The position numbers were made by a program, and so were the translations under genes. This document shows, in pieces, positions 1 to 64,000 of a stretch of DNA of 64,000 nucleotides. The notes below the pieces were generated by a model. The model did not search any database. It saw only the letters and a list, made by a program, of their open reading frames with translations, and was not told the origin of the DNA. Location of the stretch: assembly GCF_002854065.1 (NCBI RefSeq), contig NZ_CP024151.1. One strand, 5' to 3'. The DNA is from Escherichia coli (GTDB lineage Bacteria > Pseudomonadota > Gammaproteobacteria > Enterobacterales > Enterobacteriaceae). Positions within the stretch are counted from its first letter, which is position 1. Each line of letters starts with the position of its first letter.

Positions 1-2
1 AG

Positions 3-822
3 GGCACTGTTGCAAATAGTCGGTGGTGATAAACTTATCATCCCCTTTTACTGATGGAGCTGCACATGAACCCATTCAAAGGCCGGTATTTTCAGCGTGA
101 CATCATTCTGTGGGCCGTACGCTGGTACTGCAAATACGGCATCAGTTACCGTGAGCTGCAGGAGATGCTGGCTGAACGCGGAGTGAATGTCGATCACTCC
201 ACGATTTACCGCTGGGTTCAGCGTTATGCGCCTGAAATGGAAAAACGGCTGCGCTGGTACTGGCGTAACCCTTCCGATCTTTGCCCGTGGCACATGGATG
301 AAACCTACGTGAAGGTCAATGGCCGCTGGGCGTATCTGTACCGGGCCGTCGACAGCCGGGGCCGCACTGTCGATTTTTATCTCTCCTCCCGTCGTAACAG
401 CAAAGCTGCATACCGGTTTCTGGGTAAAATCCTCAACAACGTGAAGAAGTGGCAGATCCCGCGATTCATCAACACGGATAAAGCGCCCGCCTATGGTCGC
501 GCGCTTGCTCTGCTCAAACGCGAAGGCCGGTGCCCGTCTGACGTTGAACACCGACAGATTAAGTACCGGAACAACGTGATTGAATGCGATCATGGCAAAC
601 TGAAACGGATAATCGACGCCACGCTGGGATTTAAATCCATGAAGACGGCTTACGCCACCATCAAAGGTATTGAGGTGATGCGTGCACTACGCAAAGGCCA
701 GGCCTCAGCATTTTATTATGGTGATCCCCTGGGCGAAATGCGCCTGGTAAGCAGAGTTTTTGAAATGTAAGGCCTTTGAATAAGACAAAAGGCTGCCTCA
801 TCGCTAACTTTGCAACAGTGCC
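3..822 (+). mobile_element. IS26 (IS6 family), complete 820-bp element
   Basis: 14-bp terminal inverted repeats GGCACTGTTGCAAA at 3-16 and its reverse complement at 809-822; internal transposase ORF. Left flank is cut by the window edge so target duplication cannot be checked. Confidence 0.9.
66..770 (+). CDS. tnpA: IS26/IS6-family DDE transposase
   Basis: Translation MNPFKGRYFQRDIILWAVRWYCKYGISYRELQEMLAERGVNVDHSTIYRW... is the recognisable IS26 Tnp26 sequence; start set at MNPFKG inside the longer track ORF 54-770. Confidence 0.9.
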   Translation: MNPFKGRYFQRDIILWAVRWYCKYGISYRELQEMLAERGVNVDHSTIYRWVQRYAPEMEKRLRWYWRNPSDLCPWHMDETYVKVNGRWAYLYRAVDSRGRTVDFYLSSRRNSKAAYRFLGKILNNVKKWQIPRFINTDKAPAYGRALALLKREGRCPSDVEHRQIKYRNNVIECDHGKLKRIIDATLGFKSMKTAYATIKGIEVMRALRKGQASAFYYGDPLGEMRLVSRVFEM

Positions 823-939
823 GAAAACAGAACCGTTCGATAATACCTGTGTTTAACACCCTGTCAGTACTGATGAAATTTAAATCTCCGATTATAGCTT
901 TTTTCGGATCTCAGCAGAAAAAAGACAGAAGTGTGTATA

Positions 940-1045
940 GGTTTGGCATATGCGTACCCCTGCCATCTGCATATGCTATATCTATACATATGCCGATCAT
1001 CTGCATATACTGAGCATATGTATAAAGGCCGGTCGGCCAGGAGGA
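940..1045 (+). promoter_or_regulatory. vagCD promoter/operator region with repeated CATCTGCATATG-type palindromic motifs and RBS
   Basis: Several copies of GCATATG / CATCTGCATAT palindromes immediately upstream of vagC; AGGAGG at 1040-1045, 4 nt before the ATG at 1050. Typical autoregulated TA operator layout. Confidence 0.5.
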
Positions 1046-1049
1046 AATA

Positions 1050-1280
1050 ATGAGAACCGTATCCATTTTTAAAAACGGCAATAACCGCGCCATCCGTCTG
1101 CCCCGCGATCTTGATTTTGAGGGGGTGAGCGAGCTGGAGATCGTCCGGGAAGGGGACAGCATCATCCTGCGCCCCGTCCGGCCGACCTGGGGCTCGTTCG
1201 CGAAGCTCGAAAAAGCTGACCCGGACTTTATGGCGGAGCGCGAGGACGTTGTCACCGACGAAGGACGGGTTAACCTGTGA
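1050..1280 (+). CDS. vagC: VagC/VapB-type antitoxin (SpoVT/AbrB fold)
   Basis: 76-aa ORF MRTVSIFKNGNNRAIRLPRDLDFEGVSELEIVREGDSIILRPV...; AbrB-like swapped-hairpin antitoxin; stop overlaps the start of the downstream PIN toxin gene. Confidence 0.85.
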   Translation: MRTVSIFKNGNNRAIRLPRDLDFEGVSELEIVREGDSIILRPVRPTWGSFAKLEKADPDFMAEREDVVTDEGRVNL

Positions 1281-1693
1281 ACAAAACGTATATGCTGGAC
1301 ACCAACATCTGCTCTTTCATCATGCGCGAGCAGCCGGAAGCCGTCCTGAAGCGCCTGGAGCAGGCGGTGCTGCGTGGCCACCGTATCGTGGTCTCGGCCA
1401 TCACTTATTCCGAAATGCGCTTCGGGGCTACCGGCCCGAAGGCCTCGCCGCGCCACGTGCAGCTGGTTGACGCGTTCTGCACCCGCCTCGATGCCATCCT
1501 GCCCTGGGATCGCGCCGCGGTGGACGCGACCACGGAGATTAAGGTGGCGCTGCGCCTCGCCGGGACGCCGATCGGCCCGAACGACACGGCGATTGCCGGA
1601 CACTCCATCGCCGCCGGTGCCGTGCTGGTGACGAATAATACGCGGGAATTTGAACGGGTACCGGGTCTTGTGCTGGAAGACTGGATAAGATAA
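1277..1693 (+). CDS. vagD: VagD/VapC-type PIN-domain toxin
   Basis: 138-aa ORF MNKTYMLDTNICSFIMREQPEAVLKRLEQ... with the N-terminal LDTN acidic PIN motif; 4-bp overlap with vagC. Confidence 0.85.
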   Translation: MNKTYMLDTNICSFIMREQPEAVLKRLEQAVLRGHRIVVSAITYSEMRFGATGPKASPRHVQLVDAFCTRLDAILPWDRAAVDATTEIKVALRLAGTPIGPNDTAIAGHSIAAGAVLVTNNTREFERVPGLVLEDWIR

Positions 1694-1766
1694 CGCTGTA
1701 AAACAAAACAGGCGGTCTGGCGCTGCCGGACACTCTTTCAGTCAGCGGTATATAAAGGAATAAAAG

Positions 1767-3329
1767 ATGCCTCTGATCACGCGGCTTATGCTGCAAAACT
1801 TTAAAAAGTTTCCGGAACTGGACCTGCGCTTCACTCATGACCGTAACATTCTGGTCGGGGACAATGAGTCCGGGAAAAGCACGATTCTGCTGGCCCTTGA
1901 CCTTGTGCTGAGCGACAGCCGGCACCGGGTCGAGGCATTGGGTGTGGAATCGCTCCTGTCCCAGTCAGCAGTCAGGCAGTTTCAGGAAGGTGAGCGCCGC
2001 GCCGATCGGTTACCCGTGCTGACAGCTGATGTTTTCCTGAGTAATGGGGGAGATCCTGACCTGAACGGCAGGCAAAATCTGGCGGGTATCGATGCGGATG
2101 GTCTCAGAATGCGCATTGCACCCATGACGGAGGAATACGGTCAGGATATACATCATGTCCTGCAGCAGGATCCCGATAATTTTCCCTATGAATACTATTC
2201 CGTGCGGTTCAGCACCTTCTCCGGGGGGCATTTTGCCGGCTTCAGACGCTATCTGCGCCATCTGCTGTTAGACAGTGCACGCATCGATAACGAGCACGCC
2301 GCACAGGAATATACGCGCACAGTTTACAGCGTCAATGTGCCGGTAGCCGATCGGTACCGGCTTGAAAACAGTTACCGGCAACAGAAAATGCACTTCTGCA
2401 CCCGGCATCTGTCAGCCATAAACGACACGCTGGATACGTATCAGTTTGGCGTGCGTTCCGGTGCTAAATCAGGTCTTGAGGCGAATCTGGACATTACCGA
2501 GGACGGTATTTCCATTCGTCACCGTGGAAAAGGAAGGCAGTGCTTCATCAAAACAGAGTTTGCACTGCAGCGGCATCAGCAGCAGGGAGAGCTCCACGCA
2601 CTGTTGCTTGAGGAGCCGGAGAATCATCTCAGCCATGTCAGTATGAAGAGGCTGGTTAATCAGCTTGCAACTGAACGGCAGACGCAGGTGTTTATTGCCA
2701 CACACAGCAGCCATATCTCATCCCGCCTCGATCTGCGTAAGGCAATCCTCCTCGGGTCTGCCCGACCGGTACTGATGAATGAACTTTCCGCTGAGACTGC
2801 CGCCTTCTTCATGAAAGCACCGGACAATAATGTGCTGGAATTTGCGCTGGCCAGACGTGTGCTGCTCGTGGAGGGGGATGCTGAGTTTATTCTGATCGAG
2901 GCCTTTTATCGCCGCCTGTATGGCAGGTCGCCGGAGGATGACGGGGTTCACATCATCGCTATCGGCGGAACGAGTTTCCGTCGTTATCTTGAACTGGCCC
3001 GTCTTCTGGAAAATCGCGTCGCGGCCCTTCGTGATAATGACGGCAACTATCAGCAAAACTGCGATGAACGCTATGCTGACGTGCTTTGTTCCCGCTCCCG
3101 GGTATTTGCTGATCGCGATAACACCCGATCCACATTTGAAATCTGCCTGTATCAGGATAACGCTGGTCTGTGTGATGCGCTTTTCCGCGGAACACGCCGG
3201 ACACTCACGGTGCAGGAATACATGCTGGCCAATAAGGCAGAAGCAGCATTCCGGCTGTTACAGCTGCACGCCGAAGAGCTGACAGTACCTGATTATATTC
3301 AGGAGGCACTGGCATGGATAAGAGAGTGA
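1767..3329 (+). CDS. OLD-family ATP-dependent endonuclease (N-terminal ABC-type ATPase plus C-terminal TOPRIM), GajA-like
   Basis: Walker A GDNESGKST near the N-terminus, Walker B-like LLLEEPENHL, H-loop IATHS, then TOPRIM signature LLVEGDAEFIL ... RDNDG. RBS AAGGAATAAAAG precedes the ATG. Confidence 0.8.
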   Translation: MPLITRLMLQNFKKFPELDLRFTHDRNILVGDNESGKSTILLALDLVLSDSRHRVEALGVESLLSQSAVRQFQEGERRADRLPVLTADVFLSNGGDPDLNGRQNLAGIDADGLRMRIAPMTEEYGQDIHHVLQQDPDNFPYEYYSVRFSTFSGGHFAGFRRYLRHLLLDSARIDNEHAAQEYTRTVYSVNVPVADRYRLENSYRQQKMHFCTRHLSAINDTLDTYQFGVRSGAKSGLEANLDITEDGISIRHRGKGRQCFIKTEFALQRHQQQGELHALLLEEPENHLSHVSMKRLVNQLATERQTQVFIATHSSHISSRLDLRKAILLGSARPVLMNELSAETAAFFMKAPDNNVLEFALARRVLLVEGDAEFILIEAFYRRLYGRSPEDDGVHIIAIGGTSFRRYLELARLLENRVAALRDNDGNYQQNCDERYADVLCSRSRVFADRDNTRSTFEICLYQDNAGLCDALFRGTRRTLTVQEYMLANKAEAAFRLLQLHAEELTVPDYIQEALAWIRE

Positions 3330-4336
3330 TATTTGCGGTTGCCGGCTCGGGCAAGACCACGCTGCTGATACAGCGGTTGAGTGAGGACCGGCGGACGCTG
3401 ATCCTGACCTTCACCGTGAATAATGAAGCGCATCTCCGGGCGCAGATTATCAGACGTTTTGGCTTTATCCCGGACGGGATCAGGGTGATGACCTGGTTTG
3501 AGTTTCTGCACGGTTTTTGCTTCAGGCCTTTCCTGCAGGAGCAGCTGGCATCGCGTGGGCTGAGCTTCGACCAGCCCCCACCCAGAATACCGCGCACGAA
3601 TGCCCGGCATTATCAGGATCCCGCCGGACGGCTGTATCACCGGAGGCTCGCACACTTACTCACAGCCCGGGGGCTGCTGCCGGATATCCGTACCCGGCTT
3701 GCCCGTTACTACGATGAACTGCTTATCGATGAAGTCCAGGACTTTGCCGGACATGACTTTAATTTTCTGCTGGAGCTCTGCCGCGCGGAAATCACTGTGC
3801 TCTGTTGCGGCGATTTTTATCAACATACCTTTGATACAAGCCATGACGGCAACGTTAATTCAACGCTGCACGATGACATTACGCGATATGAGGCCCGCTT
3901 CGACGCAGCAGGTTTCACGGTTGACCGGGACACGCTCAACCGGACATGGCGTTGCTCAGCTTCAGTGTGCGAGTTTATCACCGGACAACTGAACATCCGT
4001 ATCGCTGCCCATGGGATACATGCCACCCTGATTGAAACGATCACAGATGCAGAGCGCACAGCCACCCTGCACGCCGATAATACGGTGATTAAGCTCTTCT
4101 ATCGTGAACATCACCGTTACGGCTGCTATTCCATGAACTGGGGCGTCAGTAAAGGGCTCGACCACTTTCAGGATGTCTGCATTGTGATGGGATCTTCCCA
4201 CTGGAAGCTTCTGACCCGTCAGGAACTGGCAGCCCTTCCACCGTCGTCCCGTAACAGGCTGTACGTGGCATGCTCACGGGCGCGCGGCAACATTTATTTT
4301 GTTCCCGAAATTCATCTGCGCCGATTCCGGAACTGA
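3314..4336 (+). CDS. Compact UvrD/Rep-like SF1 helicase (340 aa), GajB-like partner of the OLD nuclease
   Basis: Motif I AVAGSGKTTLL, motif II LLIDEVQDF, motif III GDFYQ, motif VI-like VACSRARG; start overlaps the last 16 nt of the OLD gene and its AGGAGG RBS lies inside the OLD 3' end, indicating translational coupling. Confidence 0.75.
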   Translation: MDKRVIFAVAGSGKTTLLIQRLSEDRRTLILTFTVNNEAHLRAQIIRRFGFIPDGIRVMTWFEFLHGFCFRPFLQEQLASRGLSFDQPPPRIPRTNARHYQDPAGRLYHRRLAHLLTARGLLPDIRTRLARYYDELLIDEVQDFAGHDFNFLLELCRAEITVLCCGDFYQHTFDTSHDGNVNSTLHDDITRYEARFDAAGFTVDRDTLNRTWRCSASVCEFITGQLNIRIAAHGIHATLIETITDAERTATLHADNTVIKLFYREHHRYGCYSMNWGVSKGLDHFQDVCIVMGSSHWKLLTRQELAALPPSSRNRLYVACSRARGNIYFVPEIHLRRFRN

Positions 4337-4469
4337 GTCAGCTGCTTCTCAGTCGGGCACAATTCAGAAATAAAGCTGTATGGCCAACGATGTCACTTCA
4401 GGCTGGAAAAGTGCGGATCCGGTTTTGGTGGTTTTCGGATCTGCGGTGGAGAAATGAGAAAACAGGATA

Positions 4470-4620
4470 TGCGCAGCATATCCACATGCCACGCATCTGC
4501 ATAGGGCAGACATACGCATATGTCAGTCATCTGCATATGTTACACCTATACAGACCAGTCCGGCAGGCATATACTGCACATATGTACTCACACATCATGC
4601 ATGATCAGCCGGAGGAACAT
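4470..4620 (+). promoter_or_regulatory. Second vagCD-type operator/promoter region (diverged duplicate)
   Basis: Same family of CATCTGCATATG / GCATATG palindromes as at 940-1030, upstream of the second vagC copy. Confidence 0.45.
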
Positions 4621-4622
4621 CC

Positions 4623-4853
4623 ATGCGCACAGTTTCGATATTTAAAAACGGCAATAACCGCGCCATCCGTCTGCCCCGGGACCTGGATTTTGACGGCGTC
4701 AGCGAGCTGGAGATCGTCCGGGAAGGGGACAGCATCATTCTGCGTCCCGTCCGGCCGACCTGGGGCTCGTTCGCGCAGCTGGACAGGGCCGATCCGGACT
4801 TTATGGCGGAGCGTGAGGATGTGGTCAGCGATGAAGGACGCTTTGAGCCATGA
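4623..4853 (+). CDS. vagC: Second VagC/VapB antitoxin copy
   Basis: 76-aa ORF about 90% identical to the first copy (MRTVSIFKNGNNRAIRLPRDLDFDGVSELEIVREGDSIILRPV...). Confidence 0.8.
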   Translation: MRTVSIFKNGNNRAIRLPRDLDFDGVSELEIVREGDSIILRPVRPTWGSFAQLDRADPDFMAEREDVVSDEGRFEP

Positions 4854-4993
4854 AGAAAACCTGGATGCTCGACACTAACATCTGCTCGTTCATCATGCGC
4901 GAGCAGCCGGCAGCGGTGCTGAAGCGCCTGGAGCAGGCGGTGCTGTCAACGCCACGATGTTTGACCGTTATTTGCCATTTTCATGCCCGCTAA
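4850..4993 (+). pseudogene. vagD: Truncated vagD/vapC (PIN toxin) remnant
   Basis: MKKTWMLDTNICSFIMREQPAAVLKRLEQAVL matches the vagD N-terminus for about 32 codons, then homology ends at about 4945 where IS21-family-derived sequence begins; the reading frame runs into unrelated sequence and stops at 4993. Confidence 0.75.
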
Positions 4994-5003
4994 GATACTT
5001 TCG

Positions 5004-5787
<784 letters not shown>

Positions 5788-5791
<4 letters not shown>

Positions 5792-6429
5792 AACAGCTCC
5801 TCATAGGCACTCAGTGGTCGATGTTCCACCTGACTGACCTGCTGCCAGAGCGGGGCGTGATGCTCCGGCACTGTCTGCCAGCCAGACGATGCCGGACAGA
5901 GGCGATGTGAGGCCACCAGTTTCTCATTACTGTAGATCCGCAACTCGTCATCCAGCGATATTCGTATCGATACTGGCTGACCACACAGCGCTTCGGGAAC
6001 GCTGTAACGATTACCACCAACCTCGATATAGCTGTCCCAGGACACATGGCGGATGTCGAAGTAACTGGTATCGAAGTCCGTATCCGGTAACGGCTGCAGA
6101 TGTTCCTGCTCCAGCGCGAAGCGCTGTTCCGGCGTTTCTTTGAACTGGCGAAGCTCCCGTTTGTCAGCCACATCGGCTATCCATTGCTCCAGTTGTTGAT
6201 TAACATGAGTGAAGCTGTCGAACCTGCGGTACCGGACGAAGAAGTTCTCCTTGAGGTATTTCACCATCCGCTCAACCTTACCTTTTGTTCTGGCCCTGCG
6301 TGGACGGCATGCCCGTGGCAGGAAGTTATAGTGGTCGGCCAGCAACAGGAATCCGGAGTTGAACACGACTTTCCCGTTGTTATTCTTCAGCACCGCAGCC
6401 TTCTGGTTATCAACCAGCACCGTTTTCAC
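5788..6429 (-). pseudogene. istA: istA (IS21-family transposase) C-terminal fragment
   Basis: Translation ...[24 protein letters not shown]... is characteristic of the IstA C-terminal region; the N-terminal catalytic part is absent. Confidence 0.7.
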
Positions 6430-6990
6430 ACAACCACCGAATTTGATCCCTGAAAACTGTCAGCGCTGCGAGGACGAAGAAAGTATTACGGCTAAAGCCG
6501 TAATACCTCCCCATCCAGCTTCAAGCTATGTAGAAACTTATGTGGGTAGAGCAGTCCCGACAGGGCAGTACCGCATTGACAGGCCGTCAGGGCCACTTAC
6601 GAGCTTGTATGACAAGGGGGGCCGTCTGGATATAGCGAATTATTGTACGGTAAGCCTTTTTTGAACAGCCTTACCTATTGCTATAGAGGGGAACTCCTAC
6701 GTTATACGCCGCTTTCAGGGGATTCGACCTTAATGAGACAACTCAAATATGATCGACAACTTAAACGCGATAGTTGCTGATAAAATCAATCCATTACGCG
6801 TTTCAATTGATTAAATAATGCACTTAATGTACAAAAATTCCCGATCTCAAAACTGAACCCTAAAGATACCAGGCATCTCCCCCAGGAAGCGCCCTCATGC
6901 GTTTTCCTGTTCCGCCCCTGCCACCTACCTTCTGTTTCATACTTGTTGTATTATTGTTTTTGTTTTCAATCCCCAAGGAGACGTCGCTAT

Positions 6991-7158
6991 ATGACTGTGC
7001 GGGAGACAGAGGAAAACATTGAACAAATCTTCCCTGAGCTTTCGAACTTAATTGATATTATTAATAAATGGCTTTCCCATGGAAACATTGATCCTGAACT
7101 GGCACACTTCATCATTTATCTTCTTGATTACCTAACCACCACACACAAAAGCATATAA
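6991..7158 (+). CDS. Small hypothetical protein (55 aa)
   Basis: ATG at 6991 preceded by AAGGAG at 6976-6981; a rho-independent terminator follows at 7274-7301. No family recognised. Confidence 0.45.
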   Translation: MTVRETEENIEQIFPELSNLIDIINKWLSHGNIDPELAHFIIYLLDYLTTTHKSI

Positions 7159-7273
7159 AAATTTTCCTTGCACATCCATTTTTTTGCGAATATTATTATT
7201 CCTGCTGAATATGATTCAATATCGCACGCTACTCATCCATCCCAGGATAATGAGTACATAGGTTGAAGTTTCA

Positions 7274-7301
7274 ACACCCCCATTACGGGGGTGTTTTTTT
7301 T
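7274..7301 (+). terminator. Rho-independent terminator
   Basis: 8-bp GC-rich stem ACACCCCC / GGGGGTGT with a 5-nt loop, followed by a T7 tract. Confidence 0.7.
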
Positions 7302-7776
7302 ACCAATAAACACAAATCACACCATCGCCATACTCTGTTTGCCAGACATCGATTGGTAAATATGCGTAACTCGCTATAATACAAAAAGAAAAATCAGAAC
7401 CAGAAACCAGTTTCCAGATAAAAAACACCCTCCCGAAGGAGGGGACAGACACATTCATATTTCCCAAAACAGGAATTTTTATTTTTATGACGCATTAATG
7501 AAGTTACTTCATCTCCAGTAGATTAACTTCATTTAAAGTGGCGATCAATCATATTTATTACGACTCTAAACTATTACAACAACCACAATAAGATATCACC
7601 TCAAATATAAAAGATAACTCTTACAAAAACGTTCCGAAAACAAAAAATACAGATAAACACCAATAAAAAACAGAAAACTCTTACACATTTAAAGATGGTA
7701 AAATAATATAGAACTGTTAGTCTAATGGAGAAGGCGCATCTGATTCAGAGCAATCTATTGCGAAGAATCAGAGTAA

Positions 7777-7815
7777 CAGGGCCCCATGATATAATCATGG
7801 GGCCCTGTTGCTTTT
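7777..7815 (+). terminator. Strong hairpin terminator (13-bp perfect stem)
   Basis: CAGGGCCCCATGA-TATAA-TCATGGGGCCCTG followed by TTGCTTTT. Confidence 0.6.
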
Positions 7816-8059
7816 ACAGATGTAAAAACGACCAATCATTTAACATCTGTTATCGGCACCGCCCCGGACGGGTTCGGCGCAAATATGGTATGGTACCAGC
7901 CCGGCAATTCACCTGCCGTGCAATCTGACGAAGCAGTACCGGCGTATGCAGATATATCGTCCAGACATATCTGCCGCATTCAGGCGGTGAGTAAAGCCTT
8001 CTCTCTCAAAAGAGGAGCAACAGTTATCCACAGATTCTGGGGATAACTGCGAAAAGAAT

Positions 8060-8200
8060 ATGTGCCAGGAAAGTCGGCTCCCGGGAAAAAGACCGCTGGC
8101 GGCGCAGCTGCTGGATACGAAAGCTGAGCTGAAAGGATCCCGGGAGGACGTCCGTAAACTTCAGTCCCTGGCCCGTCATGACGGGAAGGTGAAAAAGTGA
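8060..8200 (+). CDS. Small hypothetical protein (46 aa), first gene of an overlapping pair
   Basis: ATG at 8060; its TGA stop (8198-8200) overlaps the GTG start (8197) of the next ORF in a GTGA junction. Not in the ORF track because it is under 60 aa. Confidence 0.35.
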   Translation: MCQESRLPGKRPLAAQLLDTKAELKGSREDVRKLQSLARHDGKVKK

Positions 8201-8838
8201 ATGCGGACACCTGGACCCGCCTGCAGGCCTTCCGACATGCTCTGGAGCTGACTTCCTGTGAGGCTTCTCTCACCGCCGGGTATGATCACCTGAAGGATTT
8301 CCCGGCCGGTTGCAGCGAGCTGGCCAGCCAGACGCTGACTGATTATCTGACGGAAGACGGCAGCAACCTGTACTCCTGTATTGTCGGTATGCAGTGGGAT
8401 AATGGTCCTGGCAGATACGGCCACGTCATTGCCGCCCCTGCCAGGGACTATATCGACCTGACCCTTGATCAGTTTCCAGGCTATCATAACCGGATTGTGG
8501 CAGAGCCCGTTGAGTCCGGCGGACAGCTCGCGGCAGACCTCAACAGGGAGCCTGCCATCAGTACAGCTGATGGAATAGTGGCCAGCGCATCAGATAAGGT
8601 TAATTACATTACTGAACAGAAAAATCGCCAGCCAATGGTGATCATTACAGAATGTTACAAGCTGATCAGAATAACGGCAAGATTTATACCAATGTGCCAG
8701 TCATCTCAACTCTTCCAGCACCAGGTATTCCCTCGCTTATTTATCATTTCAGACGTTGGCTCCTGCAGTTTGTCCAGGAACACCTTAGATCGTTTAGCTA
8801 CTGACTGGAAGGTGACACTGTCCATCCTGTCGCTATAG
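8197..8838 (+). CDS. Hypothetical protein; 3' end uncertain
   Basis: 213-aa track ORF starting at GTG; no recognisable domain; the tail overlaps a convergent minus-strand ORF (8706-9026), so the true stop is uncertain. Confidence 0.35.
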   Translation: MNADTWTRLQAFRHALELTSCEASLTAGYDHLKDFPAGCSELASQTLTDYLTEDGSNLYSCIVGMQWDNGPGRYGHVIAAPARDYIDLTLDQFPGYHNRIVAEPVESGGQLAADLNREPAISTADGIVASASDKVNYITEQKNRQPMVIITECYKLIRITARFIPMCQSSQLFQHQVFPRLFIISDVGSCSLSRNTLDRLATDWKVTLSILSL

Positions 8839-21200: not shown

Positions 21201-22482
21201 CTCTTCTGCAACCGACAAACTGGTAATTAAAGGCGATGCGTCCGGTAAGACCCGAGTGGCTGTTACGAATGTTGGTGGTTCAGGCGCTAATACGCTGAAT
21301 AGTATTGAAGTTATTCATGTTGATGGTAATGCAGCTAACGCTGAATTTATTCAGGCCGGACGTATAGCGGCCGGCGCTTATGACTACACTCTTGGACGTG
21401 GGCCGGGAAGCAACTATGGAAACTGGTATCTGAGCAGTAGTAAAAACACTCCAGAACCAAGGCCTGATCCTGAACCTACTCCGGAAGGGCATGATAACAA
21501 CCTGCGCCCGGAAGCCAGCTCCTATACCGCGAATATAGCTGCGGCAAACACCATGTTTGTGACCCGCCTTCATGAACGTCTGGGGCAGACGCAATACGTC
21601 GATGCAATTACCGGAGAACCGAAAGCAACCAGTATGTGGATGCGCCATGAAGGAGGACATAACCGCTGGCGCGACGGTTCTGGTCAACTGAAAACTCAAA
21701 GTAATCGTTATGTGATTCAACTGGGTGGTGATATCGCACAATGGGATTGGGGTGGAACTAACCGCTGGCATCTGGGGGTTATGGCTGGTTACGGTAACAA
21801 CCATAGCAGTACAGGTGCAGTACGCACCGGATACCATTCAAAAGGCAGCGTAAATGGTTACAGTACCGGGCTGTATGCTACCTGGTATGCTGATGATGAG
21901 ACTCATAACGGAGCTTATCTGGATACCTGGGCTCAGTACGGCTGGTTCGATAACCATGTGAAAGGTGACGGACTGCCGGGTGAATCCTGGAAATCAAAAG
22001 GACTTACCGCCTCACTGGAAACAGGTTATGCCTGGAAAATCGGGGAATTCAGCAGCAACTATGGCAATCTGAACGAATGGTATGTTCAGCCTCAGGCCCA
22101 GCTTGTCTGGATGGGGGTTAAAGCTGATGAACTCTATGAAAGTAACGGTACTCTTATTGAAAGCACCGGAGACGGTAATGTCCATACCCGTCTGGGCGTG
22201 AAAACCTGGATTAAAAGGCTCAATAAAATGGATGATGGTAAATCACGTGAGTTCAGCCCATTTGTGGAGGTGAACTGGTTGCATAATACCCGTGATTTTG
22301 GGGTTCGTATGAACGGCGAACCGGTGTATCAGGATGGTACCCGTAATATCGGAGAGGTCAAAACTGGTGTGGAAGGTCAAATAAATCCCCATCTGAACCT
22401 GTGGGGGAATGTGAGAGTTCAAGTTGGTGATAAAGGGTATAACGACACCTCAGCCATGCTGGGTGTGAAGTATACATTCTGA
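18295..22482 (+). CDS. Type Va autotransporter, adhesin-like (AIDA/pertactin-type beta-helical passenger, C-terminal beta-barrel)
   Basis: 1395-aa ORF; repetitive G/N/T-rich passenger, proline-rich linker PEPRPDPEPTPE, C-terminal barrel ending in the aromatic motif GVKYTF; no serine-protease GDSGS motif, so not SPATE-like; low-GC, AT-rich upstream region. Confidence 0.8.
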   Translation: MSHKFYYVISFLLSLASSPSIGDEMNCQRYFCFVNGIVEIRTAPEEYQNKPVLVGSQSDGLLIIDNHADIEDGIFSTLHIGNGYNGAVDVINGAALHMDNRSGSAPLIVGAFGNDIAGKLNISGRNSIVSYRDTPSSSGHNESIYVGFGPGATGWINIFNGGVFEVLNSTNIYVGSDTPGGGDGSIVIDGSNSKMTADFSEAYVGLYGNGDISLKNGGQLSASNLYIGGNGRAIVNISGTDSRLIANMITISGSSGAPGIYIADQGILNVDNYINITTANDTKGKLFINSDMPGTIESKGILFGVGKAELIFKHNSDNYAFSSPLISKNTGNGIINAESGETHLTGDNTDYSGLLNILPTASIDISSQKNIGKSVIVNNGVLQITSQDDWTFNNNMTGNGYLNVHTGGHNFAFQNSTNTQEFTGTLALSDTLFDLSDDNTTALTSALVLAGVGSVITAGTGTQVINGFSFDGGAVNFGAVTQGAQQTESQIQVTDNLYINGNGAVRVSTPTDVNGIPQVINSSLSLLEQDDSNATIKLVDASSAVVKGNGGNLQLQDASGQVISSGKQRNIVQLGKNVAKGVYDYRLTSGPHNDGLYIGYALTQLDLLASGVDALVLDAAGTTGNAADMSARITGAGDLAFNSQKGETVSLSNQDNDYTGVTAIRGGNVLMNSNSVLGQTSEIRLATDTRLDMNGHSQTVGKLNGAAGSVLNINGGNLTLTDDGVSAGTLTGGGFLNISGGVLDITGGNHTFAVSTIIAKDATVRMNDVSGLGTGNISNAGTLSLTHASGLLSNNLSGSGTVSLINSDTQISGNNSNYSGLFVVDTSSQLTATGAQNLGIASVSNRGILQLNNTTDWQLINNVTGTGNVRKTGSGSLTVRSNAAWSGQTDIDDGSLILGQSDAPVMLASSLVNIAKNGKLTGFGGVVGNVTNSGSLDLRSAAPGNILTIGGNYTGNNGTLLINTVLDDSSSATDKLVIKGDASGKTRVAVTNVGGSGANTLNSIEVIHVDGNAANAEFIQAGRIAAGAYDYTLGRGPGSNYGNWYLSSSKNTPEPRPDPEPTPEGHDNNLRPEASSYTANIAAANTMFVTRLHERLGQTQYVDAITGEPKATSMWMRHEGGHNRWRDGSGQLKTQSNRYVIQLGGDIAQWDWGGTNRWHLGVMAGYGNNHSSTGAVRTGYHSKGSVNGYSTGLYATWYADDETHNGAYLDTWAQYGWFDNHVKGDGLPGESWKSKGLTASLETGYAWKIGEFSSNYGNLNEWYVQPQAQLVWMGVKADELYESNGTLIESTGDGNVHTRLGVKTWIKRLNKMDDGKSREFSPFVEVNWLHNTRDFGVRMNGEPVYQDGTRNIGEVKTGVEGQINPHLNLWGNVRVQVGDKGYNDTSAMLGVKYTF

Positions 22483-22515
22483 CTATGGTTTTCTGTAAAT
22501 TCAAAATATACTTAG

Positions 22516-23710
<1,195 letters not shown>

Positions 23711-23829
23711 CTGGGTAATCTCAGAACATCCTGTGCGACTGCTAGCCCCGGCTCACCTGCTCGGAATAAGGGACCGTAACTATCTTTTTTCGGAGCTAGG
23801 TTGAAAAAAGAATGTAGTGGATCACAAAA

Positions 23830-24314
<485 letters not shown>

Positions 24315-24341
24315 CAGACGCGGTTTGATGCGGCGGGGTTA

Positions 24342-25753
<1,412 letters not shown>

Positions 25754-25863
25754 TTATAGTACAATAAATTCGATATCCAAGCTGACCTCAAAAGCTTTAT
25801 TCCGTTTTACTGACATCCAACCATTCAGCAGCAGTAATGGAAGCAAGGCAAGAGCATTTATTC

Positions 25864-26670
25864 TCAGGATAATTGTTTCAGCATCGCAATAGCATCAGAC
25901 TCAGGCATCAAAAACTGCACCCGGTGCCGTGCAGCCACATCCAGTGCAAACACCTTCGTGTAGACCTCCGTTGAGCTGATGGACTTATGCCCCATCAGAC
26001 TCTGCAGAACCTTCAGCGGTATACCGGCATACAGCATGTGCATCGCATAGGAATGGCGGAACGTATGTGGTGTGACCGGAACAGAGAACGTCACACCGTC
26101 AGCAGCAGCGGCGGCAACCGCCTGCCCAATCCAGGTCCTGACCGTTCTGTCCGTCACTTCCCAGATCCGCGCTTTCTCTGTCCTGCCTGTTCGTTTATTA
26201 CGCCGTTCCATGGGGATTTTCAGTGTTGCCACCATCGTCTGCAGCTGGCTGACGTACCAGGAGTCAGAGAGCGGAACCAGCCGGTGAGTCTGCTGCCCGG
26301 CTGGCGTTCTTCCTGCCGTCCTGGCTGCTTTTTCTGTCCGCTGCTTCAGAGTGGCCAGCTGCACAAACGGATACGGAGGCGCGAGCGAAAAATCCCCCCG
26401 CGTCAGCGCCAGTGCTTCATTAATGCGCGCACCGGTGTTCCACAGTGTGGCCAGCAGCATCTTGCGGCGCAGATCCGGGACGTAATGGAGCAGGGCACTC
26501 ACTTCAAGGGCGAGCAGGTATTTTGGCAGTTCATCATGAACCATCGACATCTGGCGGAGTGCCAGCGCAGCCGGATAATCAATGGCAACAGGCAGCGATG
26601 CAGGCTGTCCGGCAGAATACACTGCCGGTACCATGACTGCAGACTGGCTGTGTATAACGGAGCCTGACAT
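25864..26670 (-). CDS. resD: Tyrosine recombinase / resolvase ResD
   Basis: 268-aa ORF with C-terminal ...HTFRHSYAMHMLYAGIPLKVLQSLMGHKSISSTEVYTKVF; sits immediately downstream of ccdAB as in F-like plasmids. Confidence 0.8.
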   Translation of the reverse strand: MSGSVIHSQSAVMVPAVYSAGQPASLPVAIDYPAALALRQMSMVHDELPKYLLALEVSALLHYVPDLRRKMLLATLWNTGARINEALALTRGDFSLAPPYPFVQLATLKQRTEKAARTAGRTPAGQQTHRLVPLSDSWYVSQLQTMVATLKIPMERRNKRTGRTEKARIWEVTDRTVRTWIGQAVAAAAADGVTFSVPVTPHTFRHSYAMHMLYAGIPLKVLQSLMGHKSISSTEVYTKVFALDVAARHRVQFLMPESDAIAMLKQLS

Positions 26671-27196
<526 letters not shown>

Positions 27197-28011
27197 AATG
27201 CACCTCATCCTACATACTCTCTATACACAATTAAGTATACACCAGTATTACGCTATAGCATGCCTCAGGCAATGGAATATTGTTATCAGGCTATTATTAA
27301 CACTCACATCAATAACCAACACAAAAAGTAACCATGGCAGTAATAACCAGCAATGTAGTAACCATGCTAAATTACAGAATAACTGTTTTTTCATGATCCG
27401 ATTTTTATAGGATTCAGGAATTTCAGGAAGTTGATCACGATCAGTGAATAAGCGAAGTGATCTTTTCTGCCGCTGATGACTGGCTCGCGAACACGGGAAT
27501 AAACACAACATACAGTGTTATGTCAGCGGGCATGAACACAACATCCTGTGAAATCTGGCCAACGGACGGCAGCGAAGGATCTGCGGATCCGGAACAACCA
27601 GAAATCGGATCTCAGGAGAGGAGAAGAAGGATTATTGCCGAAAAGTCAAAAAAACGGCACATTGTTGCGGTGAATGGATTATTGCACAGAAAGCAAAATT
27701 TAAGGATTACTGCCCCTGATACAGCAACAAAGAGGGAAGGGAAACTTTTTTTCAGTTTTTTTACCGACCGGCCTTAAAGGCCGCATCGGATTTCCTAAAT
27801 ACAGTTTTAGAGAAGGTAAATTCTATGACTGTATTTTTGATGGCTATTGCCTACGGCATTTTAAAAACTAGGTGTTTCATTTTATTGGTAGTTAAGGGGT
27901 ATCCGGGCTGGACATTATTCTGGAAAAACTATGACCGTCTCCCTCATATCATCCGTTCCCGCTGCCGATACCAGAGACGATTCATGTTCAGACGCATCTG
28001 GAAGCGAGTCT

Positions 28012-28302
28012 TCAGCGACTGATAATGTTATCGAGCGGCATACCCAGTCCGGCCAGCCAGCACAGGCAGCACCAGGTGGTGTACACCATACTGGTCTCGC
28101 CGGATTTCCACTTACAGATGGTGCGTTCGTCCACAGTCAGCCGGTTGGCCAGCTGGCTGTCAGTCAGGAAGATAAGTCCCCTGACCAGCTGGATTTCGTC
28201 GACTGTGGGCTTCTGCCAGTCTTCTCCGCTGACCAGCGTATAGCCATTAAATTTTTTGGCCTCGATAAGATCGCTGAAATACCTTTCGGTATCCGCATTC
28301 AT
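28012..28302 (-). CDS. HTH-XRE DNA-binding protein, HigA-like putative antitoxin
   Basis: 96-aa ORF with helix-turn-helix segment LTDSQLANRLTVDERTICKWKSGET; 4-bp overlap with the upstream small ORF. Confidence 0.5.
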   Translation of the reverse strand: MNADTERYFSDLIEAKKFNGYTLVSGEDWQKPTVDEIQLVRGLIFLTDSQLANRLTVDERTICKWKSGETSMVYTTWCCLCWLAGLGMPLDNIISR

Positions 28303-28462
28303 AATTCATCCTCCTGAGCAGATTGCCACAGCACCGGGTTTTCCAGCGTGTAATAATAGCCATGATCCAAATCCTGCTTATCCAGATACTCATTAAGCTT
28401 GCTTATCTCATAGGCTGAATAAAAAGTACTGGAAGAGCCAACATTATACATATCGATTGTTG
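28299..28462 (-). pseudogene. Small upstream partner ORF (toxin-like position) whose 5' end is replaced by an IS2 end
   Basis: The track ORF (28299-28490) draws its first codons from IS2 terminal-repeat sequence beginning at 28463; only about 50 native codons remain. Confidence 0.35.
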
Positions 28463-28583
28463 TAGACTGGCCCCCTGAATCTCCAGACAACCAATATCAC
28501 TTAAATAAGTGATAGTCTTAATACTAGTTTTTAGACTAGTCATTGGAGAGCAGATGATTGATGTCTTAGGACCGGAGAAACGT
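28463..28583 (+). mobile_element. IS2 left-end fragment (about 121 bp)
   Basis: TAGACTGGCCCCCTGAATCTCCAGACAACCAATATCACTTAAATAAGTGATAGTC... matches the IS2 left end at 36102-36222, then diverges after ...GGACCGGAGAAACG. Confidence 0.8.
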
Positions 28584-28600
28584 GAATCGCCACGGATAAT

Positions 28601-29236
28601 TTAGACACTTCCGAGCCGTTGATAATACTGGTTTTCATATTCTGTCGGTGACATCTGATCGCTGGAACCATGCCGACGCTTACTGTTATAAAACATTTCG
28701 ATGTAATCAAAAATATCGCTGCGGGCTTCTTCCCGCGTTCCGTAGATCTTTTTCTTTATCCGTTCGCGTTTCAACAACTGGAAAAAGCTTTCTGCAACCG
28801 CATTATCATGGCAGTTACCGCGACGGCTCATGCTGCCCTCCAGGCCGTGTGATTTCAGGAACGACTGCCATTCATGGCTTGTGTACTGACTGCCCTGATC
28901 CGAATGAACCAGCACCTGTTTTTGGGGATTACGCCGCCATACAGCCATCAGCAGTGCGTTCAGGACAATGTCTTTTGTCATCCGGGATTGCATGGACCAG
29001 CCGATAATTTTGCGTGAGAACAGATCAACAACCACGGCAAGATACAGCCAGCCTTCGTGGGTCCTTATGTAGGTTATGTCCGTTACCCAACGCTCATCCG
29101 GAGCATCCGGATTGAACTGTCGCTGAAGCCTGTTGGGCGACACGATACTGGCCTTGCCTTTACGAGCCCGCGGGCTCCGGTATCCGACCTGAGCCTTTAT
29201 CCCGATACGTTTCATCAGTCGCCAGACTCTGTTCAC
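28601..29236 (-). pseudogene. IS3-family transposase OrfB fragment (integrase core, N-terminus missing)
   Basis: ...[33 protein letters not shown]...HSDQGSQYTS... DDE integrase core of an IS3-family OrfB; no orfA upstream. Confidence 0.65.
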
Positions 29237-29324
29237 TCCGCACTGTTGCCCGCTGTCCCGCAGATCTAAATGGATTTTGCGATAACCGTAAGCGTACAGC
29301 GAGGGCCGTATTGACGGGGATGTG

Positions 29325-30026
29325 TTATTCAGCTGGCAGTGCTATGCGCCACGGAAGCAGTTCGCTGACCCGGTTGACCGGCCAGTCTGCTATGACGCCA
29401 AGCACATGGCGAAGGTAGCTTTCTGGATCCACGTCATTCAGTTTGCACGTCCCGATCAGGCTGTACAGTAGCGCTCCCCGCTCACCACCATGGTCAGAGC
29501 CGAAGAACAGGAAGTTTTTACGACCCAGACTGACCGCCCGCAGGGCATTTTCAGCGATGTTGTTGTCGATTTCCACCCAGCCATCGTTCGCATAGTACGT
29601 CAGTGCCGGCCACTGGTTAAGTGCGTACGCGAACGCCTTCGCCAACTCTGAGTGTCGCGACAGGGTCTTCATCTTTTCACGCAACCAGCTTTCCAGGGAT
29701 TTCAACAGCGGTTTCGTTTTTCGCTGACGTTCAGCAAGCCGCTGCTCTGCCGGCATTCCCCTTATATCCGCCTCTATGGCGTACAACTGACCGATCTGCT
29801 CCAGGGCTGCTTCCGTCAGTGCTGACGGGATGCGGACGTGCACATCGTGGATCTTTCGGCGGGCATGAGCCCAGCAGGCAGCTTCCGTTATCCGACCATT
29901 GCGATACAGCTCGTTGAACCCGGCGTACGCATCCGCTTGCAGCACACCGCTGAAGCAAGCAAGATGAGTCTGCGGATGGATGCCTTTTCTGTCCGGGCTG
30001 TAAGCGAACCACACTGCAGGTGCCAA
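29325..30026 (-). pseudogene. IS66-family transposase (TnpC) C-terminal fragment
   Basis: 233-aa ORF ...[13 protein letters not shown]...[63 protein letters not shown]... is the characteristic IS66 TnpC C-terminal region. Confidence 0.7.
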
Positions 30027-30122
30027 CGCTGACCCGGCATTGCGGTCATCACGAACATGATCTTACCCAGCAATAGTGGACACGCGGCTAAGTGAGTAAA
30101 CTCTCAGTCAGAGGTGACTCAC

Positions 30123-30422
30123 ATGACAAAAACAGTATCAACCAGTAAAAAACCCCGTAAACAGCATTCGCCTGAATTTCGCAGTGAAGCCCTGAAGCTT
30201 GCTGAACGCATCGGTGTTACTGCCGCAGCCCGTGAACTCAGCCTGTATGAATCACAGCTCTACAACTGGCGCAGTAAACAGCAAAATCAGCAGACGTCTT
30301 CTGAACGTGAACTGGAGATGTCTACCGAGATTGCACGTCTCAAACGCCAGCTGGCAGAACGGGATGAAGAGCTGGCTATCCTCCAAAAGGCCGCGACATA
30401 CTTCGCGAAGCGCCTGAAATGA
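30123..30422 (+). CDS. insE: IS3 OrfA (InsE)
   Basis: [54 protein letters not shown]... Confidence 0.85.
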
Positions 30423-31237
30423 AGTATGTCTTTATTGAAAAACATCAGGCTGAGTTCAGCATCAAAGCAATGTGCCGCGTGCTCCGGGTGGCCCGCAGCG
30501 GCTGGTATACGTGGTGTCAGCGGCGGACAAGGATAAGCACGCGTCAGCAGTTCCGCCAACACTGCGACAGCGTTGTCCTCGCGGCTTTTACCCGGTCAAA
30601 ACAGCGTTACGGTGCCCCACGCCTGACGGATGAACTGCGTGCTCAGGGTTACCCCTTTAACGTAAAAACCGTGGCGGCAAGCCTGCGCCGTCAGGGACTG
30701 AGGGCAAAGGCCTCCCGGAAGTTCAGCCCGGTCAGCTACCGCGCACACGGCCTGCCTGTGTCAGAAAATCTGTTGGAGCAGGATTTTTACGCCAGTGGCC
30801 CGAACCAGAAGTGGGCAGGAGACATCACGTACTTACGTACAGATGAAGGCTGGCTGTATCTGGCAGTGGTCATTGACCTGTGGTCACGTGCCGTTATTGG
30901 CTGGTCAATGTCGCCACGCATGACGGCGCAACTGGCCTGCGATGCCCTGCAGATGGCGCTGTGGCGGCGTAAGAGGCCCCGGAACGTTATCGTTCACACG
31001 GACCGTGGAGGCCAGTACTGTTCAGCAGATTATCAGGCGCAACTGAAGCGGCATAATCTGCGTGGAAGTATGAGCGCAAAAGGTTGCTGCTACGATAATG
31101 CCTGCGTGGAAAGCTTCTTTCATTCGCTGAAAGTGGAATGTATCCATGGAGAACACTTTATCAGCCGGGAAATAATGCGGGCAACGGTGTTTAATTATAT
31201 CGAATGTGATTACAATCGGTGGCGGCGGCACAGTTGA
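30419..31237 (+). CDS. insF: IS3 OrfB (InsF); ends at a TGA that may be a premature stop
   Basis: DDE integrase core ...[33 protein letters not shown]...; reading frame stops after ...NRWRRHS, with in-frame coding-like sequence continuing to 31285. Confidence 0.8.
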
Positions 31238-31427
31238 TGTGGCGGCCTCAGTCCGGAACAATTTGAAAACCAGAACCTCGCTTAGGCCTGTGTCCATATT
31301 ACGTGGGTAGGATCATTTCGCCTGCCGGGAGTCACATTTTTCTGCATATCTGACACTTTGGTTCCCACTACTTATTTGGTGGACACCACTTTGTCTAATT
31401 CGTCAGATTCTGGGTAATGACTCCAAC

Positions 31428-31931
31428 TTATTGATAGTGTTTTATGTTCAGATAATGCCCGATGACTTTGTCATGCAGCTCCACCGATTTTGAGAACGAC
31501 AGCGACTTCCGTCCCAGCCGTGCCAGGTGCTGCCTCAGATTCAGGTTATGCCGCTCAATTCGCTGCGTATATCGCTTGCTGATTACGTGCAGCTTTCCCT
31601 TCAGGCGGGATTCATACAGCGGCCAGCCATCCGTCATCCATATCACCACGTCAAAGGGTGACAGCAGGCTCATAAGACGCCCCAGCGTCGCCATAGTGCG
31701 TTCACCGAATACGTGCGCAACAACCGTCTTCCGGAGACTGTCATACGCGTAAAACAGCCAGCGCTGGCGCGATTTAGCCCCGACATAGCCCCACTGTTCG
31801 TCCATTTCCGCGCAGACGATGACGTCACTGCCCGGCTGTATGCGCGAGGTTACCGACTGCGGCCTGAGTTTTTTAAGTGACGTAAAATCGTGTTGAGGCC
31901 AACGCCCATAATGCGGGCTGTTGCCCGGCAT
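31428..31931 (-). CDS. insB: IS1 InsB (expressed as an InsAB' frameshift fusion)
   Basis: ...[71 protein letters not shown]... Confidence 0.9.
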
Positions 31932-32125
31932 CCAACGCCATTCATGGCTATATCAATGATTTTCTGGTGCGTACCGGGTTGAGAAGCGGTGTAAGTGAAC
32001 TGCAGTTGCCATGTTTTACGGCAGTGAGAGCAGAGATAGCGCTGATGTCCGGCGGTGCTTTTGCCGTTACGCACCACCCCGTCAGTAGCTGAACAGGAGG
32101 GACAGCTGATAGAAACAGAAGCCAC
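31850..32125 (-). CDS. insA: IS1 InsA
   Basis: [58 protein letters not shown]... Confidence 0.9.
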
Positions 32126-32383
32126 TGGAGCACCTCAAAAACACCATCATACACTAAATCAGTAAGTTGGCAGCATCACCAGATTCTGACCAGACGGTTC
32201 AGGCTGTACGCTTACGGTTGTCGTGAAGGAGGGGGAAGACCATCTCATCGCTTACTGATGTTCCTGTTACTATATCTATTGAATCCTGGCTATAAGTTCG
32301 CTGTTTAAAGAATTATATGAATAGCACCAATTAATAAGTTAATATTAAAAAGAAGACAGACCTTCTAAATAAACGCATTGAAT

Positions 32384-32641
32384 CTATGTTCCCTTGTGAG
32401 TGTTTTTACGTTTGGCGGGAGGCCTGGAACCTCGGGATTTAACTTTTCTTTTTATATTTTTGATAAAATCATCAATAGAAAACTGAATCGTCTCTGATAA
32501 ATACTGTTGAGCTATATCTGTACTCTGTTTTTCTAAATCAGAAGCTTTCTTTGTTTCAAGAACAGATTTGATTAACTCCTTACGTTGTGTACACCAAATC
32601 TCGTCAGATGAACAGTATTTTTTATTTTCGTGTTTGTTCAT
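32384..32641 (-). CDS. Hypothetical small basic protein (85 aa)
   Basis: ORF immediately downstream of the sulfatase gene on the same strand; Lys-rich; no recognised family. Confidence 0.3.
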   Translation of the reverse strand: MNKHENKKYCSSDEIWCTQRKELIKSVLETKKASDLEKQSTDIAQQYLSETIQFSIDDFIKNIKRKVKSRGSRPPAKRKNTHKGT

Positions 32642-32709
32642 TATTTATTGCTCTAACTGATTTATTTCCCTATATCCAGGGAGTAGATATATCTACTCCC
32701 TGCTTATTA

Positions 32710-34407
32710 TCATTTCACGTTAGTTAAAGATTTTTTTATATTCTCAAATTTGGCTTGGTTGATATCACTGATCGGTTTTTGACTTGACGTGATGAAGTCA
32801 ATCATAACAGCCTTCATATTCTTAACCACATCAGGATGGGATGCAGAGAGATCTTTAGTTTGTTGCAGATCGTTGATATCGTACAGAGCTAGTTTATTCT
32901 CTGCATAGGTGTAAACCAGAGAATAATCGTTGCTTCTTACAGTGTATGCAAACTGGCTTAAGTCTTCTGTATGTGGGTTGTGCGGATAATCATCAGACTC
33001 TTTTCTCACGAATTTATGATATCCGTTCCAGAATGCAGTGTTCTCTTCGTCCCACCAGTGAGAATAAGAGGTAATCCAGGACAGATATTTGTGAGGTTCG
33101 CCAGCTGCAGATTTCTTATCAGCTCCTTTCTGTACATATGGCAATAATGATACACCATCTAGTTTCAGAGAAGCAGGGATCTTGATATCTGCGGCATCTA
33201 AAGCGGTCGGATAGAAGTCCATTGATGAAACCAGTTTGTCATAATCACCCGTTTTCAGCTTGCCATTCCACCACATGAACATAGGTGTATGCATACCACC
33301 CGGATACGGTTGGCCTTTGTAACCAGCCTGCGCACCATTCAGTGGCAGTGGACCATCAATTACAGCACCGTTATCAGAGGTGAACAGAATGATGGTGTTG
33401 TCGTACTGACCTTTTTCCTTAAGTGTATTCAGGATCTTTTTAACCCCCTGGTCAACGGAGTAAATTGACGCATAATAGTTATCAGCAGTCTTGCTACCAG
33501 TGTTGAATTTCTCCTGATAGTTTTTAGGCGCAGGCTGATCGTTAGGCAGGTGTGGTGCACTGTATGCCAGATAAATCATAAATGGCTGTTCCAGTTTGCT
33601 TGCACGGTCAATTACACCAATTGCTTCATCAGTTAATTGATCACTAATGTACCCTTCAGCTTTAATGTTTTCACGGTTACGGAACAATGACGGGGAGTTA
33701 TAAAGTGAAACGCCGGATGCGTGATAGCCCATGAAGTAGTTGAAGCCACGATTCTGAGGTTGCCATTCTTCTGCGGAGAAGGTGGTGAAGTTATCGTGGT
33801 AGTCACGGGTTTGTTTTTCTTCAGGCACACCTACGTTGCTGATTTTTGATAAGTGCCACTTACCGATTGCTGCAGTGTAATAACCATGATTCTGAAGTAA
33901 TTCAGACAGGAATGTTTCTTCCAGAGGGATACCATCCTGTGCATCAGAATTTGAATATACACCGAAGCGAGCAGGAGCTCGCGCCGTCAGGATTGCGGCA
34001 CGTGAAGGGCCAGAGACACCGTGTGCAACATAGCCGTTAGTGAATTTTACACCTTCGTCCATCAGGGCCGCTAATGTTGGAGTGGATTTTTTTGCAGCTT
34101 CAATTGCTTTATCAATACCTATTTTGTATGTATCAACAACATTTCGGTTATCCATCGTTTTAGGGTCAAATGAACTATCATCAAAAGGCAATTGTCCATA
34201 CCCTAAATCATCCATTGTTAAAACAATGATATTTGGCTTACCTTTAGTGCTGTATTCCGTCGGCGTGAAGTCCGCAAAGGCAACATTGGTTTTTGTTGCT
34301 TTGAGCTTAACATCATCTGCTGCATTTGCAGTACTCATCATCAGACCAGATGCTAATATAAGTGATATTGATGAGTTAAGCAGTTTTTTATTTAACTGAT
34401 GTTCCAT
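32710..34407 (-). CDS. Periplasmic sulfatase (alkaline-phosphatase superfamily), Ser-type
   Basis: Signal peptide; metal-binding N-terminal block IIVLTMDDLGYGQ; formylglycine-site motif S-G-P-S-R-AAILTAR with Ser rather than Cys; about 565 aa. Confidence 0.75.
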   Translation of the reverse strand: MEHQLNKKLLNSSISLILASGLMMSTANAADDVKLKATKTNVAFADFTPTEYSTKGKPNIIVLTMDDLGYGQLPFDDSSFDPKTMDNRNVVDTYKIGIDKAIEAAKKSTPTLAALMDEGVKFTNGYVAHGVSGPSRAAILTARAPARFGVYSNSDAQDGIPLEETFLSELLQNHGYYTAAIGKWHLSKISNVGVPEEKQTRDYHDNFTTFSAEEWQPQNRGFNYFMGYHASGVSLYNSPSLFRNRENIKAEGYISDQLTDEAIGVIDRASKLEQPFMIYLAYSAPHLPNDQPAPKNYQEKFNTGSKTADNYYASIYSVDQGVKKILNTLKEKGQYDNTIILFTSDNGAVIDGPLPLNGAQAGYKGQPYPGGMHTPMFMWWNGKLKTGDYDKLVSSMDFYPTALDAADIKIPASLKLDGVSLLPYVQKGADKKSAAGEPHKYLSWITSYSHWWDEENTAFWNGYHKFVRKESDDYPHNPHTEDLSQFAYTVRSNDYSLVYTYAENKLALYDINDLQQTKDLSASHPDVVKNMKAVMIDFITSSQKPISDINQAKFENIKKSLTNVK

Positions 34408-34502
34408 ATGGTATTCCTTCTGAGTTGCATCACGAACATTTATTAATAATAAAAGCCTCTGATATAAATAAAAACTATGTAAATCGTTTAAATGGATACC
34501 TG

Positions 34503-35639
34503 TTAAAACTGATACATCATACCAACAGCAAGTATATTATCGGTTGCAACTCCAGCCTTTTTGGTAAATTCGCTTTCATCAATAAGGTTAATTTTGTAAT
34601 CAATAAGAAGTGACATGTTTTTGTTCAGAAAGTAGTTTGCGCCAACATCAATATACTCAACAAGAGACTGATCGCCATAGTTTACTATTCCACCTTTAAC
34701 ATCCATCCCTTTGGACTGAACGTAAGCCAGTGAAGGACGCAGGCCGAAATCAAACATATACTGAGCCACAACTTCAATATTCCGTGCTTTATCTGCGATG
34801 CCTGCGCTACCAAATGGAGTCATATTTCGGGTTTCAGAGTAGTCAGCTGCCAGATACAGGTCATTATCATTATACTTGACCCCAACACCTGCAAACTCCG
34901 CATGTTTTCCCCCGGCAATCCAGCGAGGCGTAATAACTTCTTTTCCTTCTGAATCTTTCGATGTCATGAAACGTTTACGGCCTTCTTTTTCCTGCAGACT
35001 GGTTCTGTCGGCATTAGTGTAAGCGGCAACGATTCCAAAACCTTCATAGTCATAGCTTACGGAGAAACCATATCCATCACCATTAGCTTCAAGTAAATTA
35101 TCACGGTCATTTTTACCCTGATATTGAGCAGAAAAAGTAAGTCCATCAACAAGCCCGAAGAAATCTGTATTGCGCCAGGTCAGAACTCCGGTTGTTCTGC
35201 CGGTCATATAGTTATCAGAGTAAGTCCAGCTGTCACCACCAAAGTCCGGAAGTACGTCAGTCAGAGCCCCCACATCATAGGCAACACCATAGTTTCGCCC
35301 ATAATCAAGTGAACCGAGTATATTGTGGCGAATACCTGCAAATGCCAGACGATTTTTATCGTTGCGTACTTCACTTTCTGTCTTAAACCCCAGGAACTGG
35401 TATTCCCACTGACCAAAGCCAGTCAGGCTCTCATTAATTTGTGTTTCGCCTTTGAAACCAAGACGTGCAAATGTTCTGTCGCCATCCATAGAACCATCAG
35501 AGATGTAATGACGGGCTTTAACGCGACCATAAAAATCCAGTTTATTACCGTCTTTATTATAGATTTCTGCTGCCTGTGTTGCCTCACACAGCATTAATGC
35601 AGAAACGACAGAGCACACAACCACACTTAATTTTCGCAT
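34503..35639 (-). CDS. Outer-membrane general porin (OmpC/OmpF/PhoE family)
   Basis: Signal peptide then AEIYNKDGNKLDFYGRVKARHY..., and the C-terminal ...AVGMMYQF aromatic terminus typical of 16-strand porins; start set at MRKLSVVV inside the track ORF. Confidence 0.8.
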   Translation of the reverse strand: MRKLSVVVCSVVSALMLCEATQAAEIYNKDGNKLDFYGRVKARHYISDGSMDGDRTFARLGFKGETQINESLTGFGQWEYQFLGFKTESEVRNDKNRLAFAGIRHNILGSLDYGRNYGVAYDVGALTDVLPDFGGDSWTYSDNYMTGRTTGVLTWRNTDFFGLVDGLTFSAQYQGKNDRDNLLEANGDGYGFSVSYDYEGFGIVAAYTNADRTSLQEKEGRKRFMTSKDSEGKEVITPRWIAGGKHAEFAGVGVKYNDNDLYLAADYSETRNMTPFGSAGIADKARNIEVVAQYMFDFGLRPSLAYVQSKGMDVKGGIVNYGDQSLVEYIDVGANYFLNKNMSLLIDYKINLIDESEFTKKAGVATDNILAVGMMYQF

Positions 35640-36147
35640 AAAAAAATCCCCTGTGCACATTTTTAGTATGGTTTTAAAAATTAAACTATGGCGAAAAAAT
35701 TATCACCATGCAAATATGTAACAAAATATTTCTCGGTGATCTATGTTGTTGTTTTTATTTGAGGTTGTATATTTTCTAGTGTATTTGACTTTTCTTTCTT
35801 AAGTGTTATTTCTCGACCTTTATCACAGAACCATCTCCCTGGATATCCCCATAACATTGCATGAAAAGCAAGTTTTACCAATCTTGATTTTCAGTGTTAA
35901 ATAAGATTAATAACTGTAATTCTGCAAAAAAAAGAACACCATATGTAGTATGACTACGTATTCCACTCTGTTCGTTCACGGACTGGCATCGAAGTCTGAG
36001 GTGTACTGGCAATAGCGGATACAGTCATTTGTTCTTTTTTTAAGCATTCATCCGATGATACTTTTCCTGAATGCTACCGGAGTGGTATTCCCCTGCCGTG
36101 ATAGACTGGCCCCCTGAATCTCCAGACAACCAATATCACTTAAATAA

Positions 36148-36558
36148 GTGATAGTCTTAATACTAGTTTTTAGACTAGTCATTGGAGAGCAGATGATTGA
36201 TGTCTTAGGACCGGAGAAACGCAGACGGCGTACTACACAGGAAAAGATCGCTATTGTTCAGCAGAGTTTTGAACCGGGAATGACGGTCTCCCTTGTAGCC
36301 CGGCAACACGGTGTGGCAGCCAGCCAGCTATTTCTCTGGCGCAAGCAATACCAGGAGGGAAGTCTTACTGCTGTGGCCGCAGGAGAACAGGTCGTTCCTG
36401 CCTCTGAACTTGCTGCTGCCATGAAGCAGATTAAAGAACTCCAGCGCCTGCTCGGCAAAAAAACGATGGAAAATGAACTCCTTAAAGAAGCCGTTGAATA
36501 TGGGCGTGCAAAAAAGTGGATAGCGCACGCGCCCTTATTGCCCGGGGATGGGGAGTAA
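36148..36558 (+). CDS. insC: IS2 OrfA (InsC)
   Basis: Same 136-aa protein as at 17452-17862. Confidence 0.9.
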
Positions 36559-37421
36559 GCTTAGTCAGCCGTTGTCTCCGGGTGTCGCGTGCGCAGTTGC
36601 ACGTCATTCTCAGACGAACCGATGACTGGAAAGATGGTCGCCGCAGCCGTCACTCAGATGATATGGATGTACTTCTCCGTATACACCATGTTATCGGAGA
36701 GCTGCCCACGTATGGTTATCGTCGGGTATGGGCGCTGCTTCGCAGACAGGCCGAACTTGATGGTATGCCTGCGATCAATGCCAAACGTGTTTACCGGATC
36801 ATGTGCCAGAATGCGCTGTTGCTTGAGCGAAAAACCGCTGTACCGCCATCGAAGCGGGCACATACTGGCAAAGTGGCCGTGAAAGAAAGCAATCAACGAT
36901 GGTGCTCTGACGGGTTCGAGTTCCGCTGTGATAACGGAGAAAAACTGCGAGTCACGTTCGCGCTGGACTGCTGTGACCGTGAGGCACTGTACTGGGCGGT
37001 CACTACGGGCGGCTTCGACAGTGAAACAGTACAGGACGTCATGCTGGGAGCGGTTGAACGCCGCTTCGGCAACGAGCTTCCGGCGTCTCCAGTAGAGTGG
37101 CTGACGGATAATGGTTCATGCTACCGGGCTAATGAAACACGGCAGTTTGCCCGGATGTTGGGGCTTGAACCGAAGAACACGGCGGTGCGGAGTCCGGAGA
37201 GTAACGGCATAGCAGAGAGCTTCGTGAAAACGATAAAGCGTGACTACATCAGTGTCATGCCTAAACCAGACGGGTTAACGGCAGCAAAGAACCTTGCAGA
37301 GGCGTTCGAGCATTATAACGAATGGCATCCGCATAGTGCACTGGGTTATCGCTCGCCACGGGAATATCTACGGCAGCAGGCCAGTAATGGGTTAAGTGAT
37401 AACAGGTGTCTGGAAATATAG
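36516..37421 (+). CDS. insD: IS2 OrfB (InsD)
   Basis: 301-aa DDE transposase ORF overlapping orfA in the -1 frame. Confidence 0.9.
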
Positions 37422-37832
37422 GGGCAAATCCAGTATCCGGATGTGCTGCCAGCCTTCTCAGTTAACCGATGTTTTCCGGGCTTTTTGCCATACTGAGGAC
37501 TGATAACGTATTCCTGGTCGTAAAACCCGTCAATATGCGCCGGGGCATCGACAAAACTGACACAGTACGTCCGGAAAGAACTTAACGCTGCATGGCACGA
37601 CAATGCTGCCTTTGTCTTTACCAACAAGGCTCGTTCCCGCATAAAAGTTCTACGCCGGGATAAACATGGCGTATGGCTGCGTCAGGCCTTCACTACTTCA
37701 CACCGGAAGTCTTCCAGCCTGACACGAATATACCGTCCGGGCTCTTTCGCAGGTGCAAACAGTTTTTCACATTCGGCGAATGTCATTTCTGAATCCTGGT
37801 AACGCAACCACTGAACCGGCATATTACCGGGT

Positions 37833-38438
37833 TTGATTATTGTCGCAGTTATTTTATATCGTTTCCCCATATCGCCTCTCATCCTGACAACAAAATTACC
37901 GGCTGAGCCAGGGGGCCCTCACCCCCCTATAAGGGGTCCGCTTGGAAACATATCGAAGAAAACGGCCGGCGGGAGGAATACGGCGCGCTACCTGGGTCGT
38001 TATCTGAAGAAGCCGCCGATAGCAGCCTCCCGGCTGGCACATTACAACGGAGGGGCGAGCCTGAGCCTCCGTTACCTGGACCACAAAATGGGAGAAACGG
38101 CGACGGAAACGCTGACACAGCGAGAGCTGGTCGCGAGGCTGAAACAGCACATCCCGGAGAAGTTTTTTAAGATGGTGAGGTACTTCGGGTTCCTTGCCAA
38201 CCGGGTGTGTGGAGAGAAGCTGCCGCAGGTGTACCGTGCTCTGGGGATGGATAAACCGGAAGCAGTGGCGAAAGTGTGCTATGCACAAATGATGAAACAG
38301 TTCCTGAGTCGTGATCCGTTCGAATGCGTGCTGTGTGGCAACCGGATGGTATACCGCCGGTCCCTTGCGGGGCTGAATGTATCAGGGCTGAAGAAAAACG
38401 CGCGGGATATCAGTCTGCTGAGGTATATGCTGGCCTGA
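37833..38438 (+). pseudogene. IS91-family (rolling-circle Y2) transposase C-terminal fragment
   Basis: ...FKMVRYFGFLANRVCGEKLPQVYRALG...FECVLCGNRMVYRR... resembles the C-terminal cysteine-containing part of IS91-family transposases; the N-terminal catalytic region is absent. Family assignment is from recall and is uncertain. Confidence 0.5.
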
Positions 38439-38704
38439 CGCAGGCTAAGTGTGCCCGGGAATTGGTGCAGGAATAAAAAACAGCCTGTTGCGGTATAAGA
38501 ATCGACCATGCAGAGAGATAAAACACCGGAGTGGTGGGAAAAGCAGAAGAGCTCACGTGGCATAAGGCGTGGACAGCGGTATCGTCTGGTTTTTCAATTT
38601 CCTATACGTCAAGGATATTTAATGGAATATCAAACATTTGGCCTGATAACAATGCTCAAGGATTAATACCTGCAGGCTATGTTAAAGTTGTCCCCACACA
38701 CAAT

Positions 38705-38980
38705 CTACCTGTTTTCTCGTGTGTGCCACAGGCGCAATACATAAATAGTCTGGCCAGTAAGTTCGTAACGGATTTCGTACTCGCCAGCATAAATCCGTCT
38801 GACCTCCCTGGGTTCAAACTGAAACAACTGTTCTCCCATACGTGGATGAGTTAACAGAATGACCGGTGCCTGTGTCAGGGACTGCACCGTTCTGGCTGCA
38901 GCTGGTTTACTGGCCAGCGCCAGAAAATCATATAACCGCGCCAAATCAGAAAGCGCCTTACTGGTCCACTTCAGTTCCAT
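38705..38980 (-). CDS. RelE/ParE-family type II toxin
   Basis: 91-aa ORF ...IYAGEYEIRYELTGQTIYVLRLWHTRENR with the typical RelE/ParE C-terminus; immediately downstream of an antitoxin gene with ATGA overlap. Confidence 0.75.
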   Translation of the reverse strand: MELKWTSKALSDLARLYDFLALASKPAAARTVQSLTQAPVILLTHPRMGEQLFQFEPREVRRIYAGEYEIRYELTGQTIYVLRLWHTRENR

Positions 38981-39264
38981 CAGCGAGGCACCGGTAACGG
39001 ATTGTCAGTACCGAGGCTGTCCGCCCAGGCCTGTACAGCCTGATGGTCGATAACCTGTCCGGATGTCACATCGTCCAGGGCTTCCAGCGTCAGGCGATTA
39101 CGCTCCTCCTCCTGGGCAAGCCATGCAGAAAGCGCCTGTTTGATAATCCAGCCCCGGGACCGTTCCAGTCTGGCGGCCATCTGGTCGACTTTATCAGCCA
39201 TAGGTAATGGCACATGCGCAGTAATTACTTTTGTTACTTGTGCGGTATTGTTTTTCATTTGCAT
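38980..39264 (-). CDS. RelB/ParD-type antitoxin
   Basis: 94-aa ORF located directly upstream of and overlapping the toxin gene start. Confidence 0.65.
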   Translation of the reverse strand: MQMKNNTAQVTKVITAHVPLPMADKVDQMAARLERSRGWIIKQALSAWLAQEEERNRLTLEALDDVTSGQVIDHQAVQAWADSLGTDNPLPVPR

Positions 39265-39839
39265 ATCCGATTAGTTGTTAATCATATTTAATCATAGTGA
39301 TTACTTTCAGACGGAACAAGACAAATAATGCGCGTCAGCGCATGTAAGGCGGCATACGGTGGTTACATGTAGCACAGGAGTAAAACCGCCGAAGCCCGGC
39401 GTAAGCCGGTACGGACTGATAGATTTCACCTTACCCATCCCCAGCCCTGCCAGACCATACCCGCTTTCAGCCATGAGAGAGCTTCTGTGCGCGGTCGGAG
39501 TGGTCCCGACGAGGGTTTACCCGAAGTCGGGGCGTATCTCCGCGTTAGCGGGCCGTCAGGGCCGCTTACGAGCGTGTACTGAGAACTTCCAGCCAGAAGA
39601 CTGACAGCAATGATAATGTAGTTACAACATTCATAATTAAAAGCGACTCTGTTCCGGCCCGAAGGGCCGGGGCGGGGCCGCTTTTCAGTTATGAGGGAGG
39701 GGCTTTGTGGTTTCAGTTCTGCGCGGGACCGGGGTTTTCCTGGTGGTTGTATTTGAGTGTTGTAACTAAAATGGCTCCGGTCGGGGCCCGCCGCTTGCGG
39801 TGGGAGGTGCATATCTGTCTGTCCACAGGACAGGCAGTG

Positions 39840-40174
39840 AATAGGTTTTCTTTTTAAATGAATGTAGTTAAGTAGTTTAAAGGAGATATAAACAGGTGTT
39901 TAAAAGATACATTGCACCCTGTAAGGCTGGCGGATGGCGCTTTATGACATGAACGGTTGTAACCTTATGGGGAAGTCCCTTGCAGTTAAATGTGGATAAG
40001 CAAAATTCCTCGTCTGTGAGGCGTGTTTTGTATCAAAAACAGGAGGGACCGGATGCACCTGAAGGTGGATGATGAGGTTGTTTTTTGTATGCGGTGCTGT
40101 TTTTTTGTTCGCCGACAGGCTTCAGGCGTGCAGATGCCTCCGGTGCGGGCCGGATTATTCAGAGGAGGTCACTT
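39840..40174 (-). promoter_or_regulatory. RepFIIA origin region downstream of repA1 (approximate), with a DnaA box at 39991-39999
   Basis: Position immediately 3' of repA1 as in R1/R100-type replicons; TGTGGATAA (reverse complement of TTATCCACA) at 39991-39999; GC-rich hairpin-prone sequence at 39640-39800 further downstream. Confidence 0.45.
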
Positions 40175-41032
40175 TCAGGGGGAAGCTGTGGCCAGCCGGC
40201 TGTAATTACGGTTACGTGACAGAATCATGCGCTCTTTCACACGACGCTCCACTTCGCGTTTTACCGCCTCACGATTGGCAGTGAAGCGCCCTTCCGAGAT
40301 TTCACGCGTCAGCTGCCGTTTCACCAGGGTGACGATATCCTGACGTTCCCTGTTCGCATCACGACGCGCACGGGCACGCTTTATTCCACGGGACTTAAGC
40401 TCTGTCTGGTAACTGCGGAAACGCTCACGCACAAAACGCCAGGCTTTCGCTATCAGTTCATCCATACCCAGGGTATCCAGTCCCTGCTTTTTGCGCTGTC
40501 TGTTTTCCCATTCAACACGACTGCGGCGCGCAGCAACTACTGCATCCTCAGACACATCAAGGGCGGCAAATAGCGCCGGTGTGAACGTGATATCGGTCGG
40601 AATGTAGCACCCGATAAGCGGATCATATTCCGTCTGGTAGGTAATCAGTCCCAGCTCTGCAAGGAACGTCAAGGCTCGGGTGGCCCGGGTGATGGAGAGT
40701 TTTCCGGCAGCAGACTCCGTCGCCAGTCCGCACTCAATGGCCAGCGTAGTGATGGAGCACTGGACGCGGTTGGCCAGCGGGTCATAGTGAAAACACAGCC
40801 CCTGCAGCAGCGCATCAATAGCCCGGCGACGCAGTACCGGTGGCATGCGCCGACGCAGTCCCTTCGAACGGGCATGTGCCACATGAATGGCGAAATCAAA
40901 ACGGGAGGTGAAGCCCACCGCCTTTTCCATCAGTTTTTCGCAGAACTTCAGCGTTCCGGCACCTTCACGGGGTGTGAACACCGGATTCGGGTTTTTAACC
41001 TGTGAATAGTATTTTTGAAGGAGATCAGCCAT
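40175..41032 (-). CDS. repA1: RepFIIA replication initiator RepA1
   Basis: 285-aa protein [111 protein letters not shown]...; the track ORF begins 13 codons upstream at an alternative start. Confidence 0.9.
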
Positions 41033-41318
41033 GTCCCCCTCCAACACTATTCCCCCTCCTACGGGCGGCAACTAGCTCGTCTGGGCCGACACGTAAAGTT
41101 TCGAACATATCTGGTCTGAACCAGATGGTTCCTCCATCAAAAGCGATGAGATGAAGATCATTATCAAGAGTTTTGAGGGCTCTCCAAACACGAGTGTATG
41201 AACCTCCACTACAAACTGAAAGCTCTTTAACAGATAAGTTAACTTTGTTCGTATCAGGGATGTAGTGTGCGCACATTACTTGTACGAGGGAAACATAAAA
41301 ACTAACCATCGACGCGCT
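41033..41318 (-). CDS. Hypothetical winged-helix-like small protein encoded inside the repA1 leader insertion; stop overlaps the repA1 start
   Basis: [94 protein letters not shown]; its stop codon lies at 41025-41027 inside the ATGGCTGA junction with repA1, so the coding sequence extends to 41025 and the 41033 lower bound marks the insert edge; the true start within the 41025-41519 track ORF is uncertain. Confidence 0.35.
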
Positions 41319-41499
41319 GATTTTATTTTTACGTTTGCCATGCGCTATTGCAAGAAAACCTCTGATGAAGATCAGATGCTTGAAGGAGTCAAAATGAGCC
41401 CTTTTCTGGAGAAGGCAGCAAAACGGGTGAGGATACTTGCTGGAATCAATGTGAAGATCTGATTCAATCCCACCCGCTATTACTGAATGTGTTTCATGA

Positions 41500-41574
41500 T
41501 TAGCCACACCATCCTGCACTTACAATGCACAGAAGGAGTGAGCACAGAAAGAAGTCTTGAACTTTTCCGGGCAT
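41500..41574 (-). CDS. tap: Tap-like leader peptide of the repA mRNA (24 aa)
   Basis: Reverse-complement ORF ATGCCCGGAAAAGTTCAAGAC... encodes [24 protein letters not shown] then stop; matches the size and position expected for the IncFII leader peptide, but here it ends about 467 bp upstream of repA1. Confidence 0.55.
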
Positions 41575-41615
41575 ATAACTATACTCCCCGCATAGCTGAA
41601 TTGTTGGCTATGCGG
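41520..41615 (+). ncRNA. copA: Candidate CopA-like antisense RNA overlapping the tap start
   Basis: Plus-strand stem-loop CCGCATAGC-TGAATTGTTG-GCTATGCGG followed by TTTT at about 41584-41614, antisense to the repA leader and the tap initiation region; boundaries approximate. Confidence 0.35.
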
Positions 41616-41805
41616 TTTTATGGGGCCCCGGTAATCTTTCTAGTCGCCAAACTTGAAGAAGATTATCGGGGTTTTCGCTTTTCTGGCTCCTGTAAATCCA
41701 CATCAGAACCAGTTCCCTGCCACCTTACGGCGTGGCCAGCCACAAAATTCCTTAAACGATCAGCAATCTACCACTCACTCCTGAGATAAGCAAGAATGTG
41801 AATAT

Positions 41806-42063
41806 TTACGAAGTCGCTCTGCGTTTCAACTCTGATTCAATCAGTTTTTCAAGCATCTGCGCCTGAGTAATACCTTCCTCATCCGCAAGTTCACTCAGCC
41901 TGTCTTTTAACCGGGCCTGAATAACCGCATGAAAAGCCTTATGAGTGTTGCTTCTGCGAGCCAGAGAAGCTCTTTGCCTCTCTCTGGCCGGAACAGGGTT
42001 ACCTTTCCGGTATGTACGCTTGGTGCCTGATGAGGAAGTCACTGCATTTTCTGTCTGCGACAT
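41806..42063 (-). CDS. repA2: RepA2 / CopB transcriptional repressor of the repA promoter
   Basis: 85-aa [85 protein letters not shown]... Confidence 0.85.
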
Positions 42064-42322
42064 CTCGCCTCCTCAATTCTCAAACAGGGATCGTTTCGCA
42101 GAGAATACTACAGTTTTTTGAAATCAGCGACTTGAAAGTTGTGACGATGATCTGTGTTGGCGCACAAATCATGTCTGATTACGACCGTTTAATGTGATTT
42201 TGATAATGAAATGACTGAAAAGCTGGAAATGCCTTAGCCAGGGTGCCGGCCCCGGGCGGGACCGGCTGTTTCTGGTATATAGGATGTCTGCCCCTGAAAT
42301 ACCTCACACTTCCGGAAAGCGG

Positions 42323-42529
42323 GGACTTCCGTGCTTCGTAGGCCAGAGTTACCTGCACCACTGTATTTCCTCTGTGAATATTCAGCTCACATAACCGTTC
42401 CCTGAATATCAGTGAAAAACACAACACCATGGCGCACACGGCGAGCAACCCGATAAGGGCATATTTCGTCATAAACTTTGACCTCTCTGCAAAGAAGAGG
42501 CTACAATCAGTAGTGTTAAGGTACTTCAT
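42323..42529 (-). CDS. srnB: Hok/SrnB-family type I toxin, with overlapping mok-like leader frame
   Basis: MKYLNTTDCSLFFAERSKFMTKYALIGLLAVCAMVLCFSLIFRERLCELNIHRGNTVVQVTLAYEARK embedded in a longer track ORF (42179-42634); the ORF lacks a stop after the conserved ...AYEARK terminus. Confidence 0.7.
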
Positions 42530-43505
42530 GCAGACCTCACGAGTTAATGGATTAACGAGTGGGGTCTTCGCATTTCTGGTACCTGCGTCTTGCCTGAACC
42601 AGAAAGGCTCAGACACCCGCCGCGATAATACCACATTCCCTGTTGCTGGCTATTACCCCCATTTGCCTGTTTTTGTTACAAAAACGCCGGGAGCGGGGGA
42701 AAACTTACTTTTTCCCGTTTCCGGGGGGGACAACTGAGCATTGCGAACGCGTCAGCTACGATGTTCCGGTGATTGCTGATCAGCCCCTGTTGTATTCATA
42801 AACTAATTAACATTCATTCCGTCTGGTGCATAAATCTGCCCGTGAACATCTGCAGACAATACCGACCATAAAAAAATAAATAATCCCAGTAGAATATATT
42901 TCCTCATATTATTATCCATAACAAATAAATGGCACCTGTACACCTGTATTTCAGGCAATCCTGAATATTGCAGCGCACATTGAATAAGACGTTATTTCGT
43001 GACATTAATCACAAAATATAAAATCGCGACTTAATACGGAAAAAACTCTGTGCTACTCAGAACTGACTGGTCATACTGCCCGACCGGATATTAAAAAAGC
43101 AAATCTCATAAACTCCTTTCAGCCTTCTGACTCCTGGAGTAATGAAGGCTGCTTTTTCGTTACACCCTTCCCCGGCAGCGCCGGTAGCAGTGTTCAGCCC
43201 TTTTTCGGGCAAACTGCTGCCAGTCTGTCCGGGGCGCAACACAGGCAGCCCGTCGCCATCCTTCTGCCGCTTCCATCCAGCGTCCACTGACCTCCAGAAT
43301 AACGGCCCGGCTTCCGGCACGCTGCCAGCGCCAGACCTGACCGTTCCGTGAACTGTTTCTGAATCCATTCATCTTTATCACTCCTCTTTAACCCGTCAGT
43401 ATTATGGTGTTAAATAATCTACTGAATTGGCTTCCTTTCGGGTACGGAAGTTTATTTCCTTTTAAGCCTTATTTCCCTGCCTCCTCTCTCTGATGGAGGC
43501 TTTTT

Positions 43506-44066
43506 TTACTTCTCATCAAGCACGGCCTGAAGTTCTGCCTTTATCCGGTTCTGGCGGCGGATTTTATCCAGACGCTCTGCCGCATACGCTTCCTCCTCCT
43601 GAGAAATATGCTCCGTCACATACCCTTCCGTGTCATACCGGCAGGCACCGGCTTTCATGGCACACAGATAGCTTTCTGAACGGGTGATGGCCTTCAGCGC
43701 CCTGCGCAGTTTTTTATGCGAGAGCGGGATATTCCGCTGCGCCACGTCTTCCAGTAACACGTCCCGGATACCGCAGGCCAGAAGCCGGGGGGTGTCACCG
43801 TCAAATAATCCCGGCCACCAGGGCTTCAGGGTGTTCACGGCTTCATCCAGTGTGGGCAGGTTCAGATAAATGGACAGCGCCTGTCTGGCCTGCGCTTTTT
43901 TTGCCGCCAGCTCTGCCTCCCGAGCCGCTTTCTCCACCAGCTTCTGCTTTTTCACCTTCCATTTTGGTGGCGTGGTGACATTGATGATGGTTTTCCGGTT
44001 GCGGACAGGCGCTGTTCCCTCTGTCTTCCGCTTCAGTGTCAGTACCGGTCGCTTCTGCTCTGTCAT
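43506..44066 (-). CDS. finO: FinO fertility-inhibition RNA chaperone
   Basis: 186-aa [80 protein letters not shown]... Confidence 0.9.
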
Positions 44067-44120
44067 GCTGTGTTCTGCCTCTGACGAATCATCCTCTTGC
44101 GGCCAAAGATACCATACCCG

Positions 44121-44867
44121 TCACAGCGCCAGAACGTCCAGCACAGCCAGATGACAGGCATAGAACGTCGGGAAAAAATCCCCGGGCCAGAAACGGGGTA
44201 ATGATTTTCCTGCACACGACACCAGACCAACGGTCAGCACCGTCATCACAAGGCCGGCCACCGCCGCTGCATCACTGGTGGCAAGGTTAAGCGCCGGAAT
44301 AACAGCCAGCAGGCAGGCGACCAGCGCCAGACGTTCCATTCTGTCTTCCGCCCGGTACAGCCTGTGGCTGACTGCCAGCATCAGCAGCCCGGCAATGCCG
44401 TAACTGGTGCCGGAGAAAGGCAACCACATTGCCAGAAGCAACATGGTCTCTGCGGAACGCCACCAGGTGCGCGTTTCACACCATGTCAGCACCTGTGCCG
44501 TAACTGCAAAGGCAAACAGGATATTCCCCTCATACCAGGGAAAGCCGGCCAGATAATATGCGAACTGGGCAATCACCGCCCATCCCCACAGCCGGTTAAT
44601 GGCCTCCTGCCGGATATGCGTATGACGGGACAGATTCAGCCCCCACACCAGGGCAAACAGCGGAAAGGCCCCACGCCCGACCAGAAACATCCACGACTGG
44701 TCCAGATGCAGAATGCGGTTTGCATGGTCCAGAACCATCAGCACCAGTGCCACCGTTTTGATGATATCCCGCTGTCCGGGTGACCAGACCAGCAACGACT
44801 GCAACCAGGTATCGGTCCGGGCAGCCAGTGAATCATTACGTGTTGTGTTCGTGTTATCCGTTGTCAT
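44121..44867 (-). CDS. traX: TraX F-pilin acetyltransferase
   Basis: 248-aa polytopic membrane protein MTTDNTNTTRNDSLAARTDTWLQSLLVWSPGQRDIIKTVALVLMVLDHANRIL... located between traI and finO. Confidence 0.85.
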   Translation of the reverse strand: MTTDNTNTTRNDSLAARTDTWLQSLLVWSPGQRDIIKTVALVLMVLDHANRILHLDQSWMFLVGRGAFPLFALVWGLNLSRHTHIRQEAINRLWGWAVIAQFAYYLAGFPWYEGNILFAFAVTAQVLTWCETRTWWRSAETMLLLAMWLPFSGTSYGIAGLLMLAVSHRLYRAEDRMERLALVACLLAVIPALNLATSDAAAVAGLVMTVLTVGLVSCAGKSLPRFWPGDFFPTFYACHLAVLDVLAL

Positions 44868-44886
44868 CAGCGTTTATCTTCCTGTA

Positions 44887-47800
44887 TCAGTCTCCGCCCA
44901 GGGTTTTCTCTTTCTGCAGGGCACGAACCATATCCCGCTCCATCTGCTGCAGTCGCTCCTGCAGCAGATTTTCCCGGGCAACATCCCGGACCGCTTCCCG
45001 CACCCGTTGTGATTCACGCAGCACACTCTCCGGCAGCGCGGCTTCCCGTTCAGATATGGCAGACCGGTCACGCTCCTGCCCGGCAATCTCCCTGACAGCC
45101 TGCTCTGTTTTGCCATCCGGCAGGTCAGGTTTGTTCTCTGCCATTTTACGGACAATTTCATCCGCACGGCGTTCCGTTTCACGGCGGATGGCCTCTTCAG
45201 CTTGCCGCTGTGCCAGTACCTCTGCCGTGACCGGTTCGCCATTTCCGGCTCCCGGCTGAACGCTGTTGTCCGGGATATCCCCCCACACGCGACCACCGGT
45301 GATGGTACCGGGATTCCACGGACGACCTTCACCGGCGATTCTTACCACCACACCGCTGTCAGGATTATCACGGGCAATCCGGACACCATCCTGCATATTA
45401 TCAGCCAGCAGGCTCTCTCCGTTACGGCTGCCCTGCAGGGCCACGAACTGCGCATCCCCGCTGCCTTTCACCCGGCCTTCACCACTGAAGCCCCGCAGCC
45501 CGTTTCCGTCATCCGTGGTCAGCGGATTCAGCCAGATACCGGCGGACTTGCCGTTACGGTCAAAAGCCGGCAGTGCCACATACGGCTGCGGATATTTGCG
45601 CCCGGGTGCAATAAACCGTGCAGGATTGTCTCCCCCGGCAAGTCCCGCCTGACGGAGAACGGCACGGCCGGCCGCCACGTCCCGCAGCTCCCGCGCCGTA
45701 CTGAACAGCCGCTCTGCATTCATGACCTCCCGGTCCGATTTCGGCTCAAGCACATCGTGGGCAGTTCCTTTCTGTACGGCATTGTTAATGGCATCCGTCC
45801 AGCCCTGACGGTTATCGGTATACACCTGCACATGCTGCTTCATACGCGACAGGGCCACGTAGGCTGACTCAAAGCCGGCCATCTGTTTCCGGCTGCCTTC
45901 CGTACCTTCAAGCGCGATGGCAAAGGTTTCACTTGCCCCCTGCGCACCGTGGGCGGTGATGGCATAGGCCAGGTCAATATGTTGCTCTGCCCGCTCCTGA
46001 CCGGGGCGAATCACCCGGGTCTGCTGTCCGTCCGACAGCGTGACACTGTCACCGGAAACCGCTGTCACCGTCCAGACGCTGTTGGCCACATAACCGCGCT
46101 CCCGGTCACTCTTCGTGAAGCGCATCCGGTCACCGGTTCCCACCCGGATGGTGTCCGGGGTGTACAGTGTGACGCCTTCAGCCACCGCCTCCCGGGGCGA
46201 AATCAGCCGCGTGTTACCTTCAGCATCCTGCAGGGTTATCAGCCCGTCATCCCTGCTGATACCGGCAATCCGGTGATACACATTATCCACCAGGGCAAGT
46301 GCGTCCCGATGTGTCTCCCAGGTGGAGAGACGACGCAGCTCCCCGTCGCGTATATTCGCTGTGTTCAGGACAGGCACCATGACCTGCTCTTTTCCCAGCT
46401 CACCGGCCTTTTCCCGTGCATCATGAATCATGCTGTTCAGCACGCGCCGGTCCTCATTCAGGTGCGTGACAATCAGCGTCTGCTCCCGTGCTTCCGGTGT
46501 TCTGCCGGTATAGTCGCGGACAATGGCTTCATACAGTGTCATGGGGACATCCGGGAAAGCCTCGCCTTTCAGCATCGCCTTCTGCTGCGCTTCTGCCAGT
46601 TTCGCTTCCTGGCTGTGACTGAACTCCATCACGGAGTGCTCCGGTGCCCATGCGCCCTCCAGACGTGGCACCTGAGACGGTTTCACACTCTCAAGCCCGG
46701 ATAGTGCCCTTTCCACATCCCGGTTAATCAGGTTGTATACCGCCTCCCGCAGTTCCGGCGTCTGACGCACAATCTCCTTCATGATGGCCACATCGGCAGC
46801 ACTGCGCGTCTGCTGGAGACGGAAAGGCTGACCGGGCGCGATGGCCTGCAGCTGGTCCGTGTCACCACTGGCCACGGCACGACCGCCACCGGCCGCAATC
46901 AGGGCGTATGCCCGTGCCATGTCGGTATTGCCCACCATTGAGCTCTCATCGAGCAGGAACAGCGTGTTGCTGAAATCCGGCGTTTCTCCGCTGCGCTGCT
47001 GCAGCTGCGTGTCATGCAGAAAAGACGCCAATGTCTGCGCATCCACGCCGGCGCTGCGCATCTCCCCGACCGCACGGTGTGTGGGACCCAGCCCAACGAC
47101 ACGGGGACGCTCACTCTCCGGCAGCATGTTCACGGCTGACATCACCGCCCGGAACTGTGTGGTCTTACCCACACCGGCATAGCCCTGCACCACCGTGAAG
47201 CGGTCGGACGTTTCCAGTATCATGCGGGTGGCGGCGCGCTGTCCTGATGTCAGTTTCTCCATGAGTTCGCCAGGTACTCTCTCCATCAGCGGCGTGACCG
47301 CCTCCTTACCTTCGAGAATATGGCGAAGAATGCTCTTTTCTGCCTCATACGACGCACGGGAAACCAGCAGGCCTGTGCCATAGTCTTTTGCCACATCCAC
47401 ATACAGTAAATCACCCCGTTTTATCTGCGCATCGATTTCCCCTCCCAGTTCAGTAAAACTGGTTCCTTCTGCAGCAAACGACTTCGCCTCTGTCAGCAGG
47501 TCCACCATGCTGAAGGCCAGGTTTTTACTTTCCAGCACAGGAAGGGCCAGATGAATGGCCTGCTGTGCCGGCGTGTGAAGCCCGGCTTTCTGCAGACTGA
47601 TAGCGGTTTCCAGCAATGTCTCACCGGCACGCGCCTTTATCTGCTCAGAAACCACCGTAAAGGAGGGATGGCGGGCAAGTTTTTCCGCAGTACGGGTTTC
47701 ATCCAGTGAGGAATACAGCCGGACATCACGACCGCTGCGGGCCAGACCGTTCAGGGTGGCGTTGTCCATTGCCATCTGTGTGACGGAGGCAAAAACCTTC

Positions 47801-50157
47801 GCACTGTCGCTGACGGAATGCCCGGGCGTTTCCACCCAGCCGCTCTCCAGCTTCAGTGCCGTGAACGGTGAATCAGCCACAGGCAGGGAGGCCGGTTCAG
47901 CCCGTCCCGGCACAACAACCGTCATCGCGTCCTCGCTGACGGATGCCACCTGCAGGAGGTCACCGCCGGAGACGCGGAGTCCGGGAATTTTCCCGGTCAC
48001 CCTCAGACGCTCGCCGTCTGCCACCGGCATTTTTTCCGGCCGGAACAGCGACCAGCTGCTGTCCAGGGAGGAAATACGCACCACCTGCGTTTCACCCTGC
48101 GCATCCCGCAGGGTCAGGCTGTGACTCTGCGCCGTCACCCGGTCGATAACATAGCGGTCATGACTGCGTGTCTCCGGGTTCCACTGCTCCATCACCATCC
48201 CCGGACGGTACATATCCCGCAGATAACGGCTCCGGCTGTCCAGCCAGACCGGTGACAGTGCCGTCATGGTTACCTCCGGGTGTCCGAGCACGCCCTGTGT
48301 TTTCAGCTCACTGCGAATGGCCTGTGTCAGTATGGCCTGTTCCCGTACCCCGCTGACCTGTGCCACGCTCTCTTCTCCGGCTTTCACGCTGGCCGCAAAA
48401 TCTCCTGCCAGCCGGGCATAGCGGACATTACGGTCCGGTTCACTGATGATGGTGGCCGGCCGCTGTTCTCCCCCCTGCCAGCGATATGTGTTCACCCCGG
48501 CATCTTTCATGGCCATCAGTGCACTGCCTGTACCGGTTCGCTGCCCGCTGTCGGTTATCAGGACCTGTACGTTATGACGTGCAGCACCGTCCAGCAGGGT
48601 TAACGTCTCTTTCAGGGAGAGTTTTTCGCCCTGGTCAACGATAACAGTATTGCCCGGCGTGAAGGCCATGCCCTCCTGCAGCTGACGACGTCCGGTTATC
48701 AGCTCACCGGACAGCCGTTCATCCTGCTTCAGGTTCATCTGCGAGCGACGGTCAGCGGCGATAATCTGCACCTCCCGCCCCTGCTCCCGGGCCATCATGA
48801 CCAGCTCCGCCACCCGCTCACGCTGCCCGGCTGCACCGCCCTGCCCGGACACAATAGCCAGCGACGGGCGATCCTGTGCCAGAACACTGACCGCATCGCT
48901 GTAACCGGCCGTCCGGGGGACACTTTTCTCCGGATGTACGGTCACCCGGTTCTGTTTCATGATGTCACGACTGAGTGCCCGGACTGACAGCTCATCGAGC
49001 ACATGAATCCCGGACGTGAACAGCCCCTTCTCACGATCGAGGGGGATAAGCTGCTCACGGCTGATGGCCTCATCGATACCGGCGCGTGCCCGTTCAATCA
49101 CACCATTTTCCGGCGGCAGTATGCCGACCGTTCTGGCCAGCACGTCCGTGTACGTAAACTGCACTTTGCGTTCACTTAATCCGGCAATCGCCTGTGTCAC
49201 CGCCTGCTGCACATCCGGCCCGTCCGGTGAAGCAGGCCCGGGCGCCTGCGTGCGGGTCTCCGCCCGTTGATCCGCCGCGTCACGATACGCCCGGATGTCG
49301 AACCCGGTTTCCCTCAGCGTCTGCATCCATTCAGCCATTCTGACTTCAGGATCGACGTGCTGTTTGGATTTTCGCGTATCCAGTGCCGCCACATCCCGGG
49401 ATTTCAGCGAGGCATCTTCCCCGACGGCCTCCCGGATAGTCTGTGAGCGTCCGGAAAAGGCCTCCACCGGTACGCCCGGCATCTCCCACATACCGTGCTT
49501 ACCCACCACTTCGGTTTCATAGCCCAGCGCCTCAACCTGCTCTTTCAGTTTTTCCCGGTAGAGCCTGCCAAAGGCAATCTGATTAGCGTACACATTCTCA
49601 ATGAACCCCGTTTTCCCCACTTTGTCACTGCTCAGTGTCTTCCACTCACCGTTATGCTGCGTAACATTAGCCACCACCGCATGCGTGTGTAACTGTGGTT
49701 CCTGATCGCGACTGGTGTCGTGGTTAAACAGTGCCATCACCAGATTACCGGTCAGTACCGTTTCTGACTGTCCGTCCGTCATCACCCGTGTGGAGGCCAG
49801 CGCCTCCACCTGACGAACAGCAAAGTCCACGGCCTGGTTATGTGCATCAATCAGGCGCTTATCGCCACCTAACATGGCCATCATGGAGACACTTTTGGGG
49901 GCGGAGAAGGTCAGGTCGTAGCCGGGACGATGCTTATTACTGCCATCCTGCATGCGGCTTAGATCCGCTCCGTCCGGCAGCCTTCCCTCCAGAAGACGGG
50001 TAAAAACATCCTTATCGACACTGCCCTGCAGTCCCAGCTGTTCAGCCCCCCTGCCGGCCCAGCGTTCTCCCATGCTGCCCAGTACATAGTAATTATCCTT
50101 GTCGGTATAATAGTTACCGGCACTTCCGGCCGATCTGACCTGCGCGATACTCATCAT
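44887..50157 (-). CDS. traI: TraI relaxase / DNA helicase I
   Basis: 1756-aa [48 protein letters not shown]... with N-terminal relaxase, central helicase domains and C-terminal region. Confidence 0.95.
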   Translation of the reverse strand: MMSIAQVRSAGSAGNYYTDKDNYYVLGSMGERWAGRGAEQLGLQGSVDKDVFTRLLEGRLPDGADLSRMQDGSNKHRPGYDLTFSAPKSVSMMAMLGGDKRLIDAHNQAVDFAVRQVEALASTRVMTDGQSETVLTGNLVMALFNHDTSRDQEPQLHTHAVVANVTQHNGEWKTLSSDKVGKTGFIENVYANQIAFGRLYREKLKEQVEALGYETEVVGKHGMWEMPGVPVEAFSGRSQTIREAVGEDASLKSRDVAALDTRKSKQHVDPEVRMAEWMQTLRETGFDIRAYRDAADQRAETRTQAPGPASPDGPDVQQAVTQAIAGLSERKVQFTYTDVLARTVGILPPENGVIERARAGIDEAISREQLIPLDREKGLFTSGIHVLDELSVRALSRDIMKQNRVTVHPEKSVPRTAGYSDAVSVLAQDRPSLAIVSGQGGAAGQRERVAELVMMAREQGREVQIIAADRRSQMNLKQDERLSGELITGRRQLQEGMAFTPGNTVIVDQGEKLSLKETLTLLDGAARHNVQVLITDSGQRTGTGSALMAMKDAGVNTYRWQGGEQRPATIISEPDRNVRYARLAGDFAASVKAGEESVAQVSGVREQAILTQAIRSELKTQGVLGHPEVTMTALSPVWLDSRSRYLRDMYRPGMVMEQWNPETRSHDRYVIDRVTAQSHSLTLRDAQGETQVVRISSLDSSWSLFRPEKMPVADGERLRVTGKIPGLRVSGGDLLQVASVSEDAMTVVVPGRAEPASLPVADSPFTALKLESGWVETPGHSVSDSAKVFASVTQMAMDNATLNGLARSGRDVRLYSSLDETRTAEKLARHPSFTVVSEQIKARAGETLLETAISLQKAGLHTPAQQAIHLALPVLESKNLAFSMVDLLTEAKSFAAEGTSFTELGGEIDAQIKRGDLLYVDVAKDYGTGLLVSRASYEAEKSILRHILEGKEAVTPLMERVPGELMEKLTSGQRAATRMILETSDRFTVVQGYAGVGKTTQFRAVMSAVNMLPESERPRVVGLGPTHRAVGEMRSAGVDAQTLASFLHDTQLQQRSGETPDFSNTLFLLDESSMVGNTDMARAYALIAAGGGRAVASGDTDQLQAIAPGQPFRLQQTRSAADVAIMKEIVRQTPELREAVYNLINRDVERALSGLESVKPSQVPRLEGAWAPEHSVMEFSHSQEAKLAEAQQKAMLKGEAFPDVPMTLYEAIVRDYTGRTPEAREQTLIVTHLNEDRRVLNSMIHDAREKAGELGKEQVMVPVLNTANIRDGELRRLSTWETHRDALALVDNVYHRIAGISRDDGLITLQDAEGNTRLISPREAVAEGVTLYTPDTIRVGTGDRMRFTKSDRERGYVANSVWTVTAVSGDSVTLSDGQQTRVIRPGQERAEQHIDLAYAITAHGAQGASETFAIALEGTEGSRKQMAGFESAYVALSRMKQHVQVYTDNRQGWTDAINNAVQKGTAHDVLEPKSDREVMNAERLFSTARELRDVAAGRAVLRQAGLAGGDNPARFIAPGRKYPQPYVALPAFDRNGKSAGIWLNPLTTDDGNGLRGFSGEGRVKGSGDAQFVALQGSRNGESLLADNMQDGVRIARDNPDSGVVVRIAGEGRPWNPGTITGGRVWGDIPDNSVQPGAGNGEPVTAEVLAQRQAEEAIRRETERRADEIVRKMAENKPDLPDGKTEQAVREIAGQERDRSAISEREAALPESVLRESQRVREAVRDVARENLLQERLQQMERDMVRALQKEKTLGGD

Positions 50158-52319
50158 CAGAAATCATCTCCCGGCTCAACATCCTCCCCACGCTCCCGGT
50201 GCACATTAATGTTCACCTCTTCACGACGCTGCATCTGCTGCTGGATGTCCGGATGATTTTCCTGTTGCCATGCCTCATAAGCGGCCATATCCACCACTTC
50301 ACCGGATTCACTGATCCCGGGTGGCAGTTGCTGTTCCATCTCTTCTTCCGGTTTCATTTTCAGCTCCTGCTCGATCCCCCCTGCCGGAACATTCACACCT
50401 GAATCTGACTTCTTATCGTTTATGGCAGGAGACACCGGCTGTTGCGGCTGTTGCGGCTGTTCAGCCTGAGTCACGTCTTCTCCGGAAACAACTTCCGGCA
50501 CATCCGGTTCGAAGAGGCTGGCCATCTGACGACCTTCTGCTTCCCTTGCGGCAAGTACGGCACTCAGACGGTTCTCCATTTCCGGGTTGATGTCACGCGG
50601 AATAAACTCAGGGGCAACCTTCGGACGTGCCTGATATTTCAGTGAGAGTTTTACTGCCGGATACGGTCCGGGCAGGGTGACATAACAAGTCAGATCCGGC
50701 AGAGACTGAATGTCGGAATAACTGACCAGCGTCTGGCGCTCCATATCCTTACCGGTCGATACCCCGTCACGTACCGGATCAGCACCGTAGGAATACTGCT
50801 CGCTGGCTTTCAGGTGCTCTTTCTCACCAATCTCACCGGCAGCGAACTCTGCAATCTTATGGCTGGGAGAACGGAAAAAGGCACGAGTGTTCATGACGTC
50901 AAACAGCGTGGCAGCCGCTTTCTCACCGTAGATATCTTCCAGCTGGGCATAGGACTGGATACCAAACACATAACAGCCACCGAACTTACGGGCTTCCGGC
51001 AGGATCTCCACCAGGTCCGGCAGTTTGTGTAACGTGGGTAGCTCATCACAGAAAAACCACACACGACGGTTACGGTTTTCTCCCATTGCCAGCAGACCAC
51101 GAATGGCAATGGACAGCCACATGGAGATCACCGGCTTCAGGGAGGCATGGGTGTCGGCATTCGACGAGATAAACAGCCAGCCGTTTTTCTGATCTTCCCG
51201 GACACCCCGCATCCAGTCACGGATGGTAAAAGACTCACCGTTATGCTCAATCCCCTGCAGGTAACGGATGGCTTTCACGTAGTTGGTCAGCACAGCACGG
51301 ATGGAAATCGCCGTTTTCTCAATTTTCTCTTCCACCAGGTTGGCCGCCGGTGAATTACGCAGGAAGGTACGCAGTTTTTCGATTTTGATGGAAAGCAGTG
51401 TGTCCACCAGTTTGCTGTAGCTGCGGTTGGGGTCATTACGCATCAGGTACGCCGCTTCCGCAAAAATGGTACGTCCTGAACCCTGCCAGAACGGGTCCTC
51501 TTTTGTGCCCATCGGGATCAGAGTATTTGCGGTATTATCAAAATCCGGCTGTGTCAGGCACTCCTTCCACAAATCCCAGGCGGCACAACGGGCATCCAGC
51601 GGATTCAGGATTTTATCGATGGAGGGATCATAGTAACTTTTAACAAATTCCCCTGAACGGTCATAAATCACCACCATATCTCCACGCTGACGGGCGTAGT
51701 TGGCCAGACGACGGATAACTTCCGACTTACCGGCCCCGACCGTGCCGTGCAGACAGAAGTTCTGGATTTCGGAATCCCGGATAATCGGCAGGTCGCCAAT
51801 CCGTATATCGGAGTCCTTGCCGTCTTTTTTCAGCATCCGGGCAACGTCTTTCGGGTTCTCCGTCAGCTGACGACCACCTGTGACTTCATTTTCGCTCTGT
51901 TGTTTACCCTGACGCCCCAGAATCCAGGAGACAACAAAGAAGGTAATCAGGCAAATAACCAGTGCCACAACTGTAGCCAGAACGAATGCGGACCATAGCT
52001 GCTCTCCGCACCAGATCATATATTTATCATGCAGTACCTGAGCAGCGTTCATCCGGAAGGTTTTGCCGTAATACTGGATCTCATAGACCGGCTGGGACTT
52101 GATTAAATCCCGCATGCCTTCCAGCGTGGTACACCACCAGTAAATACAGCCGTTCACAAACGTCTGCCAGCTTATTTTTACCCATAAAACCAGACCAACG
52201 AGTATCCAGAAAAAAATAAACAGGCAGTAAAGCATGATATTGGCGATCTGGCTGAACATGCGGATACGCATGGACGCAATCTGACCGCCCTGGGTCATAT
52301 CCTTTGCGTTAAAACTCAT
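50157..52319 (-). CDS. traD: TraD type IV coupling protein
   Basis: 720 aa; N-terminal transmembrane segments, Walker [10 protein letters not shown]-terminal QPQQPQQP repeat and acidic tail. Confidence 0.95.
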
Positions 52320-52570
52320 GATGATATTCCGAAGAAAAAAGTCAGTCGGACTGATTATTAATGATGAAAAGATTAATAACCGTTAAATTCCGGCTTCGCC
52401 GGCAACACTTCACGGTCGCACAAAGAATTTGCACAACCGCTCAGTGTTTTCATATTTATTTCGGAAACGCCGGGGAGAAATAAAATTTATTTTATTTCTT
52501 TCCGGGGTTGGACAACGAGCAAAGCGAGGCGTCAGTCAGGAGGCCGGTCAGACCAGCCTCCGGAAGATAA

Positions 52571-53302
52571 TCAGAGAATATTTGCGATTGATTTGGCCAG
52601 CTGGTCTTCGAGAACAGGCTTCGCCTCTTCAAATTTCAGGTTAACCTTGTTCGCATTTGAGACCACACGGGTCTGGTATTTATGCTGGTTACCTGTTTCA
52701 GTACTGGTCTGAATTTTCGCACCTGATGTGCCCTGACGCAGGGCGGCAACATTATCCGTTGTCACCGTTGCCTTAGTACGCTCTGCAATCTGCACATCCG
52801 TGATCATGGTATAGTTCACATCTTCCACCATCGCATCTGCAGCCATACCCACCAGACCGGCAGCAAGGCCCACACCGAGTGTGGCACCGGCAGAACTGGA
52901 ATTATATCCGGTGATACCGGCACCTAACGCTGCACCAACTGCTGCGCCCTCATAACCACGGTTCAGCCATCCCTGAGACTCCCGCAGATCCATCTTATCG
53001 GCCTTCAGCACATTCGCCTGAATCCAGTAGTAGGCTTTATCCGGAGAAGTCACCACCTGATATCCTTTTGCTTTCACAGCATCAGCAATTTTGCCCTGCA
53101 GCCCACTCATGTCTTTATCAGACGTGTTTTTGATCTGCAGAAATACCGTGCGTTCGCTGGCGGGTTCAAGCCAGATGGTCTCACTCATCTGAGTCTTCAC
53201 CTCAAGGTTACGCTTCTTGATTGCTGTGCTCATCGCACCACACCCTGAAAGGGCCAGAGTGGAACTGACCAGTGCAACCATCATCAATTTTTTTGTTTTC
53301 AT
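52571..53302 (-). CDS. traT: TraT surface-exclusion / serum-resistance lipoprotein
   Basis: 243 aa with lipobox LSGC: [47 protein letters not shown]... Confidence 0.95.
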
Positions 53303-53315
53303 CCAAAATATCCTT

Positions 53316-53825
53316 TTAACTAACAGACTCTTTTTTGAACAGTCCTATTACTGAGGCTATAGCTGAGAGATTATAACGATTTATATCTATGGTATACACC
53401 AAGAAAAATAATATGAATGTAATCATTAGTGCAAAAACATATAAGATAGAATGCATAAACGAAACCATAGAAAAAACAATCAAAAACAACAAAATATATG
53501 TCTTACTCTTAGAATACATAAAATTTATTATTTTTGAATCCTTTCTGAAACTATCAGGAATCGCAAGGTATAACATCATTCCATTTGTAATAGCCACAAA
53601 AAGCAGGAACCCCATCATTCCACTAGCACATATATCAAAGCCAACATCCCTGACATCACTTTTAACCGATACTAAACGCAGAAAAGTTGGCCATAATAAA
53701 ACCCATAAAAACACATAAGTTCCCGGCTTTATGACTTGTAATAATGATGGGATATTAACACCCTCTACAGAGAGTACCTCCTTTAGTTTTTGCATCTCCA
53801 TTCTTATATCATAGTGAGTGATCAT
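53316..53825 (-). CDS. traS: TraS entry-exclusion inner-membrane protein
   Basis: 169-aa hydrophobic, AT-rich ORF in the traS position between traG and traT. Confidence 0.6.
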
Positions 53826-56647
53826 AATGGCCCCTTCAATCGTTCTTTCTTATCATCCACCATCTGTTTTAACGCATCTTCAGACGGTGTTGGCATTAAT
53901 TTCTGTCGTTTATTTTCTTCATTATATCTGTTGTTTTGTTGAATTTCTTCCTGTTTGTGATTATTTTTTAACTCTGAATATTGTCTGTCTACAATATTTT
54001 CTTCGCCATGAATACTATTCTGAGTATCTCCGATATTCCCTTTATATTCTGTGACCATATTATCAACCTGATGTTTTACATCATTACGGATATTACTGTC
54101 CTGCGTTCTTTGATCAATAATGGCCTGATGCCCCTGATGGTCAGCAATAATATCCTGGCTGCCACCACCCGAAGGTACGCTCTCCATTCCTTTACCAATA
54201 TCCCCACGGGATTCACGCCAGGCATTATCAACACCAGGCTGCACCTGTTCCTGAACAAAAGACCATGCCATCGCCCGACGGCGTTCTGCAATCTCCGGTG
54301 AACTGGTGTTTGTCAGAATAGCTTCGGCATCCTGCGGTGCGTGTTTCATCACATACTGTGCAAACTGTTGCGACAAATCTTCGCTCATCTGCCCACTCAT
54401 GCTTTCAGTACGGGATGCCATTTCAGCATATTCATGGCTGCGGGTCATATTCGTCGTGTACTGGTCGTAACTCTGTTTCGCTGAGTTCAGGGCTGCAGAC
54501 AACTGGTCCACGCGGGAATCGGCATTATTGTCAGTATGGCTGCCGGATTCACTGACTTTGCGACTGGTAAAGTAATCGCTGGCCTCTTTAAAGTCCTTAC
54601 TGGCTTTAGCATCGATATCATGGCGAGCATCATGGGTAGCCCTGCTGCCACTACTTGCTGAATGTGAGTCATCATCCGTTGCATCCAGGCTCCCCTTAAA
54701 TCCACCTCTGATGCCTACCCCACCACCAACACCAAGAATTTTAGGTTTAACCCCCCATTCAGCATGAGCATCAGCATACATTCCACCAGATAGCCTGGTA
54801 CTTGTTGATGCCAGTTCCTGAGTCGCCTGCTCATTACTGATATTATGCGCCTTCGCATAGCTTTCCACTGCACTGCGCATACGGCTGGCCATCATGGAGT
54901 CCTGAGCACTCATCGTGCTGTCAGCACCACCGGTGACAGAATCACTGCTCCCCCGGTTAGAACCAAACTGACTGAGCGTGTTCCAGGCACTGGCAATACT
55001 GCTGCTGAACCCATGCAGGGCACTTTCTGCTCTGTTCGATGCTTCCCGGGCCATTTCCTGTTGTGCCGCCGCAATCTGACGCGTTGCATTGATGCCGACC
55101 GGTAACCGGGACATCGCTCCGCTTGCATCCATCACCATATTACCGTCACGGGTCTGTGTGGCGGTTGCGCCACTGCCGGTCTGGTACATCATCTGACCAA
55201 ACGACGTGGTGCTGTTGGTGCTCCAGCTGAAGCCGTTAACATTCTCCGTCTGCATGTTGCCGTAGGAGTAATTACCGTCAACCACACTGCCTGCTGCACT
55301 GGCGGTCGGGCTGATAGCAGAGGAAGCGAAATGGCTGTACACACTGGAAAATCCTGCCCCGAGCCCCCTGACCATCATCCAGGATAATGGCGGGATCATC
55401 ATGGAAAGATACCCGGCAGTGGAAGCCAGATCGGAGTATTTCAGCTGTATCTGTGAAATTTCCGAGAGCACCACCGGTGCACCATTCTGCTTTGCATAAA
55501 ATGTCATGGCGCTGTTCAGAATGGCGTACAACATTGGCCATGACTGCAACCACATCAGGGCAAACACATAGCCTTTCAGGACGGACAGCGTCAGTTTGTT
55601 GAAGACAGCCGCCAGTACCAGGAGCGGGAAAATACCGATGGCGATCCCCGTCAGGATGGTCTGCGTCATGGGCAGTGTCCGCATCGCCACATGACCGATG
55701 GAGACATGTGCCAGACGTTGCTTCTCCATCGATGATGTGGTGGCCAGATTCACCAGGCTGGCCGAATCACCATTACGTGCGGCATAACTGGTGATCCCCT
55801 CCTTCAGCGCATTGATGGTGACATTCTGGCGGATGATCTGGCTGGCTGATTTACTTGAGCCATAGAAGTAACTGTAACTGTCGCCAATCAGCGTACTGAA
55901 CAACAGGTTCGGATCAGGGCGTCCACCAAATAGCTGCTGGGCATAATAATGCCATGTTTTTCCGCCACTCTGTGTGTCCAGATTCAGCTTGTCTTTCAGC
56001 GAAACCGACGCGTCCTTACAGGTCACGAAATTATTATTGCTGTCATAAACGCCCCGCAGCGGACTGGGGCGGGAAAAAATCAGCGTGTAAGGATCAGCGG
56101 AGGCCATCAGTTCCTCCAGCGTGTATTTGTGGTTCAGGTAAATATCCCCCATCACGCAGTTCTGCACATAATCCTGGAAAAGATTGGCGATTTCCGGATT
56201 ACGGGACAAAAAGTCGGTGCTTTTTGATACCAGTTCTGCGCCAAACAGCATCCCCGTTTTGCTGTAGGTGACACTGTCCGGTTGCGTGAAGATCATCTCG
56301 TAACTGGCCACCATTGCATGCCCGATACGGGTCGTCAGTGAAAGTGGCATCGCCAGTCCGACCGGCACATTATCCACCCGGTGAACTTTGACCAGGTCAC
56401 TGTTATCAATAATCTGCACCGATGTGCGGACATTAACCAGCAGGCTGATAAGCACAAACACGGCCACCCAGCCCAGCAAATCCATCACGTTGTGCCGCTG
56501 TACCCACATTACGGCCACCGCGAGAACAGACAATGTGAGCGCAATTTTTTCAATGGAATCCCACGTCCGGGTCCCCATAAAGGCGGCAATGGCATTCAGG
56601 TTATTCCGCAACCACTCACCACCGGCAATCACATAAACTTCATTCAC
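53822..56647 (-). CDS. traG: TraG mating-pair stabilisation / pilus assembly protein
   Basis: 941-aa ORF with N-terminal membrane domain; position between traH and traS. Confidence 0.9.
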   Translation of the reverse strand: MNEVYVIAGGEWLRNNLNAIAAFMGTRTWDSIEKIALTLSVLAVAVMWVQRHNVMDLLGWVAVFVLISLLVNVRTSVQIIDNSDLVKVHRVDNVPVGLAMPLSLTTRIGHAMVASYEMIFTQPDSVTYSKTGMLFGAELVSKSTDFLSRNPEIANLFQDYVQNCVMGDIYLNHKYTLEELMASADPYTLIFSRPSPLRGVYDSNNNFVTCKDASVSLKDKLNLDTQSGGKTWHYYAQQLFGGRPDPNLLFSTLIGDSYSYFYGSSKSASQIIRQNVTINALKEGITSYAARNGDSASLVNLATTSSMEKQRLAHVSIGHVAMRTLPMTQTILTGIAIGIFPLLVLAAVFNKLTLSVLKGYVFALMWLQSWPMLYAILNSAMTFYAKQNGAPVVLSEISQIQLKYSDLASTAGYLSMMIPPLSWMMVRGLGAGFSSVYSHFASSAISPTASAAGSVVDGNYSYGNMQTENVNGFSWSTNSTTSFGQMMYQTGSGATATQTRDGNMVMDASGAMSRLPVGINATRQIAAAQQEMAREASNRAESALHGFSSSIASAWNTLSQFGSNRGSSDSVTGGADSTMSAQDSMMASRMRSAVESYAKAHNISNEQATQELASTSTRLSGGMYADAHAEWGVKPKILGVGGGVGIRGGFKGSLDATDDDSHSASSGSRATHDARHDIDAKASKDFKEASDYFTSRKVSESGSHTDNNADSRVDQLSAALNSAKQSYDQYTTNMTRSHEYAEMASRTESMSGQMSEDLSQQFAQYVMKHAPQDAEAILTNTSSPEIAERRRAMAWSFVQEQVQPGVDNAWRESRGDIGKGMESVPSGGGSQDIIADHQGHQAIIDQRTQDSNIRNDVKHQVDNMVTEYKGNIGDTQNSIHGEENIVDRQYSELKNNHKQEEIQQNNRYNEENKRQKLMPTPSEDALKQMVDDKKERLKGPL

Positions 56648-64000: not shown

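Follow-up and report, generated by a model that had tools for sequence, protein, structure and literature searches.

The defence genes in this part of an Escherichia coli plasmid very probably belong to a recombinational mosaic of three separable modules, which was later eroded by insertion sequences (IS). In the window (the whole 64-kb stretch of DNA analysed, numbered from its first letter), a Gabija-like nuclease/helicase pair is bracketed by two vapBC (vagCD) copies, as the first-pass annotation had proposed. Copy 1 is intact (vapB1-vapC1, 1050–1693), with a palindromic (CATATG) operator region upstream. Copy 2 consists of an operator, vapB2 and 32 vapC2 codons (~4444–4945) and stops at an IS21 remnant, while IS26 flanks the unit on the left. 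The proposed modules are vapBC1, gajAB, and a vapBC2 derived from a different allele clade (Table 1).

Table 1. Features of the bracketed region and its flanking IS elements (window coordinates).
Feature	Position	Strand	Details
Complete IS26, 820 bp	3..822	+	transposase ORF 54-770; inverted repeats GGCACTGTTGCAAA at both ends
DUF4238-vapB1 divergent intergenic remnant	823..929	.	matches L001 4001-4107 at 93.5%
vapBC1 promoter/operator region (predicted)	930..1049	+	CATCTGCATA repeats at 964, 998; CATATG palindromes; promoter-like site 983-1011
vapB1 (vagC), intact 76-aa AbrB/SpoVT-type antitoxin	1050..1280	+	NCBIfam NF040493 94.1 bits, cutoff 60
vapC1 (vagD), intact 138-aa PIN-domain toxin	1277..1693	+	GTG start; PDB VapC match E=3e-29
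vapC1-gajA spacer, 73 bp	1694..1766	+	TA/Gabija module boundary within 1709-1753
gajA-like, 520 aa, OLD-family (class 2) ABC-ATPase + TOPRIM nuclease	1767..3329	+	PADLOC PDLC00102 E=1.5e-101
gajB-like, 340 aa, short SF1/UvrD-like helicase	3314..4336	+	PADLOC PDLC00148 E=1.2e-47
gajB 3' flank, Gabija block/vapBC2 junction	4337..4444	.	ends in hairpin, 4413-4422 pairs with 4435-4444
vapBC2 promoter/operator region (predicted)	4445..4622	+	17-bp-spaced repeats 4477, 4494, 4511, 4528; promoter-like site 4547-4575; RBS GGAGGAA
vapB2, intact 76-aa orphan antitoxin, c2 (stand-alone vagCD) clade	4623..4853	+	NCBIfam VapB NF040493 92.5 bits, cutoff 60
vapC2', first 32 codons only	4850..4945	+	match to intact vapC2 (L002) ends exactly at 4945
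IS21 remnant: one terminal end, frameshifted istB, istA 3' part	4946..6441	-	97.9% identical to annotated istA/istB

Judged from its gene features, the intact vapBC1 is a type II toxin-antitoxin (TA), or addiction, locus of the VapBC kind, with killing and autoregulation putative. Records identical to vapB1 are annotated as vapB (PGAP), and vapC1 begins 4 nt before vapB1 ends, the overlapping letters of the two copies being GTGA and ATGA. VapC1 matches the tRNA(fMet)-specific endonuclease VapC of Shigella/Salmonella in the PDB (9h6a), and its residues D8, E46, D102 and E123 align with identical acidic residues there. VapC1 does not reach the equivalog cutoffs that NCBIfam sets for the tRNA(fMet) enzymes (NF047863, 123 versus 140 bits; NF010285, 109 versus 143 bits), so that its target specificity is presumed: by homology, it would be a PIN-domain endonuclease cutting initiator tRNA. 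VapB1 would be an AbrB-fold antitoxin that, by homology, also represses its own promoter via the repeated CATCTGCATA predicted operator sites. This 10-mer occurs four times in the 64-kb window (964, 998, 4494 and 4528), always in the two regulatory regions and with the members of each pair spaced 34 bp apart. The promoter-like TATACA-17-TATACT is conserved in both copies, and the repeated CATCTGCATA/CATATG motifs overlap it in each. Left of the operator, the 823–929 remnant holds a weak hairpin and a TTTTCGGATCT motif (887–912), which delimits vapBC units on the left; repeat D6 pairs 887–911 with 4418–4442. Gene order, sizes and the 4-nt start/stop overlap are the same in the vagCD/VapBC (MvpAT) loci of the S. 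Dublin virulence plasmid, Shigella pMYSH6000 and IncR backbones, which likewise combine an AbrB-type antitoxin with a PIN toxin carrying four acidic residues; copy 1 and the S. Dublin locus share 91% identity. Unlike these known loci, copy 1 is fused to a Gabija-like operon and copy 2 is reduced to an orphan antitoxin.

The gajAB pair has the gene features of Gabija, an OLD ATPase/TOPRIM GajA with an SF1 helicase downstream, and is an apparently intact Gabija-like operon of putative defence activity. The PADLOC models cover residues 4–517 of 520 for GajA and 1–330 of 340 for GajB. GajA contains Walker A (GDNESGKST), H-loop (ATHS) and TOPRIM (LVEGDAE/DNDG) motifs, and in a homologue of 97% identity PF13175 and PF20469 (OLD-like_TOPRIM) are present. 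The gajB gene overlaps gajA by 16 nt, and its product contains Walker A (GSGKTT), Walker B (DEVQD) and a motif VI-like YVACSRAR. The Pfam matches of GajB to UvrD/Viral_helicase1 were all weaker than E=0.001 and a PDB sequence search with it gave no match, which makes it a minimal, divergent member. Compared to the Gabija of B. cereus VD045 (GajA/GajB), the window pair is likewise a two-gene operon, with an overlapping SF1 helicase gene directly downstream, but its proteins are shorter: 520 aa versus ~578 aa in the solved GajA chains, and 340 aa versus ~494 aa for GajB. Similarity to the solved proteins is marginal for GajA (a distant match to B. cereus GajA, 5e-10) and nil for GajB. Class 2 OLD genes are defined by their adjacent helicase (PMC7049728). 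A general Gabija-VapBC neighbourhood was already noticed by Wu et al. (bioRxiv 10.1101/2022.08.21.504612), who report E. coli plasmids on which Gabija lies together with tmn and VapBC, and describe no double vapBC bracket, allele clades or truncation. The Gabija that they cloned (ECOR49; mutated at K35 and H317) does not fit the window numbering (K37, H313), and may be of another subtype than the window's. A literature search for phage resistance conferred by the short Gabija subtype found no experiment.

Inspection of plasmid records revealed the vapC1-gajA junction in 2,177 of 72,556, many Klebsiella resistance plasmids included, and modules 1 and 2 are co-inherited in enterobacterial plasmids as a block of ~3.5 kb. 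Presumably, a cell that loses the segment is penalised by the addiction module, so that the defence genes would hitch-hike with it. The counts would be the same, however, if one ancient fusion had simply spread. The suggestion that the defence genes are TA-marked cargo finds partial support inside a single clade of enterobacterial plasmids, in which this four-gene block is widely co-inherited. Homologues of gajAB with no vapBC nearby, which the first-pass annotation had named as refuting evidence, do exist, though only at a distance (Serratia and Pantoea, ~71% nucleotide identity; Yersinia, 59% GajA amino acid identity), so that Gabija is an autonomous two-gene module whose TA linkage is clade-specific. 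Within the block, gajAB is 96.5–97.1% conserved, versus 87.5–93.2% for the linked vapBC1, and the “cassette” is therefore itself a mosaic. The two modules meet in the spacer, where homology to the S. Dublin vagCD stops 15 bp past the vapC stop codon, and homology to the Serratia and Pantoea gajAB starts at 1754–1757. Neither a terminator nor a promoter was predicted between 1694 and 1766.

At the other end of the block, copy 2 has kept its antitoxin gene and lost most of its toxin gene. The vapC2' frame continues for 15 junk codons into IS21, up to 4993, so that the product has 47 aa and retains, of the four PIN acidic residues, the first (Asp) only; the remaining part of vapC2 is absent from the whole 64-kb window. 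VapB1 and VapB2 share 68 of their 76 residues, with one difference in residues 1–50 and seven in residues 51–76; VapC1 and the intact VapC2 of plasmid pWL297-2 share 120 of 138. The orphan vapB2 is most simply a decay product, and a regulatory or cross-neutralising role for it is speculative. Chromosomal ccd of Erwinia chrysanthemi protects against the ccd of plasmid F (anti-addiction), and an antitoxin homologous to that of a competing replicon could similarly neutralise post-segregational killing. Here the likeness is one of sequence similarity alone, and the Erwinia locus is a complete chromosomal TA, whereas the window has an orphan antitoxin on a plasmid with a related intact TA.

It is unlikely that vapBC with its conserved 5' hairpin serves as a landing pad, or portable homology arm, by which Gabija moves between unrelated backbones through allelic replacement, with tandem alleles and IS decay leaving an expressed orphan VapB2 that would disarm competitor vagCD (IncR), the whole being a compact conflict unit, plasmid against plasmid and plasmid against phage. 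We also consider it quite unlikely that the arrangement itself was selected, VapB2 being kept either for anti-addiction against c2-type plasmids, IncR for example, or as an extra repressor or heterodimer partner tuning vapBC1 and, by read-through, Gabija. Such a role would agree with the retained open reading frame, RBS and promoter-like site, with the uneven distribution of differences to VapB1 (1/50 in the DNA-binding half, 7/26 in the toxin-binding tail), with the CATCTGCATA repeats common to both operators and with the lack of a predicted terminator between vapC1 and gajA. However, the truncated form is found in only nine records, all sharing the IS21 junction and at least 99.8% identical, so that their conservation is uninformative on selection. 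Moreover, both antitoxin genes lie on one replicon, and VapB2 thus offers no rescue from loss of its own plasmid. Finally, gajAB persists in the L014 and L010 lineages, which have lost vapB1, the vapBC1 promoter and the 5' part of vapC1, so that Gabija appears not to need that promoter.

The two copies are in direct orientation, and their identity had been put at ~90% at the nucleotide level. An ungapped alignment of 1049–1372 with 4622–4945 gave 281/324 (86.7%), and the repeat search of the window pairs them as D1, with 86% over 300 nt. The upstream regulatory regions (~887–1048 and 4418–4621) can be aligned only with gaps, in patches of roughly 65–90%. On the evidence of ~14 hand-picked alleles (a 12-sequence comparison, plus the S. 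Dublin vagCD and an E. coli F-type allele), the copies are two vapBC lineages lying side by side, and not closest relatives. In the 12-sequence comparison, copy 2 falls among the stand-alone alleles, being 99.4% identical to L005 (IncR), L006 (pLVPK-type) and L007/L010, and only 82–87% identical to all Gabija-linked copies. Addition of the S. Dublin and F-type alleles left the same two-way split. The stand-alone vagCD clade (IncR backbone, pLVPK-type and Citrobacter plasmids) is 97–100% identical internally, and stand-alone vagCD is also found on Citrobacter/Enterobacter plasmids. IncR backbones have been described as carrying vagCD (PMC7707992); theirs shares 99.4% identity with what is left of copy 2 in the window, and matches copy 2 of pWL297-2 at 100%.

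It is very improbable, then, that vapBC was duplicated in tandem in situ and diverged to ~86%, the Gabija pair being inserted between the copies or already present. The direct orientation would be expected, as would homology over the whole unit, from ~190 bp upstream to the vapC stop (1041–1684 versus L002 9967–10612, 85.8%). But copy 2 matches stand-alone alleles of unrelated backbones (IncR, pLVPK-type) at 99.4–100% and copy 1 at only ~86%, copy 1 shares 93% identity with the Gabija-linked alleles of Klebsiella, and the second copy is absent from ~2,100 of the 2,177 block-bearing plasmids. The “diverged direct duplication” of the first-pass annotation is therefore not retained; its other proposal, that vagCD alleles or their flanks recombined, explains the composite best.

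The gajB-vapB2 junction was detected in 68 records, 59 with an intact vapBC2 and nine of the IS21-truncated window type. In pWL297-2, the order is vapBC1-gajAB-vapBC2 with both toxins intact, and 98.5% of 823–4945 is co-linear. Klebsiella vapBC1-gajAB plasmids match the window only as far as 4424, and stand-alone vapBC2 units match it from ~4413–4432 onward. The hairpin located there is a candidate for the crossover site; it folds unremarkably (z-scores between +0.1 and −2.6), and only weakly at copy 1. Exchange at this right junction appears to be recurrent: two gajAB lineages ~87% apart (window/L001 and L010/L014) are each seen with vapBC2 downstream, and both are also seen with HNH, sil or IS1 downstream. 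Relative to L002, the window is 100% identical to ~4420, 59–80% across the operator and 95–100% in the coding sequence. In 40-bp windows, the vapBC2 operator region is 85–98% identical to the pLVPK-type allele (L006), and only 59–80% to the IncR-type allele in L002. No plasmid was found to represent the exact precursor, in which gajB would be followed directly by a window-type operator and an intact vapC2, at 99% identity or above; the operator of pWL297-2 is IncR-type.

On its left side, the block has at least four kinds of neighbours (DUF4238; hyp351/hyp744; ccdAB; IS3 with a hypothetical gene). Comparison with related plasmids that have vagCD and lack the nuclease/helicase pair had been proposed as a check, and matching backbones with or without gajAB next to vapBC were indeed found. 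Between L013 (vapBC1-gajAB) and the IncR plasmid L005 (vapBC2 only), the left flank is 99–100% identical to ~400 bp before vapB, identity falls to 58–92% nearer vapB, and homology ends at the vapC stop. The E. coli F-type L022 and S. Dublin pSDV (L023) have ccdAB-vapBC in common, and diverge 15 bp after the vapC stop. This pattern of block boundaries fits homologous exchange between backbones. A discrete mobile cassette, transposon- or integron-like, was also considered and rejected: it has no defined ends or recombinase (no terminal repeats or recombinase within 823–4945, by open reading frames and repeat search), and its boundaries vary between contexts.

The IS elements account for the truncation and an upstream deletion only. 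L002/L003 have an annotated IS26 of 100% identity to the window copy; compared to them, the window lacks 2,131 bp adjoining IS26, with a 114-aa gene annotated as abortive infection (abi-like) and a DUF4238 gene. Plasmid pRHB41-C14_2, one of the nine near-identical records, retains both genes beside the same IS26. The right-hand element is IS21 itself, by identity to annotated istA/istB; it measures 1,496 bp versus 1,509 bp in the matched record (~13 bp shorter), its reading frames are broken, its other end is missing, and the point at which it joins vapC2 can be placed only to within 2 nt (TG, 4944–4945). IS26-mediated adjacent deletion and IS21-associated truncation occur in resistance and virulence plasmids, and the pattern seen here, with IS26 kept beside the lost segment and an IS21 end abutting a truncated gene, is nothing unusual.

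We give hardly any credit to the idea that IS26/IS21 activity alone brought two unrelated vapBC loci beside the defence genes, a scenario by which the first-pass annotation would itself have been refuted. The window unit is bounded by these two elements, a second IS26 lies 2.4 kb further upstream on the same plasmid, and IS26 cuts into gajA in Citrobacter plasmids; but the vapC1-gajA and gajB-vapB2 junctions are devoid of IS sequence, neither IS terminal repeats nor target-site duplications being seen in the window at 1694–1766 and 4337–4444, and they are conserved without these IS copies (pWL297-2, pAF18_1 and the 59 intact-vapBC2 records). The same gene order is found in pWL297-2 with IS-free junctions. 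No IS was present at the gajB-vapB2 junction of the relatives inspected (pWL297-2, pAF18_1, Citrobacter plasmids), so that the IS eroded the bracket and did not build it.

In the mosaic reading that we prefer, recombination would have placed the vapBC1-gajAB block immediately upstream of a resident vapBC, by a crossover at the short hairpin-forming sequence common to the gajB 3' flank and the vapBC 5' edge. An IS21 end would then have been joined to codon 32 of vapC2, the rest of which was lost, and a subsequent IS26-adjacent deletion would have removed the abi-like and DUF4238 genes. What would be left is a functional TA, a Gabija-like operon that looks intact, and an orphan antitoxin gene with its own promoter.

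On the comparative data, the vapBC-Gabija linkage is real but clade-specific, and is maintained by recombination rather than by a dedicated mobile element. The truncated second copy in the window is a routine product of IS decay, and the region an ordinary plasmid mosaic. Only if the orphan VapB2 cross-neutralises the toxins of competitors would it bring something new to the biology of plasmid competition. The block itself is present in ~3% of the sequenced enterobacterial plasmids, and the way it ties a defence operon to addiction may matter for the joint spread of phage and plasmid defence with antibiotic resistance.

The order of features was read from positions 1–6500 and from a listing of open reading frames. 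Two Gabija-like genes (gajAB, encoding a nuclease and a helicase) lie between a complete vapBC (vagCD) operon, vapBC1, and a second unit, vapBC2, in which vapB2 is followed by only a stub of vapC2.

Positions of the features around the nuclease-helicase pair
Feature	Position	Strand	Source
IS26, complete	3–822		sequence reading
vapB1	1050–1280		ORF listing
vapC1	1277–1693		ORF listing
520-aa ORF (gajA-like)	1767–3329		ORF listing
340-aa ORF (gajB-like), overlapping the 520-aa ORF	3314–4336		ORF listing
vapB2 (second vapB)	4623–4853		ORF listing
47-aa ORF, first 32 codons vapC-like	4850–4993		ORF listing
IS21-family reading frames, broken	right of the vapC2 stub	minus	ORF listing

Local alignment of 1049–1372 with 4622–4945 gave 281 identical positions out of 324 (86.7%), ungapped, and the regions upstream of both vapB copies were alignable only with gaps (repeat families D1–D4, D6 and D8). 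A 10-mer, CATCTGCATA, occurs four times in the 64 kb, always in the two vapB upstream regions and in pairs 34 bp apart; a TATACA-17-TATACT promoter-like site is kept in both. VapB1 and VapB2, each above the NCBIfam VapB subfamily cutoff, have 68 of 76 residues in common, and seven of the eight differences fall in the C-terminal toxin-binding third. ORF order, alignment, operator 10-mer, promoter-like sites and VapB comparison thus confirm the two-copy layout proposed in the first-pass annotation. The identity of the copies, put there at some 90%, is about 87%, and the element at the right-hand junction, assigned to the IS21 family, is IS21 itself (97.9% identity over 1,496 bp). VapC1 aligns to the solved Shigella/Salmonella tRNA(fMet)-specific VapC (E=3e-29), with all four acidic PIN residues aligned; it scores under the NCBIfam equivalog cutoffs, and its target is therefore only presumed. 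A search of the 64-kb window for the missing 3′ part of vapC2, as the mark of an inversion or insertion, found none; its one match was the paralogous copy 1.

Exactly the same 4.3 kb, IS21 junction included, was found in nine records of E. coli and Shigella IncFIB/IncFIC plasmids. The orphan VapB2 was possibly selected as an anti-addiction antitoxin or as an extra repressor. An intact ORF and promoter in these near-identical records, and nothing beyond them, speak in favour of such selection; VapB2 could act only on c2-type toxins of other replicons and not upon loss of its own plasmid.

Full vapBC units were grouped by their pairwise identities. The group of the second copy (c2) is 97–100% identical internally and holds the IncR, pLVPK-type, Citrobacter and pAF18_1 units together with copy 2 of the window (99.4%). 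The group of the first copy (c1) is looser (86–100%) and comprises all Gabija-linked copies as well as the vagCD of S. Dublin, which lacks gajAB. Identity between c1 and c2 is 82–87%. These values contradict a duplication in situ: what had been described as a diverged direct duplication consists of two lineages instead.

Sites carrying vagCD without the nuclease and helicase, a comparison suggested by the first-pass annotation, were seen on an IncR plasmid and on S. Dublin pSDV. The IncR plasmid (vapBC2 only) and a vapBC1-gajAB plasmid share a left flank that is 99–100% identical to ~400 bp before vapB; nearer vapB, identity falls to 58–92%, and homology stops at the vapC stop codon. An E. coli F-type plasmid (ccdAB-vapBC-gajAB) and pSDV (ccdAB-vapBC) diverge 15 bp past that codon. 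Since the gajAB genes of Serratia and Pantoea (~71% nucleotide identity) are alignable only from 1754–1757, these comparisons together place the boundary between the toxin-antitoxin and Gabija modules within 1709–1753.

Among 72,556 plasmid records, 2,177 contain the vapC1-to-gajA junction; the gajB-to-vapB2 junction was counted in 68 records, and gajB followed by an intact vapBC2 in 59, mostly Citrobacter and Enterobacter IncF plasmids. A bracket built by IS elements is contradicted by this recurrence and by pWL297-2, where the composite is intact and IS-free. The latter plasmid, in which vapC2 is complete, is co-linear with 823–4945 of the window at 98.5%. Plasmid pRHB41-C14_2 has the same IS21 junction as the window and retains two genes between the same IS26 and vapB1: a DUF4238 gene and one of 114 aa that its record annotates as an abortive infection protein. 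The bracket is older than both IS events, because of the intact vapC2 of the co-linear pWL297-2 and the deleted genes kept in pRHB41-C14_2. The IS21 truncation, common to all nine records, came first, and the 2,131-bp IS26-adjacent deletion followed later. A PADLOC search with the DUF4238 gene, the 114-aa gene and a 530-aa gene of a plasmid of the second gajAB lineage (L014) gave no matches.

In NZ_CP055056.1, which is identical to the window, the segment 2192–5991 lies just upstream of window position 1 and shows a second IS26 2.4 kb further upstream. Between the two IS26 copies are genes for a ThsB-like TIR protein (PADLOC ThsB, 2.2e-48) and a candidate defence protein, PDC-M50A (7.8e-32), and the Gabija block therefore belongs to an IS26-shuffled defence cluster. 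At 11963–14300 of pWL297-2, past its intact vapBC2, are an IS110-family element and the BREX gene brxL, a further sign of a plasmid defence island at the locus. Elsewhere in the window, the 25 bp at 24424–24448 (minus strand) agree without mismatch with the IS21 terminus at 4946–4970 and may be a further IS21 end or remnant. A 43-bp perfect match (37392–37434) to sequence ~100 bp downstream of the pWL297-2 vapC2 looks like an IS end, since other records have an IS5-family element annotated over an adjacent segment of this region. By correspondence with NZ_CP055056.1 (1–30000), window ~10,000–54,000 holds the IncFIB replication gene (RepB), a pair of very large autotransporter genes, a TrlF-family AAA-like ATPase, and ccdAB beside a site-specific integrase.

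Among Klebsiella and E. coli plasmids with the vapBC1-gajAB block, the majority have an HNH gene plus the sil operon, or IS1, downstream of gajB, and their similarity to the window ends at 4424. In most Klebsiella, Enterobacter and Atlantibacter carriers, the block is succeeded by the HNH endonuclease gene, DUF305 and the copper/silver operon sil, in this order; PADLOC matches the HNH gene weakly (5.5e-07) to a type IV restriction enzyme. Many plasmids match the window only from about 4413–4432 on, as a stand-alone vapBC2-type unit without the helicase; on one of them, an IncR plasmid, the unit agrees with that of pWL297-2 at 99.7%. Presence of vagCD on IncR backbones is known (PMC7707992).

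Two alignments (A1, A2) showed that the gajB 3′ flank terminates in a hairpin. In other contexts, conservation of vapBC units begins with the right arm of this hairpin, TTTTCGGATCT. Two lineages of gajAB, ~87% apart, are each found with and without vapBC2 downstream, and identity of the window to pWL297-2 is 100% to ~4420, 59–80% across the operator, then 95–100% in coding sequence. Both patterns suggest that crossovers recurred at the hairpin and at the start of vapB. The hairpin has no U-tract, was not called as a terminator, and gave folding z-scores of +0.1 to −2.6; it is neither a canonical terminator nor thermodynamically remarkable, and is retained only as the observed junction. Between window 4420–4617 and pWL297-2 9770–9977, the operator/promoter regions beside near-identical c2 coding sequences are of at least two diverged types (pLVPK/window versus IncR, 59–80% identical), as if operators had been exchanged independently of the genes.

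The gajA and gajB products match PADLOC GajA and GajB subfamily models over their full length (1.5e-101 and 1.2e-47). Walker A, H-loop and TOPRIM motifs are present in GajA, and its near-identical homologues carry PF13175 and PF20469. Its similarity to the B. cereus GajA of known structure is marginal (5e-10); for the helicase, a PDB search found no relatives and all Pfam SF1 matches were sub-threshold. The pair is best read as a short, divergent subtype of Gabija, a system made of a class 2 OLD nuclease and a helicase (PMC7049728). Between vapC1 and gajA the prediction scan called neither a promoter nor a terminator, and on reading the sequence TATATA at 1749 was rejected as a normal −10 box, being too near the RBS. 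A conserved third gene upstream of gajA was likewise rejected: the 96-aa ORF is a frameshifted vapC1 remnant in Atlantibacter-type loci and unrelated in Yersinia.

Among the loci compared, the link between Gabija and vapBC is confined to this clade of enterobacterial plasmids. Carriage of the defence genes in a toxin-antitoxin-marked cassette, as first proposed, agrees with the frequency of the vapC1-gajA junction but does not extend to gajAB in a Serratia chromosomal locus (TopB/SSB region), a Pantoea Rep3 plasmid and a Yersinia Tn7-like cargo locus, all without any vapBC. The Yersinia homologue (59% GajA identity) adjoins TniQ/TnsD and TniB genes and is apparently carried by a Tn7-like element. 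The Atlantibacter/pAF18_1 lineage, where gajAB is preceded only by a frameshifted 3′ vapC1 remnant, argues that gajAB can do without the vapBC1 promoter. On the same plasmids, gajAB is more conserved (96.5–97.1%) than vapBC1 (87.5–93.2%), which makes the block a mosaic in its own right.

One preprint notes in passing that Gabija, tmn and VapBC occur together on plasmids of E. coli (bioRxiv 10.1101/2022.08.21.504612); our literature search found no description of a vapBC-Gabija-vapBC double bracket. All parts (vagCD/VapBC, Gabija, IS26, IS21) are of known kinds, and the region is an ordinary plasmid mosaic, correctly read at first pass and in part correctly interpreted. Its anatomy, the relationships among the alleles, the frequency of each junction and the sequence of IS events are established by the data. 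Allelic replacement between backbones would have proceeded via the conserved flanks and vapBC homology, expression of vapB2 may persist, and vapBC1 may stabilise the adjacent Gabija operon through post-segregational killing.

Follow-up and report, generated by a model that had tools for sequence, protein, structure and literature searches.

A repeat in an Escherichia coli plasmid probably marks half of an IncFII-type priming element and a decayed relic of it

Results

Two copies of a short repeat and their surroundings

The window, a 64-kb stretch (64,000 nucleotides) of plasmid DNA from Escherichia coli (GCF_002854065.1, NZ_CP024151.1), holds two copies of a short sequence, copy A at 6.5 kb and copy B at 39.5 kb, whose surroundings are given in Table 1. 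As a first-pass annotation of this DNA had it, copy A adjoins an IS21 remnant: fragments of IstA and IstB occupy 5004-6429 on the - strand, the remnant cuts the F-like sequence at 6440/6441, and similarity to plasmid F starts at 6441, with 99.8% identity over 6440-6900 (the block of copy A corresponds to about 40.4-40.9 kb of F). The right-hand neighbour of copy A is a miniature element of Tn3 type, here called element X, which the annotation had not recorded. Downstream of copy A, the UptR small RNA follows at 0.6 kb and the RepFIB rep gene (10013-10990) at 3.4 kb, and there is no oriR nearby.

Copy B had been placed downstream of a RepFIIA origin, and it does indeed lie there, with CopA, repA and a DnaA box located beside it. 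The order is CopA, repA, DnaA box, two Ter sites and then the conserved element of which copy B is a part, the Ter pair being inverted and lying between oriR and that element; the layout of R100 is identical, Ter pair included. For oriR we assume the 188-bp extent of R1. Replicons of this type replicate away from repA, and with repA on the - strand this makes the + strand the leading-strand template; as the tra genes likewise lie on the - strand, it is the + strand, too, that conjugation transfers.

Table 1 Features at and around the two copies of the repeat (window coordinates unless another record is named)
Feature	Coordinates	Strand	Evidence or remark
IS21 remnant: IstB fragment and C-terminal part of IstA	5004-6440	-	NCBIfam IS21 transposase/IstB, partial, below cut-off
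Possible decayed 5'-module remnants	6458-6511	+	GTCAGCGC, and CGGCTAAAGCCG hairpin at 6484-6507
Copy A: probable decayed partial module b-c of an IncFII-type G-site region	6512-6612	+	nhmmer
Element X: 244-bp Tn3/Tn21-type miniature inverted-repeat element	6617-6860	.	inverted repeats read in four copies
UptR small RNA	7204-7295	+	Rfam, 123 bits; intrinsic terminator; in the F-like block from copy A to the RepFIB rep gene
Conserved ssDNA element of the IncFII-family replicon (putative G-site region)	39325-39580	+	extended profile, 283 bits
5' module: alpha 39329-39344, beta 39345-39393, gamma 39394-39413	39329-39413	+	three hairpins
Putative primase start motif CTGCCAGACC	39447-39456	+	motif identity with G4-type phages
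Module b-c (copy B)	39485-39576	+	folds into two adjacent hairpins
Stem A, CGGAG...CTCCG, encloses hairpin 1 (39505-39531)	39496-39542	+	
GCGTTAGC mini-hairpin, overlapped by stem B	39542-39549	+	
Stem B (hairpin 3)	39543-39570	+	
Second CTG (GTGTACTG), alternative candidate start at the 3' edge of b-c	39579-39581	+	
Ter (Tus-binding) consensus site	39619-39632	-	exact match to GNRNGTTGTAACKA
Ter (Tus-binding) consensus site	39755-39768	+	exact match to GNRNGTTGTAACKA
oriR	39812-39999	-	DnaA box observed; 188-bp extent presumed from R1
DnaA box TTATCCACA	39991-39999	-	exact match, 176 nt past the repA stop
repA, IncFII-family initiator	40175-41032	-	Pfam IncFII_repA, 92 bits; RefSeq annotation of identical plasmid
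CopA antisense RNA	41592-41680	+	Rfam
oriT-proximal 5'-module homologue of F: alpha and gamma blocks, exact CTGCCAGACC at end	L028 15497-15631 (F ~65.40-65.53 kb)	-	
oriT-proximal 5'-module homologue of R100: alpha and gamma blocks, exact CTGCCAGACC at end	L036 5508-5640	-	

The two copies are homologous over about 100 nt

A repeat search of the window aligned 6571-6609 with 39540-39578, 39 nt at 85% identity and ungapped. In a MAFFT alignment of the two copies the similarity runs further to the left, through the GTCCCGAC box that is present in both (6554-6561 in copy A, 39503-39510 in copy B), and a hairpin arm of about 20-22 nt in copy B is missing from copy A. By using an nhmmer profile made solely from homologues in other replicons, without either copy from the window, we recovered copy A at 6515-6611 (E=1.5e-9) and its counterpart in plasmid F at 40687-40783 (E=1.4e-10). 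A longer profile matched 6512-6612 (E=8e-9) and also 39325-39612 (283 bits), while a profile of the 3' module only gave E=2e-6 in the window and 3e-7 in F; the family profile found no further match when run over the 64-kb window, the whole of F and phage G4. The homologous spans thus come to about 6512-6612 for copy A and 39463-39580 for copy B. The box and the core of the first-pass annotation stand, and the true spans are slightly wider than it reported.

That the similarity is due to chance, or that both copies are simply the ends of a known insertion sequence or transposon, has a negligible probability in our judgement. It is true that the ungapped repeat measures just 39 nt and that copy A sits between the IS21 remnant and a Tn3-type inverted repeat. 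The profile match, however, spans about 100 nt at E-values of 1e-9 to 1e-10, which is not what a low-complexity 20-30-mer without flanking conservation would give, and the copies are not the ends of one IS: the Tn3-type repeat begins at 6617, past the end of copy A, the left flanks of element X are unrelated to one another, and copy B is syntenic with repA in many genera and has no mobile element beside it.

The window contains other repeats. Direct repeats at 1050-1349 and 4623-4922 (300 nt, 86% identity), with short iteron-like repeats upstream of them (934-1011 and 4498-4552), correspond to two vapB-type antitoxin modules in the record of an identical plasmid. The large inverted repeats 15414-16618/22512-23716 (1205 nt, 100%) and 16614-17908/36102-37396 (1295 nt, 95%) are probably insertion-sequence copies that bracket cargo segments.

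Copy B is the origin-proximal half of a conserved structured element

The sequence shared with copy A is only the origin-proximal half of an element of about 255 nt, a context that the first-pass annotation had missed, together with a phage-like start motif outside the interval that it gave. In R100 the 290-nt element recurs (281 bits), and its distances from repA, the DnaA box and the Ter pair are unchanged. Across the replicons collected for the family alignments (13-17, depending on the alignment), the core lies 500-800 nt downstream of an IncFII_repA-family gene wherever enough flank is available. The carriers are IncFII(K)/IncFII plasmids of Enterobacter and Klebsiella and an IncI-gamma/K plasmid of Salmonella, and a 23-nt pattern found the core in genomes of Pantoea, Erwinia, Siccibacter, Klebsiella and Escherichia. 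In several carriers RepA scores only 24-35 bits against Pfam and the core is still present. The exception to the linkage with IncFII_repA is a module in an IncX5 plasmid and in Citrobacter freundii.

Compensatory changes occur in hairpins throughout the element (alpha, beta, gamma, 1 and 3). In the 5' module, the alpha stem reads GCGC/GCGC, CCGC/GCGG or GCCC/GGGC in different replicons, the beta stem GGCGG, GGCGCC or GGCGAC, and the gamma stem changes from CCGGC to GCGGC. The loops of this module are often mini-hairpin motifs of the form GCG(N)NAGC, and the apex of gamma, GGCGTAAGCC, resembles that of hairpin I of the phages G4 (GGCGAAAGCC) and alpha3 (GGCGTTAGCC). Gamma is followed by a spacer and then by CCCTGCCAGACC.

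Within this region lies the putative primase start motif. The pattern CTGCHARRCC has a single match in the window, at 39447-39456, and its CTG is invariant in all 17 aligned replicons, five of which carry the G4 version of the motif (CTGCAAAGCC) and three the alpha3 version (CTGCTAAGCC). The former is the mapped primer start of G4 (annotated at 3998), and the latter is found at the corresponding place in alpha3. In per-sequence DNA folds, the motif is predicted to be unpaired between structured domains in most of 13 sequences.

On the origin side of the motif, RNAalifold and per-sequence DNA folds agree on the two hairpins of module b-c. Across the alignment 95.7% of cells are paired, four pairs are changed on both sides, and the covariation score is reached by none of 500 shuffles. 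Conservation across the element peaks in block c, where 44 of 52 columns are invariant and pairwise identity averages 0.96, against 0.47-0.73 in the 5' module. This invariance is partly built in, 10 of the 17 counted sequences, those from the genome collection, having been found by the 23-nt pattern inside block c; the 29 columns outside the pattern, on which the search set no condition, are nonetheless invariant. The fold of copy B has z=-2.9 on the + strand (none of 200 shuffles as good) and z=-1.3 on the - strand. Since the better fold, the G-T pairs and the GCG(N)NAGC motifs are all found on the + strand, and the latter two only there, we regard the + strand as the active one.

The element resembles the G site, a primase-dependent initiation site

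A coding role of the repeat is ruled out by frame-breaking indels of 1-2 nt between family members, and no protein family matches either copy, in keeping with the non-coding status first assigned to them. A promoter or terminator role was likewise rejected, with no such signal in either copy and none flanking on the + strand; hairpin alpha looks like a terminator on the - strand of the window, but its T-tail is not conserved across replicons. The annotation had also left open a conserved structured site of RNA or of DNA, and of these two it is the DNA site that copy B matches, as single-stranded DNA. A structured RNA, whether a small RNA or a cis-regulatory one, strikes us as highly improbable. 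It would agree with the conserved, covarying hairpins and with G-T (G-U) pairs on one strand only. Against it, Rfam has nothing for either copy at gathering or permissive thresholds (E up to 10), the + strand shows nothing like a promoter or a terminator beside either copy, the loops have the form of DNA mini-hairpins, and the motif adjoining them is that of a primase start site. Replication of R1 in vitro is, moreover, reported to be independent of RNA polymerase.

The known site that comes closest is the G site of R1 and R100, reportedly described by Masai and Arai in 1989, Bernander et al. in 1992 and Tanaka et al. in 1994 as a primase-dependent single-strand initiation site (ssi) of G4 type downstream of oriR. 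We take R100, which carries the present element, to be the plasmid in which it was characterised. The two agree in replicon type, position, strand and layout, in the CTG motif of G4-type phages and in hairpins on the leading-strand template. They differ in that the repeat flags the neighbouring module b-c, which follows the start motif on its 3' (origin) side, and in that copy A is without start-site features. T39448 of the motif is separated from the nearer edge of the DnaA box by 551 nt and lies about 364 nt beyond the presumed end of oriR, which fits a leading-strand start that in R1 is located some 380-400 bp downstream of oriR. From this we infer that 39325-39460 is the G site proper, with the primer starting opposite T39448. 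The link to the published site is drawn from position and motifs. An ssiA of F lies upstream of repE, and an R1 mini-replicon has been drawn with an 'ssiA'.

The comparison with the phages points in the same direction, within limits. The oric regions of G4, alpha3 and St-1 share with the plasmid element the CTGCAAAGCC/CTGCTAAGCC motif, the GCG(N)NAGC caps and the arrangement of three hairpins 5' of the start. They have no overall sequence homology to it by blastn or nhmmer, and a blastn search of copy B against 50,697 phage records returned chance matches only. The nearest hairpin stands about 6 nt from the CTG in the phages and about 35 nt from it in the plasmids, and a large invariant structured module 3' of the start is found in the plasmids only. 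As judged from these alignments, the origins of G4 and alpha3 appear to be related to the plasmid element by motif and architecture only.

Our first idea had been that the primer starts at the second CTG, that of GTGTACTG at the 3' edge of b-c. One could then consider b-c itself as the real G site, with its hairpins copied as in G4 and with copy A as a dead G site. Hairpins followed by a CTG on their 3' side are indeed the order of G4, which also shares the TACTG; block c holds GCGTTAGC, which in alpha3 and St-1 forms the mini-hairpin of hairpin I; b-c is the most conserved part of the element; and its distance from the DnaA box, about 411-420 nt, also fits a start about 400 bp beyond oriR. 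This CTG, however, is confined to copies of the E. coli and Salmonella type and varies in Enterobacter, Klebsiella, Pantoea, Erwinia and Siccibacter, so that most replicons outside E. coli lack it despite an invariant block c. The exact 10-nt motifs of G4 and alpha3, with their invariant CTG, are found at 39447-39456 instead, and F and R100 hold a second 5' module with the motif and without b-c. We accordingly downgraded the idea: the second CTG seems a less likely start than the motif at 39447-39456, and a G site located in b-c is unlikely.

The start unit and module b-c occur apart from each other

When F and R100 are searched with the 5' half alone as profile, each yields a second, weakly matching copy (E=7e-4 and 6.5e-3), and this copy is without b-c. 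It lies near oriT on the transferred strand, between a DUF932 gene and a transglycosylase (SLT-domain) gene just upstream of traM, and it is probably one of the F ssi sites that Nomura et al. reportedly mapped in 1991. In common with the oriR-linked element it has the alpha and gamma blocks, and it shares CTGCCAGACC exactly. In copy A the situation is reversed, b-c being there and the 5' module and start motif not, and because the two halves are thus each found without the other, the 5' module and b-c appear to be separable. In Klebsiella pneumoniae ATCC 13883 (L026) and Pantoea stewartii (L013), moreover, an alternative 5' module (...CACGGTAG joined to CTGC...) runs straight onto the start motif, and the former also retains a decayed standard 5' module upstream of the alternative one, which indicates that priming modules occur in tandem and get shuffled.

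Since b-c accompanies the origin-linked start and not the oriT-linked one, we infer that it serves priming from unwound duplex DNA. One could go further and set b-c apart from the classical G site altogether, as a separate, near-invariant ssDNA structure of IncFII-family replicons for origin-dependent rather than conjugative priming. We think this rather unlikely, and the published minimal G site of R100 may include part of b-c. Were b-c separate, it could keep the 550-nt origin-proximal gap open, exclude SSB or RecA, or dock a host factor, and the copy in F would be evidence of a module that travels and decays independently of the start site.

Copy A is a decayed partial module

Copy A aligns to positions 139-262 of the 294 of the model only, that is, to b-c without the start unit, and what there is of it is heavily altered. 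The apex of its hairpin at 6582-6594 is GGCCGTCAGGGCC; the 3' arm of hairpin 1 is absent, as is the lower stem, the GCGTTAGC mini-hairpin is destroyed and replaced by GCATTGAC, and 3 of the 7 pairs of hairpin 3 are broken, one of them through a G-to-A substitution at 6595 peculiar to this plasmid. Invariant columns are changed at 17 of 44 positions in block c and at 7 of 15 in block b. The first-pass annotation had called both copies hairpin-rich, which holds for copy B but not for copy A, whose fold has z=+0.6 and is equalled by 136 of 200 shuffles. The + strand of 6512-6612 contains no CTG, and no start motif either. Taken together, these changes suggest that copy A is probably a broken, dead relic, an evolutionary scar and no new working element, which would have lost its function.

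Alternatively, copy A might still work in F-type plasmids, as an ssi signal or a structural hairpin of the strand that is transferred, and might be among the F ssi sites mapped in 1991. It could then help the recipient to make the complementary strand, or help to prime the lagging strand near RepFIB. It lies on the + strand, which is the transferred one, and points the same way as the functional members of the family; the GGCC/GGCC hairpin apex and CTTACGAGC have survived in it; and it is found in about 350 plasmids, identical in F and pUTI89 except for position 6595. Yet the region around it is near-identical as a whole, which accounts for this retention, and variation within the lineage of copy A is so close to nil that selection for or against it is not measurable there. 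The missing CTG and start motif, the deleted and broken hairpins and a fold no better than those of shuffled sequences all speak against function, which we consider decidedly unlikely.

As to where copy A came from, the first-pass annotation had proposed a relic of a second IncF replicon. The sequence of copy A is relic-like, in that it breaks both invariant positions and hairpins, and it is homologous to an element that is otherwise all but confined to IncFII-family replicons. The rest of a replicon is not there: a blastn search (word size 7) of 6000-8300 of the window and of the corresponding part of F (L001 4000-7000) against the replicon region at 38.5-40.4 kb returned only the 39-40 nt core, no remnants of repA, copA, oriR or Ter were found beside copy A by blastn, with no rep-gene remnant in the window or in F and no Ter site near 6.5 kb. 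Because of this, a decayed replicon at copy A rests on about 100 nt. Immediately to the left, 6484-6507 forms a perfect 10-bp hairpin, GTATTACGGC-TAAA-GCCGTAATAC, which might be a remnant of gamma, and the homology might extend into remnants of alpha and gamma. A gapped local alignment of 6458-6511 with 39325-39466 gives this extension weak support (p of about 0.03), with scores at least as high in 32 of 1000 shuffles and in 6 of 181 genomic controls.

The right-hand neighbour of copy A

Element X has terminal inverted repeats of 38 bp (6617-6654 and 6823-6860, GGGG...GTAAG) and no transposase. Relatives at 72-76% identity occur in about 1400 plasmids of many genera, including ColE1-like plasmids of 4-8 kb, and its left flanks are unrelated in five plasmids, which marks it as a discrete unit. 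In its 38-bp GGGG...TAAG repeats, the lack of a transposase and its many contexts, it is like Tn3-derived miniatures such as TIME-like elements and IS101 of pSC101; it differs from them in that no 5-bp target duplication is found at the flanks of four copies. Rfam, at gathering and permissive thresholds, has nothing for element X, and the family profile found no b-c remnant in its left flank in a small Klebsiella plasmid. In other plasmids IS110-family genes (IS4321/IS5075-like) adjoin the element.

A nearly complete G-region without hairpin gamma is present in the IncX5 plasmid (L009 3298-3553) and in a large Citrobacter freundii plasmid (L031 1298-1553), with no IncFII repA within 3.5 kb in the former and 1.5 kb in the latter. 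It is flanked by a RelE/ParE toxin-antitoxin pair, and in the IncX5 plasmid a DinQ-like type I toxin gene (dqlB) adjoins it as well. In both it directly abuts a Tn3-type miniature element, 7 nt from the position of the junction in F. The abutment of G-region and element X in F, IncX5 and Citrobacter may be a coincidence or may reflect a site preference.

Discussion

The account that we favour, and that we hold to be likely as a whole, is that copy B is one half of the ssDNA element of a G-site region and copy A a non-functional relic of its module b-c. In such a scheme, RepA and DnaA would load DnaB at oriR, and the duplex would be unwound towards lower coordinates. The exposed + strand would fold into the three 5' hairpins followed by the unpaired CTGC-A--CC motif, at which DnaG primase alone could lay the leading-strand primer, with its presumed start at T39448, to be extended away from oriR. 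Module b-c, located between this start and the Ter pair and oriR, would then be an accessory structured domain for origin-dependent priming, which could prevent the unwound strand from closing, or keep SSB off and dock primase. Some old event, either a recombination or the activity of a mobile element, would have left copy A in the vicinity of the F-type RepFIB.

The annotation of F-type plasmids thereby gains an explanation for an odd repeat. Copy B belongs to a known type of site that goes unmarked: no feature overlaps the G-site region of about 255 nt in the gene tables of the plasmid records examined, and it has no Rfam family. The 6.5-kb copy carries little functional weight, and is best seen as a dated scar of replicon-proximal DNA shuffled with miniature Tn3-type elements.

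For the replicon family, the alignments suggest that the G-site region is among the most conserved non-coding parts of IncFII, IncI, IncK and related replicons. The comparison splits a primase start unit of phage type, which is found by itself near oriT as well, from a two-hairpin block that stays near-invariant while RepA diverges close to the detection threshold of Pfam, a disparity that points to recognition of this block by a conserved component of the host.

Follow-up and report, generated by a model that had tools for sequence, protein, structure and literature searches.

The 55-aa open reading frame (ORF) at positions 6991-7158 (plus strand) of the window, the 64,000-nt stretch of Escherichia coli contig NZ_CP024151.1 analysed here, is, to judge from sequence comparisons, a real protein-coding gene under purifying selection. 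As a whole, the explanation that we consider probable is that this gene and the small RNA UptR form a module on a read-through transcript, situated within a decayed ColE1-type plasmid insertion in F-plasmid DNA. A preliminary description of the locus had presented the ORF as a self-contained transcription unit with its own terminator, of the type known for small regulators, immunity proteins or antitoxins. F is the most studied plasmid, yet most current annotations miss the 55-aa gene, and we know of no prior discussion of the ORF upstream of UptR. The selected frame, its physical joining to uptR and its ColE1-type origin as sole cargo provide a cheap, testable starting point; unless a function emerges, the practical impact is modest.

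Location and distribution

From position 6440 onward, the window consists of classical F-plasmid DNA with 99.6% identity to NC_002483 40858-38998, and the F plasmid integrated in XL10-Gold is likewise 99.6% identical to this part. The ORF corresponds to NC_002483 40140-40307. The segment is located between the pif/TIR genes and RepFIB; in pif-less relatives, the pif/TIR side is replaced by ccdAB and RepFIA. Among the 72,556 plasmids of PLSDB, 362 contained the 1.1-kb segment, as did 365 of 5,426 complete E. coli genomes; 15 of the copies are chromosomal (Hfr-type). The locus had been described as strongly AT-rich, which was confirmed by a GC fraction of 0.33-0.38 over 6801-7800 (about 0.35 at the locus) compared to 0.52-0.58 on both flanks.

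Left of 6440, F sequence gives way to an IS21 remnant in the window. Within 4623-6440, vapB is intact and vapC is cut after approximately 35 codons by the degenerate IS21, in which istB is frameshifted and istA truncated and whose other end abuts the F-derived segment at 6440. F (L003 7779-8015) contains an unannotated 78-aa ORF at window positions 6440-6664, and the 5' end of this ORF is replaced in the window by the IS21 remnant. In the commonest haplotype, 9 bp of it (6624-6632) are deleted in frame, and no Pfam family was found for the 78-aa ORF. A 76-bp stretch (7665-7740) is present in the window, F, and some relatives, and missing from the most common (L001-type) haplotype. Absent from the window is the F segment L003 6254-7433, a divergent two-gene unit that codes for a TIR-domain protein and a 96-aa protein and adjoins pifC and pifA. 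The two proteins look like a defence-type pair; pifA, beside the TIR unit in F, codes for a KAP P-loop NTPase.

Reading frame and diverged homologues

The ORF extends from ATG to TAA (stop codon 7156-7158), and its translation is identical to that quoted previously. The product is WP_000218294.1, labelled 'hypothetical protein'. A minority of records annotate it; most current RefSeq/PGAP annotations omit the gene, including that of the record identical to the window. By itself, the length of the ORF is not significant and lies within chance expectation: when the 851-nt islet was shuffled with dinucleotides preserved, 45% of the resulting sequences contained an ATG ORF of at least 55 aa. The combination of such an ORF with a Shine-Dalgarno match of at least 5 nt was obtained in only 1.8% of the shuffles.

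Homologues were sought exhaustively with HMMER among 1.84 billion representative proteins, and then by a profile search. The HMMER search yielded P0020, a protein of 63 aa with 67% identity to the 55-aa protein, which is carried by mobilizable circular plasmids of the ColE1 type, 4.5 kb in size, that occur in E. coli and Salmonella (e.g., L054). These plasmids encode Rop, MobC/NikA, a relaxase, MbeD, and RNAI. The profile search added P0023 (55 aa, 64-73% identity) from L062, an E. coli island or plasmid fragment referred to as lineage C, where the neighbours are a GerE-type regulator, a bactofilin, YuaE, and an autotransporter. A further HMMER match, P0021 (718 aa), was set aside as a low-complexity repeat protein. 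A word-indexed protein search returned near-identical copies and broken variants only. Profile protein searches, tblastn of PLSDB, and a lineage C search of complete RefSeq E. coli genomes did not widen the family, and no member was detected among 100,044 species-representative genomes by terminator-motif or peptide-pattern scan. Within the reach of these searches, the family is very small and unclassified, with three lineages known.

The three pairwise comparisons (Nei-Gojobori) all showed an excess of third-position differences. F and the ColE1-type lineage share 74.5% nucleotide and 67.3% amino acid identity, with 9/11/22 differences at the three codon positions and a dN/dS of 0.23. For F and lineage C, the identities are 67.3% and 63.6%, the differences 12/14/28, and dN/dS is 0.15. 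The ColE1-type lineage and lineage C are the most distant pair (62.3% and 48.1% identity, 16/17/28 differences, dN/dS 0.29). Equal frequencies of synonymous and non-synonymous changes had been named in the preliminary description as an argument against the gene. Because dN/dS against the two diverged homologues is 0.15-0.29 and third-position changes are in excess, we regard the ORF as coding. In the alignment of F with the ColE1-type lineage, the ORF contains a single indel of 3 nt, while the downstream non-coding part is indel-rich.

A chance frame, with conservation due to a function at the RNA or DNA level, such as an upstream element or a precursor of UptR, might account for the central 30 nt (AACTTAATTGATATTATTAA), which are nucleotide-identical in F and the ColE1-type plasmid. 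The shuffling result for ORF length would also fit, as would the lack of database relatives beyond the three narrow lineages. Nevertheless, we give this reading hardly any credence. The low dN/dS is confined to the ORF frame, the remaining two frames showing a value of 1.83 and 3-9 stop codons. The frame is open in all three lineages at 62-75% nucleotide identity, whereas only 17-26% of the runs in random-mutation simulations were stop-free, and none of these (0/768, 0/566, and 0/494) reached the observed ratios. Moreover, lineage C possesses the ORF without UptR.

Translation and transcription signals

A Shine-Dalgarno sequence had been claimed eight nucleotides upstream of the ORF. The motif AAGGAG is indeed present at 6975-6980 (plus strand); the spacer to the ATG, acgtcgctat, comprises 10 nt. 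The ColE1-type plasmid L054 has kept the motif as AAGGAGA, and lineage C has GGAG at a distance of 9 nt from its ATG. The ColE1-type lineage has ACG in place of the ATG, no canonical in-frame start codon was found there for the small-protein frame, and the upstream stretch with TATTAT is deleted. With ACG and no in-frame start, the gene must therefore be dispensable or already inactivated there, and, as far as the sequence tells, this copy looks recently silenced.

A consensus promoter scan gave no convincing sigma-70 promoter 5' of the ORF, and TATTAT at 6949-6954 (plus strand) was not reported by it. This hexamer, which is kept in F and lineage C, is devoid of a good -35 element. The surrounding sequence CTT(G/A)TTGTATTAT(T/C)GT is common to F and lineage C, and we infer that TATTAT is the best candidate for the -10 element of an ORF promoter.

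In a long fold, the Shine-Dalgarno region pairs as CAAGGA/UCCUUG with 7165-7170. This pairing was dismissed as probably a chance event because its partner lies within a 13-nt stretch that is missing from the ColE1-type lineage. A second ORF of 41 hydrophobic residues (MRFPVPPLPPTFCFILVVLLFLFSIPKETSLYDCAGDRGKH; 6897-7022, plus strand) has AGGAAG 7 nt upstream, begins within a ColE1-like patch described below and extends past the start codon of the 55-aa gene. Natural variants with frameshifting indels at 6902, 6956, and 6978-6979 argue that it is not a gene.

Variation within the F lineage

Variation was assessed in 42 full-length copies (9 plasmid records and 33 metagenome contigs) representing 21 haplotypes over 6440-7664. 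Polymorphic sites numbered 20 in 551 nt upstream, 2 in the 168 nt of the ORF, and 40 in 506 nt downstream. The ORF thus had the lowest SNP density in the block, and its deficit relative to the flanks (2/168 versus 60/1,057 nt) corresponds to P of approximately 0.004-0.006. Several indels were found in both flanks, and the only ones within the ORF came from one contig of 1.2x coverage. This deficit suggests purifying selection on the ORF inside the F lineage itself. The dN/dS test has no power here because the ORF contains only two substitutions, one synonymous and one non-synonymous. Conservation in homologous plasmids, proposed earlier as a check, was found: in 355 of 361 F-type plasmids the protein is identical, with ATG, Shine-Dalgarno sequence, and full length intact, and the two diverged lineages retain the open frame.

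The most serious alternative, which we nonetheless judge unlikely, is that the gene was functional on the ancestral ColE1-type plasmid and is a silent passenger in F, in AT-rich DNA of the H-NS type, with UptR as the only functional element. Such a relic would be in keeping with a selection signal that derives from between-lineage comparisons, given the two substitutions of opposite kind within F. Truncated, fused, and in-frame-deleted variants of the ORF occur at low frequency, the promoter scan found nothing for it, the gene is mostly left out by PGAP, and the ColE1-type lineage is already without the ATG and the -10-like element. A silent passenger would not be expected to be the least variable stretch among 21 haplotypes between indel-rich flanks, nor to have its ATG, Shine-Dalgarno sequence, and length preserved in nearly all F-type plasmids. 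Furthermore, lineage C has independently retained the ATG, the Shine-Dalgarno sequence, and exactly 55 codons.

UptR and the proposed shared 3' end

Downstream of the ORF, a covariance search identified UptR (Rfam RF02568) at 7204-7295 (plus strand), where the score was 123.3 bits (gathering score 100) and model positions 1-92 of 92 were covered. The window is therefore like the UptR family in containing a full-length member, which has a single mismatch to the family consensus and a fold z-score of -3.3; the sRNA proper measures 92 nt, and with its U-tail it extends to 7303. UptR is a gene separate from the 55-aa ORF and has its own promoter, TTGCAC-17-TATTAT (7168-7196, plus strand), for which the promoter scan gave a match at 7169-7196 and which begins 10 nt past the stop codon of the ORF. 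The 5' end of UptR at 7204 agrees with the start predicted from this promoter.

UptR was reportedly described by Guigueno and co-workers in 1997 as a 92-nt untranslated RNA acting as multicopy suppressor of the toxicity of an unfoldable envelope protein, DsbA'-PhoA. It has scarcely been followed up; a full-text literature search gave a single paper naming the sRNA, and that in passing. The homologue in the ColE1-type plasmid L054 scored 35 bits (E 0.004), below the gathering score. There, the promoter is kept as TTGCAC-17-TATCAT, that is, with both hexamers and the 17-nt spacing. UptR nucleotides 14-25 (CAAUAUCGCACG) are identical in F and the ColE1-type homologue, and this predicted single-stranded segment is the likely seed. 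A duplex scan of the 64-kb window with two single-stranded segments of UptR revealed no target above the shuffled-seed background.

The textbook terminator that had been assigned to the ORF (7274-7301) is real as far as hairpin and T-run are concerned: a stem at 7273-7295 with 9 pairs (6 of them G-C) and a loop of 5 nt is followed by 8 T's up to 7303 on the plus strand. It is, however, the terminator of UptR. The hairpin is not a chance structure, because it terminates an Rfam match above the gathering threshold, and because it belongs to an already described sRNA the ORF is not a self-contained unit. Between 7158 and 7303, no terminator-like site other than that of UptR was detected on the plus strand. 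Together with the separate promoter of UptR and the unconvincing promoter of the ORF, this removes the ground for a self-contained transcription unit. An annotation habit is thereby corrected, in that a hairpin past a small ORF need not be the terminator of that ORF.

Because no terminator separates the ORF stop codon from UptR, an mRNA of the ORF would have to cross uptR. We propose a two-gene module with the small-protein gene as its 5' half and uptR as its 3' half. The order of stop codon, UptR promoter, and sRNA, with no other plus-strand terminator, suggests that the small-protein mRNA would continue through uptR as far as the UptR terminator, UptR being its 3' untranslated region. A second, independent source of UptR would be its own promoter. 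The small-protein frame of the ColE1-type relative even runs across the UptR promoter. UptR is absent from lineage C, where the ORF and the convergent minus-strand terminator described below are present; protein and sRNA are thus not obligatorily linked, since this lineage has one without the other.

Neighbouring signals 3' of UptR

A terminator scan identified a convergent intrinsic terminator at 7428-7443 (minus strand; CCCTCC-loop-GGAGGG followed by a T-run), which is conserved in all three lineages as GGAGGGGACAGACAC. Just upstream of it on the minus strand (7420-7520), the sequences GAATGTGTCTGTCCCCTCC..., AATGCGTCATAA, and AATAAAAATTCCTGT are where F and the ColE1-type plasmid agree best within the module, and the core of this conserved sequence by the terminator is also retained in lineage C. 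A conserved TTGAT(C/G)-17-TAA(T/C)CT could be the corresponding promoter, which would give a minus-strand RNA of approximately 95 nt. The fold statistics of this putative RNA are weak, with a z-score of -2.3 in F and -0.04 in L054. The best sigma-70-like site of the region (TTGGTA-16-TATAAT, 10 of 12 matches; 7353-7380, plus strand) stands between the two convergent terminators and points to the right, where approximately 800 nt without an obvious gene follow.

In lineage C, an intact basic ORF of 71 aa (L062 5379-5594, minus strand) is convergent with the small gene and ends at the shared minus-strand terminator. It was considered as a partner gene and rejected, being degenerate in F and the ColE1-type plasmid, where only the last ~10 codons are recognisable, and having no Pfam family.

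Properties of the 55-aa protein

The protein has a pI of 4.6 and a net charge of approximately -6, and neither a signal peptide nor a membrane segment was found in its sequence. AF2 (single sequence) predicted a hairpin of two helices (residues 3-30 and 35-54; pLDDT 80.6), the helical hairpin being a generic fold. Foldseek of this model against the PDB returned generic helical matches only (best E 1.3). The structure-prediction check suggested earlier thus gave a hairpin and nothing specific. Among the residues invariant in the three lineages are R4, E5, E7, E11, I13, F14, E16, S18, L20, I21, D22, K26, L28, S29, I33, P35, A38, and the stretch F40-IIYLL-45. Searches of Pfam, NCBIfam, PHROGs, PADLOC, and PDB sequences gave sub-threshold noise only, in agreement with the earlier statement that no family was matched. 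By these predictions, the protein is acidic, cytoplasmic, and a two-helix hairpin. Our best guess is that this small acidic protein most likely acts by binding, so as to titrate or modulate a partner, rather than as a catalyst.

The role favoured by the preliminary description, that of a small regulator, immunity protein or antitoxin standing alone with a terminator of its own, appears very improbable to us. The protein is small, acidic, and plasmid-encoded, and in F-type plasmids the gene adjoins maintenance functions (ccdAB, RepFIA, RepFIB), as would suit such a role. Against it stand the assignment of the terminator to UptR and the lack of a toxin, bacteriocin or immunity partner gene next to the ORF in F, the ColE1-type plasmid or lineage C; outside lineage C, the 71-aa minus-strand ORF is not intact, and it has no family. 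No conserved neighbouring ORF and no match to a toxin-antitoxin or defence model (PADLOC, Pfam, NCBIfam) emerged. On the 4.5-kb ColE1-type plasmid, the module with UptR is the sole cargo beside mob, rop, and ori.

The protein resembles Rop/Rom of ColE1 plasmids (PF01815) in size (~55-63 aa), acidity, predicted helix-turn-helix hairpin, and occurrence on ColE1-type plasmids. In contrast to these similarities, the sequences are unrelated: PF01815 did not match the protein at E up to 10, and hhalign against the Rop of L054 gave a probability of 0.4%. Moreover, a true Rop is encoded on the same 4.5-kb plasmid as P0020. A Rop-like four-helix bundle was rejected on the hhalign result and on a poor AF2 model of a glycine-serine-linked pseudo-dimer (pLDDT 58, pTM 0.40).

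Origin of the AT-rich islet

Three pieces of the window are homologous to the ColE1-type plasmid L054. The left piece (a), a 69-bp patch at 6861-6929, is 86% identical to L054 3252-3320 and 81-87% identical to approximately 1,467 small mobilizable ColE1-type plasmids. It aligns to pPCP1 (L052) at 1501-1569, the RNAI of which is located at 1853-1959. The patch corresponds to a site approximately 90-160 nt upstream of the ColE1 origin, in the 3' part of the RNAII primer, with the RNAII sense on the minus strand of the window. An assignment as ColE1 primosome-assembly (n') site was discarded, as the mapping to pPCP1 and L054 puts the patch inside the RNAII primer region. The middle piece (b) is the module of ORF, UptR, and minus-strand terminator (6974-7558; 72% identity to L054 3898-4454). 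The right piece (c), at 8020-8064, matches a site just downstream of the origin (82% identity to L054 3085-3129), with matches of 73-83% in about 100 small mobilizable plasmids.

Read around the circular plasmid, the succession is c, origin, a, RNAII/RNAI, b, mob, rop, and back to c; F has a, b, c. Because the three homologous pieces stand in circularly permuted order, they indicate that the AT-rich islet (~6930-7780) with its flanking patches is a decayed integrated ColE1-type plasmid. A single circular plasmid, opened near its origin, would have integrated into an F ancestor between RepFIA and RepFIB, and the RNAI/RNAII core, mob, and rop would have been lost by subsequent deletion. Compared to L054, approximately 530 bp of the primer region are missing between the left patch and the ORF. 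RNAI (RF00106) was not matched in window positions 6000-10200 at E up to 1, whereas L052 and L054 have one each. The F islet is thus like a ColE1-type replicon in its homologous, permuted pieces and unlike one in being without RNAI, the RNAII promoter, this stretch of primer region, rop, and mob. By its sequence content, it is a relic and not a functional replicon. To our knowledge, a decayed ColE1-type insertion in F has not been described.

Comparison with known systems

Several sRNAs are encoded in 3' untranslated regions. MicL in cutC and DapZ in dapB have their own promoters, and CpxQ is processed from the cpxP mRNA, the two forming an envelope-stress pair. A small coding sequence followed by an sRNA with a common 3' end is, from its sequence, best filed as a new example of this known arrangement. 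Like MicL/cutC, DapZ/dapB, and cpxP-CpxQ, the locus has its sRNA directly past the stop codon and, as read from the sequence, a terminator that coding sequence and sRNA would share. Like CpxQ, UptR is tied to envelope-protein toxicity.

With cpxP-CpxQ and SgrS-SgrT as models for a protein and an sRNA on a shared transcript, one may speculate that the imported ColE1-plasmid module has two products, the small protein and UptR, which act in the same process, the relief of envelope or export-protein toxicity, and that F has retained both. We consider this improbable. If true, F would have kept the module because it makes F's own envelope machinery less costly, and a new family of small proteins, acting in concert with a plasmid-borne trans-acting sRNA, would have its first characterised member in the 55-aa protein. 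The locus also departs from its parallels: unlike these 3' untranslated region sRNA loci, the family includes a lineage with the protein and without the sRNA, and, unlike in cpxP-CpxQ, the protein upstream of UptR is a predicted cytoplasmic acidic hairpin and not a periplasmic stress protein.

Follow-up and report, generated by a model that had tools for sequence, protein, structure and literature searches.

What, if anything, is encoded between positions 7400 and 7815 of this plasmid? The initial annotation had put the interval forward as a possible small RNA locus or cis-regulatory element, pointing to its AT-richness, its direct and inverted repeats and two strong hairpins, one on either strand. 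Here we examine that proposal within the 64-kb window (the whole stretch of DNA analysed, which is an IncF, or F-type, plasmid) and across the other plasmids that carry the same sequence. Our observations concern the sequence features themselves, their rarity, their distribution and their variation. What they describe is plasmid spacer DNA, non-coding and ordinary except for one element that is truly non-random, an intrinsic terminator on the minus strand; most of the other features that had been listed are products of chance or are dispensable. The terminator, in turn, may point to an unannotated small RNA encoded beside uptR, a small RNA gene that is already known.

Plasmid context and sampling of copies

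F is the reference conjugative plasmid, and the interval corresponds to positions 39483-39898 of its record, NC_002483.1. Over the surrounding block, window 7150-7950, identity to F is 99.3% (NC_002483.1 39348-40148, reverse strand). In F the left neighbour of the interval is a hypothetical ORF of 55 aa (6991-7158) and the right neighbour a hypothetical ORF of 213 aa (8197-8838), with the RepB-family initiator of RepFIB further to the right at 10013-10990. Along the approximately 1.9 kb that lead from the pif/ccd side to the 213-aa gene, the 55-aa ORF is the single one annotated, and none of the records examined has any annotation inside 7400-7815. The interval is a non-coding spacer in the F-type accessory region, with the uptR block on one side and the RepFIB-side operon on the other. 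It is indeed AT-rich, with a GC content of 28-36% and with A making up 40% of the plus strand.

Rfam matches in the window comprise sok, CopA, three antisense RNAs of the tra region and, on the plus strand at 7204-7295, UptR. The last is matched by RF02568 over its full length (1-92) at 123.3 bits, above the gathering score of 100. It has a recognisable promoter (7169-7196) and a canonical terminator (7273-7295 followed by T8) that is picked up by the strict scan described below, and it ends 105 bp to the left of the interval, within which the same model finds no match. The gene does not figure in the initial annotation. The UptR small RNA was reportedly described by Guigueno et al. in 2001 (J Bacteriol 183:1147), and this was the one citation on uptR, with nothing further, that the literature yielded.

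There are 362 plasmids with the 7150-7950 block in PLSDB; among complete E. coli genomes, 365 of 5,426 (about 7%) carry it, nearly always on a plasmid. Copies of the interval, from about 360 plasmids, are all 90-100% identical. Distant-mode blastn searches of plasmids, E. coli genomes and phages recovered no relative below 90% identity; two pattern scans across 100,044 species genomes returned nothing; and the homologues of the neighbouring 55-aa protein were all near-identical as DNA. Because these searches for distant relatives came up empty, we used population variation, in an alignment of 52 copies built from PLSDB records, contigs reached via the 55-aa protein and 42 metagenome contigs. 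The metagenome copies were picked by exact match to 7428-7450, and the most divergent of them, L052, is 92.8% identical.

Structural variation among the copies

Three structural lineages can be distinguished: F-type plasmids with the full-length sequence, a pUTI89 type and an EC11/RHB07 type. The pUTI89 type is the commonest and lacks a segment of 76 bp (7665-7740), which is missing in 21 of the 55 compared copies and in about 57% of the sampled PLSDB rows. Lost with this segment are the second copy of a direct repeat, AACTCTTACA, and a group of promoter-like sites (7680-7709), and two ORFs lose their start codons, one of 67 aa on the plus strand and one of 30 aa on the minus strand. The EC11/RHB07 type lacks 244 bp (7780-8023), including a large palindrome, and its copies carry different DNA further right. 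Two insertion sequences have also entered the interval: pGD17-2 has an IS1 near 7714, and one record of about 360 has an ISEc13 near 7439-7440, within the terminator hairpin. Such insertions and the large deletions show the neighbourhood to be dispensable for the plasmid.

An intrinsic terminator on the minus strand

The element that sets the interval apart lies on the minus strand at 7443-7418, where CCCTCC-TTCG-GGAGGG is followed by TGTTTTTTAT (7427-7418). This arrangement agrees with the definition of an intrinsic (Rho-independent) terminator, with a 6-bp stem containing five GC pairs, a UUCG loop and then UGUUUUUUAU, and termination is predicted here. Viewed from the plus strand the hairpin reads CCCTCC-CGAA-GGAGGG at 7428-7443; its earlier recognition as a terminator-like structure with a T-tract was correct, apart from a displacement of one nucleotide (7427-7442).

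We scanned for terminators under a strict rule: a perfect 6-bp stem with at least five GC pairs, a loop of 3-8 and then T6. The 64-kb window contains two, this one and that of UptR, as compared with 0.07 per window in dinucleotide shuffles, and the two face each other across 120 bp. Stem and T-tract are unchanged in all five aligned plasmid lineages and in the further aligned copies; the 42 metagenome copies are uninformative about the stem, because the match by which they were selected covers it.

The initial annotation treated this terminator as a boundary marker; the stronger case for a new RNA lies on the strand that it terminates.

A candidate minus-strand RNA

A leftward transcript would stop at this terminator, with a 3' end at 7418-7421 (39877-39880 on the plus strand of NC_002483.1). 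The simplest unit that fits the terminator together with a conserved island and a -10-like hexamer is a non-coding RNA of approximately 125 nt on the minus strand, from 7541 (NC_002483.1 39757) to 7418, convergent with uptR. We advance this candidate tentatively and would give it somewhat under an even chance of being real; transcription of any of the features discussed here, the 5' end of the candidate and every function are matters that we infer from sequence.

The possible -10 is TATGAT at 7553-7548, which would place the start near 7541. It is a weak site, matching the consensus at five of six positions, with no acceptable -35 or extended -10 upstream, and in the EC11 lineage the substitution C7550T converts it to TATAAT. 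Among the 52 copies the island (7414-7541) varies at 4 of its 128 nt, compared with 16 in 118 in the left flank (7296-7413) and 24 in 123 in the right flank (7542-7664), or 40 in 241 for both flanks together; UptR (7204-7295) has 10 in 92. Diversity is 4-5 times higher on either side of the island than within it. On the left its edge coincides with the end of the T-tract, variable sites resuming at 7412-7413, and on the right it lies 7 nt downstream of the TATGAT hexamer. The island is retained in all three indel lineages and in L052, and the few positions substituted within it belong to a predicted loop, to a terminal pair and to a weak A-U helix. Measured against the whole block, however, its conservation is modest (p = 0.009, or p = 0.05 once the 23-nt metagenome search pattern is removed), and 16% of 128-nt windows in the block are equally quiet.

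If transcribed, the candidate would begin with a 10-bp stem-loop at its 5' end (7533-7524 paired with 7506-7497), continue through an A/U-rich, single-stranded linker, and finish with the GC stem and U6 tail. Such an architecture is the usual one for trans-acting enterobacterial sRNAs that bind a chaperone. Folded as a whole, the unit does not outperform shuffled sequences (z = -1.6), and the alignment contains no compensatory pairs; as every copy is at least 92.8% identical, covariation is no guide to the structure. Within 7541-7418 no ORF stops before the terminator. A 22-aa ORF following the Shine-Dalgarno-like AAGGAGG (7436-7442) was considered and rejected, as it needs an AUU start and meets an early stop in L052.

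Comparison with Rfam 15, the covariance search that had been suggested as a check, places no family at its gathering score inside 7400-7815 on either strand. The best sub-threshold matches are to miRNA models that align to a hairpin only, reaching 30.7 bits where the gathering score is 100; others cover the terminator only. All sub-threshold alignments on the minus strand end at 7418, in agreement with the proposed 3' end. Duplexes between the candidate and UptR, and between each of these RNAs and the neighbouring translation starts, were no better than those of shuffled sequences. Published sRNA or transcript-start maps of F or pUTI89 were not found in the literature.

A mosaic block

The terminator could also be a relic of a lost gene, given that the block is a mosaic that includes a fragment of a ColE1-type origin. 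The 69 bp at 6861-6929 are 85% identical to the 3' region of RNA II of such origins, and a 225-bp stretch of the block is 70-76% similar to many unrelated plasmids. The ColE1-like stretch itself lies outside 7400-7815.

Extended to the whole interval, this becomes the view that we are looking at a decayed mosaic spacer, in which terminator, palindrome and promoter-like sites are leftovers of recombined genes or replicon fragments, and in which local conservation reflects the young age of the block and not selection. We consider this view rather doubtful, while taking it seriously. The ColE1-type fragment and the stretch shared with unrelated plasmids are what it would lead one to expect, as are the close identity of about 360 copies with none more distant, the toleration of the 76- and 244-bp deletions and of the IS1 and ISEc13 insertions, and the fact that other parts of the block are equally invariant with no known function. 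It is harder to reconcile with a terminator of a quality expected 0.07 times per 64 kb that moreover faces the terminator of a proven sRNA, with a fall in diversity that lies exactly between T-tract and -10-like hexamer, and with the presence of ISEc13 in the terminator hairpin in only one record of about 360.

The origin fragment also invites a bolder reading, in which the uptR block is an RNA-only module of F, consisting of two convergent sRNAs and an antisense promoter, that was descended or co-opted from a ColE1-type antisense replication-control region, of which the origin fragment at 6835-6929 would be the survivor, and that would now influence envelope or stress functions of the host in trans. 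We regard this as highly improbable. UptR as a relic of RNA I was rejected: its position is suggestive, but there is no match to the RNAI model, and nothing is similar between the elements. The RNAI model (RF00106) scores 67-86 bits in control ColE1-type plasmids and has no match up to E = 10 in window 7190-7560 (371 nt), and no similarity to ColE1-type plasmids is found across 6930-7345. It is because of the missing RNAI match and the lack of similarity between the elements that we rate a shared origin with ColE1 as being of low probability.

A possible plus-strand RNA

The initial annotation implied an RNA on the plus strand, ending at the hairpin at 7772-7812 and the UUUU that follows it. 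Such an RNA could be a non-coding transcript of about 430 nt that begins at a sigma-70 promoter-like site at 7353-7380 (plus strand, TTGGTA-N16-TATAAT, 10 of 12 consensus positions, predicted start near 7387), or an sRNA of about 105 nt that begins at the promoter-like sites at 7680-7709. We think either version unlikely.

Of the 52 copies, 51 keep both hexamers of the 7353-7380 site intact. The exception is L052, which has TTGGTT-N16-TATAAT, with a 4-nt indel directly beside the -35. Matches at 10 of 12 positions are nevertheless commoner by chance, with 7 in the window compared with 12.4 per window in shuffles, and for this reason the match is not evidence on its own. The long RNA would, in addition, have to cross 300 nt of unconstrained A-rich sequence. 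As for the short RNA, its -35 region falls in a hypervariable stretch, and its promoter and 5' half are gone in the pUTI89 lineage, which is to say in the majority of copies. The RNA from 7714 to 7822 folds at -52.6 kcal/mol (z = -7.6), a z-score owed entirely to the palindrome, and both substitutions in the palindrome stem retain G.U pairing on the plus strand alone. Its U-tract consists of only four T, however, and the terminator scan made no call. The hairpin has been deleted in the EC11 lineage, and in pGD17-2 the IS1 separates promoter from hairpin.

With promoter, hairpin or the link between them lost in three independent lineages, the plus-strand RNA is the least supported unit of the interval. 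What had been said of the interval more generally fares better, in that it is non-coding and a small RNA is still plausible; it is the implied plus-strand unit that fares badly. If the site at 7353-7380 were active, its transcript would be antisense to the 3' end of the minus-strand candidate. A sigma-E promoter, suggested by GGAAC at 7634-7630 on the minus strand, was also considered and was rejected, as it is not conserved in EC11 or RHB07.

The large palindrome

The hairpin at 7772-7812 on the plus strand is a single-copy palindrome with a 3-nt loop and perfect 16-bp arms (7775-7790/7794-7809), extending to 19 bp with one G.T, and as RNA it folds at -37.7 kcal/mol (z = -8.9). Described earlier as a plus-strand terminator with a perfect 13-bp stem, it has a stem that is real, and indeed longer than claimed. 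For a terminator this stem is far stronger than required, but it is followed only by TTTT (7812-7815), which fails the scan rule of five T in eight bases. The two hairpins also differ in their conservation among related plasmids, where the minus-strand terminator is kept and the palindrome is absent from the EC11 lineage.

Two stem substitutions have been seen, T/C at 7774 and, in L052, C7804T. On the minus strand both would create a mismatch, whereas pairing is maintained in the plus-strand RNA, through G.U pairs; with n = 2 this is no more than a hint. The palindrome co-occurs with the 213-aa gene, both being lost in the EC11 lineage, and it may functionally be part of the right-hand module, the 46-aa/213-aa operon. 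Its most likely role, as judged from these patterns, would be to insulate or attenuate transcription to the right, acting as a hairpin in the plus-strand RNA.

Might it be a protein-binding operator that overlaps a promoter? The loop region contains a perfect extended -10, TGATATAAT (7787-7795), which points to the 46-aa/213-aa operon; palindrome and 213-aa gene are always either both present or both absent; and an inversion of the loop in one record would reverse such a promoter. However, no regulator was found, the neighbouring proteins have no Pfam domains, and the palindrome has no second copy anywhere searched. Its substitutions break the symmetry of the DNA yet keep the pairing of the RNA, and transcription would start within the right arm, some 260 nt ahead of the first ORF. 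An operator therefore seems to us quite unlikely, and an RNA hairpin is the reading that we retain. A dispersed palindromic element (REP, MITE-like) was rejected as well: the palindrome occurs once in the window, always at the same locus in 316 plasmid records and in no other context among them, and it has 0 matches in 100,044 species genomes.

As DNA, the palindrome is a hotspot for deletion and inversion. The 244-bp deletion has a 9-bp direct repeat at each end, GAGTAACAG (7771-7779) on the left, which makes up the base of the palindrome, and GAGCAACAG (8015-8023) on the right; in CP091396 the two repeats are identical. This loss fits a slipped-strand deletion stimulated by the palindrome. 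The inversion is found in CP057088, where the 3-nt loop alone is reversed, from ATA to TAT. Deletion of this sort and loop inversion are signatures of hairpin-stimulated slippage and template switching.

Repeats and open reading frames

Between the two hairpins, the A-rich middle (7542-7740) with its direct repeats is unconstrained filler. The spacer at 7542-7700, in which the AACTCTTACA motifs lie, is hypervariable, with 22 variable sites per 100 nt, the highest value in the block, and 7540-7690 is the most variable stretch of the block as a whole. The two 10-nt copies of the direct repeat are at 7616-7625 and 7676-7685. The duplication that had been reported is present, with the first coordinate 5 nt away from the position given for it (7611-7620), but it is at chance level and unconserved: an exact direct repeat of at least 10 nt arises in 18% of shuffles, and C7618, which the perfect repeat requires, occurs in 2 of 50 copies. 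Iteron-type repeats of an origin or incompatibility region were rejected on the same grounds, there being just two copies, at chance level, in a hypervariable stretch and perfect in 2 of 50. No DnaA boxes are found within 7400-7815, those detected lying outside it.

The small inverted repeat CTGATTC/GAATCAG (7740-7746 and 7765-7771, plus strand), also listed earlier, can be dealt with similarly. It is present, but a 7-bp inverted repeat with a loop of up to 20 nt appears in 44% of shuffles, and G7742 is found in 5 of 50 copies, the other 45 having A and hence an A.C mismatch. Its left arm abuts the 76-bp deletion.

The earlier conclusion that the interval contains no credible ORF is borne out. 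The longest ORFs have 67 aa (plus strand, 7725-7928) and 55 aa (minus strand), none of the ORFs in the interval has a Pfam match, and the 76-bp segment that most related plasmids lack includes the ATG of the 67-aa ORF. Coding readings of the 67-, 55-, 33- and 30-aa ORFs were accordingly rejected, as having no Pfam match and not being conserved.

The 30-aa ORF deserves mention for a further reason. It is hydrophobic, runs along the minus strand from 7688 to 7596 (MCKSFLFFIGVYLYFLF...), and lies upstream of a strong terminator on its own strand with promoter-like sites on the opposite one, an arrangement that would suit a type I toxin-antitoxin system in which the ORF encodes the toxin and a plus-strand antisense RNA is the antitoxin. 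Its hydrophobicity, however, follows from the T-rich composition of the strand; it has no Shine-Dalgarno sequence and sits in the most variable stretch; and its start (7686-7688) has gone with the deletion in the pUTI89 lineage and is altered in EC11, RHB07 and other copies. With most copies lacking the start codon, this proposal is effectively refuted, and we attach almost no credence to it.

Implications

Should the candidate minus-strand RNA be real, F and the clinically common pUTI89-type plasmids would encode a second trans-acting sRNA beside UptR, which could affect host physiology or the cost of the plasmid. Should it not be, the interval is a dispensable spacer in which the repeats are noise and the palindrome is a hotspot of rearrangement.

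Comparison with known systems

The palindrome resembles quasi-palindromes and other hairpin-stimulated rearrangement hotspots, in which replication slips between short direct repeats where a hairpin has its base; the 244-bp deletion here runs between repeats of this sort. As in those hotspots, one copy shows an inversion of the loop only, and in another an imperfect pair has been made perfect. The likeness describes the behaviour of the DNA; it assigns no function to the palindrome and leaves its presence unexplained.

The likeness to ColE1 extends to position. Counted from the 69-bp fragment, UptR extends from +343 to +434, on the same strand as RNA I, which in two ColE1-type plasmids extends from +353 to +459 and from +365 to +469. 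ColE1 differs in that its origin-proximal C-rich stretch is not conserved in the window, where, moreover, the 55-aa ORF with its ribosome-binding site occupies the region that would be RNA II.

Other RNAs in the same window provide a second standard. Sok (RF01794), CopA (RF00042), AS-traI, AS-traG and AS-pc02 are, as the candidate would be, short structured IncF RNAs with intrinsic terminators. The opposing promoter-like site at 7353-7380 could give the candidate an overlap of sense and antisense transcripts of the kind that plasmid cis-antisense RNAs have. Each of these RNAs overlaps a defined target gene, the overlaps being with hok/mok, the repA leader and tra genes. The candidate, in contrast, overlaps no gene, and the cis-antisense models Sok, CopA, AS-tra and AS-pc02 have no match in the interval.

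The nearest parallel is UptR. It differs from the candidate in lying on the opposite strand, in showing neither sequence nor covariance-model similarity to it, and in having a recognisable promoter and experimental support, whereas the candidate has a weak promoter and is predicted from sequence. In other respects the two are alike: both belong to the same conserved block of F, 120 bp apart and convergent, both are non-coding (92 nt for UptR, about 125 nt for the candidate), and both end in equally canonical GC stems with U-tracts, the sole two of that kind in the window.

Inverted repeats in the conserved island and variation in the palindrome

The motif ATGAAGT/ACTTCAT occurs in three copies at 7497-7533, all of them within the conserved island (7414-7541). 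Together these copies make up an inverted repeat with arms of 10 bp, AATGAAGTTA/TAACTTCATT, as well as a palindrome that overlaps it, ATGAAGTTACTTCAT. The repeats could represent the 5' stem-loop of the candidate minus-strand RNA (7541 to 7418), or alternatively a protein-binding site.

The palindrome at 7772-7812 varies among the compared copies. In CP057088 its loop is inverted, reading TAT in place of ATA, and in CP091396 its single G.T position has been corrected to a perfect pair. Changes of these two kinds are typical products of template switching at a quasi-palindrome. Two further plasmids each carry an insertion in the interval: in NZ_CP014110, ISEc13 lies within the minus-strand terminator hairpin (window position ~7440), and in pGD17-2, IS1 at ~7714 separates the promoter-like sites at 7680-7709 from the palindrome. 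Across the whole window, we find seven matches to the sigma-70 consensus at a threshold of at least 10 of 12 positions, as compared with a mean of 12.4 in locally shuffled sequence, a deficit of strong matches that may reflect selection against spurious promoters.

DnaA boxes and open reading frames to the right

Directly to the right of the junction of the 244-bp deletion (7780-8023) is a perfect DnaA box, TTATCCACA (8024-8032), opposite which TTATCCCCA (8038-8046) stands in inverted orientation. This pair is kept in the EC11 lineage, which lacks the 244 bp. DnaA-box-like sites are over-represented in the window as a whole, with 30 observed versus 14.6 expected.

The pair lies just upstream of an unannotated plus-strand ORF of 46 aa (8060-8200), the GTGA terminus of which overlaps the GTG start of a hypothetical gene of 213 aa on the same strand (8197-8838). 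On the basis of this arrangement of the sequence, the overlap suggests that the two are translationally coupled. Neither protein contains a Pfam domain.

The left edge of the shared block

The region homologous to F, pUTI89 and EC11 has its left end exactly at position 6440. To the left of this point, the ORFs at ~5000-6439 look, by eye, like IS21-family IstB and IstA fragments. As the shared block reaches ~250 bp further left in F and pUTI89 than it does here, the IS21-like element has truncated the block in this plasmid. Within the block, the segment at 6640-6864 is 70-76% similar to segments of many unrelated enterobacterial plasmids, ranging from 4.5-kb ColRNAI plasmids to large IncF plasmids. 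Further right, a plus-strand ORF of 55 aa (6991-7158) is preceded by a good Shine-Dalgarno sequence, AAGGAG. In a search of 5.8 billion proteins, its only relatives were near-identical, and two metagenome copies (L009 and L010) carry a 36-bp deletion in it (7048-7083), the length of which is in frame.

UptR and a ColE1-like stretch

The UptR small RNA is encoded on the plus strand at 7204-7295 (a full-length match to Rfam RF02568, 123 bits). A promoter-like site of its own spans 7169-7196, and its terminator occupies 7273-7295. The gene is to the left of the interval 7400-7815, separated from it by 105 bp, and is left unannotated by PGAP in every record examined. The RNAI model does not match UptR. 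The plus-strand stretch at 6835-6929 has ~85% identity over 69 bp to the 3' region of RNA II of ColE1/pMB1-type origins, and matches thousands of small Col plasmids. In ColE1/pMB1-type plasmids, RNA I has the same offset and strand relative to this RNA II region as UptR has here.

Follow-up and report, generated by a model that had tools for sequence, protein, structure and literature searches.

A probable fossil kfrA-partner operon behind an apparent two-gene cassette beside the RepFIB replicon of F-type plasmids

When the stop codon of a very small ORF overlaps the start codon of a larger one in the accessory region of a plasmid, is the pair a functional two-gene cassette or the remains of something else? 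The question is raised by two ORFs of 46 and 213 aa in the window, referring to the whole 64,000-nucleotide stretch of Escherichia coli contig NZ_CP024151.1 that was analysed. A sequence-only reading had described them as an overlapping cassette of unknown function, coupled in the manner of toxin-antitoxin (TA) and other two-component accessory modules, and had regarded the 3' end of the second gene as uncertain owing to a convergent ORF. Both ORFs and their GTGA overlap are present as described, and a 106-aa ORF on the minus strand indeed overlaps the 3' end of the second gene (Table 1). As a functional two-gene cassette, in contrast, the locus is not a real feature. The explanation preferred here, with a probability of about 0.8, is a fossil kfrA-partner operon beside RepFIB, in which the GTGA is inherited, the 46-aa ORF is not a gene, and the 213-aa ORF is a deleted, chimeric and Cys-less copy of the partner gene that is most likely non-functional.

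Table 1. Features of the locus beside RepFIB, in window coordinates
Feature	Positions	Strand	Remarks
Segment unrelated to kfrA	8015..8101	+	source of the start codon (ATG, 8060) and codons 1-12 of the 46-aa ORF
46-aa junction ORF ("gene 1")	8060..8200	+	ATG start; not a genuine gene
3' remnant of KfrA-family gene	8096..8200	+	last 34 codons and stop; 4-codon deletion relative to the pO157 copy
213-aa ORF ("gene 2")	8197..8838	+	GTG start; decayed chimeric copy of the kfrA-partner gene
Family-homologous part of the 213-aa ORF	8197..8662	+	most of the N-terminal Cys-His-Asp domain and first barrel strand(s)
Read-through tail of the 213-aa ORF	8663..8838	+	last ~58 codons; DNA of different origin
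Convergent 106-aa ORF	8706..9026	-	overlaps the 3' end of the 213-aa ORF; outside the cassette
RepFIB repA	10013-10990		followed by a tyrosine recombinase

The window represents an F-type IncFIB plasmid, and the region lies 1.2 kb upstream of the RepFIB repA gene in a neighbourhood with many TA genes (vapBC and ccdAB, for example). Over 300 plasmids, F (strain NBRC 3301) and pUTI89 among them, contain the 1.2-kb region with at least 99% identity, and it is present in 388 of 5426 complete E. coli genomes. Only the 213-aa ORF is annotated here by PGAP, as a 'hypothetical protein' (WP_089533208 / WP_000990665 / WP_000990667), and no description of the locus was found in the literature on KfrA with IncFIB and on uptR. 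The 46-aa ORF had no match in Pfam, NCBIfam or PADLOC; the 213-aa ORF belonged to no family in these three collections either, its sole match being GajB at a chance-level E value of 0.012, and the proposed likeness to TA modules received no support from them. Alignment of the whole region with pO157 at the DNA level was informative only for the shared RepFIB region.

The 46-aa ORF, with the translation MCQESRLPGKRPLAAQLLDTKAELKGSREDVRKLQSLARHDGKVKK, is a junction chimera in which 12 codons of unrelated DNA precede the 34-codon end of a truncated kfrA-like gene, as follows from a kfrA-tail match that begins at 8096 and from the unrelated segment that supplies the start codon. In a BLASTP comparison, its residues 13-46 matched the C-terminus of a 199-aa pO157 protein, which reads …LAAQLQDTKAELKEAREDGRQLQTELLALARQDGKVKK before the stop, with 27 of 38 positions identical (71%, E 8e-13) and a 4-codon gap in the match, and blastn placed the exact start of DNA homology to every intact kfrA locus at 8096. 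Only residues 162-199 of the pO157 KfrA were found in the window by tblastn, no KfrA-like sequence preceded 8096 in the translations of all three plus-strand frames, and the ATG with the first 12 codons (8060-8095) showed no kfrA homology. Pfam recognized no KfrA_N domain in the 46-aa ORF, which is a fragment and not a KfrA member protein, since of the coiled-coil tail only the last 34 residues are left (71% identical to the pO157 KfrA tail). The 46-aa product therefore does not stand as the product of a gene, its larger part being the tail of a truncated KfrA_N-family gene of ~200 aa.

The DNA in front of this tail has a history of its own. The segment at 8015-8101 contains an inverted repeat, CAGTTATCC...GGATAACTG, at 8021-8049, and resembles none of the sequences that precede intact kfrA genes. 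It occurs a second time, at ~90% identity, in two plasmids (L028/L029) directly beside a 5'-truncated IS3 pseudogene, and there the frame of the 46-aa ORF closes after 21 codons. The segment was considered as the left end of IS3, the pseudogene annotated by PGAP in L028 starting there, and was rejected in this role; true IS3 orfA homology begins further in, and in L028 the segment merely flanks the 5'-truncated IS3. Also discarded was TTATCCACA at 8024-8032 as a DnaA box marking an origin, with four occurrences in the window against 2.2 expected, which is not significant. The two homologies on either side of the joint overlap by the six nucleotides CTGGCG at 8096-8101, a hint that the junction formed at a microhomology.

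The ATG at 8060 lacks a Shine-Dalgarno sequence. Coding conservation of the small ORF had been named beforehand as a test on which the cassette could fall, and it is lacking, because codon 3 of the ORF is TAG in the closest diverged relative of the locus, a pair of records (L019/L020) with 92.6% identity to the window over 7840-8811 and the same breakpoints.

The ancestral form of the pair is preserved in other plasmids. In pO157-type plasmids, the 199-aa protein, annotated as 'DNA-binding protein', is encoded upstream of a homolog of the 213-aa ORF with an ATGA overlap between the two genes, and it is a KfrA_N protein (PF11740) with 71.9 bits against a cut-off of 26.1 bits. A kfrA-like gene for ~200 aa, ending in …ARQDGKVKK and a stop codon that forms the ATGA overlap with the start of the partner, was found in at least 12 other loci. 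The 4-nt kfrA/partner overlap was recorded in pO157 (L006), Citrobacter (L009), Enterobacter (L010), Pluralibacter (L011) and Cedecea (L012), in loci of an E. coli/Enterobacter type (L021-L023), and in Pectobacterium (L024) and Serratia (L025-L027). The partner gene encodes ~268 aa, or 206 aa in pO157. The flanks of the pair are unrelated between loci, with a YobI ATPase, ParDE, Tn3, integrases or colicin genes as neighbours, and in pO157 the pair adjoins RepFIB; a coupled kfrA and partner near the replicon is the ancestral arrangement, from which the window keeps only the junction.

Co-occurrence of the two genes thus depends on which form is meant. In the ancestral form it extends over E. 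coli, Enterobacter, Citrobacter, Cedecea, Pluralibacter, Pectobacterium and Serratia with differing flanks, and the ancestral pair is translationally coupled through the ATGA overlap. As intact genes in the form seen in the window, the two do not co-occur, the L019/L020 copies having the TAG in the small ORF and a frameshifted large ORF. Of the coupled two-gene accessory module that had been proposed, the ancestral kfrA/partner pair accordingly survives, and the window form, made of two gene fragments, does not.

The partner family is also found without a full kfrA gene directly upstream: in L004 its place is behind MobC and an LPD7 protein, and in L005, as well as ahead of the second partner copy in L010, kfrA is reduced to a short tail. 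With a full-length member as the query, tblastn recovered the family in 1324 plasmid records of Enterobacterales, among them pO157-type plasmids; in the Klebsiella pneumoniae virulence plasmids the partner is present only as a fragmented copy. Among 5.8 billion proteins searched, 103 relatives of the 213-aa ORF were identified, most of them 264-268 aa long and matching only about the first 76% of the query, from Enterobacterales plasmids of Citrobacter, Enterobacter, Klebsiella, Salmonella, Serratia, Pectobacterium and Cronobacter. A search of 1.8 billion representatives returned 450 clusters at E ≤ 1e-3, and a scan of species-representative genomes yielded 8 loci only.

Against this background, the GTGA overlap is an inherited stop/start junction and more than chance. 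The sequence across the junction, ...GACGGGAAGGTGAAGAAATGA..., is conserved in the 7 loci read there, of which 4 have an intact kfrA and 3 only a kfrA tail. It includes the purine-rich stretch GGGAAGGTGA, which lies 7-16 nt upstream of the GTG of the larger ORF and resembles a Shine-Dalgarno sequence. According to gene calls, 7 further loci have an equal 4-nt overlap.

What the larger ORF once encoded can be judged from intact members of its family. The AF2 model of the 268-aa member P0034, computed from 70 sequences with a mean pLDDT of 74, consists of an N-terminal α+β domain (residues 1-161, mostly confident), a disordered linker (163-202) and a C-terminal β-barrel (208-263). The fold comparison with P0034 listed Atu2299 (2hly) at 8.7, the catalytic domain of SseI at 6.6, protein-glutaminases at 6.1-5.6, a group comprising Josephin, LapG, arylamine N-acyltransferase, the thiol-protease-like domain of PMT, Ceg10, SpvD and transglutaminases at 5.0-5.6, and vasohibins at 4.9, every entry being a papain/transglutaminase-like Cys-His-Asp enzyme. 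Foldseek weakly supports the same superfamily, with vasohibins, PMT and Josephin at E values of 0.03-0.1. The family alignment shows the common motifs FPxGCCELASQ, GHV and YIDLTLDQF and the conserved residues C44, H80 and D91 (P0034 numbering), and the α+β fold would place the presumed nucleophile at the N-terminus of a helix packed against the β-sheet. Of the two adjacent Cys residues, the second (C44) alone is kept in all subfamilies, the pO157 type reading SSCDLAS, and C44 is the presumed nucleophile of the family.

In profile searches, YunG (PF24585) stayed below the cut-off in 57 of 70 members (best E 0.011; 12.8-16.9 bits against 27), Transglut_core (PF01841; cut-off 23 bits) gave 16.6 bits with a single distant relative from the search of 1.8 billion representatives, and a profile search of the PDB gave nothing relevant, only an insignificant match of the C-terminal barrel to the MSL3 chromodomain (E 0.28). 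Phage families with no assigned function, for instance phrog_1226 (E 1e-5), matched the C-terminal barrel. From the modelled fold and the conserved triad, the intact partner is predicted to be a transglutaminase/papain-like Cys-His-Asp enzyme.

The copy in the window is homologous to the ~268-aa family (E 1.8e-138 to 1e-20), and its start position is common to the whole family (MNADT...), with the codon GTG here and ATG in all relatives. In blastn, the homology to the full-length copy in L010 covers 8500-8535 and 8539-8662 and then ends, giving breakpoints at 8535/8539 and 8662/8664. The first corresponds to an in-frame deletion of ~50 codons at about 8536-8538, equal to about 170 nt of L010, by which family residues ~125-175 are gone; a second deletion, of 3 codons, is also present in the family-homologous part. 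Beyond the second breakpoint, everything after family residue ~217 is missing, and in the protein alignment the similarity to the family is lost after IITECYK. The DNA at 8664-9003 is 82% identical to that of other IncF plasmids (L017/L018), in which Abi-family gene remnants precede it. Since the homology ends at 8662 and the DNA that follows is foreign, the last ~58 codons of the ORF are read-through. A C-terminal similarity between VGSCSLSRNTLD and VGSGVWSANRLD, aligned by MAFFT, was not accepted as homology, given that the DNA beginning at 8664 comes from another source.

The losses affect both domains. In the N-domain the final strand and helix are gone, and of the C-terminal barrel hardly anything is left, so that the full-length architecture of N-domain, linker and C-terminal β-barrel in about 264-268 aa is not found in this copy. 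The motif GCCELASQ of the family reads GCSELASQ, with Ser in place of the universally conserved Cys, while His76, Asp87 and the YIDLTLDQF motif are kept, leaving the Cys-His-Asp triad with its His and Asp only. Within the N-domain, 12 of the 59 columns with ≥90% conservation are substituted in the copy; for full-length members the corresponding figure is 1.4 on average and 7 at most, of ~72 such N-domain columns. The AF2 model of the window protein has a mean pLDDT of 36 compared with 74 for the full-length homolog, from alignments of unequal depth (19 and 70 sequences, respectively). The second ORF of the proposed cassette is thus itself a deleted and chimeric copy under relaxed selection.

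The convergent ORF belongs to the foreign segment at 8664-9003. Its homologs are an intact 110-aa ORF in Escherichia albertii (L018) and a frameshifted one in L017, and in the window a 1-nt deletion alters its C-terminus. Its dN/dS of 0.40 is ambiguous, and no match to it was found in Pfam, NCBIfam, PADLOC or PHROGs.

It is unlikely that the 213-aa ORF is nevertheless a functional stand-alone gene, shortened and diverged, possibly non-catalytic or Ser-dependent, and served by a promoter of its own, with the 46-aa ORF as non-coding DNA. Over 300 F-type plasmids and 338 of 5426 complete E. coli genomes have the frame uninterrupted, and PGAP calls it as a CDS; however, the open copies are all ≥99% identical, which points to recent spread, and for this reason their openness says little about selection. 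In the nearest diverged relative, L019/L020, the large ORF starts with ATG and is truncated at 123 aa by two 1-nt deletions, and other alleles have decayed as well, the F-type allele P0004 being frameshifted and P0004 and P0005 together being frameshifted or truncated. Between the window and L019, codons 1-118 of the large ORF contain 14 nonsynonymous and 7 synonymous substitutions, a dN/dS of 0.61 that lies below 1 and, resting on 21 substitutions, is statistically not separable from moderate constraint; the adjacent repA of the same two lineages contains 2 nonsynonymous and 13 synonymous substitutions (dN/dS 0.05). The substitutions in the large ORF hit residues within conserved motifs too. 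Although the Shine-Dalgarno sequence, the start position, the His, the Asp and the YIDLTLDQF motif speak for such a gene, its catalytic domain would be incomplete and without the universal Cys, its C-terminal domain nearly all gone and its last 58 codons foreign, and the low pLDDT argues in the same direction.

Expression signals bear on the same alternative. At 7771-7813 there is a hairpin of very high stability (-38 kcal/mol, z -8) that leads into a U-run, and a crude consensus search detected no σ70-like promoter between this hairpin and the ORFs. The transcription of the relic appears doubtful, because the kfrA promoter was lost together with the 5' part of the gene. Against a relic it also counts that a good Shine-Dalgarno sequence and a usable GTG are kept, which makes expression of the 213-aa product possible, and that Ser can in principle serve as a nucleophile. 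It is rated as quite improbable that cells still produce the shortened F-type product with its Cys-to-Ser exchange and that this product has been put to a new use, for example binding without catalysis.

A role of the 46-aa ORF as a translated leader, whose sole task is the delivery of ribosomes to the GTG by termination-reinitiation, would account for the retained overlap and the Shine-Dalgarno-like GGGAAGGTGA, and a weak GTG start could benefit from such coupling. This is very unlikely, however, as the leader itself lacks a Shine-Dalgarno sequence before its ATG, the TAG destroys it in the closest diverged relative, whose second gene starts with ATG, and the downstream gene to be served is itself decayed. 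Hardly credible and already largely refuted is a TA-like or two-component module with the 46-aa product acting to neutralise or regulate the protein from the larger ORF: the 4-nt overlap is typical of coupled pairs, the neighbourhood contains many TA genes, and a small ORF overlapping a larger one in a plasmid accessory region is a trait in common with type II TA cassettes such as vapBC and ccdAB on the same backbone, but the small ORF is a gene fragment with an early TAG in L019/L020 and no ribosome-binding site, neither ORF has toxin or antitoxin homology in Pfam, NCBIfam or PADLOC, the pair is not conserved in its window form, and the gene originally paired with the larger ORF encodes a KfrA_N DNA-binding protein of about 200 aa and not a TA component.

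The fossil operon probably arose in the F-type plasmid lineage to which the window belongs, through a rearrangement at 8095-8101 that took away the kfrA promoter and about 165 codons, left the last 34 codons behind and joined this tail to unrelated DNA that by chance provides an in-frame ATG, giving rise to the 46-aa ORF. The partner gene lost about 50 internal codons, and the second breakpoint (8662/8664) cut it at codon ~155, from where translation would continue in foreign DNA until a chance stop codon at 8838. Its sole universal Cys has been exchanged for Ser and its ATG for GTG, and it appears to evolve almost neutrally. Neither ORF would be expected to yield a functional product.

KfrA proteins oligomerise, bind to DNA and have both KfrC and the segrosome as interaction partners, and their effect on plasmid stability is host-dependent (PMC7783346). 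The ancestral upstream gene resembles the KfrA systems (PF11740) of the IncP-1 plasmids RK2/R751 and the IncU plasmid RA3 in being a bona fide KfrA_N gene with a coiled-coil tail, in adjoining a replicon (RepFIB) and in heading a small operon. Different from these systems, the window has the last 34 tail codons only, with neither a DNA-binding domain nor a promoter, and the downstream partner is a predicted Cys-His-Asp enzyme instead of an α-helical KfrC-type protein. With respect to transglutaminase/papain-like enzymes, for which Atu2299 (2hly), SseI (4g29), protein-glutaminase (3a54/2zk9), LapG (4fgo), the PMT C3 domain (2ebf) and vasohibins served as the comparison set, the partner family matches no Pfam or NCBIfam model at threshold and reaches only the Foldseek E values given above, and the window copy is further set apart by the absence of the conserved Cys, of part of the domain and of the C-terminal barrel.

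The evidence points to an undescribed and widespread ancestral operon that combines a KfrA-type scaffold with a predicted Cys-His-Asp enzyme bearing a phage-related C-terminal β-barrel. By analogy with the characterised KfrA proteins, this operon probably served plasmid maintenance, in which the ancestral KfrA would act as an autoregulated scaffold as in the IncP and IncU plasmids, and the partner enzyme might modify post-translationally or cleave a partition, replication or host protein.

For the F-type plasmids themselves, the apparent coupled pair amounts to two pieces of genes, situated where recombination joined the parts of a mosaic plasmid. The 'hypothetical protein' entries of the 213-aa ORF, which have spread widely, are best treated as a pseudogene, and the 46-aa ORF should be kept out of catalogues of small proteins and antitoxins. 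Wider interest is confined to the intact ancestral kfrA/partner unit elsewhere, widespread and uncharacterised, which offers a reasonable, if modest, target for studies of plasmid maintenance outside the window.

Decay of the kfrA-partner operon, the KfrA_N gene kfrA followed by an overlapping partner gene, seems to be recurrent. In the Klebsiella pneumoniae virulence plasmid pKP37-vir, the partner (family) gene is broken into three small annotated ORFs and thus appears to be a pseudogene, with a short kfrA tail remnant lying upstream, and this split form makes up most of the 509 Klebsiella plasmid matches. Two paralogous partner genes stand in tandem in Enterobacter genomosp. O, where a first unit of pO157-type kfrA, a 206-aa gene and a 66-aa ORF is followed by a second unit in which a kfrA-tail remnant (…ARHDGKVKK*, as in the window) precedes a 264-aa copy that is intact. 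The Citrobacter braakii plasmid pF217-2 carries mobC and a gene for an 852-aa LPD7-domain protein ahead of the 268-aa family gene, replacing kfrA; the family gene thus has an alternative genomic partner here, which hints that it may be connected with mobilisation.

The 66-aa ORF, which has a 4-nt overlap with the partner gene, is found in the pO157-type locus as well as in the Enterobacter locus and in L016, a further comparison locus. At its N-terminus (MKIYHYTDLNGLKGIIESGSLWATHFSFLNDSNEL) the ORF is similar to the beginning of DUF2971, HYD1-ART and DarT-like proteins, with E 0.04-0.19, and it is probably another truncated gene; a complete DUF2971 gene occupies the equivalent region of the Escherichia albertii locus. 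The contig JAIJJM010000018.1, deposited as 'MAG: Collinsella sp.', encodes products with 100% protein identity to those of the pO157 kfrA and partner genes. The contig almost certainly comes from an E. coli plasmid and was wrongly binned with an actinobacterial MAG.

Features of the window and of the comparison loci
Locus	Feature	Coordinates	Strand
Window	IS21 remnant, truncated vapC and intact vapB	5788-6429 and upstream	-
Window	UptR sRNA match	7204-7295	+
Window	75-bp indel stretch	7668-7742	
Window	20-bp-stem hairpin	7771-7813	
Window	Inverted repeat	8021-8049	
Window	DnaA box within inverted repeat	8024-8032	
Window	Convergent ORF	8706-9026	-
Window	DnaA box upstream of repA	9637-9645	
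pKP37-vir (L005)	Split family gene	4001-4795	
Enterobacter genomosp. O (L010)	Tandem partner units	2824-5792	
pF217-2 (L004)	mobC, LPD7 and family genes	1054-4807	
pO157-type (L006)	66-aa third ORF	4618-4818	
E. albertii (L018)	Intact convergent ORF	~2100-2440	

The convergent ORF overlapping the 3' end of the decayed operon in the window belongs to a separate 340-bp segment with 82% identity to other IncF plasmids. It is intact in E. albertii (110 aa), frameshifted in another IncF plasmid locus (L017) and altered at the C-terminus in the window; it is annotated nowhere and matched nothing in Pfam or PHROGs. Its dN/dS is 0.40, and the ORF could be either a small gene or a further relic.

Upstream of the decayed operon, a perfect match to the DnaA-box consensus (TTATCCACA) lies inside the inverted repeat CAGTTATCC-N11-GGATAACTG, which is conserved in a 92.6%-identical relative of the region (L019) and in another plasmid locus (L028). 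A second DnaA box is located upstream of RepFIB repA, where the sequence is conserved; the window holds 4 such boxes against 2.2 expected, no excess over chance. A perfect hairpin (ACAGGGCCCCATGAT...ATCATGGGGCCCTGT, then TTGCTTTT), with a computed energy of -38 kcal/mol (z -8), looks like a strong intrinsic terminator; it was not among the terminators listed by a consensus terminator scan. Just upstream of it, the window, F and two window-identical plasmids (L001 and L008) contain a 75-bp stretch that pUTI89 lacks; this is therefore an indel polymorphism.

Further upstream, a full-length match to the UptR sRNA (Rfam RF02568; 123.3 bits, E 1.4e-21, gathering score 100) sits in an 'unannotated' stretch, with an IS21 remnant on one side and the decayed operon on the other. 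This remnant, of istA/istB, is accompanied by a truncated vapC adjoining an intact vapB, which shows that broken mobile-element and toxin-antitoxin genes make up a mosaic across the whole neighbourhood.

Follow-up and report, generated by a model that had tools for sequence, protein, structure and literature searches.

The 64,000-nucleotide stretch of Escherichia coli DNA analysed here (the window) probably carries, next to its ccdAB addiction module, what is left at the 3′ end of an accessory operon of a plasmid: an insertion sequence (IS) destroyed the operon and a promoterless relic of a KorC-type repressor gene stayed behind. The window is a segment of an IncFIA-type plasmid, rich in IS and equipped with ccdAB and a resD-like integrase gene. 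The first-pass annotation had read the small gene as the orphaned antitoxin of an IS-inactivated addiction module. This is not borne out: the encoded protein is a homologue of KorC and the partners of its family are interchangeable.

Anatomy of the truncated locus

The features of the region, in order along the window, are the following:

26671-26976, minus strand: ccdB (from the ORF list and the annotation of an identical plasmid segment)
26978-27196, minus strand: ccdA, neighbouring addiction module
27678-27700, no strand: inverted repeat IR1, ATTATTGC-N7-GCAAAATT, lying upstream of sTM, a candidate site of protein binding
27770-27782, no strand: inverted repeat IR2, palindrome GGCCTT-A-AAGGCC, ending ~45 nt before the start of sTM
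27825-28022, plus strand: sTM, conserved gene of a 65-aa membrane protein, convergent with korC (11-nt overlap of the 3′ ends)
28012-28302, minus strand: korC-like gene, intact, 96 aa, putative KorC-family HTH repressor gene, NCBI name "korC" (from the ORF list, homology and AF2)
28299-28462, minus strand: DUF4238 3′ remnant, 54 codons and the stop codon of a 375-codon gene, a pseudogene (from the alignment break relative to L003)
28463-28582, plus strand: IS2 left-end stub, 120 bp, with IRL, promoter region and the first orfA codons, cut by another IS
28583-29300, minus strand: partial IS3-family element, with the C-terminal 211 aa of the transposase at 28601-29236 (from the ORF list, PGAP and blastn)
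29325-30026: ISEc8 fragment, following the partial IS3-family element
from ~30050: IS3, following the ISEc8 fragment (from blastn to the IS3 of L003)

The HTH gene described at first pass is confirmed. Window sequence and ORF list show an intact 96-codon ORF on the minus strand at 28012-28302, and AF2 and Foldseek give its product an XRE-like fold. Its start codon (28302-28300) and the stop codon of the upstream frame (28301-28299) share the tetranucleotide ATGA; this 4-nt overlap, also noticed at first pass, is read directly off the sequence. The gene is regarded as real because the identical protein is recorded on 530 contigs, its family is strongly conserved and its AF2 model, a single HTH domain, has a pLDDT of 91.5. 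The protein is 100% identical to its counterpart in the intact loci. As annotated before, the gene adjoins ccdAB, which lies ~800 nt downstream of korC on the same strand.

The uninterrupted reference locus was that of E. coli plasmid pRHB11-C17_2 (CP057883.1), designated L003. From the korC stop codon to position 28463 the window is essentially identical to it, the one difference lying in the remnant. The alignment breaks at 28463, where TAGACTGGCCCCC.../TAGACTGGCCCCCTGAATCTCC... starts; the T at this position is common to the IS2 end and to its target. The first-pass annotation had correctly placed there the replacement of the 5′ part of the upstream gene by IS2, and the end that it gave (28583) agrees with the stop of the IS2 match at 28582. 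The "small upstream ORF" that it reported exists as a frame but is not a small gene, as it consists of the last 54 codons, out of 375 (14%), of a gene coding a DUF4238 protein. By blastn against L003, neither the remaining 321 codons nor the preceding gene are present anywhere in the 64 kb. The remnant matched 483 plasmid records by tblastn, and where the gene is intact it corresponds to the C-terminal end of a "DUF4238 domain-containing protein".

In L003 the gene order is a 530-aa protein (which has no family match), the 375-aa DUF4238 protein and the 96-aa protein, then ccdAB. The same trio is found on Klebsiella and on other E. coli plasmids, and every uninterrupted homologue has a DUF4238 protein of 375-377 aa at the upstream position. 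A locus of Morganella morganii (L011, 1031-1312) has an internal deletion in the 530-aa gene, which is cut to a 93-codon ORF joining N- and C-terminal segments; DUF4238 and korC are still intact there.

The junction between remnant and IS2 is present in 35 PLSDB records while ~20 (IncF plasmids) carry the uninterrupted, near-identical allele. Plasmid pPM4-5-103k carries the same junction according to its PGAP annotation. The korC ORF is undamaged in the junction-bearing plasmids among the matches listed, as would be expected if the event is recent but also if the function has been kept.

The segment 28463-28582 matches IS2 ends in 4851 of the 5426 complete E. coli genomes, with 97-100% identity to annotated IS2 ends ("IS3-like element IS2 family transposase"), which identifies it as IS2. 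The match covers query bases 1-120 only; IS2 is therefore present only as a 120-bp stub. The near-identical plasmid NZ_CP096835.1 (L014, 17593-24665), compared with window positions 28583-30050, carries a complete IS3-family element and a 4-kb gene of an S6-family autotransporter peptidase, with the IS2 stub on one side and the partial IS3-family/ISEc8 fragments on the other. Both are missing from the window, which is consistent with their loss by recombination between two IS copies.

No sigma-70-like promoter was found on the minus strand upstream of korC, in the remnant and stub. The partial IS3-family element is transcribed towards korC, and its transposase fragment, being on the korC strand, makes read-through into korC possible. 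RP4 provides a direct precedent for a korC gene severed from its promoter by a mobile element: its korC lies downstream of klcA in an operon interrupted by Tn1, and is read through from bla (PMC7314908).

The arrangement would have arisen from an ancestral accessory operon, probably defence-related, composed of the 530-aa gene, the 375-aa DUF4238 gene and, last, the translationally coupled 96-aa KorC-family gene. IS2 would have entered the DUF4238 gene at codon 321/322, and everything upstream of the insertion, the operon promoter included, would have been lost from the window. Another IS3-family element would later have cut IS2 to the 120-bp stub. The intact korC would thereby be left without a promoter that can be recognised, and could only be expressed by read-through from the adjacent IS.

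The KorC-like protein and its genomic partners

Scans of the 96-aa protein and of the remnant against Pfam, PADLOC and NCBIfam yielded nothing above threshold; the sub-threshold matches were HTH_Tnp_1_2 (E 0.19) and VC1465/XafT (E 0.0014). The identity of the protein was therefore taken from pairwise comparison with characterised KorC proteins, to which it is homologous: 37% identity over 68 aa with KorC of RK2/pBS228 (IncP-1; E 1e-11) and 37% over 63 aa with KorC of pOXA-48 (E 1e-14). Public records name it "korC" or "YiaG/XRE". A profile search among 1.8 billion representatives identified 189 relatives, most of them 80-105 aa long. Several are encoded directly after a RadC/JAB gene, as in pOXA-48, and many of the remote ones match HTH_3, HTH_31 or HTH_23. 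In PLSDB, 1351 records carry a member of the enterobacterial KorC-like subfamily, Klebsiella virulence plasmids among them. A scan of GTDB representative genomes gave 5 loci only, a scarcity attributed to the subfamily being narrow and mostly plasmid-borne.

The Foldseek neighbours of the AF2 model are XRE-type HTH proteins that comprise antitoxins (HipB, HigA2) as well as plain regulators (Aca2, C.Kpn2I, P2 C), with TM scores of 0.45-0.5 and weak E-values, all ≥0.09. Since this fold is common to antitoxins and repressors it cannot separate them, and it is homology that points to the 96-aa product being a putative KorC-type DNA-binding repressor. The C-terminal TTWCCLCWLAGLGM segment was considered as a membrane anchor and rejected, because its hydropathy (1.35) is below the usual 1.6 and the model has a confident buried helix at this place. 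A 96-aa ORF located beside pifA in the F plasmid was also rejected as a relative, being unrelated.

The window protein shares with its RK2/RP4 homologue the small single-domain HTH architecture and the distal position in the operon, korC coming last after the upstream (cargo) gene in all intact loci. RK2 KorC differs by its length of 85 aa, without the extra N-terminal helix of the window protein, by upstream genes (klcA/klcB) that are not DUF4238 genes and by its defined operators at klcA, kleA and kleC; its gene also has no convergent small membrane-protein gene. According to the literature, the promoters of klcA, kleA and kleC are the targets of repression by KorC in RP4. In pOXA-48 (IncL) the homologous korC gene is likewise last after a larger cargo gene, here encoding a 149-aa JAB/RadC protein, and sTM is lacking. 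For pOXA-48 an autoregulated orf24-korC operon has been predicted, its promoter containing a KorC site; korC is reported to be needed for plasmid maintenance, its inactivation being impossible without plasmid loss (PMC12365149). The window lineage differs from this situation in that its korC lost both cargo and promoter, and the plasmids persist. By homology with KorC of RK2/RP4 and of pOXA-48, where a small repressor would likewise guard its own operon, the KorC-like product would repress the operon that encodes it, perhaps with other genes, and keep it quiet in established hosts; this would be a kil-kor logic exerted on transcription and not by the binding of a toxin.

The promoters of the cargo genes were compared for 10-mers and scanned for inverted repeats in search of a KorC operator, but they have no such site in common, so that autoregulation can only be proposed. 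The palindromes ATCATA-N5-TATGAT of two loci (L007 and L009) were rejected as a family operator, as they occur only with a particular divergent gene and are found neither at other loci nor at this site of the window. This 17-bp sequence is present in two exact copies in L007 (1609-1698) and in three copies, one of them mismatched, in L009 (1230-1320), between the divergent small gene and the cargo operon. It is probably the operator of a different regulator.

The KorC-like gene directly follows at least three sequence-unrelated types of cargo (~340-380 aa) in Enterobacterales plasmids. These are DUF4238 proteins, which fall into two clades with 49% identity between them; DUF3800 proteins, also encoded on the Klebsiella virulence plasmid pLVPK; and proteins of 345 aa and 340 aa that have no Pfam match, the 345-aa one not being similar to DUF4238 in sequence. 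DUF3800 is an RNase H-like domain and a partner in type VII retrons (PMC7736814). The junctions between cargo and korC are ATGA overlaps, 1-nt overlaps or gaps of 10-20 nt, which implies that cargo and korC are co-transcribed and that translation of korC is coupled to that of two of the cargo types. Whatever the cargo, the C-terminal two-thirds of the KorC-like protein are almost invariant. The first ~20-40 residues vary: the N-terminal regions of DUF4238-linked and DUF3800-linked versions are different, and the protein that accompanies the 345-aa cargo carries an N-terminus of the DUF4238 type. No mention of korC together with DUF4238 or DUF3800 was found in the literature searched.

Two cassettes are arranged in tandem in L007 (CP083495.1, IncI-gamma/K1; 1899-6408), the order being TIR/DUF4238/korC-like and then DUF3800/second korC-like. 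The TIR protein belongs to PF10137 and is the PADLOC candidate PDC-S35. An E. coli two-gene TIR system with a DUF4238 partner has been published (PMC11350192).

The convergent membrane-protein gene and its inverted repeats

All the intact loci examined from the enterobacterial subfamily, with any cargo, have a homologue of sTM that converges on the KorC-like gene, those of pLVPK and of Pectobacterium chromosomes included. It is absent only in L004, a Klebsiella plasmid (NZ_CP092403.1) in which IS903B took the place of the 3′ part of korC. The length of the ORF stays within 65-68 codons, with substitutions distributed 63:48:125 over codon positions 1, 2 and 3; judged from this sequence comparison, sTM is under purifying selection. 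The protein has one N-terminal transmembrane helix (KD19 1.95) followed by a very basic tail, and its database relatives are all "hypothetical" or unannotated. In loci L030-L035 (Citrobacter and Hafnia plasmids, Pectobacterium chromosome; ~3870-5280) the korC-like/sTM block is followed by a gene of a 459-498-aa RES-domain protein, divergent from sTM, which brings another toxin-like domain to the variable site.

The 170 nt upstream of sTM are conserved and hold the two inverted repeats, both candidate binding sites for a repressor. Ten loci have IR1, each as a single copy; its arms are conserved, its spacer is variable and its half-site spacing is 11 bp, and it is single-copy in the 64-kb window. 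An exact IR2 is present one time per locus in the window, in three plasmids nearly identical to it and in L005, L007, L008, L009, L010 and L011; one-base variants are found in L003, L012 and L013 and a more divergent form in L028. In front of the cargo genes both repeats are lacking. The constant core thus comprises korC, sTM and the repeats, and it is intact in the window. An Rfam scan of positions 27200-28700 found no known RNA. A further motif, (C)AGATCCGAAAA(C), is located ~110 nt upstream of the starts of DUF3800 and 345-aa cargo genes (L007 ~4850, L009 ~1370, L012 ~4735), and a variant, GAGATCCGATTTC, is on the window minus strand at ~27590-27625, on the far side of the regulatory region of sTM. 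The motif might be the sign of a cassette boundary.

We tentatively consider it possible that an undescribed three-part cassette recurs on enterobacterial plasmids and ICEs, composed of a swappable defence-like cargo of ~340-380 aa, a 3′-coupled KorC-like repressor and a convergent sTM of 65-68 aa with its two repeats. The KorC-like/sTM/repeat core might be a unit of the kil-kor type, still working in the window, that would gate the defence cargo (for example by a burst on entry in a new host) or stabilise the locus.

In a related and rather doubtful proposal, the KorC-like gene would be no orphan at all since its partner would be sTM: the KorC-like protein would bind the repeats and control a potentially harmful membrane protein, as in a kil-kor pair. 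The presence of sTM beside all types of cargo as long as korC keeps its 3′ end, the purifying selection acting on it and a helix-plus-basic-tail layout that resembles small membrane toxins all favour such a pair, as do the undamaged korC ORF of the junction-bearing plasmids among the matches listed and the conservation of IR1 and IR2 upstream of sTM, the variable spacer and 11-bp half-site spacing of IR1 included. The window lineage nevertheless persists in 35 PLSDB records after the loss of the korC promoter, which suggests that expression of korC is dispensable unless read-through suffices, and the korC genes of RK2 and pOXA-48 have no convergent gene.

Toxin-antitoxin readings and significance of the locus

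Our preferred reading remains that of a relic repressor gene at the end of a destroyed operon. It is improbable, although toxin-first order and ATGA overlap are as in HigBA, that the gene codes an orphan type II antitoxin whose DUF4238 partner, a large toxin or abortive-infection effector held by direct binding, was removed by IS2. The XRE-like fold resembles HigA2 and HipB (E ≥0.09), and the N-terminus of the small protein varies with the cargo as would that of a partner-binding antitoxin. A distant DUF4238 protein is moreover a validated anti-T7 defence gene: the 309-aa protein encoded in a P2 hotspot suffices on its own to make E. coli resistant to T7 (Rousset et al. 2022, PMC9122126). This protein, Rst_DUF4238, shares with the plasmid protein the PF14022 family, the N-terminal H-x-LSQ-x-L-x-F motif region and a similar defence-island-like context. 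It differs in length (309 versus 375 aa), and the plasmid protein has no PADLOC match; in the window its gene is in any case destroyed. The two align weakly, over ~90 N-terminal residues only (hhalign E 0.007), and because of the weakness of this match the lost DUF4238 gene can only be said to have had a possible role in defence.

Several observations stand against such an antitoxin. The small protein is homologous to KorC, and near-identical HTH cores serve unrelated partners, the DUF4238-type N-terminus being also used with the 345-aa partner. In Vibrio, Pseudomonas and Aeromonas no small gene follows the full-length DUF4238 orthologues (41-45% identity), and the validated DUF4238 protein acts as a single-gene system. 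Decay is found in both directions. In L004 (4038-5410) DUF4238 is intact and korC is cut after codon 64 by IS903B, the convergent 65-aa gene being also missing; this is the only lineage with intact DUF4238 and disrupted korC, and an IS3 located upstream means that DUF4238 may be silent there. A Serratia plasmid carries the opposite arrangement, an intact korC and a DUF4238 gene truncated at its 5′ end beside a mer transposon, with loss of the conserved N-terminus. Unrelated cargo, solo orthologues and decay in both directions argue against a toxin tolerated only in presence of the KorC-like protein.

A similarly low probability is given to the absence of any functional link, in which case the KorC-like gene would be a backbone regulator beside an insertion hotspot where the upstream genes merely landed. 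The segment next to ccdA is indeed a variable, defence-island-like site. Classical F has pifC/pifA, the T7-exclusion genes, next to ccdA at the equivalent position, and the same site in relatives is rich in defence-like genes, coding TIR (PF10137, PADLOC PDC-S35), HEPN/MNT, DUF3800 and RES-domain proteins. The constancy of the korC-sTM-repeat block beside a variable cargo would also fit. However, the stop/start overlaps and 10-20-nt gaps, which imply co-transcription with the cargo and translational coupling for two cargo types, speak for a link.

A literal HigBA module, in which IS2 would have inactivated a small HigB/RelE-fold toxin upstream of a HigA-type antitoxin, finds support in the geometry of the remnant alone (small truncated ORF, 4-nt overlap, HTH gene downstream) and can be discarded, since the intact loci already refute it: all uninterrupted homologues have the 375-377-aa DUF4238 protein, which has no RelE/ParE match and whose AF2 model (pLDDT 85) has no significant structural neighbour in the PDB.

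The search for a RelE/HigB toxin in uninterrupted homologues, suggested at first pass, thus had a negative outcome. The intact DUF4238 protein scores 34.4 bits with Pfam PF14022 (cut-off 27) over residues 6-155 only, in its N-terminal half, and no RelE/ParE Pfam, PADLOC or NCBIfam match was obtained for it; a profile search of PDB sequences also gave nothing. The remnant, being the last 54 aa, is outside the PF14022-matched region and has no Pfam match. The resemblance to HigB-HigA invoked at first pass is real for the overlap and the downstream HTH gene, and fails for the upstream gene, which is not a small RelE/HigB toxin. With HigB-HigA and HipA-HipB the locus shares the toxin-first order with overlap and the XRE-type HTH fold of the downstream product. 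Its upstream gene, in contrast, codes 375 aa with no relative of solved fold and is neither a RelE/ParE toxin nor a HipA-type kinase, and the partners of the window family are interchangeable instead of obligate. Relative to HigBA/RelBE systems, an XRE HTH gene overlapping downstream is present, in a geometry that is not specific of toxin-antitoxin loci, while the toxin of ~90-110 aa with RelE/ParE fold beside the antitoxin and the obligate co-occurrence of partners are both absent. Calling a module HigBA-type thus takes more than a small ORF with an overlapping HTH gene after it.

What was found is an ordinary pseudogene created by an IS, beside a known kind of plasmid repressor, already publicly named korC, and in itself matters little, as one more IS-truncated gene on an IncF plasmid. 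Its study corrects an attractive mis-annotation as HigBA. It also shows that the site next to ccdAB on IncFIA replicons holds interchangeable genes of phage-defence-like character: pifA, DUF4238, TIR, HEPN/MNT, DUF3800 and RES. The conserved core of korC, sTM and inverted repeats is a modest lead, given a KorC-like subfamily spread over more than 1300 PLSDB plasmids and a korC gene that pOXA-48 needs.

Follow-up and report, generated by a model that had tools for sequence, protein, structure and literature searches.

Does the intact target-site duplication around an IS1 copy tell how, and when, the element arrived? The question is raised by a stretch of 64,000 nucleotides from Escherichia coli (contig NZ_CP024151.1, hereafter the window), in which a sequence-only reading had described IS1 as a late and simple insertion. 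With high confidence, the locus can be attributed to one transposition of an IS1A-type IS1 into the left end, already defective, of an ISEc8 copy that adjoins a porin-sulfatase module on an IncF-type E. coli plasmid. Our sequence comparisons revealed no evidence contradicting a single insertion.

IS1 and its target-site duplication

The element has the length and the ends typical of the IS1 family. Its imperfect terminal inverted repeats of about 23 bp lie 768 bp apart, and its boundaries are the same as those of the mobile_genetic_element features of IS1A, IS1B, IS1C and IS1I in MG1655. The following features were recognised (positions are those of the window):

31413..32180, minus strand: complete IS1 of the IS1A type, 768 bp
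31413..31435: right inverted repeat (IRR), GGTAATGACTCCAACTTATTGAT, an exact match to the canonical end
32158..32180: left inverted repeat (IRL), the reverse complement of GGTGATGCTGCCAACTTACTGAT, also an exact match
31850..32125, minus strand: insA, 91 aa, GTG start, M59I relative to K-12 InsA1
31428..31931, minus strand: insB' frame, an ORF of 167 aa that aligns with the C-terminal portion of the IS1 transposase model of NCBIfam
31868..31874, minus strand: A6C (AAAAAAC), the predicted programmed -1 frameshift motif joining insA to insB' (IS1 nt 307-313 read from IRL)
31405..31412: left copy of the 8-bp target-site duplication, AGATTCTG (ISEc8 nt 35-28)
32181..32188: right copy of the 8-bp target-site duplication, AGATTCTG

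The NCBIfam profile NF033558 (transpos_IS1) is matched by both InsA (profile positions 1-81) and the InsB' frame (positions 75-199), and the two frames and the A6C motif are all intact. On these sequence characters the element is a member of the IS1 family and of the IS1A type. It resembles IS1A of E. coli K-12 MG1655 in its length of 768 bp, its identical terminal inverted repeats, its insA/insB' organization with A6C and 767 of its 768 nucleotides, but differs from it by a single substitution (537T, the element being read on the plus strand, which gives InsA M59I), by its plasmid location and by its position inside an ISEc8 remnant.

The two copies of AGATTCTG directly adjoin both IS1 ends. 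The raw repeat reaches 9 nt (CAGATTCTG, 31404-31412 and 32180-32188) when the terminal C of IS1 at 32180 is counted, and "an 8-bp duplication with a 768-bp IS1" and "a 9-bp duplication with a 767-bp IS1" describe one identical string. The first description is preferred because a length of 768 bp and a terminal ...CATCACC are found in every K-12 IS1 copy examined. According to PMC12903888, IS1 yields duplications of 8 or 9 bp. Of those recovered in a large trapping experiment, 78% measured 9 bp and 22% measured 8 bp, and natural events include 983 with 9-bp and 362 with 8-bp duplications (PMC10359306). The length observed here is therefore unremarkable, 8 bp being a normal minority outcome (about 22%) that is also seen at crl::IS1I of MG1655, whose duplication, TGAAGGTA, is likewise one of 8 bp and not of 9 bp. 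Unlike that copy, which disrupts crl (annotated as two gene fragments), IS1 of the window lies in dead IS DNA and disrupts nothing. Target choice by IS1 is loose and AT-biased, with recurrent sites (PMC10359306). The duplicated 8-mer has a GC content of 37.5% within a surrounding 200 bp at 46%, a moderately AT-rich target compatible with this loose preference.

A -1 frameshift between insA and insB' yields the transposase InsAB', which binds the inverted repeats at both ends (PMC12903888). Following this established mechanism, InsAB' of the inserting copy would have been produced through a -1 frameshift at A6C and would have attached both ends of IS1 at target phosphates with an 8-bp stagger, after which gap repair would have duplicated AGATTCTG (ISEc8 nt 28-35). 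IS1 is also described as mainly replicative, both inter- and intramolecularly (PMC12903888), and a cointegrate with a donor replicon, later resolved by homologous recombination between the IS1 copies, would leave exactly the same final sequence as a simple insertion. Such a replicative route is nevertheless unlikely here, as the window contains neither a second IS1 nor donor-derived DNA.

Recognisable IS ends were then located across the window and the flanks were read for each element:

3-822: IS26, flanks CTCCACAG/GAAAACAG, no duplication, as seen in pPM4-5-103k, a collinear relative (the window includes no more than 2 nt of the left flank)
15420-16614: IS5/ISKpn26 copy a (IS5a), flanks CTAA/TTAA, no duplication
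22516-23710: IS5/ISKpn26 copy b (IS5b), flanks TTAG/CTGG, no duplication
30058..31315, plus strand: IS3, 1258 bp, replacing ISEc8 nt 125-1672, flanks ACA/TTT, no duplication
36102-37432: IS2, flanks CGTGA/GTATC, no duplication
ISEc8 (fragmented): outer flanks CGATAACC/GGTTGTCG, no duplication

The flanks of IS26, both IS5 copies, IS2, IS3 and ISEc8 are thus all mismatched, and the view that only IS1 retains an intact duplication in the window holds. The left flank of IS5a (CTAA) is the reverse complement of the left flank of IS5b (TTAG), which prompted us to consider an intramolecular replicative inversion between these inverted copies. It was rejected: the intervening segment is collinear with pPM4-5-103k, which carries only IS5b with the same flanks, and the match likely arose by chance given the YTAR targets of these elements.

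The target DNA and its empty sites

Alignment of the 2,442-bp ISEc8 of E. coli GE3 to the window identifies the DNA into which IS1 inserted. What had been taken for a spacer between IS3 and the sulfatase island is instead the 132-bp left end of ISEc8, a member of the IS66 family:

29288..30057, minus strand: right-hand fragment of ISEc8, nt 2442-1673, including the 3' part of the transposase gene
31316..31412, minus strand: left-end remnant, nt 124-28, 100% identical to ISEc8 of GE3
32189..32215, minus strand: terminal 27 nt (nt 1-27), separated from the remainder by IS1, with the tip GTAAGCG that is typical of the family (minus-strand reading) at its end

Window positions 32215-32189 and 31412-31316 together reproduce nt 1-124 of the GE3 element at 100% identity, and this identity assigns the target to ISEc8. 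IS1 duplicated nt 28-35, just inside the GTAAGCG end. While the 97 + 27 (+8) nt around IS1, tip included, are those of the GE3 element, the window copy as a whole is wrecked: its left end is split by IS1, and nt 125-1672 (1,548 bp) are missing exactly at the position of IS3, with loss of tnpA, tnpB and the 5' part of the transposase gene. No 8-bp ISEc8 duplication spans the whole nest, its outer flanks CGATAACC and GGTTGTCG being different. These flanks (29280-29287 and 32216-32223) are near reverse complements (7/8) rather than direct repeats, which is probably a coincidence.

The neighboring module, the sulfatase island, is transcribed toward IS1 and is not interrupted by it:

32384..35660, minus strand: sulfatase island
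32384-32641, minus strand: hypothetical protein of 85 aa
32710-34407, minus strand: sulfatase-family protein
34503-35660, minus strand: OmpC-like porin

The porin, sulfatase and hypothetical genes (from 35660 down to 32384) stop 204 bp short of IS1, and a scan found no terminator-like site on the minus strand between the island and IS1, although it was too crude to support transcriptional read-through into the element. The insertion hit no functional gene. Since no gene is disrupted, it was most likely selectively neutral.

The restored junction (562 bp, IS1 and one repeat copy having been removed in silico) was searched in 5,426 complete E. coli genomes, and 35 records contain at least 80% of it. 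In nine of these, all plasmids, the match is split by exactly 776 bp, corresponding to IS1 plus 8 bp. In about 25 chromosomes and one plasmid, it is uninterrupted, with 99.8-100% identity. The loci of E. coli GE3 and of plasmid EC100 unnamed2, for example, read ...TCGTCAGATTCTGACCAGACGG... with one copy of AGATTCTG. PLSDB adds further occupied plasmids together with a second unoccupied one, pSTEC636_3. In both EC100 unnamed2 and pSTEC636_3 the IS3/ISEc8 junction is present, IS1 is absent and the restored junction is contiguous. The comparison proposed in the sequence-only reading, that of the restored junction with relatives, therefore yields an empty site in about 25 chromosomes and two plasmids. 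The 8-mers flanking the 768-bp IS1 (31405-31412 and 32181-32188) are borne out as a real target-site duplication by the end mapping and by these empty sites, and the insertion looks simple, as had been described. The IS1 insertion is a real transposition event and not a product of recombination.

In the chromosomes, the sequence to the left of the junction runs into the tnpA-tnpB-tnpC genes of an intact ISEc8 adjoining the hypothetical, sulfatase and porin genes. In the GE3 chromosome (L001, 1-12562), this ISEc8-hypothetical-sulfatase-porin module is found a few kb from hlyD (alpha-haemolysin secretion), amid IS fragments. This setting suggests a pathogenicity-island-like region, from which the plasmid module probably derived.

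Order of events and spread among plasmids

Three states of the locus could be read directly. An intact ISEc8 with the module, carrying neither IS3 nor IS1, is found in about 25 chromosomes. The IS3/ISEc8 nest without IS1 occurs in exactly one plasmid among the 5,426 complete genomes and in one plasmid with an IncX1 backbone in PLSDB. The nest with IS1 is present in 10 plasmids among the same genomes, and in records specific to PLSDB. Because IS1-free states exist both in chromosomes and in plasmids that already carry IS3, IS1 arrived after ISEc8 and after the IS3 event. Divergence of the flanks from the window runs in parallel with this order, with 15 mismatches in 3,922 bp for the GE3 chromosome, 6 mismatches and one gap in about 7.5 kb for EC100, and one mismatch and one gap in 9.4 kb for p2974-D.

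These states would be explained by the following succession. ISEc8 would have adjoined the module, as it still does in chromosomes, before IS3 entered it with loss of 1,548 bp; IS1 would then have inserted into the remaining left end, and the IS1-bearing module would have spread among plasmids and rearranged further. The later changes would include the arrival of IS5a, accompanied by a deletion, the loss of a protease gene through an IS2-IS2 deletion and, in one lineage, an IS1B-like conversion patch.

At least 14 plasmids, of various sources and countries, share this insertion, with IS1 in one orientation and carrying one diagnostic SNP. Human, swine, cecum and river-water samples are the recorded sources of occupied plasmids, and the country fields that were read gave China and Panama. 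The IS1 sequence is identical in the four plasmids compared (L003, L004, L005 and the window). On the closest relative plasmid, the replication genes are those of a RepB-family protein and of IncFII RepA, and tra genes, an autotransporter gene and ompP are also present.

Could these copies be independent insertions at an IS1 hot spot? Recurrent, AT-biased targets are a property of IS1 (PMC10359306), and plasmid C6 p2 and N24 carry, at the same site, an IS1 annotated as IS1B-type. However, every copy examined shows the same position, the same orientation and the same 8-bp duplication, none of them having another duplication length or orientation, and all occupied sites lie within the same IS3/ISEc8 nest. 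The C6 p2 copy itself (L007, Panama; 4098-4865), at the identical site, is a mosaic: IS1B-type bases are confined to 325-471, while IS1A-type bases are kept at 65, 507 and 642 together with the lineage-specific 537T, and position 67 shows a private change. This pattern indicates gene conversion of the same ancestral copy by another IS1 of the host rather than an independent insertion, and because 537T is retained in spite of the IS1B-like patch, it points to one ancestral insertion. Separate landings at this site are thus very improbable.

The order of IS3 and IS1 could also be questioned if EC100 unnamed2 and pSTEC636_3 had lost IS1 by precise excision, as excision between the duplicated 8-mers would recreate the empty site exactly and these plasmids would then be uninformative. 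Precise excision of IS1 is very rare, however, and would have been needed separately in two unrelated backbones (an untyped replicon and IncX1). Moreover, the EC100 flanks are slightly more divergent than those of the IS1-bearing plasmids, and no record among the complete E. coli genomes shows IS1 in an intact ISEc8. We consider such losses hardly credible, and retain the order in which IS3 preceded IS1.

IS1 was not the last element to arrive. IS5a matches IS5b at 100% identity and lies in the opposite orientation. It truncates an IS2 (window 16615-17908) and removed about 198 bp, including the left end of this IS2 and its left CTGGC duplication. In pPM4-5-103k, which already has IS1, IS5a is absent and the corresponding IS2 is intact with its 5-bp duplication CTGGC. 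The IS5a junction was found in only one of the 5,426 complete E. coli genomes (NZ_CP080082.1). As it is missing from an IS1-bearing relative and present in only one other record, IS5a is younger than IS1 and, by this comparison, is the youngest IS event seen in the window. IS1 is therefore late in the sense that it followed ISEc8 and IS3, as had been proposed, but it is neither private to this plasmid nor the newest element.

The intact duplication had also been taken to date IS1. This does not hold, since IS5a has no duplication and is younger than IS1, which has one. The missing duplications of the other elements are due to adjacent deletions or recombination and not to age, given the losses of 1,548 bp at IS3, about 198 bp at IS5a and 351 bp at IS2 (the IS2 at 36102 replaces 351 bp found in GE3). 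The presence or absence of a duplication consequently does not order IS events; an intact one means that the IS has undergone no rearrangement since landing, and is no proof of a recent landing. Every other IS in the window being involved in rearrangements, one might suppose that the 8-mers match by coincidence and that recombination, or a larger rearrangement ending there, brought IS1 to its place. The chance of an 8/8 match at a fixed position is 4^-8 = 1.5e-5, however, and this explanation is refuted by the restored sequence running uninterrupted, as ...TCGTCAGATTCTGACCAGACGG... with its single 8-mer, in about 27 independent records.

Several other rearrangements were observed around the locus. 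Compared with L004 (17455-23895), the window (28463-29287) is without a segment of about 4.9 kb that contains the gene for a serine protease autotransporter of the S6 family (SPATE-like). Two IS2-type repeats flank this segment in pPM4-5-103k and p2974-D, and its loss looks like a deletion by IS2-IS2 recombination. In pDETEC81 (L005, NZ_CP116170.1; 4100-4233), the right end of ISKpn26 abuts CTAA (equivalent to window 31395-31398; ISEc8 nt 45-42), 6 bp to the left of the left AGATTCTG and 14 bp to the left of IS1. The region from the IS5 copy adjacent to the autotransporter up to CTAA is deleted, including IS3, while IS1 and both 8-mers are kept. In pSX5G-122k (L006, NZ_MZ367885.1; 4098-4867), IS1 measures 770 bp: single bases are inserted at two places and several others are substituted. 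Neither the IS1 genes nor the IS3 genes are annotated as intact there. These oddities probably reflect sequencing or assembly errors rather than biology.

IS clusters and the left end of ISEc8

The insertion is already known biology, an ordinary behavior of a thoroughly known family. The window is a typical example of the nested IS clusters of F-type virulence and resistance plasmids, in which IS within IS bound accessory modules and later deletions erase the duplications; nothing distinctive separates it from them. This IS1 copy is of value as a lineage marker, a synapomorphy of one family of plasmid-borne porin-sulfatase modules in E. coli, and for the relative order that it gives to IS events; otherwise it is an annotation detail.

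Another junction in the same part of ISEc8 was observed outside E. coli. In Klebsiella oxytoca pKOX71_2 (L011, 3990-4250) and five other Klebsiella plasmids, an IS3-like element of about 90% identity is joined to an ISEc8-like left end at nt 128, just 4 bp away from where IS3 meets ISEc8 in E. coli (nt 124). The junction could be either an old shared one or an independent hit at nearly the same spot. The left end of about 130 bp thus includes junctions with IS1 (nt 28-35), ISKpn26 (nt 42-45, in pDETEC81), IS3 (nt 124) and the IS3-like element of Klebsiella (nt 128). That it might be a preferred landing pad for insertion sequences, and not merely tolerated junk, is a tentative and rather doubtful suggestion.

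Follow-up and report, generated by a model that had tools for sequence, protein, structure and literature searches.

A porin-sulfatase cassette from Escherichia coli pathogenicity islands on an IncF plasmid, with no maturase gene beside its Ser-type sulfatase

How might a Ser-type sulfatase become active when it is carried on a plasmid without a maturase, and what role could a porin encoded beside it have? We addressed these questions for a three-gene module on an IncF plasmid of Escherichia coli, using a window of 64,000 nucleotides (the whole stretch of DNA that was analysed; contig NZ_CP024151.1 of assembly GCF_002854065.1). The module has the following features.

32347-32366, minus strand: weak terminator-like hairpin (AGAAG/CUUCU and a U-run), about 20 nt past the stop of the small ORF
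32384-32641, minus strand: small basic orphan ORF, WP_001032733, 85 aa
32677-32702, no strand assigned: hairpin with a perfect 11-bp stem (palindrome), 8 nt past the sulfatase stop codon
32710-34407, minus strand: sulfatase gene, 565 aa, Pfam Sulfatase
34000-34014, minus strand: codons of the formylglycine motif S132-G-P-S-R136, Ser-type
34408-34502, minus strand: porin-sulfatase spacer, 95 bp, with the ribosome-binding site GAAGGAA ahead of the sulfatase ATG
34503-35639, minus strand: porin gene, 378 aa from the RefSeq start at 35639 (385 aa from an upstream ATG at 35660)

The first-pass annotation of this DNA had placed sulfatase, porin and small ORF on one strand, with the porin after the sulfatase. 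The common strand is correct, but it is the minus strand; in the direction of transcription the porin comes first, then the sulfatase and then the small ORF, which places the porin upstream. The module was also described as low in GC, and it is (40% compared to 50% for the window).

Comparisons with known proteins agree with the annotation of the middle gene as a Ser-type sulfatase. Its product matches PF00884 (Pfam Sulfatase, E=1.9e-65) over profile positions 1-301 of 301, and 84 PDB sulfatases match it at E <= 1e-5. It has a Sec-type signal peptide with cleavage between STANA and ADD. The sequence S132-G-P-S-R136-AAILTAR fits the (C/S)-x-(P/A)-x-R motif followed by xxxLTG/A-R and is invariant in the family alignment, with S-G-P-S-R invariant across 14 family members. 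Residues D66, D67, K183, H185, H229, D345, N346 and K364 are likewise present and invariant, and the catalytic residues align with the equivalent motifs of 9HH2. Alignment had been proposed as a check for missing catalytic residues; all are there, and the sulfatase identity stands. Together with the Pfam match, they led us to reject an identity as a phosphoethanolamine transferase.

The protein is, by these comparisons, a predicted periplasmic S1 Ser-type enzyme and a paralogue of YdeN. It and E. coli YdeN are colinear over the full length, with 77-78% identity, and share the S-G-P-S-R motif, a Sec signal peptide, low GC and, after DDLGYGQ, an insert of about 30 residues that is specific to the family. 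Identity to 13 YdeN-family members is 64-77%, with the insert between DDLGYGQ and STPTL conserved. In contrast to YdeN, the module sulfatase diverges basally in the Enterobacterales clade, on a long branch, and the Yersinia and Leminorella orthologues are closer to E. coli YdeN than it is. YdeN is found at the core ydeO-ydeN-ydeM locus, whereas the module is on islands and plasmids. One locus initially considered a closer relative (L057) was rejected; it is the E. coli ydeO-ydeN region itself.

The most marked difference from the ydeNM operon is in gene content: the module has a porin upstream, the orphan ORF downstream and no adjacent maturase. A radical-SAM anSME (Radical_SAM plus SPASM) is directly downstream and on the same strand at 29 of 29 species-representative YdeN-family loci, and also directly downstream at the E. 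coli core locus and at two mobile loci (a Salmonella ICE-like element and an Enterobacterales element). Among the loci examined, the module is the sole YdeN-family locus without one, and the orphan 85-aa ORF takes the maturase position. The first-pass annotation had reported no maturase in the window. This was confirmed by tblastn: three YdeM-type anSMEs searched against the whole window gave a best E of 0.32, and no ydeM remnant was found downstream of the sulfatase. In Klebsiella, AtsA is a periplasmic Ser-type S1 sulfatase whose serine is oxidised by the cytoplasmic radical-SAM anSME AtsB before Sec export (Szameit 1999, Marquordt 2003). The AtsB gene adjoins that of AtsA, whereas the module has no linked anSME.

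Because an anSME adjoins every other family locus examined, the family normally needs a dedicated maturase, and with none of its own at this locus the module sulfatase probably relies on host YdeM for activation. Among complete E. coli genomes, 5334 of 5426 (98%) carry ydeM, a count taken over the species as a whole. The segment that flanks the motif, GYVAHGVSGPSRAAILTARAPARFG, differs from that of YdeN at two residues only, and both variants recur in members of the family with an anSME of their own. Given the prevalence of ydeM in E. coli and the nearly unchanged formylglycine segment, maturation in trans is the likeliest mechanism. The first-pass proposal that activity would depend on a chromosomal maturase is thus the most economical reading.

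We lean toward the view, which we consider moderately probable, that the module is an island-derived cassette of three genes, captured by a plasmid, whose sulfatase is matured in trans by a host anSME. The pre-sulfatase would be synthesized in the cytoplasm, where Ser132 would be converted to formylglycine by a host radical-SAM anSME, most likely YdeM with AslB as a fallback. The matured enzyme would then be exported by Sec and would hydrolyze, in the periplasm, small sulfate esters that enter through general porins, including the co-encoded one. Maturation by the host in trans would make sulfatase activity conditional on expression of ydeM and on low oxygen. Against this mechanism, YdeM is not known to mature any sulfatase. 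aslB and ydeM are described only as "putative" maturases, and sulfatase maturation in E. coli has been considered unclear since 2007. The Ser-type enzyme might remain without activity, at least when cells are cultured aerobically in the laboratory. An active enzyme would mean that Ser-type substrates are processed in vivo by YdeM or AslB. A conserved, constrained Ser-type sulfatase that lacks its own maturase, and that both STEC virulence islands and resistance-associated IncF plasmids carry, offers a convenient natural test case.

The cassette comes from chromosomal pathogenicity islands of E. coli, LAA module II and related islands. In complete E. coli genomes the module is on chromosomes in 124 of 139 places, and it is present in 13 of 72,556 PLSDB records. 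The first-pass annotation had called it an unusual trait for an IncF plasmid; it is indeed rare on plasmids, but it is mainly chromosomal and not a plasmid trait. The chromosomal contexts are islands with hlyCABD or a hemagglutinin, and the arrangement ato-iha-btuB-module-AraC regulator-S6 autotransporter. Module II of the Locus of Adhesion and Autoaggregation (LAA) of LEE-negative STEC carries an approximately 98.9% allele of the cassette; in the O91:H21 LAA the cassette is between btuB and IS66 debris, which is followed by DUF1187, the AraC-family regulator and the S6 autotransporter. The LAA module II setting, as in O91:H21, is a tRNA-linked island with iha-btuB on one side of the cassette and the AraC regulator and S6 autotransporter (lesP) on the other, whereas the copy in the window is on an IncF plasmid and has only the ISEc8 and DUF1187 flanks. 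The window allele belongs to a 99.6-100% group with copies in non-LAA islands, where hlyCABD or the glc-yghJ region is nearby. Identity among all module copies is 98.5% or more, so the adjacency of porin and sulfatase is one historical event and provides no independent functional evidence. No donor genome was found in the protein collection or among the GTDB representative genomes (no sulfatase at 79-99% identity and no porin at 66-99%). In the literature the module's function appears in lists of annotations only; sulfatase and porin are so listed for the LAA and pheV islands (PMC6920203, PMC6174562).

The surroundings of the module in the window are as follows.

29288-30058 and 31316-31412, no strand assigned: ISEc8 (IS66-family) remnant, split by an IS3 copy at 30059-31315
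31413-32179, minus strand: IS1 (InsA and InsB ORFs), secondary insertion with a 9-bp target duplication
36102-37432, plus strand: IS2, 1331 bp (InsC and InsD ORFs), secondary insertion
37433-37910, minus strand: DUF1187 gene region (ORF 37682-37882), where the island fragment continues past IS2

The module had been described as bounded by IS1 and IS2. Both elements do flank it, but they are not its original borders: they are secondary insertions inside an island-derived fragment of approximately 29288-37910. The chromosomal sequence is continuous across the IS1 site, and 9 bp are repeated on either side of IS1 in the window. BLAST against the chromosomal loci L002 and L003 showed that the plasmid lacks, at IS2, 351 bp that the chromosomal copies have. 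ISEc8 also adjoins the module in the closest chromosomal islands, at the position that it has in the plasmid. The porin-sulfatase-ORF piece of the pathogenicity island on the IncF plasmid is 3.9 kb, and an identical 8.8-kb IS mosaic is found in 9 plasmids. We suspect that an IncF plasmid captured the cassette once, within an ISEc8-flanked fragment, and that IS3, IS1 and IS2 inserted later.

The three genes may be expressed together. Indications of an operon are the shared strand, the 95-bp spacer without a terminator, and a GC3 that is low and similar in two module genes (0.36 and 0.39). A scan of the minus strand found no terminator-like site in the porin-sulfatase spacer, and the RNA fold of the spacer is unremarkable (z = -1.07). 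The spacer is therefore compatible with co-transcription of porin and sulfatase, short of proof. The hairpin past the sulfatase gene is very stable (-20.2 kcal/mol, z = -4.5, with 0 of 200 shuffles equally stable), but it is not a canonical operon terminator because it has no U-run on the coding (minus) strand. The weaker hairpin at 32347-32366 was read from the sequence; it was partly recovered in the RNA fold and is below the threshold of the terminator scan. A promoter scan found no minus-strand sigma-70-like site either ahead of the porin or within the spacers, and its total site count was lower than the shuffle expectation.

The porin is, judging from its residues, a general diffusion channel of the OmpC/OmpF type. 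It matches PF00267 (Pfam Porin_1, E=7e-124), has a signal peptide MRKLSVVVCSVVSALMLCEATQA followed by AEIYNKDGN, and ends in MMYQF. With OmpC, OmpF, PhoE and the prophage porins of the Lc/NmpC type it has in common membership of the 16-strand Porin_1 family, the eyelet residues, the L3 motif PDFGG and a C-terminal Phe. Aligned with PhoE (OmpF numbering), R42, R82, R132 and D113 of the eyelet are kept and E117 is replaced by D. The best PDB match is PhoE (1pho, 1.4e-110). Compared to OmpC, OmpF and PhoE, the module porin has a longer loop L5 (by about 25 residues relative to 1pho), and its scores fall short of the NCBIfam equivalog cut-off for each of the three (419.5 for PhoE, where the cut-off is 599). 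We rejected a PhoE-like anion selectivity on the basis of this score and of a Gly at the position of PhoE Lys125. Copies with at least 99% identity are confined to E. coli, and after them come relatives at 62-66% that are encoded in the tail regions of lambdoid prophages. No porin is found within 5 kb of the sulfatase gene at any of the 29 species-representative YdeN-family loci. The ordinary eyelet, the prophage relatives and the porin-free family loci all speak against the "dedicated porin" of the first-pass annotation. Its role is perhaps greater permeability of the outer membrane or variation of the cell surface, and not one specific to a substrate.

It is also conceivable, although we think it unlikely, that porin and sulfatase are independent island cargo: the sulfatase, without a maturase, would be largely inactive and hitch-hiking, and the porin would serve surface variation or permeability. 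The porin-free family loci and the prophage relatives of the porin favor this explanation, as do the IS debris that fills the surroundings and a report that E. coli is unable to mature Ser-type sulfatases. The pattern of substitutions argues against it. Between the two allele groups of the module, the sulfatase differs by 7 synonymous and 2 non-synonymous changes (pN/pS 0.08) and the porin by 8 and 4 (pN/pS 0.14); in the small ORF, 2-3 changes are synonymous and 0-1 non-synonymous. All three genes are free of frameshifts in 5 of the 7 other copies compared. The remaining two have a frameshift (in the sulfatase in L064, in the porin in L068), a point in favor of independent cargo. The module genes are thus under purifying selection, but the frameshifted copies indicate that this selection is not universal. 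Retention of every catalytic residue, and the shared strand with its short terminator-less spacer, also speak against unrelated cargo.

A second alternative, which we consider improbable, concerns the substrate. The first-pass annotation had suggested uptake and desulfation of host sulfated glycans such as mucin or heparan sulfate, with the porin as a substrate-specific channel. The YdeN family does occur in gut- and host-associated Enterobacterales, Anaerobiospirillum, Pasteurellaceae and Fusobacterium, and the module is within virulence-associated islands. However, general porins of the OmpF/OmpC type exclude polymers, and the eyelet of the module porin, with its Gly for Lys125, is of this type. 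The best solved relatives of the sulfatase are S1_19 enzymes (E 1e-56 to 1e-43, 41% identity over 315 core residues); in this ranking of PDB matches the best of them scores 196 bits compared to 134 bits for the next subfamily. These SulfAtlas S1_19 enzymes (PDB 9HH2, 6BIA, 6B0J, 6PSM) have the same catalytic machinery as the module sulfatase, and are endo- and exo-acting galactose-4-sulfate kappa/iota-carrageenan sulfatases of Pseudoalteromonas (PMC6923384). They act on carrageenan oligosaccharides and not on GlcNAc-6S or heparan sulfates. They are, in addition, Cys-type, marine and encoded in carrageenan utilization loci, whereas the module sulfatase is Ser-type, enteric and stand-alone. An AlphaFold model of the sulfatase from a 14-sequence alignment was too poor for pocket comparison or a fold search (mean pLDDT 49.5). 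Genomic neighbors also weigh against glycan use: among 79 flanking ORFs at 23 YdeN-YdeM loci, no family is shared by more than 4 members and no glycosidase, transporter or porin recurs, and no glycosidase or sugar transporter is present beside the module. The mucin or heparan substrate is accordingly not upheld. A link of ydeMN to mucin use, which would favor it, has been raised as speculation in one paper (PMC10878103). The LAA-island porin and sulfatase are an unstudied pair that might contribute to gut colonization; apart from this and the maturase question, we regard the module as ordinary accessory-genome cargo.

The orphan protein WP_001032733 has no Pfam or NCBIfam match, and among 1.84 billion representative proteins its homologues are only itself and truncated copies. 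Its predicted structure is a single long helix with a basic tail behind it, and no signal peptide is predicted; an AlphaFold2 single-sequence model places the helix at residues 14-69 (pLDDT 74). It has two cysteines only, Cys10 and Cys17. We speculate, giving the idea little credence, that the sulfatase is "maturase-parasitic": it would have shed its own anSME and need the YdeM of the recipient, with the 85-aa protein as an accessory factor that, for example, couples expression or export to the availability of host maturase. The module was not found outside E. coli in searches of plasmid records, genomes and the protein collection, and dependence on recipient YdeM, if true, would explain this restriction despite the conjugative nature of IncF plasmids. 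The cassette would then serve as a natural reporter of YdeM activity toward Ser-type sulfatases in E. coli. That the orphan protein itself replaces or regulates maturation or expression, or that the enzyme works with an unmodified serine, we consider very improbable: its location at the anSME position, its lack of other homologues and its conservation (only synonymous changes in most comparisons) are in favor, but a single helix with a basic tail and two cysteines is incompatible with a radical-SAM enzyme, the numbers of substitutions are very small, and the very stable hairpin separates its gene from that of the sulfatase. The other matches of the orphan protein are low-complexity ones, to long repeat proteins.

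The sulfatase and its neighbors form a cassette of three genes on the minus strand, carried by a multi-replicon IncF plasmid.

Cassette genes and replicons of the window plasmid
35660/35639-34503, minus strand: porin (ORF call; Pfam Porin_1, E=7e-124)
34407-32710, minus strand: sulfatase, 565 aa (ORF call; Pfam Sulfatase, E=1.9e-65)
32641-32384, minus strand: basic ORF, 85 aa (ORF call)
10013-10990: Rep3 initiator
40175-41071: IncFII RepA

The first-pass annotation had described three same-strand ORFs of low GC content between insertion sequences, and this was correct: the cassette segment has 40% GC and the window 50%, GC3 is 0.36 in the porin gene, 0.39 in the sulfatase gene and 0.30 in the 85-aa ORF, and IS1 lies on the left and IS2 on the right. 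The order it gave, sulfatase then porin, must be reversed, as all three genes are on the minus strand and the porin gene is transcriptionally first. We read the large ORFs from 44887 onward as tra genes, based on ORF sizes and on a near-identical plasmid annotated with TraD.

By its sequence, the sulfatase is an intact S1 enzyme. A Sec-type signal peptide (...STANA|ADD) is present, as are the metal-binding pair D66 and D67, a formylglycine motif of the Ser type (S132-G-P-S-R136) and the further catalytic residues K183/H185, H229, D345/N346 and K364. None of these residues varies in an alignment of the sulfatase with 13 relatives, and its earlier designation as Ser-type holds. The enzyme is a paralogue of E. 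coli YdeN (77-78% identity, colinear end to end). In a neighbor-joining tree a long branch leads to it from the base of the Enterobacterales YdeN clade, and E. coli YdeN is closer to its orthologues in Yersinia (80%) and Leminorella (85%) than to the cassette enzyme. No relative closer than YdeN-level was found in a collection of 5.8 billion proteins or in GTDB representative genomes. The best match among solved structures is 9HH2 (E=1e-56, 41% identity over 315 residues), followed by 6BIA, 6B0J and 6PSM; all four are S1_19 galactose-4-sulfate carrageenan sulfatases. S1_16, GALNS-like and GlcNAc-6-sulfatase structures score clearly lower, and the mucin or heparan substrate proposed earlier is unsupported. 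We conclude that the cassette sulfatase is a new, oddly organized member of the known, uncharacterized YdeN family.

As first noted, the window contains no anaerobic sulfatase-maturating enzyme (anSME); tblastn with three YdeM-type anSMEs gave a best E of 0.32. This absence is exceptional within the YdeN family. A Radical_SAM/SPASM gene begins about 50 bp past the sulfatase in the E. coli core locus, Leminorella and Yersinia, and also lies downstream in two mobile versions, one on an ICE-like element of Salmonella and one on an element from Enterobacterales. It follows the sulfatase in all 29 species-representative YdeN-family loci (from Escherichia, Cedecea, Citrobacter, Budvicia, Mixta, Yersinia, Grimontia, Photobacterium, Anaerobiospirillum, Pasteurellaceae and Fusobacterium), and none of the 29 has a porin or the 85-aa ORF within 5 kb. 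Flanking genes are otherwise not conserved, and thus YdeN-YdeM behaves like a self-contained two-gene unit. The family is also mobile in its own right, since YdeN-YdeM-type pairs occur on elements that resemble ICEs or phages (L013, Salmonella enterica contig RTTS01000015; L014/L015, Enterobacterales), with TraI, integrase and DnaB as neighbors, and a related sulfatase occurs on large Proteus and Providencia plasmids (PLSDB matches H96-H98). The native ydeN region is found on a few E. coli plasmids (PLSDB matches H89-H95).

Ser-type sulfatases are established to require an anSME; cysteine is the only residue modified by FGE enzymes and by the further system that E. coli has (PMC6189696, PMC8379841). 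Ser-type sulfatases are reportedly not matured by E. coli under standard conditions (PMC6189696/PMC8379841). We infer that the most likely mechanism is maturation in trans: host YdeM, a putative maturase, would modify Ser132 ahead of Sec export, with AslB as a fallback. We suspect YdeM because ydeM is nearly ubiquitous (5334 of 5426 complete E. coli genomes), the cassette is seen only in E. coli, and the segment around the modified serine is nearly identical to that of YdeN. The two positions that differ show variants that are both also found in relatives with their own anSME. Of the earlier proposal of a Ser-type sulfatase lacking a linked maturase and dependent on the host, the first part stands and host dependence is probable. 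The cassette is mainly valuable as a natural experiment on whether YdeM or AslB of E. coli can mature Ser-type sulfatases. Some E. coli genomes carry up to three copies of ydeM, and eight of the places where ydeM occurs are on plasmids.

The porin is an accessory general porin paired with a YdeN-family sulfatase. Its best PDB match is PhoE, and the OmpC, PhoE and OmpF models of NCBIfam all score it under their cut-offs. It retains the general-porin eyelet (equivalents of OmpF R42, R82, R132 and D113, and the L3 motif PDFGG), has Gly in place of the PhoE anion-selectivity residue Lys125, and has surface loop L5 extended by about 25 residues; no feature points to substrate specificity. Its nearest relatives (62-66% identity) are encoded by lambdoid prophages, among the tail genes. 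A "dedicated" porin is not supported by this OmpF-type eyelet, the prophage relatives and the lack of a porin within 5 kb at the 29 other loci. The constant adjacency of porin and sulfatase is a single event, and not independent support for a functional link, because all copies share one recent ancestor.

The 85-aa ORF occupies the place where the anSME normally stands. It has no Pfam or NCBIfam match and is a true orphan: a search of 1.84 billion representative proteins recovered no homologue other than the ORF itself and truncated copies. Its predicted structure is one long helix and then a basic tail. In most comparisons between module alleles it shows synonymous differences only.

Co-transcription of the cassette is plausible, if unproven. 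A terminator scan and RNA folding found no terminator or unusual structure in the 95-bp porin-sulfatase spacer. Directly past the sulfatase stop codon (32677-32702) is a perfect, very stable palindrome with an 11-bp stem and a 4-nt loop (-20.2 kcal/mol, z = -4.5). It lacks a U-run on the coding strand and, because its T-rich tail is solely on the plus strand, looks like an antisense-transcription terminator or RNA-stabilizing element and not an operon terminator. A weak hairpin and U-run lie downstream of the 85-aa ORF.

Copies of the cassette divide into two allele groups (99.6-100% and about 98.9% identity) that differ mostly by synonymous changes, which indicates that the genes have been under constraint since the present arrangement formed.

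Differences between allele groups
Sulfatase: 7 synonymous, 2 non-synonymous, pN/pS 0.08
Porin: 8 synonymous, 4 non-synonymous, pN/pS 0.14
85-aa ORF: 2-3 synonymous, 0-1 non-synonymous, pN/pS 0-0.12

Occasional copies are frameshifted, namely in the sulfatase of O91:H21 FWSEC0008 and the porin of strain 48.

The cassette sequence is present in 132 of 5426 complete E. coli genomes, at 124 chromosomal and 15 plasmid places, and its chromosomal contexts are pathogenicity islands. In strain GE3 its neighbors are hlyCABD and a hemagglutinin/Ail cluster, and in KSC9 it is inserted near glc-yghJ. In O91:H21 the order is ato-iha-btuB-[ORF, sulfatase, porin]-IS66 debris-DUF1187-AraC regulator-S6 autotransporter, which is module II of the Locus of Adhesion and Autoaggregation (LAA). 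The genes are already annotated in LAA islands; the sulfatase and porin genes appear by annotation only in two STEC papers (PMC6920203, PMC6174562), and we found no functional study of the cassette genes in the literature. On the O91:H21 chromosome (L064) the AraC-family regulator (19549-20286) is divergent from the porin gene and lies upstream of it, about 2 kb away across the IS66 debris and DUF1187, and is missing from the plasmid fragment; native ydeN is a reported AraC target (PMC10878103).

Plasmid fragment dissected by BLAST against chromosomal copies
29288-30058: ISEc8 remnant
30059-31315: IS3
31316-31412: ISEc8 end
31413-32179: IS1, with 9-bp target duplication
32180-36101: cassette segment
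36102-37432: IS2, with 351-bp deletion
37433-37910: DUF1187 region

The same exact 8.8-kb mosaic, at 99.5-100% identity, is shared by 9 PLSDB plasmids; this implies that a plasmid captured the island fragment once and that it spread afterwards. Only 32 of 72,556 PLSDB plasmids carry any YdeN-family sulfatase.

The window plasmid also encodes a Gabija anti-phage defense pair (1767-4336, plus strand), with GajA a 520-aa OLD-like TOPRIM/AAA ATPase (PADLOC E=1.5e-101) and GajB a 340-aa UvrD-like helicase (E=1.2e-47), short for GajB. A 1395-aa autotransporter (18295-22482, plus strand) matches Autotransporter beta-domain, AC_1 and Pertactin, with no Peptidase_S6 match in a domain search; the related plasmid p2974-D has instead, near the cassette, an autotransporter of the S6 family (SPATE). 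At 12772-14271 (minus strand) is a 499-aa alpha/beta-hydrolase with a TAP-like C-terminal domain.

Follow-up and report, generated by a model that had tools for sequence, protein, structure and literature searches.

A RepA-like cistron between tap and repA1 in an IncFIC replicon of Escherichia coli, and its probable place in CopA control

The replicon and its additional cistron

The window, that is, the whole stretch of 64,000 nucleotides of Escherichia coli DNA analysed here, carries the genes of a replicon on its minus strand, where the list of open reading frames and the reading of the sequence give the order repA2/copB, tap, an open reading frame (ORF) of 160 codons, and repA1 (Table 1). 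In identical plasmids repA2/copB is labelled 'replication regulatory protein RepA', and the copB homologues of the relatives match PF10723; the promoter-like sequence nearby stands at the position that PrepA has in R1/R100. The CopA gene, on the plus strand, runs antisense to the leader of the rep mRNA. The leader peptide, 'RepA leader peptide Tap' according to the PGAP label in identical plasmids, is near-identical to that of R100, and the tap hairpin of the R100 type is kept at this first junction, in a sequence common to R100 (its coordinates are approximate). The product of repA1 reaches 582 bits against TIGR03474, whose cutoff is 446.9, and has 95% identity to RepA1 of R100; the DnaA box that follows is the same as that described for IncFII replicons (PMC2762410).

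Table 1. Features of the replicon, in window coordinates
Feature	Position	Strand	Basis or remark
repA2/copB, 85 aa	41806-42063	minus	transcriptional repressor gene; ORF call
PrepA-like sigma-70 promoter, TTGAAA-17-AATATT	41801-41829	minus	consensus match only
CopA antisense RNA gene	41592-41680	plus	Rfam RF00042, 93.6 bits against a gathering score of 60
PcopA-like promoter	41557-41585	plus	promoter scan; CopA stem-loop from the same scan
tap leader peptide, 24 aa	41500-41574	minus	TAA stop overlaps the GTG of the next cistron (GTGGCTAA)
tap-internal hairpin pairing the AGGA Shine-Dalgarno of the next cistron	~41506-41541	minus	predicted fold; R100 control
Extra stretch relative to R100, 475 nt	41027-41501	minus	R100 alignment
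Middle cistron 'RepA-N', 160 aa, GTG start	41025-41507	minus	RepA N-terminal paralogue by homology
Predicted winged helix-turn-helix coding region, residues ~90-131	41115-41240	minus	AF2, Foldseek, invariant columns
Junction hairpin over repA1 SD (GGAGG, 41042-41038) and ATG	41004-41052	minus	predicted fold
repA1, full-length IncFII-family initiator, 285 aa, ATG at 41032	40175-41032	minus	TIGR03474
DnaA box TTATCCACA	39991-39999	minus	read from sequence; oriR start, downstream of repA1

When the locus is aligned with R100, the leader is practically identical up to GGATGGTGTG, then come 475 extra nucleotides, and then an R100-like repA1. The extra stretch has a GC content of 44% (repA1, 56%), and its boundary is ambiguous by a few nucleotides, the sequence RTGGCTRATC being present on both sides. 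The ORF that fills it begins with a GTG at 41507 that overlaps the stop of tap and occupies the position of the repA start of R100, and it ends in ...VGGGHG, with a TGA that overlaps the ATG of repA1 (ATGGCTGA, 41032-41025). The cistron that would be coupled to tap here is the gene of the 160-aa RepA-N, not that of the initiator, and the start of repA1 lies 475 nt further on.

A preliminary description of this DNA had proposed an insertion of about 470 bp in the leader of a RepFIIA replicon, with a tap-like ORF of 24 aa, a repA1 starting at 41032, and, between the two, an ORF whose stop overlaps the repA1 ATG, so that coupling would be preserved, a reading that the present analysis supports. 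All these elements are present on the minus strand, repA1 running from its ATG to 40175, and the size of the insertion agrees with the R100 alignment; its assignment to RepFIIA does not hold, as the replicon type given below is another. No conventional tap lies directly upstream of repA1. The layout had also been called atypical; it is no isolated insertion, however, but the standard one in a widespread lineage that includes the F plasmid.

Distribution and type of the replicon

The insert is present in 517 of the 72,556 plasmids of PLSDB and in 525 of the 5,426 complete E. coli genomes (~10%), and the recurrence of the arrangement in so many records is far beyond chance. Among the carriers are pAPEC-O1-ColBM, pAPEC-1, pVir68, and pVM01, and the carrier replicons, in the identical plasmids, are typed IncFIC by MOB-suite. 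The F plasmid of E. coli K-12 NCM3722 has the insert intact (99.4% identical), and in classical F (JM109 and the F' of DHB4) the match covers the first 266 nt of the insert and stops at the start of Tn1000; the Tn1000 interruption of F's RepFIC therefore lies within the RepA-N ORF. The replicon of F that Tn1000 interrupts is the one classically regarded as inactive. With the RepFIC of F and P307 this replicon has in common the IncFIC typing, the insert as it stands in the F plasmid of NCM3722, and those first 266 nt in classical F, and, as judged from sequence, it is IncFIC, an F-type RepFIC, rather than RepFIIA proper.

More distant relatives, with 66-82% amino acid identity, are found in Salmonella salamae, Citrobacter freundii, Klebsiella pneumoniae, and metagenomes. 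In all of them tap and a 285-aa repA are separated by an ORF of ~159 aa that overlaps its neighbour by 8 nt at either end, except for one relative with an ORF of 199 aa and an overlap of 4 nt. The overlaps of tap, ORF, and repA are common to seven diverged loci, and CopA, CopT, tap, and the overlaps are maintained in every lineage. There are also a few natural variants with a frameshifted or interrupted ORF, which count against reading it as a functional cistron.

It could be asked whether this replicon is alive at all, or whether FIC is an inert scar in plasmids that replicate by RepFIB or RepFIA, in which case the ORF would be junk. The company it keeps invites the question: each of the 11 E. 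coli carriers for which the typing was checked has an FIB replicon, an FIA replicon, or both besides, no plasmid with this replicon alone was found among those sampled, the window itself carries a RepFIB with iterons (~9841-11256), and the copy in F is broken by Tn1000. However, RepA has dN/dS values of 0.04-0.26 in the same lineages, and CopA, tap, the hairpins, the DnaA box, and the start signals are intact. Moreover, a distance of 3,098 bp separates two SmaI sites of the window (39153 and 42251), and Saadi and colleagues reportedly defined, in 1987, the autonomously replicating RepFIC of P307 by a SmaI fragment of 3.09 kb; a canonical layout would give a spacing of ~2.6 kb. This coincidence is no more than suggestive, since a further SmaI site of the window, at 40684, lies inside the interval. 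With these observations on the other side, an inert replicon seems to us highly unlikely.

A diverged paralogue of the N-terminal half of RepA

RepA-N resembles the initiator encoded next to it. BLASTP aligns it with the adjacent RepA1 at 34% identity over 98 aa (E=3e-9), and in the profile-profile comparison with hhalign its residues 21-153 are colinear with residues 22-172 of RepA (97.5% probability, E=6.3e-12). According to these alignments, the ORF is a paralogue of RepA that has diverged and is cut down to residues ~22-172, and its product is a homologue of the N-terminal half of the initiator, not an initiator. Against the NCBIfam model incFII_RepA it scores only 17.8 bits (cutoff 446.9), and the Pfam scan gave no significant family for the ORF or its relatives; PGAP, in identical plasmids, calls it a 160-aa 'hypothetical protein' because RepA-N is too diverged for the curated models. 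No full-length RepA nearer to the ORF than the resident one came out of a library-wide deep HMM search, which returned only a tight family (at least 65% identity) and, at a greater distance, short proteins of 176-241 aa. A further kind of relationship, in which the C-terminal tail of the ORF and the junction with repA1 would be a diverged copy of the 3' end of tap and the first junction, the footprint of a tandem duplication, was considered and dropped for lack of significant similarity between the nucleotide sequences (z=1.4; upstream-only p=0.45), so that only the paralogy at the protein level stands.

The preliminary description had perceived a winged-helix-like segment in the ORF, and such a fold is what AlphaFold2 predicts. 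The model (pLDDT 80, pTM 0.72, with pLDDT >90 in the winged helix-turn-helix part) consists of a helical bundle followed, at residues 93-130, by a helix-turn-helix and a beta-hairpin wing (helices 93-100 and 104-117, strands 121-123 and 128-130). The best PDB matches returned by Foldseek are all winged-helix regulators (MarR/SlyA/RovA, CRP, IclR), over ~70 residues at 2.3-3 Å and with a probability of 0.9-1.0, but with E>=0.07, which is not significant; a sequence search of the PDB with the RepA profile gave no match. The putative recognition helix, SYTRVWRAL, keeps the pattern S-x-T-R-x-x-R-A-L of the SITRATRAL of RepA and is, like the hydrophobic core, nearly invariant within the RepA-N family.

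A similar arrangement exists in other plasmids. The genes of three distant short proteins whose contexts were inspected immediately precede that of a full-length RepA, which they overlap by 14, 8, and 1 nt, and the tap-like peptide upstream of them ends 8 nt into them. With the N-terminal ~175 residues of the classical 285-aa RepA these proteins share 40-45% identity, and the initiators downstream are of another subfamily, a RepA of 337-339 aa that matches only the shared IncFII/IncL/M RepA model (NF040977); one carrier is typed IncI-gamma/K1. With a 183-aa RepA-N as the query, PLSDB gave 468 matches at 60-80% identity, and the two records inspected (Klebsiella and Salmonella) have tap, the 183-aa RepA-N, and a 339-aa RepA, annotated as 'RepA (x2) + tap'. 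All the short forms are truncated at the same point, just past the AAR(R) helix. As far as sequence comparison can tell, the order of tap, the N-terminal half of RepA, and a complete repA recurs within the IncFII family and is maintained there.

Neither stops nor frameshifts interrupt the ORF in the eight lineages compared, and its indels are in frame only. Its pairwise dN/dS is 0.20-0.48, against 0.04-0.26 for RepA, and 0.33 when summed over all pairs; by parts, the core (residues 57-150) is the most constrained at 0.23, while residues 2-56 have 0.48 and the last ten 0.60. The Fisher tests for selection give p from 1e-2 down to 6e-10, and the third codon position is the most variable (0.35/0.30/0.57). 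In the family of 183 aa dN/dS is 0.20-0.21, with p about 1e-12 to 1e-14. Where the spacing between tap and repA1 recurs, then, it does so with an ORF that is conserved and under purifying selection, and, by these substitution patterns, this is a protein-coding gene whose product matters, not merely an open frame.

An alternative explanation is that the ORF is a relic, left by recombination, of an older repA, whose frame would be kept open just for the passage of ribosomes, the protein itself having no function. Its derivation from RepA without the C-terminal half would agree with this, as would the poor constraint on the N-terminus and the tail and the lack of a Pfam match, and the conserved end of the tail, NSVGGG, coincides with the SD and the hairpin of the next junction, so that it is explicable at the level of RNA. 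However, the need for an open frame alone does not predict the low dN/dS of the core, nor the near-invariance of the putative recognition helix and the hydrophobic core, nor a confidently folded model, nor the same signature (dN/dS 0.20) in an independent family of short RepA proteins. We therefore hold a functionless protein to be unlikely.

The ORF is also the most conserved DNA segment of the eight window-type replicons: mean identity reaches 0.86 in the ORF, while the leader has 0.77, repA 0.73-0.75, and copB and the ori side 0.59-0.61. In dS the ORF lies 3-4 times below repA (0.33 vs ~1.2), its GC3 is fixed at 0.39-0.41, and its distances track those of repA (r=0.66-0.69), not those of the leader (r=0.07); the family of 183 aa has the same pattern of low dS. 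Three causes could account for it: (i) ascertainment bias, the eight loci having been found through the ORF itself; (ii) the spread of a cassette by recombination; and (iii) a constraint at the level of the nucleotides. A conserved antisense or alternative-frame ORF that would explain the low dS was looked for and not found.

The junction with repA1 and the control of initiation

In all eight loci repA begins with an ATG after GGAGG. In the window these signals are enclosed in a predicted hairpin of -21.3 kcal/mol (z=-4.68; none of 200 shuffles was as stable), whose 5' arm is formed by the last ~7 codons of RepA-N and whose 3' arm is formed by codons 3-11 of repA1. The hairpin is kept in the eight loci, mostly by sequence conservation, and is weak in one of them (L012, -12.4 kcal/mol); within the family there are no pairs of compensatory double substitutions. 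Because this covariation is absent, support for the hairpin has to come from analogous structures at unrelated junctions, and those of the three loci L014, L015, and L016, which are unrelated in sequence, have predicted hairpins that sequester SD and AUG, of -19 to -24 kcal/mol (z of -3.1, -3.2, and -1.9). The RepA-N/repA1 junction thus combines the two features of translationally coupled pairs, an overlapping stop and start and a downstream ribosome-binding site that is, by prediction, sequestered, and from both of them we infer that the translation of repA1 is coupled to that of RepA-N. A hairpin that buries the SD and ATG of a gene and would be opened by a ribosome terminating at the preceding stop, here the TGA of the ORF, is the classical design of obligatory coupling.

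Two other ways of making the initiator from this junction have to be weighed. The first is that RepA1 would be translated independently, by means of its own SD and ATG or of an internal promoter, and that the replicon would have escaped or loosened CopA control. The GGAGG and ATG of repA1 are indeed stronger in appearance than the weak SD and GTG of R100, and the insert is AT-rich. Nevertheless, the SD and ATG lie within a stable, conserved hairpin, a consensus scan found no promoter inside the insert, and CopA, CopT, tap, and the overlaps, which would be pointless without coupling, are kept in every lineage; in R1, besides, uncontrolled RepA leads to runaway replication. We regard such an escape as very improbable. 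The second is a programmed frameshift at the G-run or the overlap, giving a RepA-N::RepA1 fusion with two winged-helix domains. A G-rich run stands beside the stop, and in the window 13 codons without a stop precede the ATG in the repA1 frame, but the overlap is of 8, 4, 14, or 1 nt, with offsets of 1 or 2, the G-run is broken in locus L003, and in several loci this open stretch shrinks to only 1-7 codons. As the frame relation is not conserved, the fusion was rejected, and we give it hardly any credence.

The reading that we consider likely, though well short of certain, is that of a relay of three cistrons that retains CopA control and whose middle cistron encodes a predicted functional DNA-binding protein. 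By homology, CopA targets the same leader as in R1/R100, and tap is translated, its stop overlapping the GTG that corresponds to the repA start of R100. That GTG opens here the gene of 160 codons for RepA-N, the counterpart of the N-terminal half of RepA with its predicted winged helix, and ribosomes would have to read this gene as far as its TGA in order to melt the hairpin hiding the GGAGG and ATG of repA1. The inhibition of tap by CopA would in this manner pass through the ORF to RepA1, despite the extra distance of 475 nt. As for the origin of the arrangement, a duplication or a recombination event would have put a copy of the 5' part of repA upstream of a complete repA-ori module. The RepA-N protein, for its part, would most likely bind DNA in or near the replicon and modulate initiation; among its conceivable roles we favour, speculatively, that of a diffusible negative modulator or of a competitor at RepA-type sites.

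The system formed by CopA, tap, and repA is the textbook model of copy-number control by antisense RNA, and IncF plasmids are major carriers of the virulence and resistance genes of E. coli. The sequence is a common one, the system a classic one, and the control module that of R1/R100: the two have in common copB/repA2, CopA, a near-identical CopT leader and tap, the overlap of the tap stop, and an R100-like RepA1 (95%) with the DnaA box and ori downstream. They differ in that the tap of R1/R100 is coupled directly to repA, and here by way of the 160-codon RepA-N gene, and in that repA1 has here an ATG and GGAGG in a hairpin of its own, in place of a GTG with a weak SD. So far, it appears, neither the status of the ORF as a coding gene nor the selection on it has been recognised, and the same applies to its proposed role in a relay and to how general the architecture is. 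No functional description of the middle ORF was found in the full-text literature searched, although older papers on RepFIC (Saadi 1987; Maas 1991, 1997) may mention it; the pAPEC-1 paper mentions only an extra ORF common to pAPEC-O1-ColBM (PMC2626276). About one in ten complete E. coli genomes, as well as the F factor, contain a form of the circuit with an additional selected cistron annotated as 'hypothetical', and plasmids of Klebsiella and Salmonella have a parallel form. If the relay is true, the control by CopA can pass through a long intermediate ORF, there would be a route by which control modules recombine with initiator and origin modules, and both replicon typing and the design of plasmid curing should consider the RepA-N ORF.

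A parallel to such a relay is that of the I-complex replicons (repY-repZ of ColIb-P9; IncB/IncL/M), where the translation of an upstream ORF opens the structure over the ribosome-binding site of rep, as is predicted here. The leader of the I-complex is a peptide of ~29 aa with a pseudoknot activator; in contrast, the 'leader' of the replicons described here is a protein domain of 160-183 aa, predicted to be folded and under selection.

A bolder proposal, which we put forward tentatively and hold to be more doubtful than probable, is that RepA-N represents an unrecognised class of winged-helix 'half-initiators' that act in trans, are co-translated with an initiator that acts in cis, and bind RepA-type sites, with effects on copy number or on a protein-based incompatibility or competition with IncFII-family plasmids. 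The cassette would have spread by recombination among replicons with different repA alleles, and a spread of this kind would account for the ORF being better conserved than any other part of the replicon. Truncated forms of an initiator are used as regulators in R6K, where the shorter variants of pi arise from internal starts in one gene. The likeness, hypothetical on our side, is that of a partial initiator whose DNA-binding or dimerisation domain modulates replication, and the difference is that RepA-N is a separate and highly diverged paralogue encoded upstream. Were RepA-N such a regulator, it would add a third layer, at the level of protein, to the control of copy number or incompatibility in IncF plasmids.

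Natural variants of RepA-N and the position of Tn1000

Among the clustered proteins, the ORF for RepA-N, the truncated RepA paralogue encoded between tap and repA1, occurs in four natural variants (P0002, P0003, P0004, P0016): one has a 9-aa in-frame deletion that leaves 151 aa, another carries a frameshift close to its end, continues in the frame of repA1 before diverging, and at 163 aa has 36 member sequences, and in the remaining two the ORF is interrupted or frameshifted. Some multi-replicon plasmids thus tolerate losing the ORF, or else the replicon itself. In the window-type relative L013, the ORF is instead lengthened to 199 aa by an N-terminal extension of 40 aa (beginning AEQNKSQAKWDGVPSDEQIRLPNLADSEQNVF), whose sequence by eye looks similar to how RepA proteins of the 339-aa subfamily begin (QHWSQLDTEEQLRFWQGVDDG...), a likeness that hints at further mosaicism.

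In the classical F factor (L017, JM109 F', NZ_CP117961.1; likewise NZ_CP014271.1), Tn1000 sits at nucleotide 266 of the 475-nt insert, inside the RepA-N ORF; the gene that it splits is not the full-length repA1. The remainder of RepFIC is missing from both records; in the 67.5-kb F plasmid of NCM3722 the RepFIC replicon is intact.

Hybrid replicons with a RepA half

In L015, L025 (K. pneumoniae p1423_1) and L026 (Salmonella Give pCFSAN024229), an FII-type copB/tap leader is followed by a 183-aa N-terminal half of classical RepA and then by a RepA of 337–339 aa, which belongs to a different subfamily from the half that precedes it. PGAP gives the two genes the same name, "plasmid replication initiator RepA". 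The 183-aa query found 468 matches in PLSDB, at 60–80% identity, and typing places one carrier in IncI-gamma/K1.

Second replicon and other features of the window

A second replicon lies at 9841-11256, where iteron-like direct repeats of 18–20 nt stand on both sides of a 325-aa ORF whose sequence matches the RepFIB initiator; an NCBIfam search gave no match at 1e-10.

Features of the window and of two comparison loci
Feature	Location	Strand	Remarks
UptR (RF02568)	7204-7295	+	Rfam, full-length match, 123 bits
Iteron-like repeat pair	9841 / 10991		one pair
RepFIB-like initiator ORF	10013-10990		325 aa, GTG start
Iteron-like repeats	11022-11256		5 copies
Autotransporter	18295-22482	+	1,395 aa; beta-barrel domain; S6 family peptidase in matching plasmids' annotation
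Sulfatase-like protein	32710-34407	-	
OmpC/PhoE-like porin	34503-35660	-	plasmid-borne
IS2 transposase	36516-37421		
sok antitoxin RNA	42460-42618	-	Rfam; hok/srnB-type module adjoining replicon
AS-pc02 antisense RNA	43080-43263	+	Rfam
AS-traI antisense RNA	47232-47308	+	Rfam
AS-traG antisense RNA	55843-55928	+	Rfam
Insert segment up to Tn1000	L017 2501-2766		JM109 F', NZ_CP117961.1
199-aa variant, window-type ORF	L013 2501-3100		40-aa N-terminal extension

AS-pc02, AS-traI and AS-traG are antisense RNAs described for IncF plasmids; UptR, an E. coli small RNA, is matched here on plasmid DNA. The autotransporter, the sulfatase-like protein and the porin are cargo of the plasmid. SmaI sites (CCCGGG) are in excess over the whole window, with 29 against 14.9 expected; none of 100 shuffles had as many as 29.
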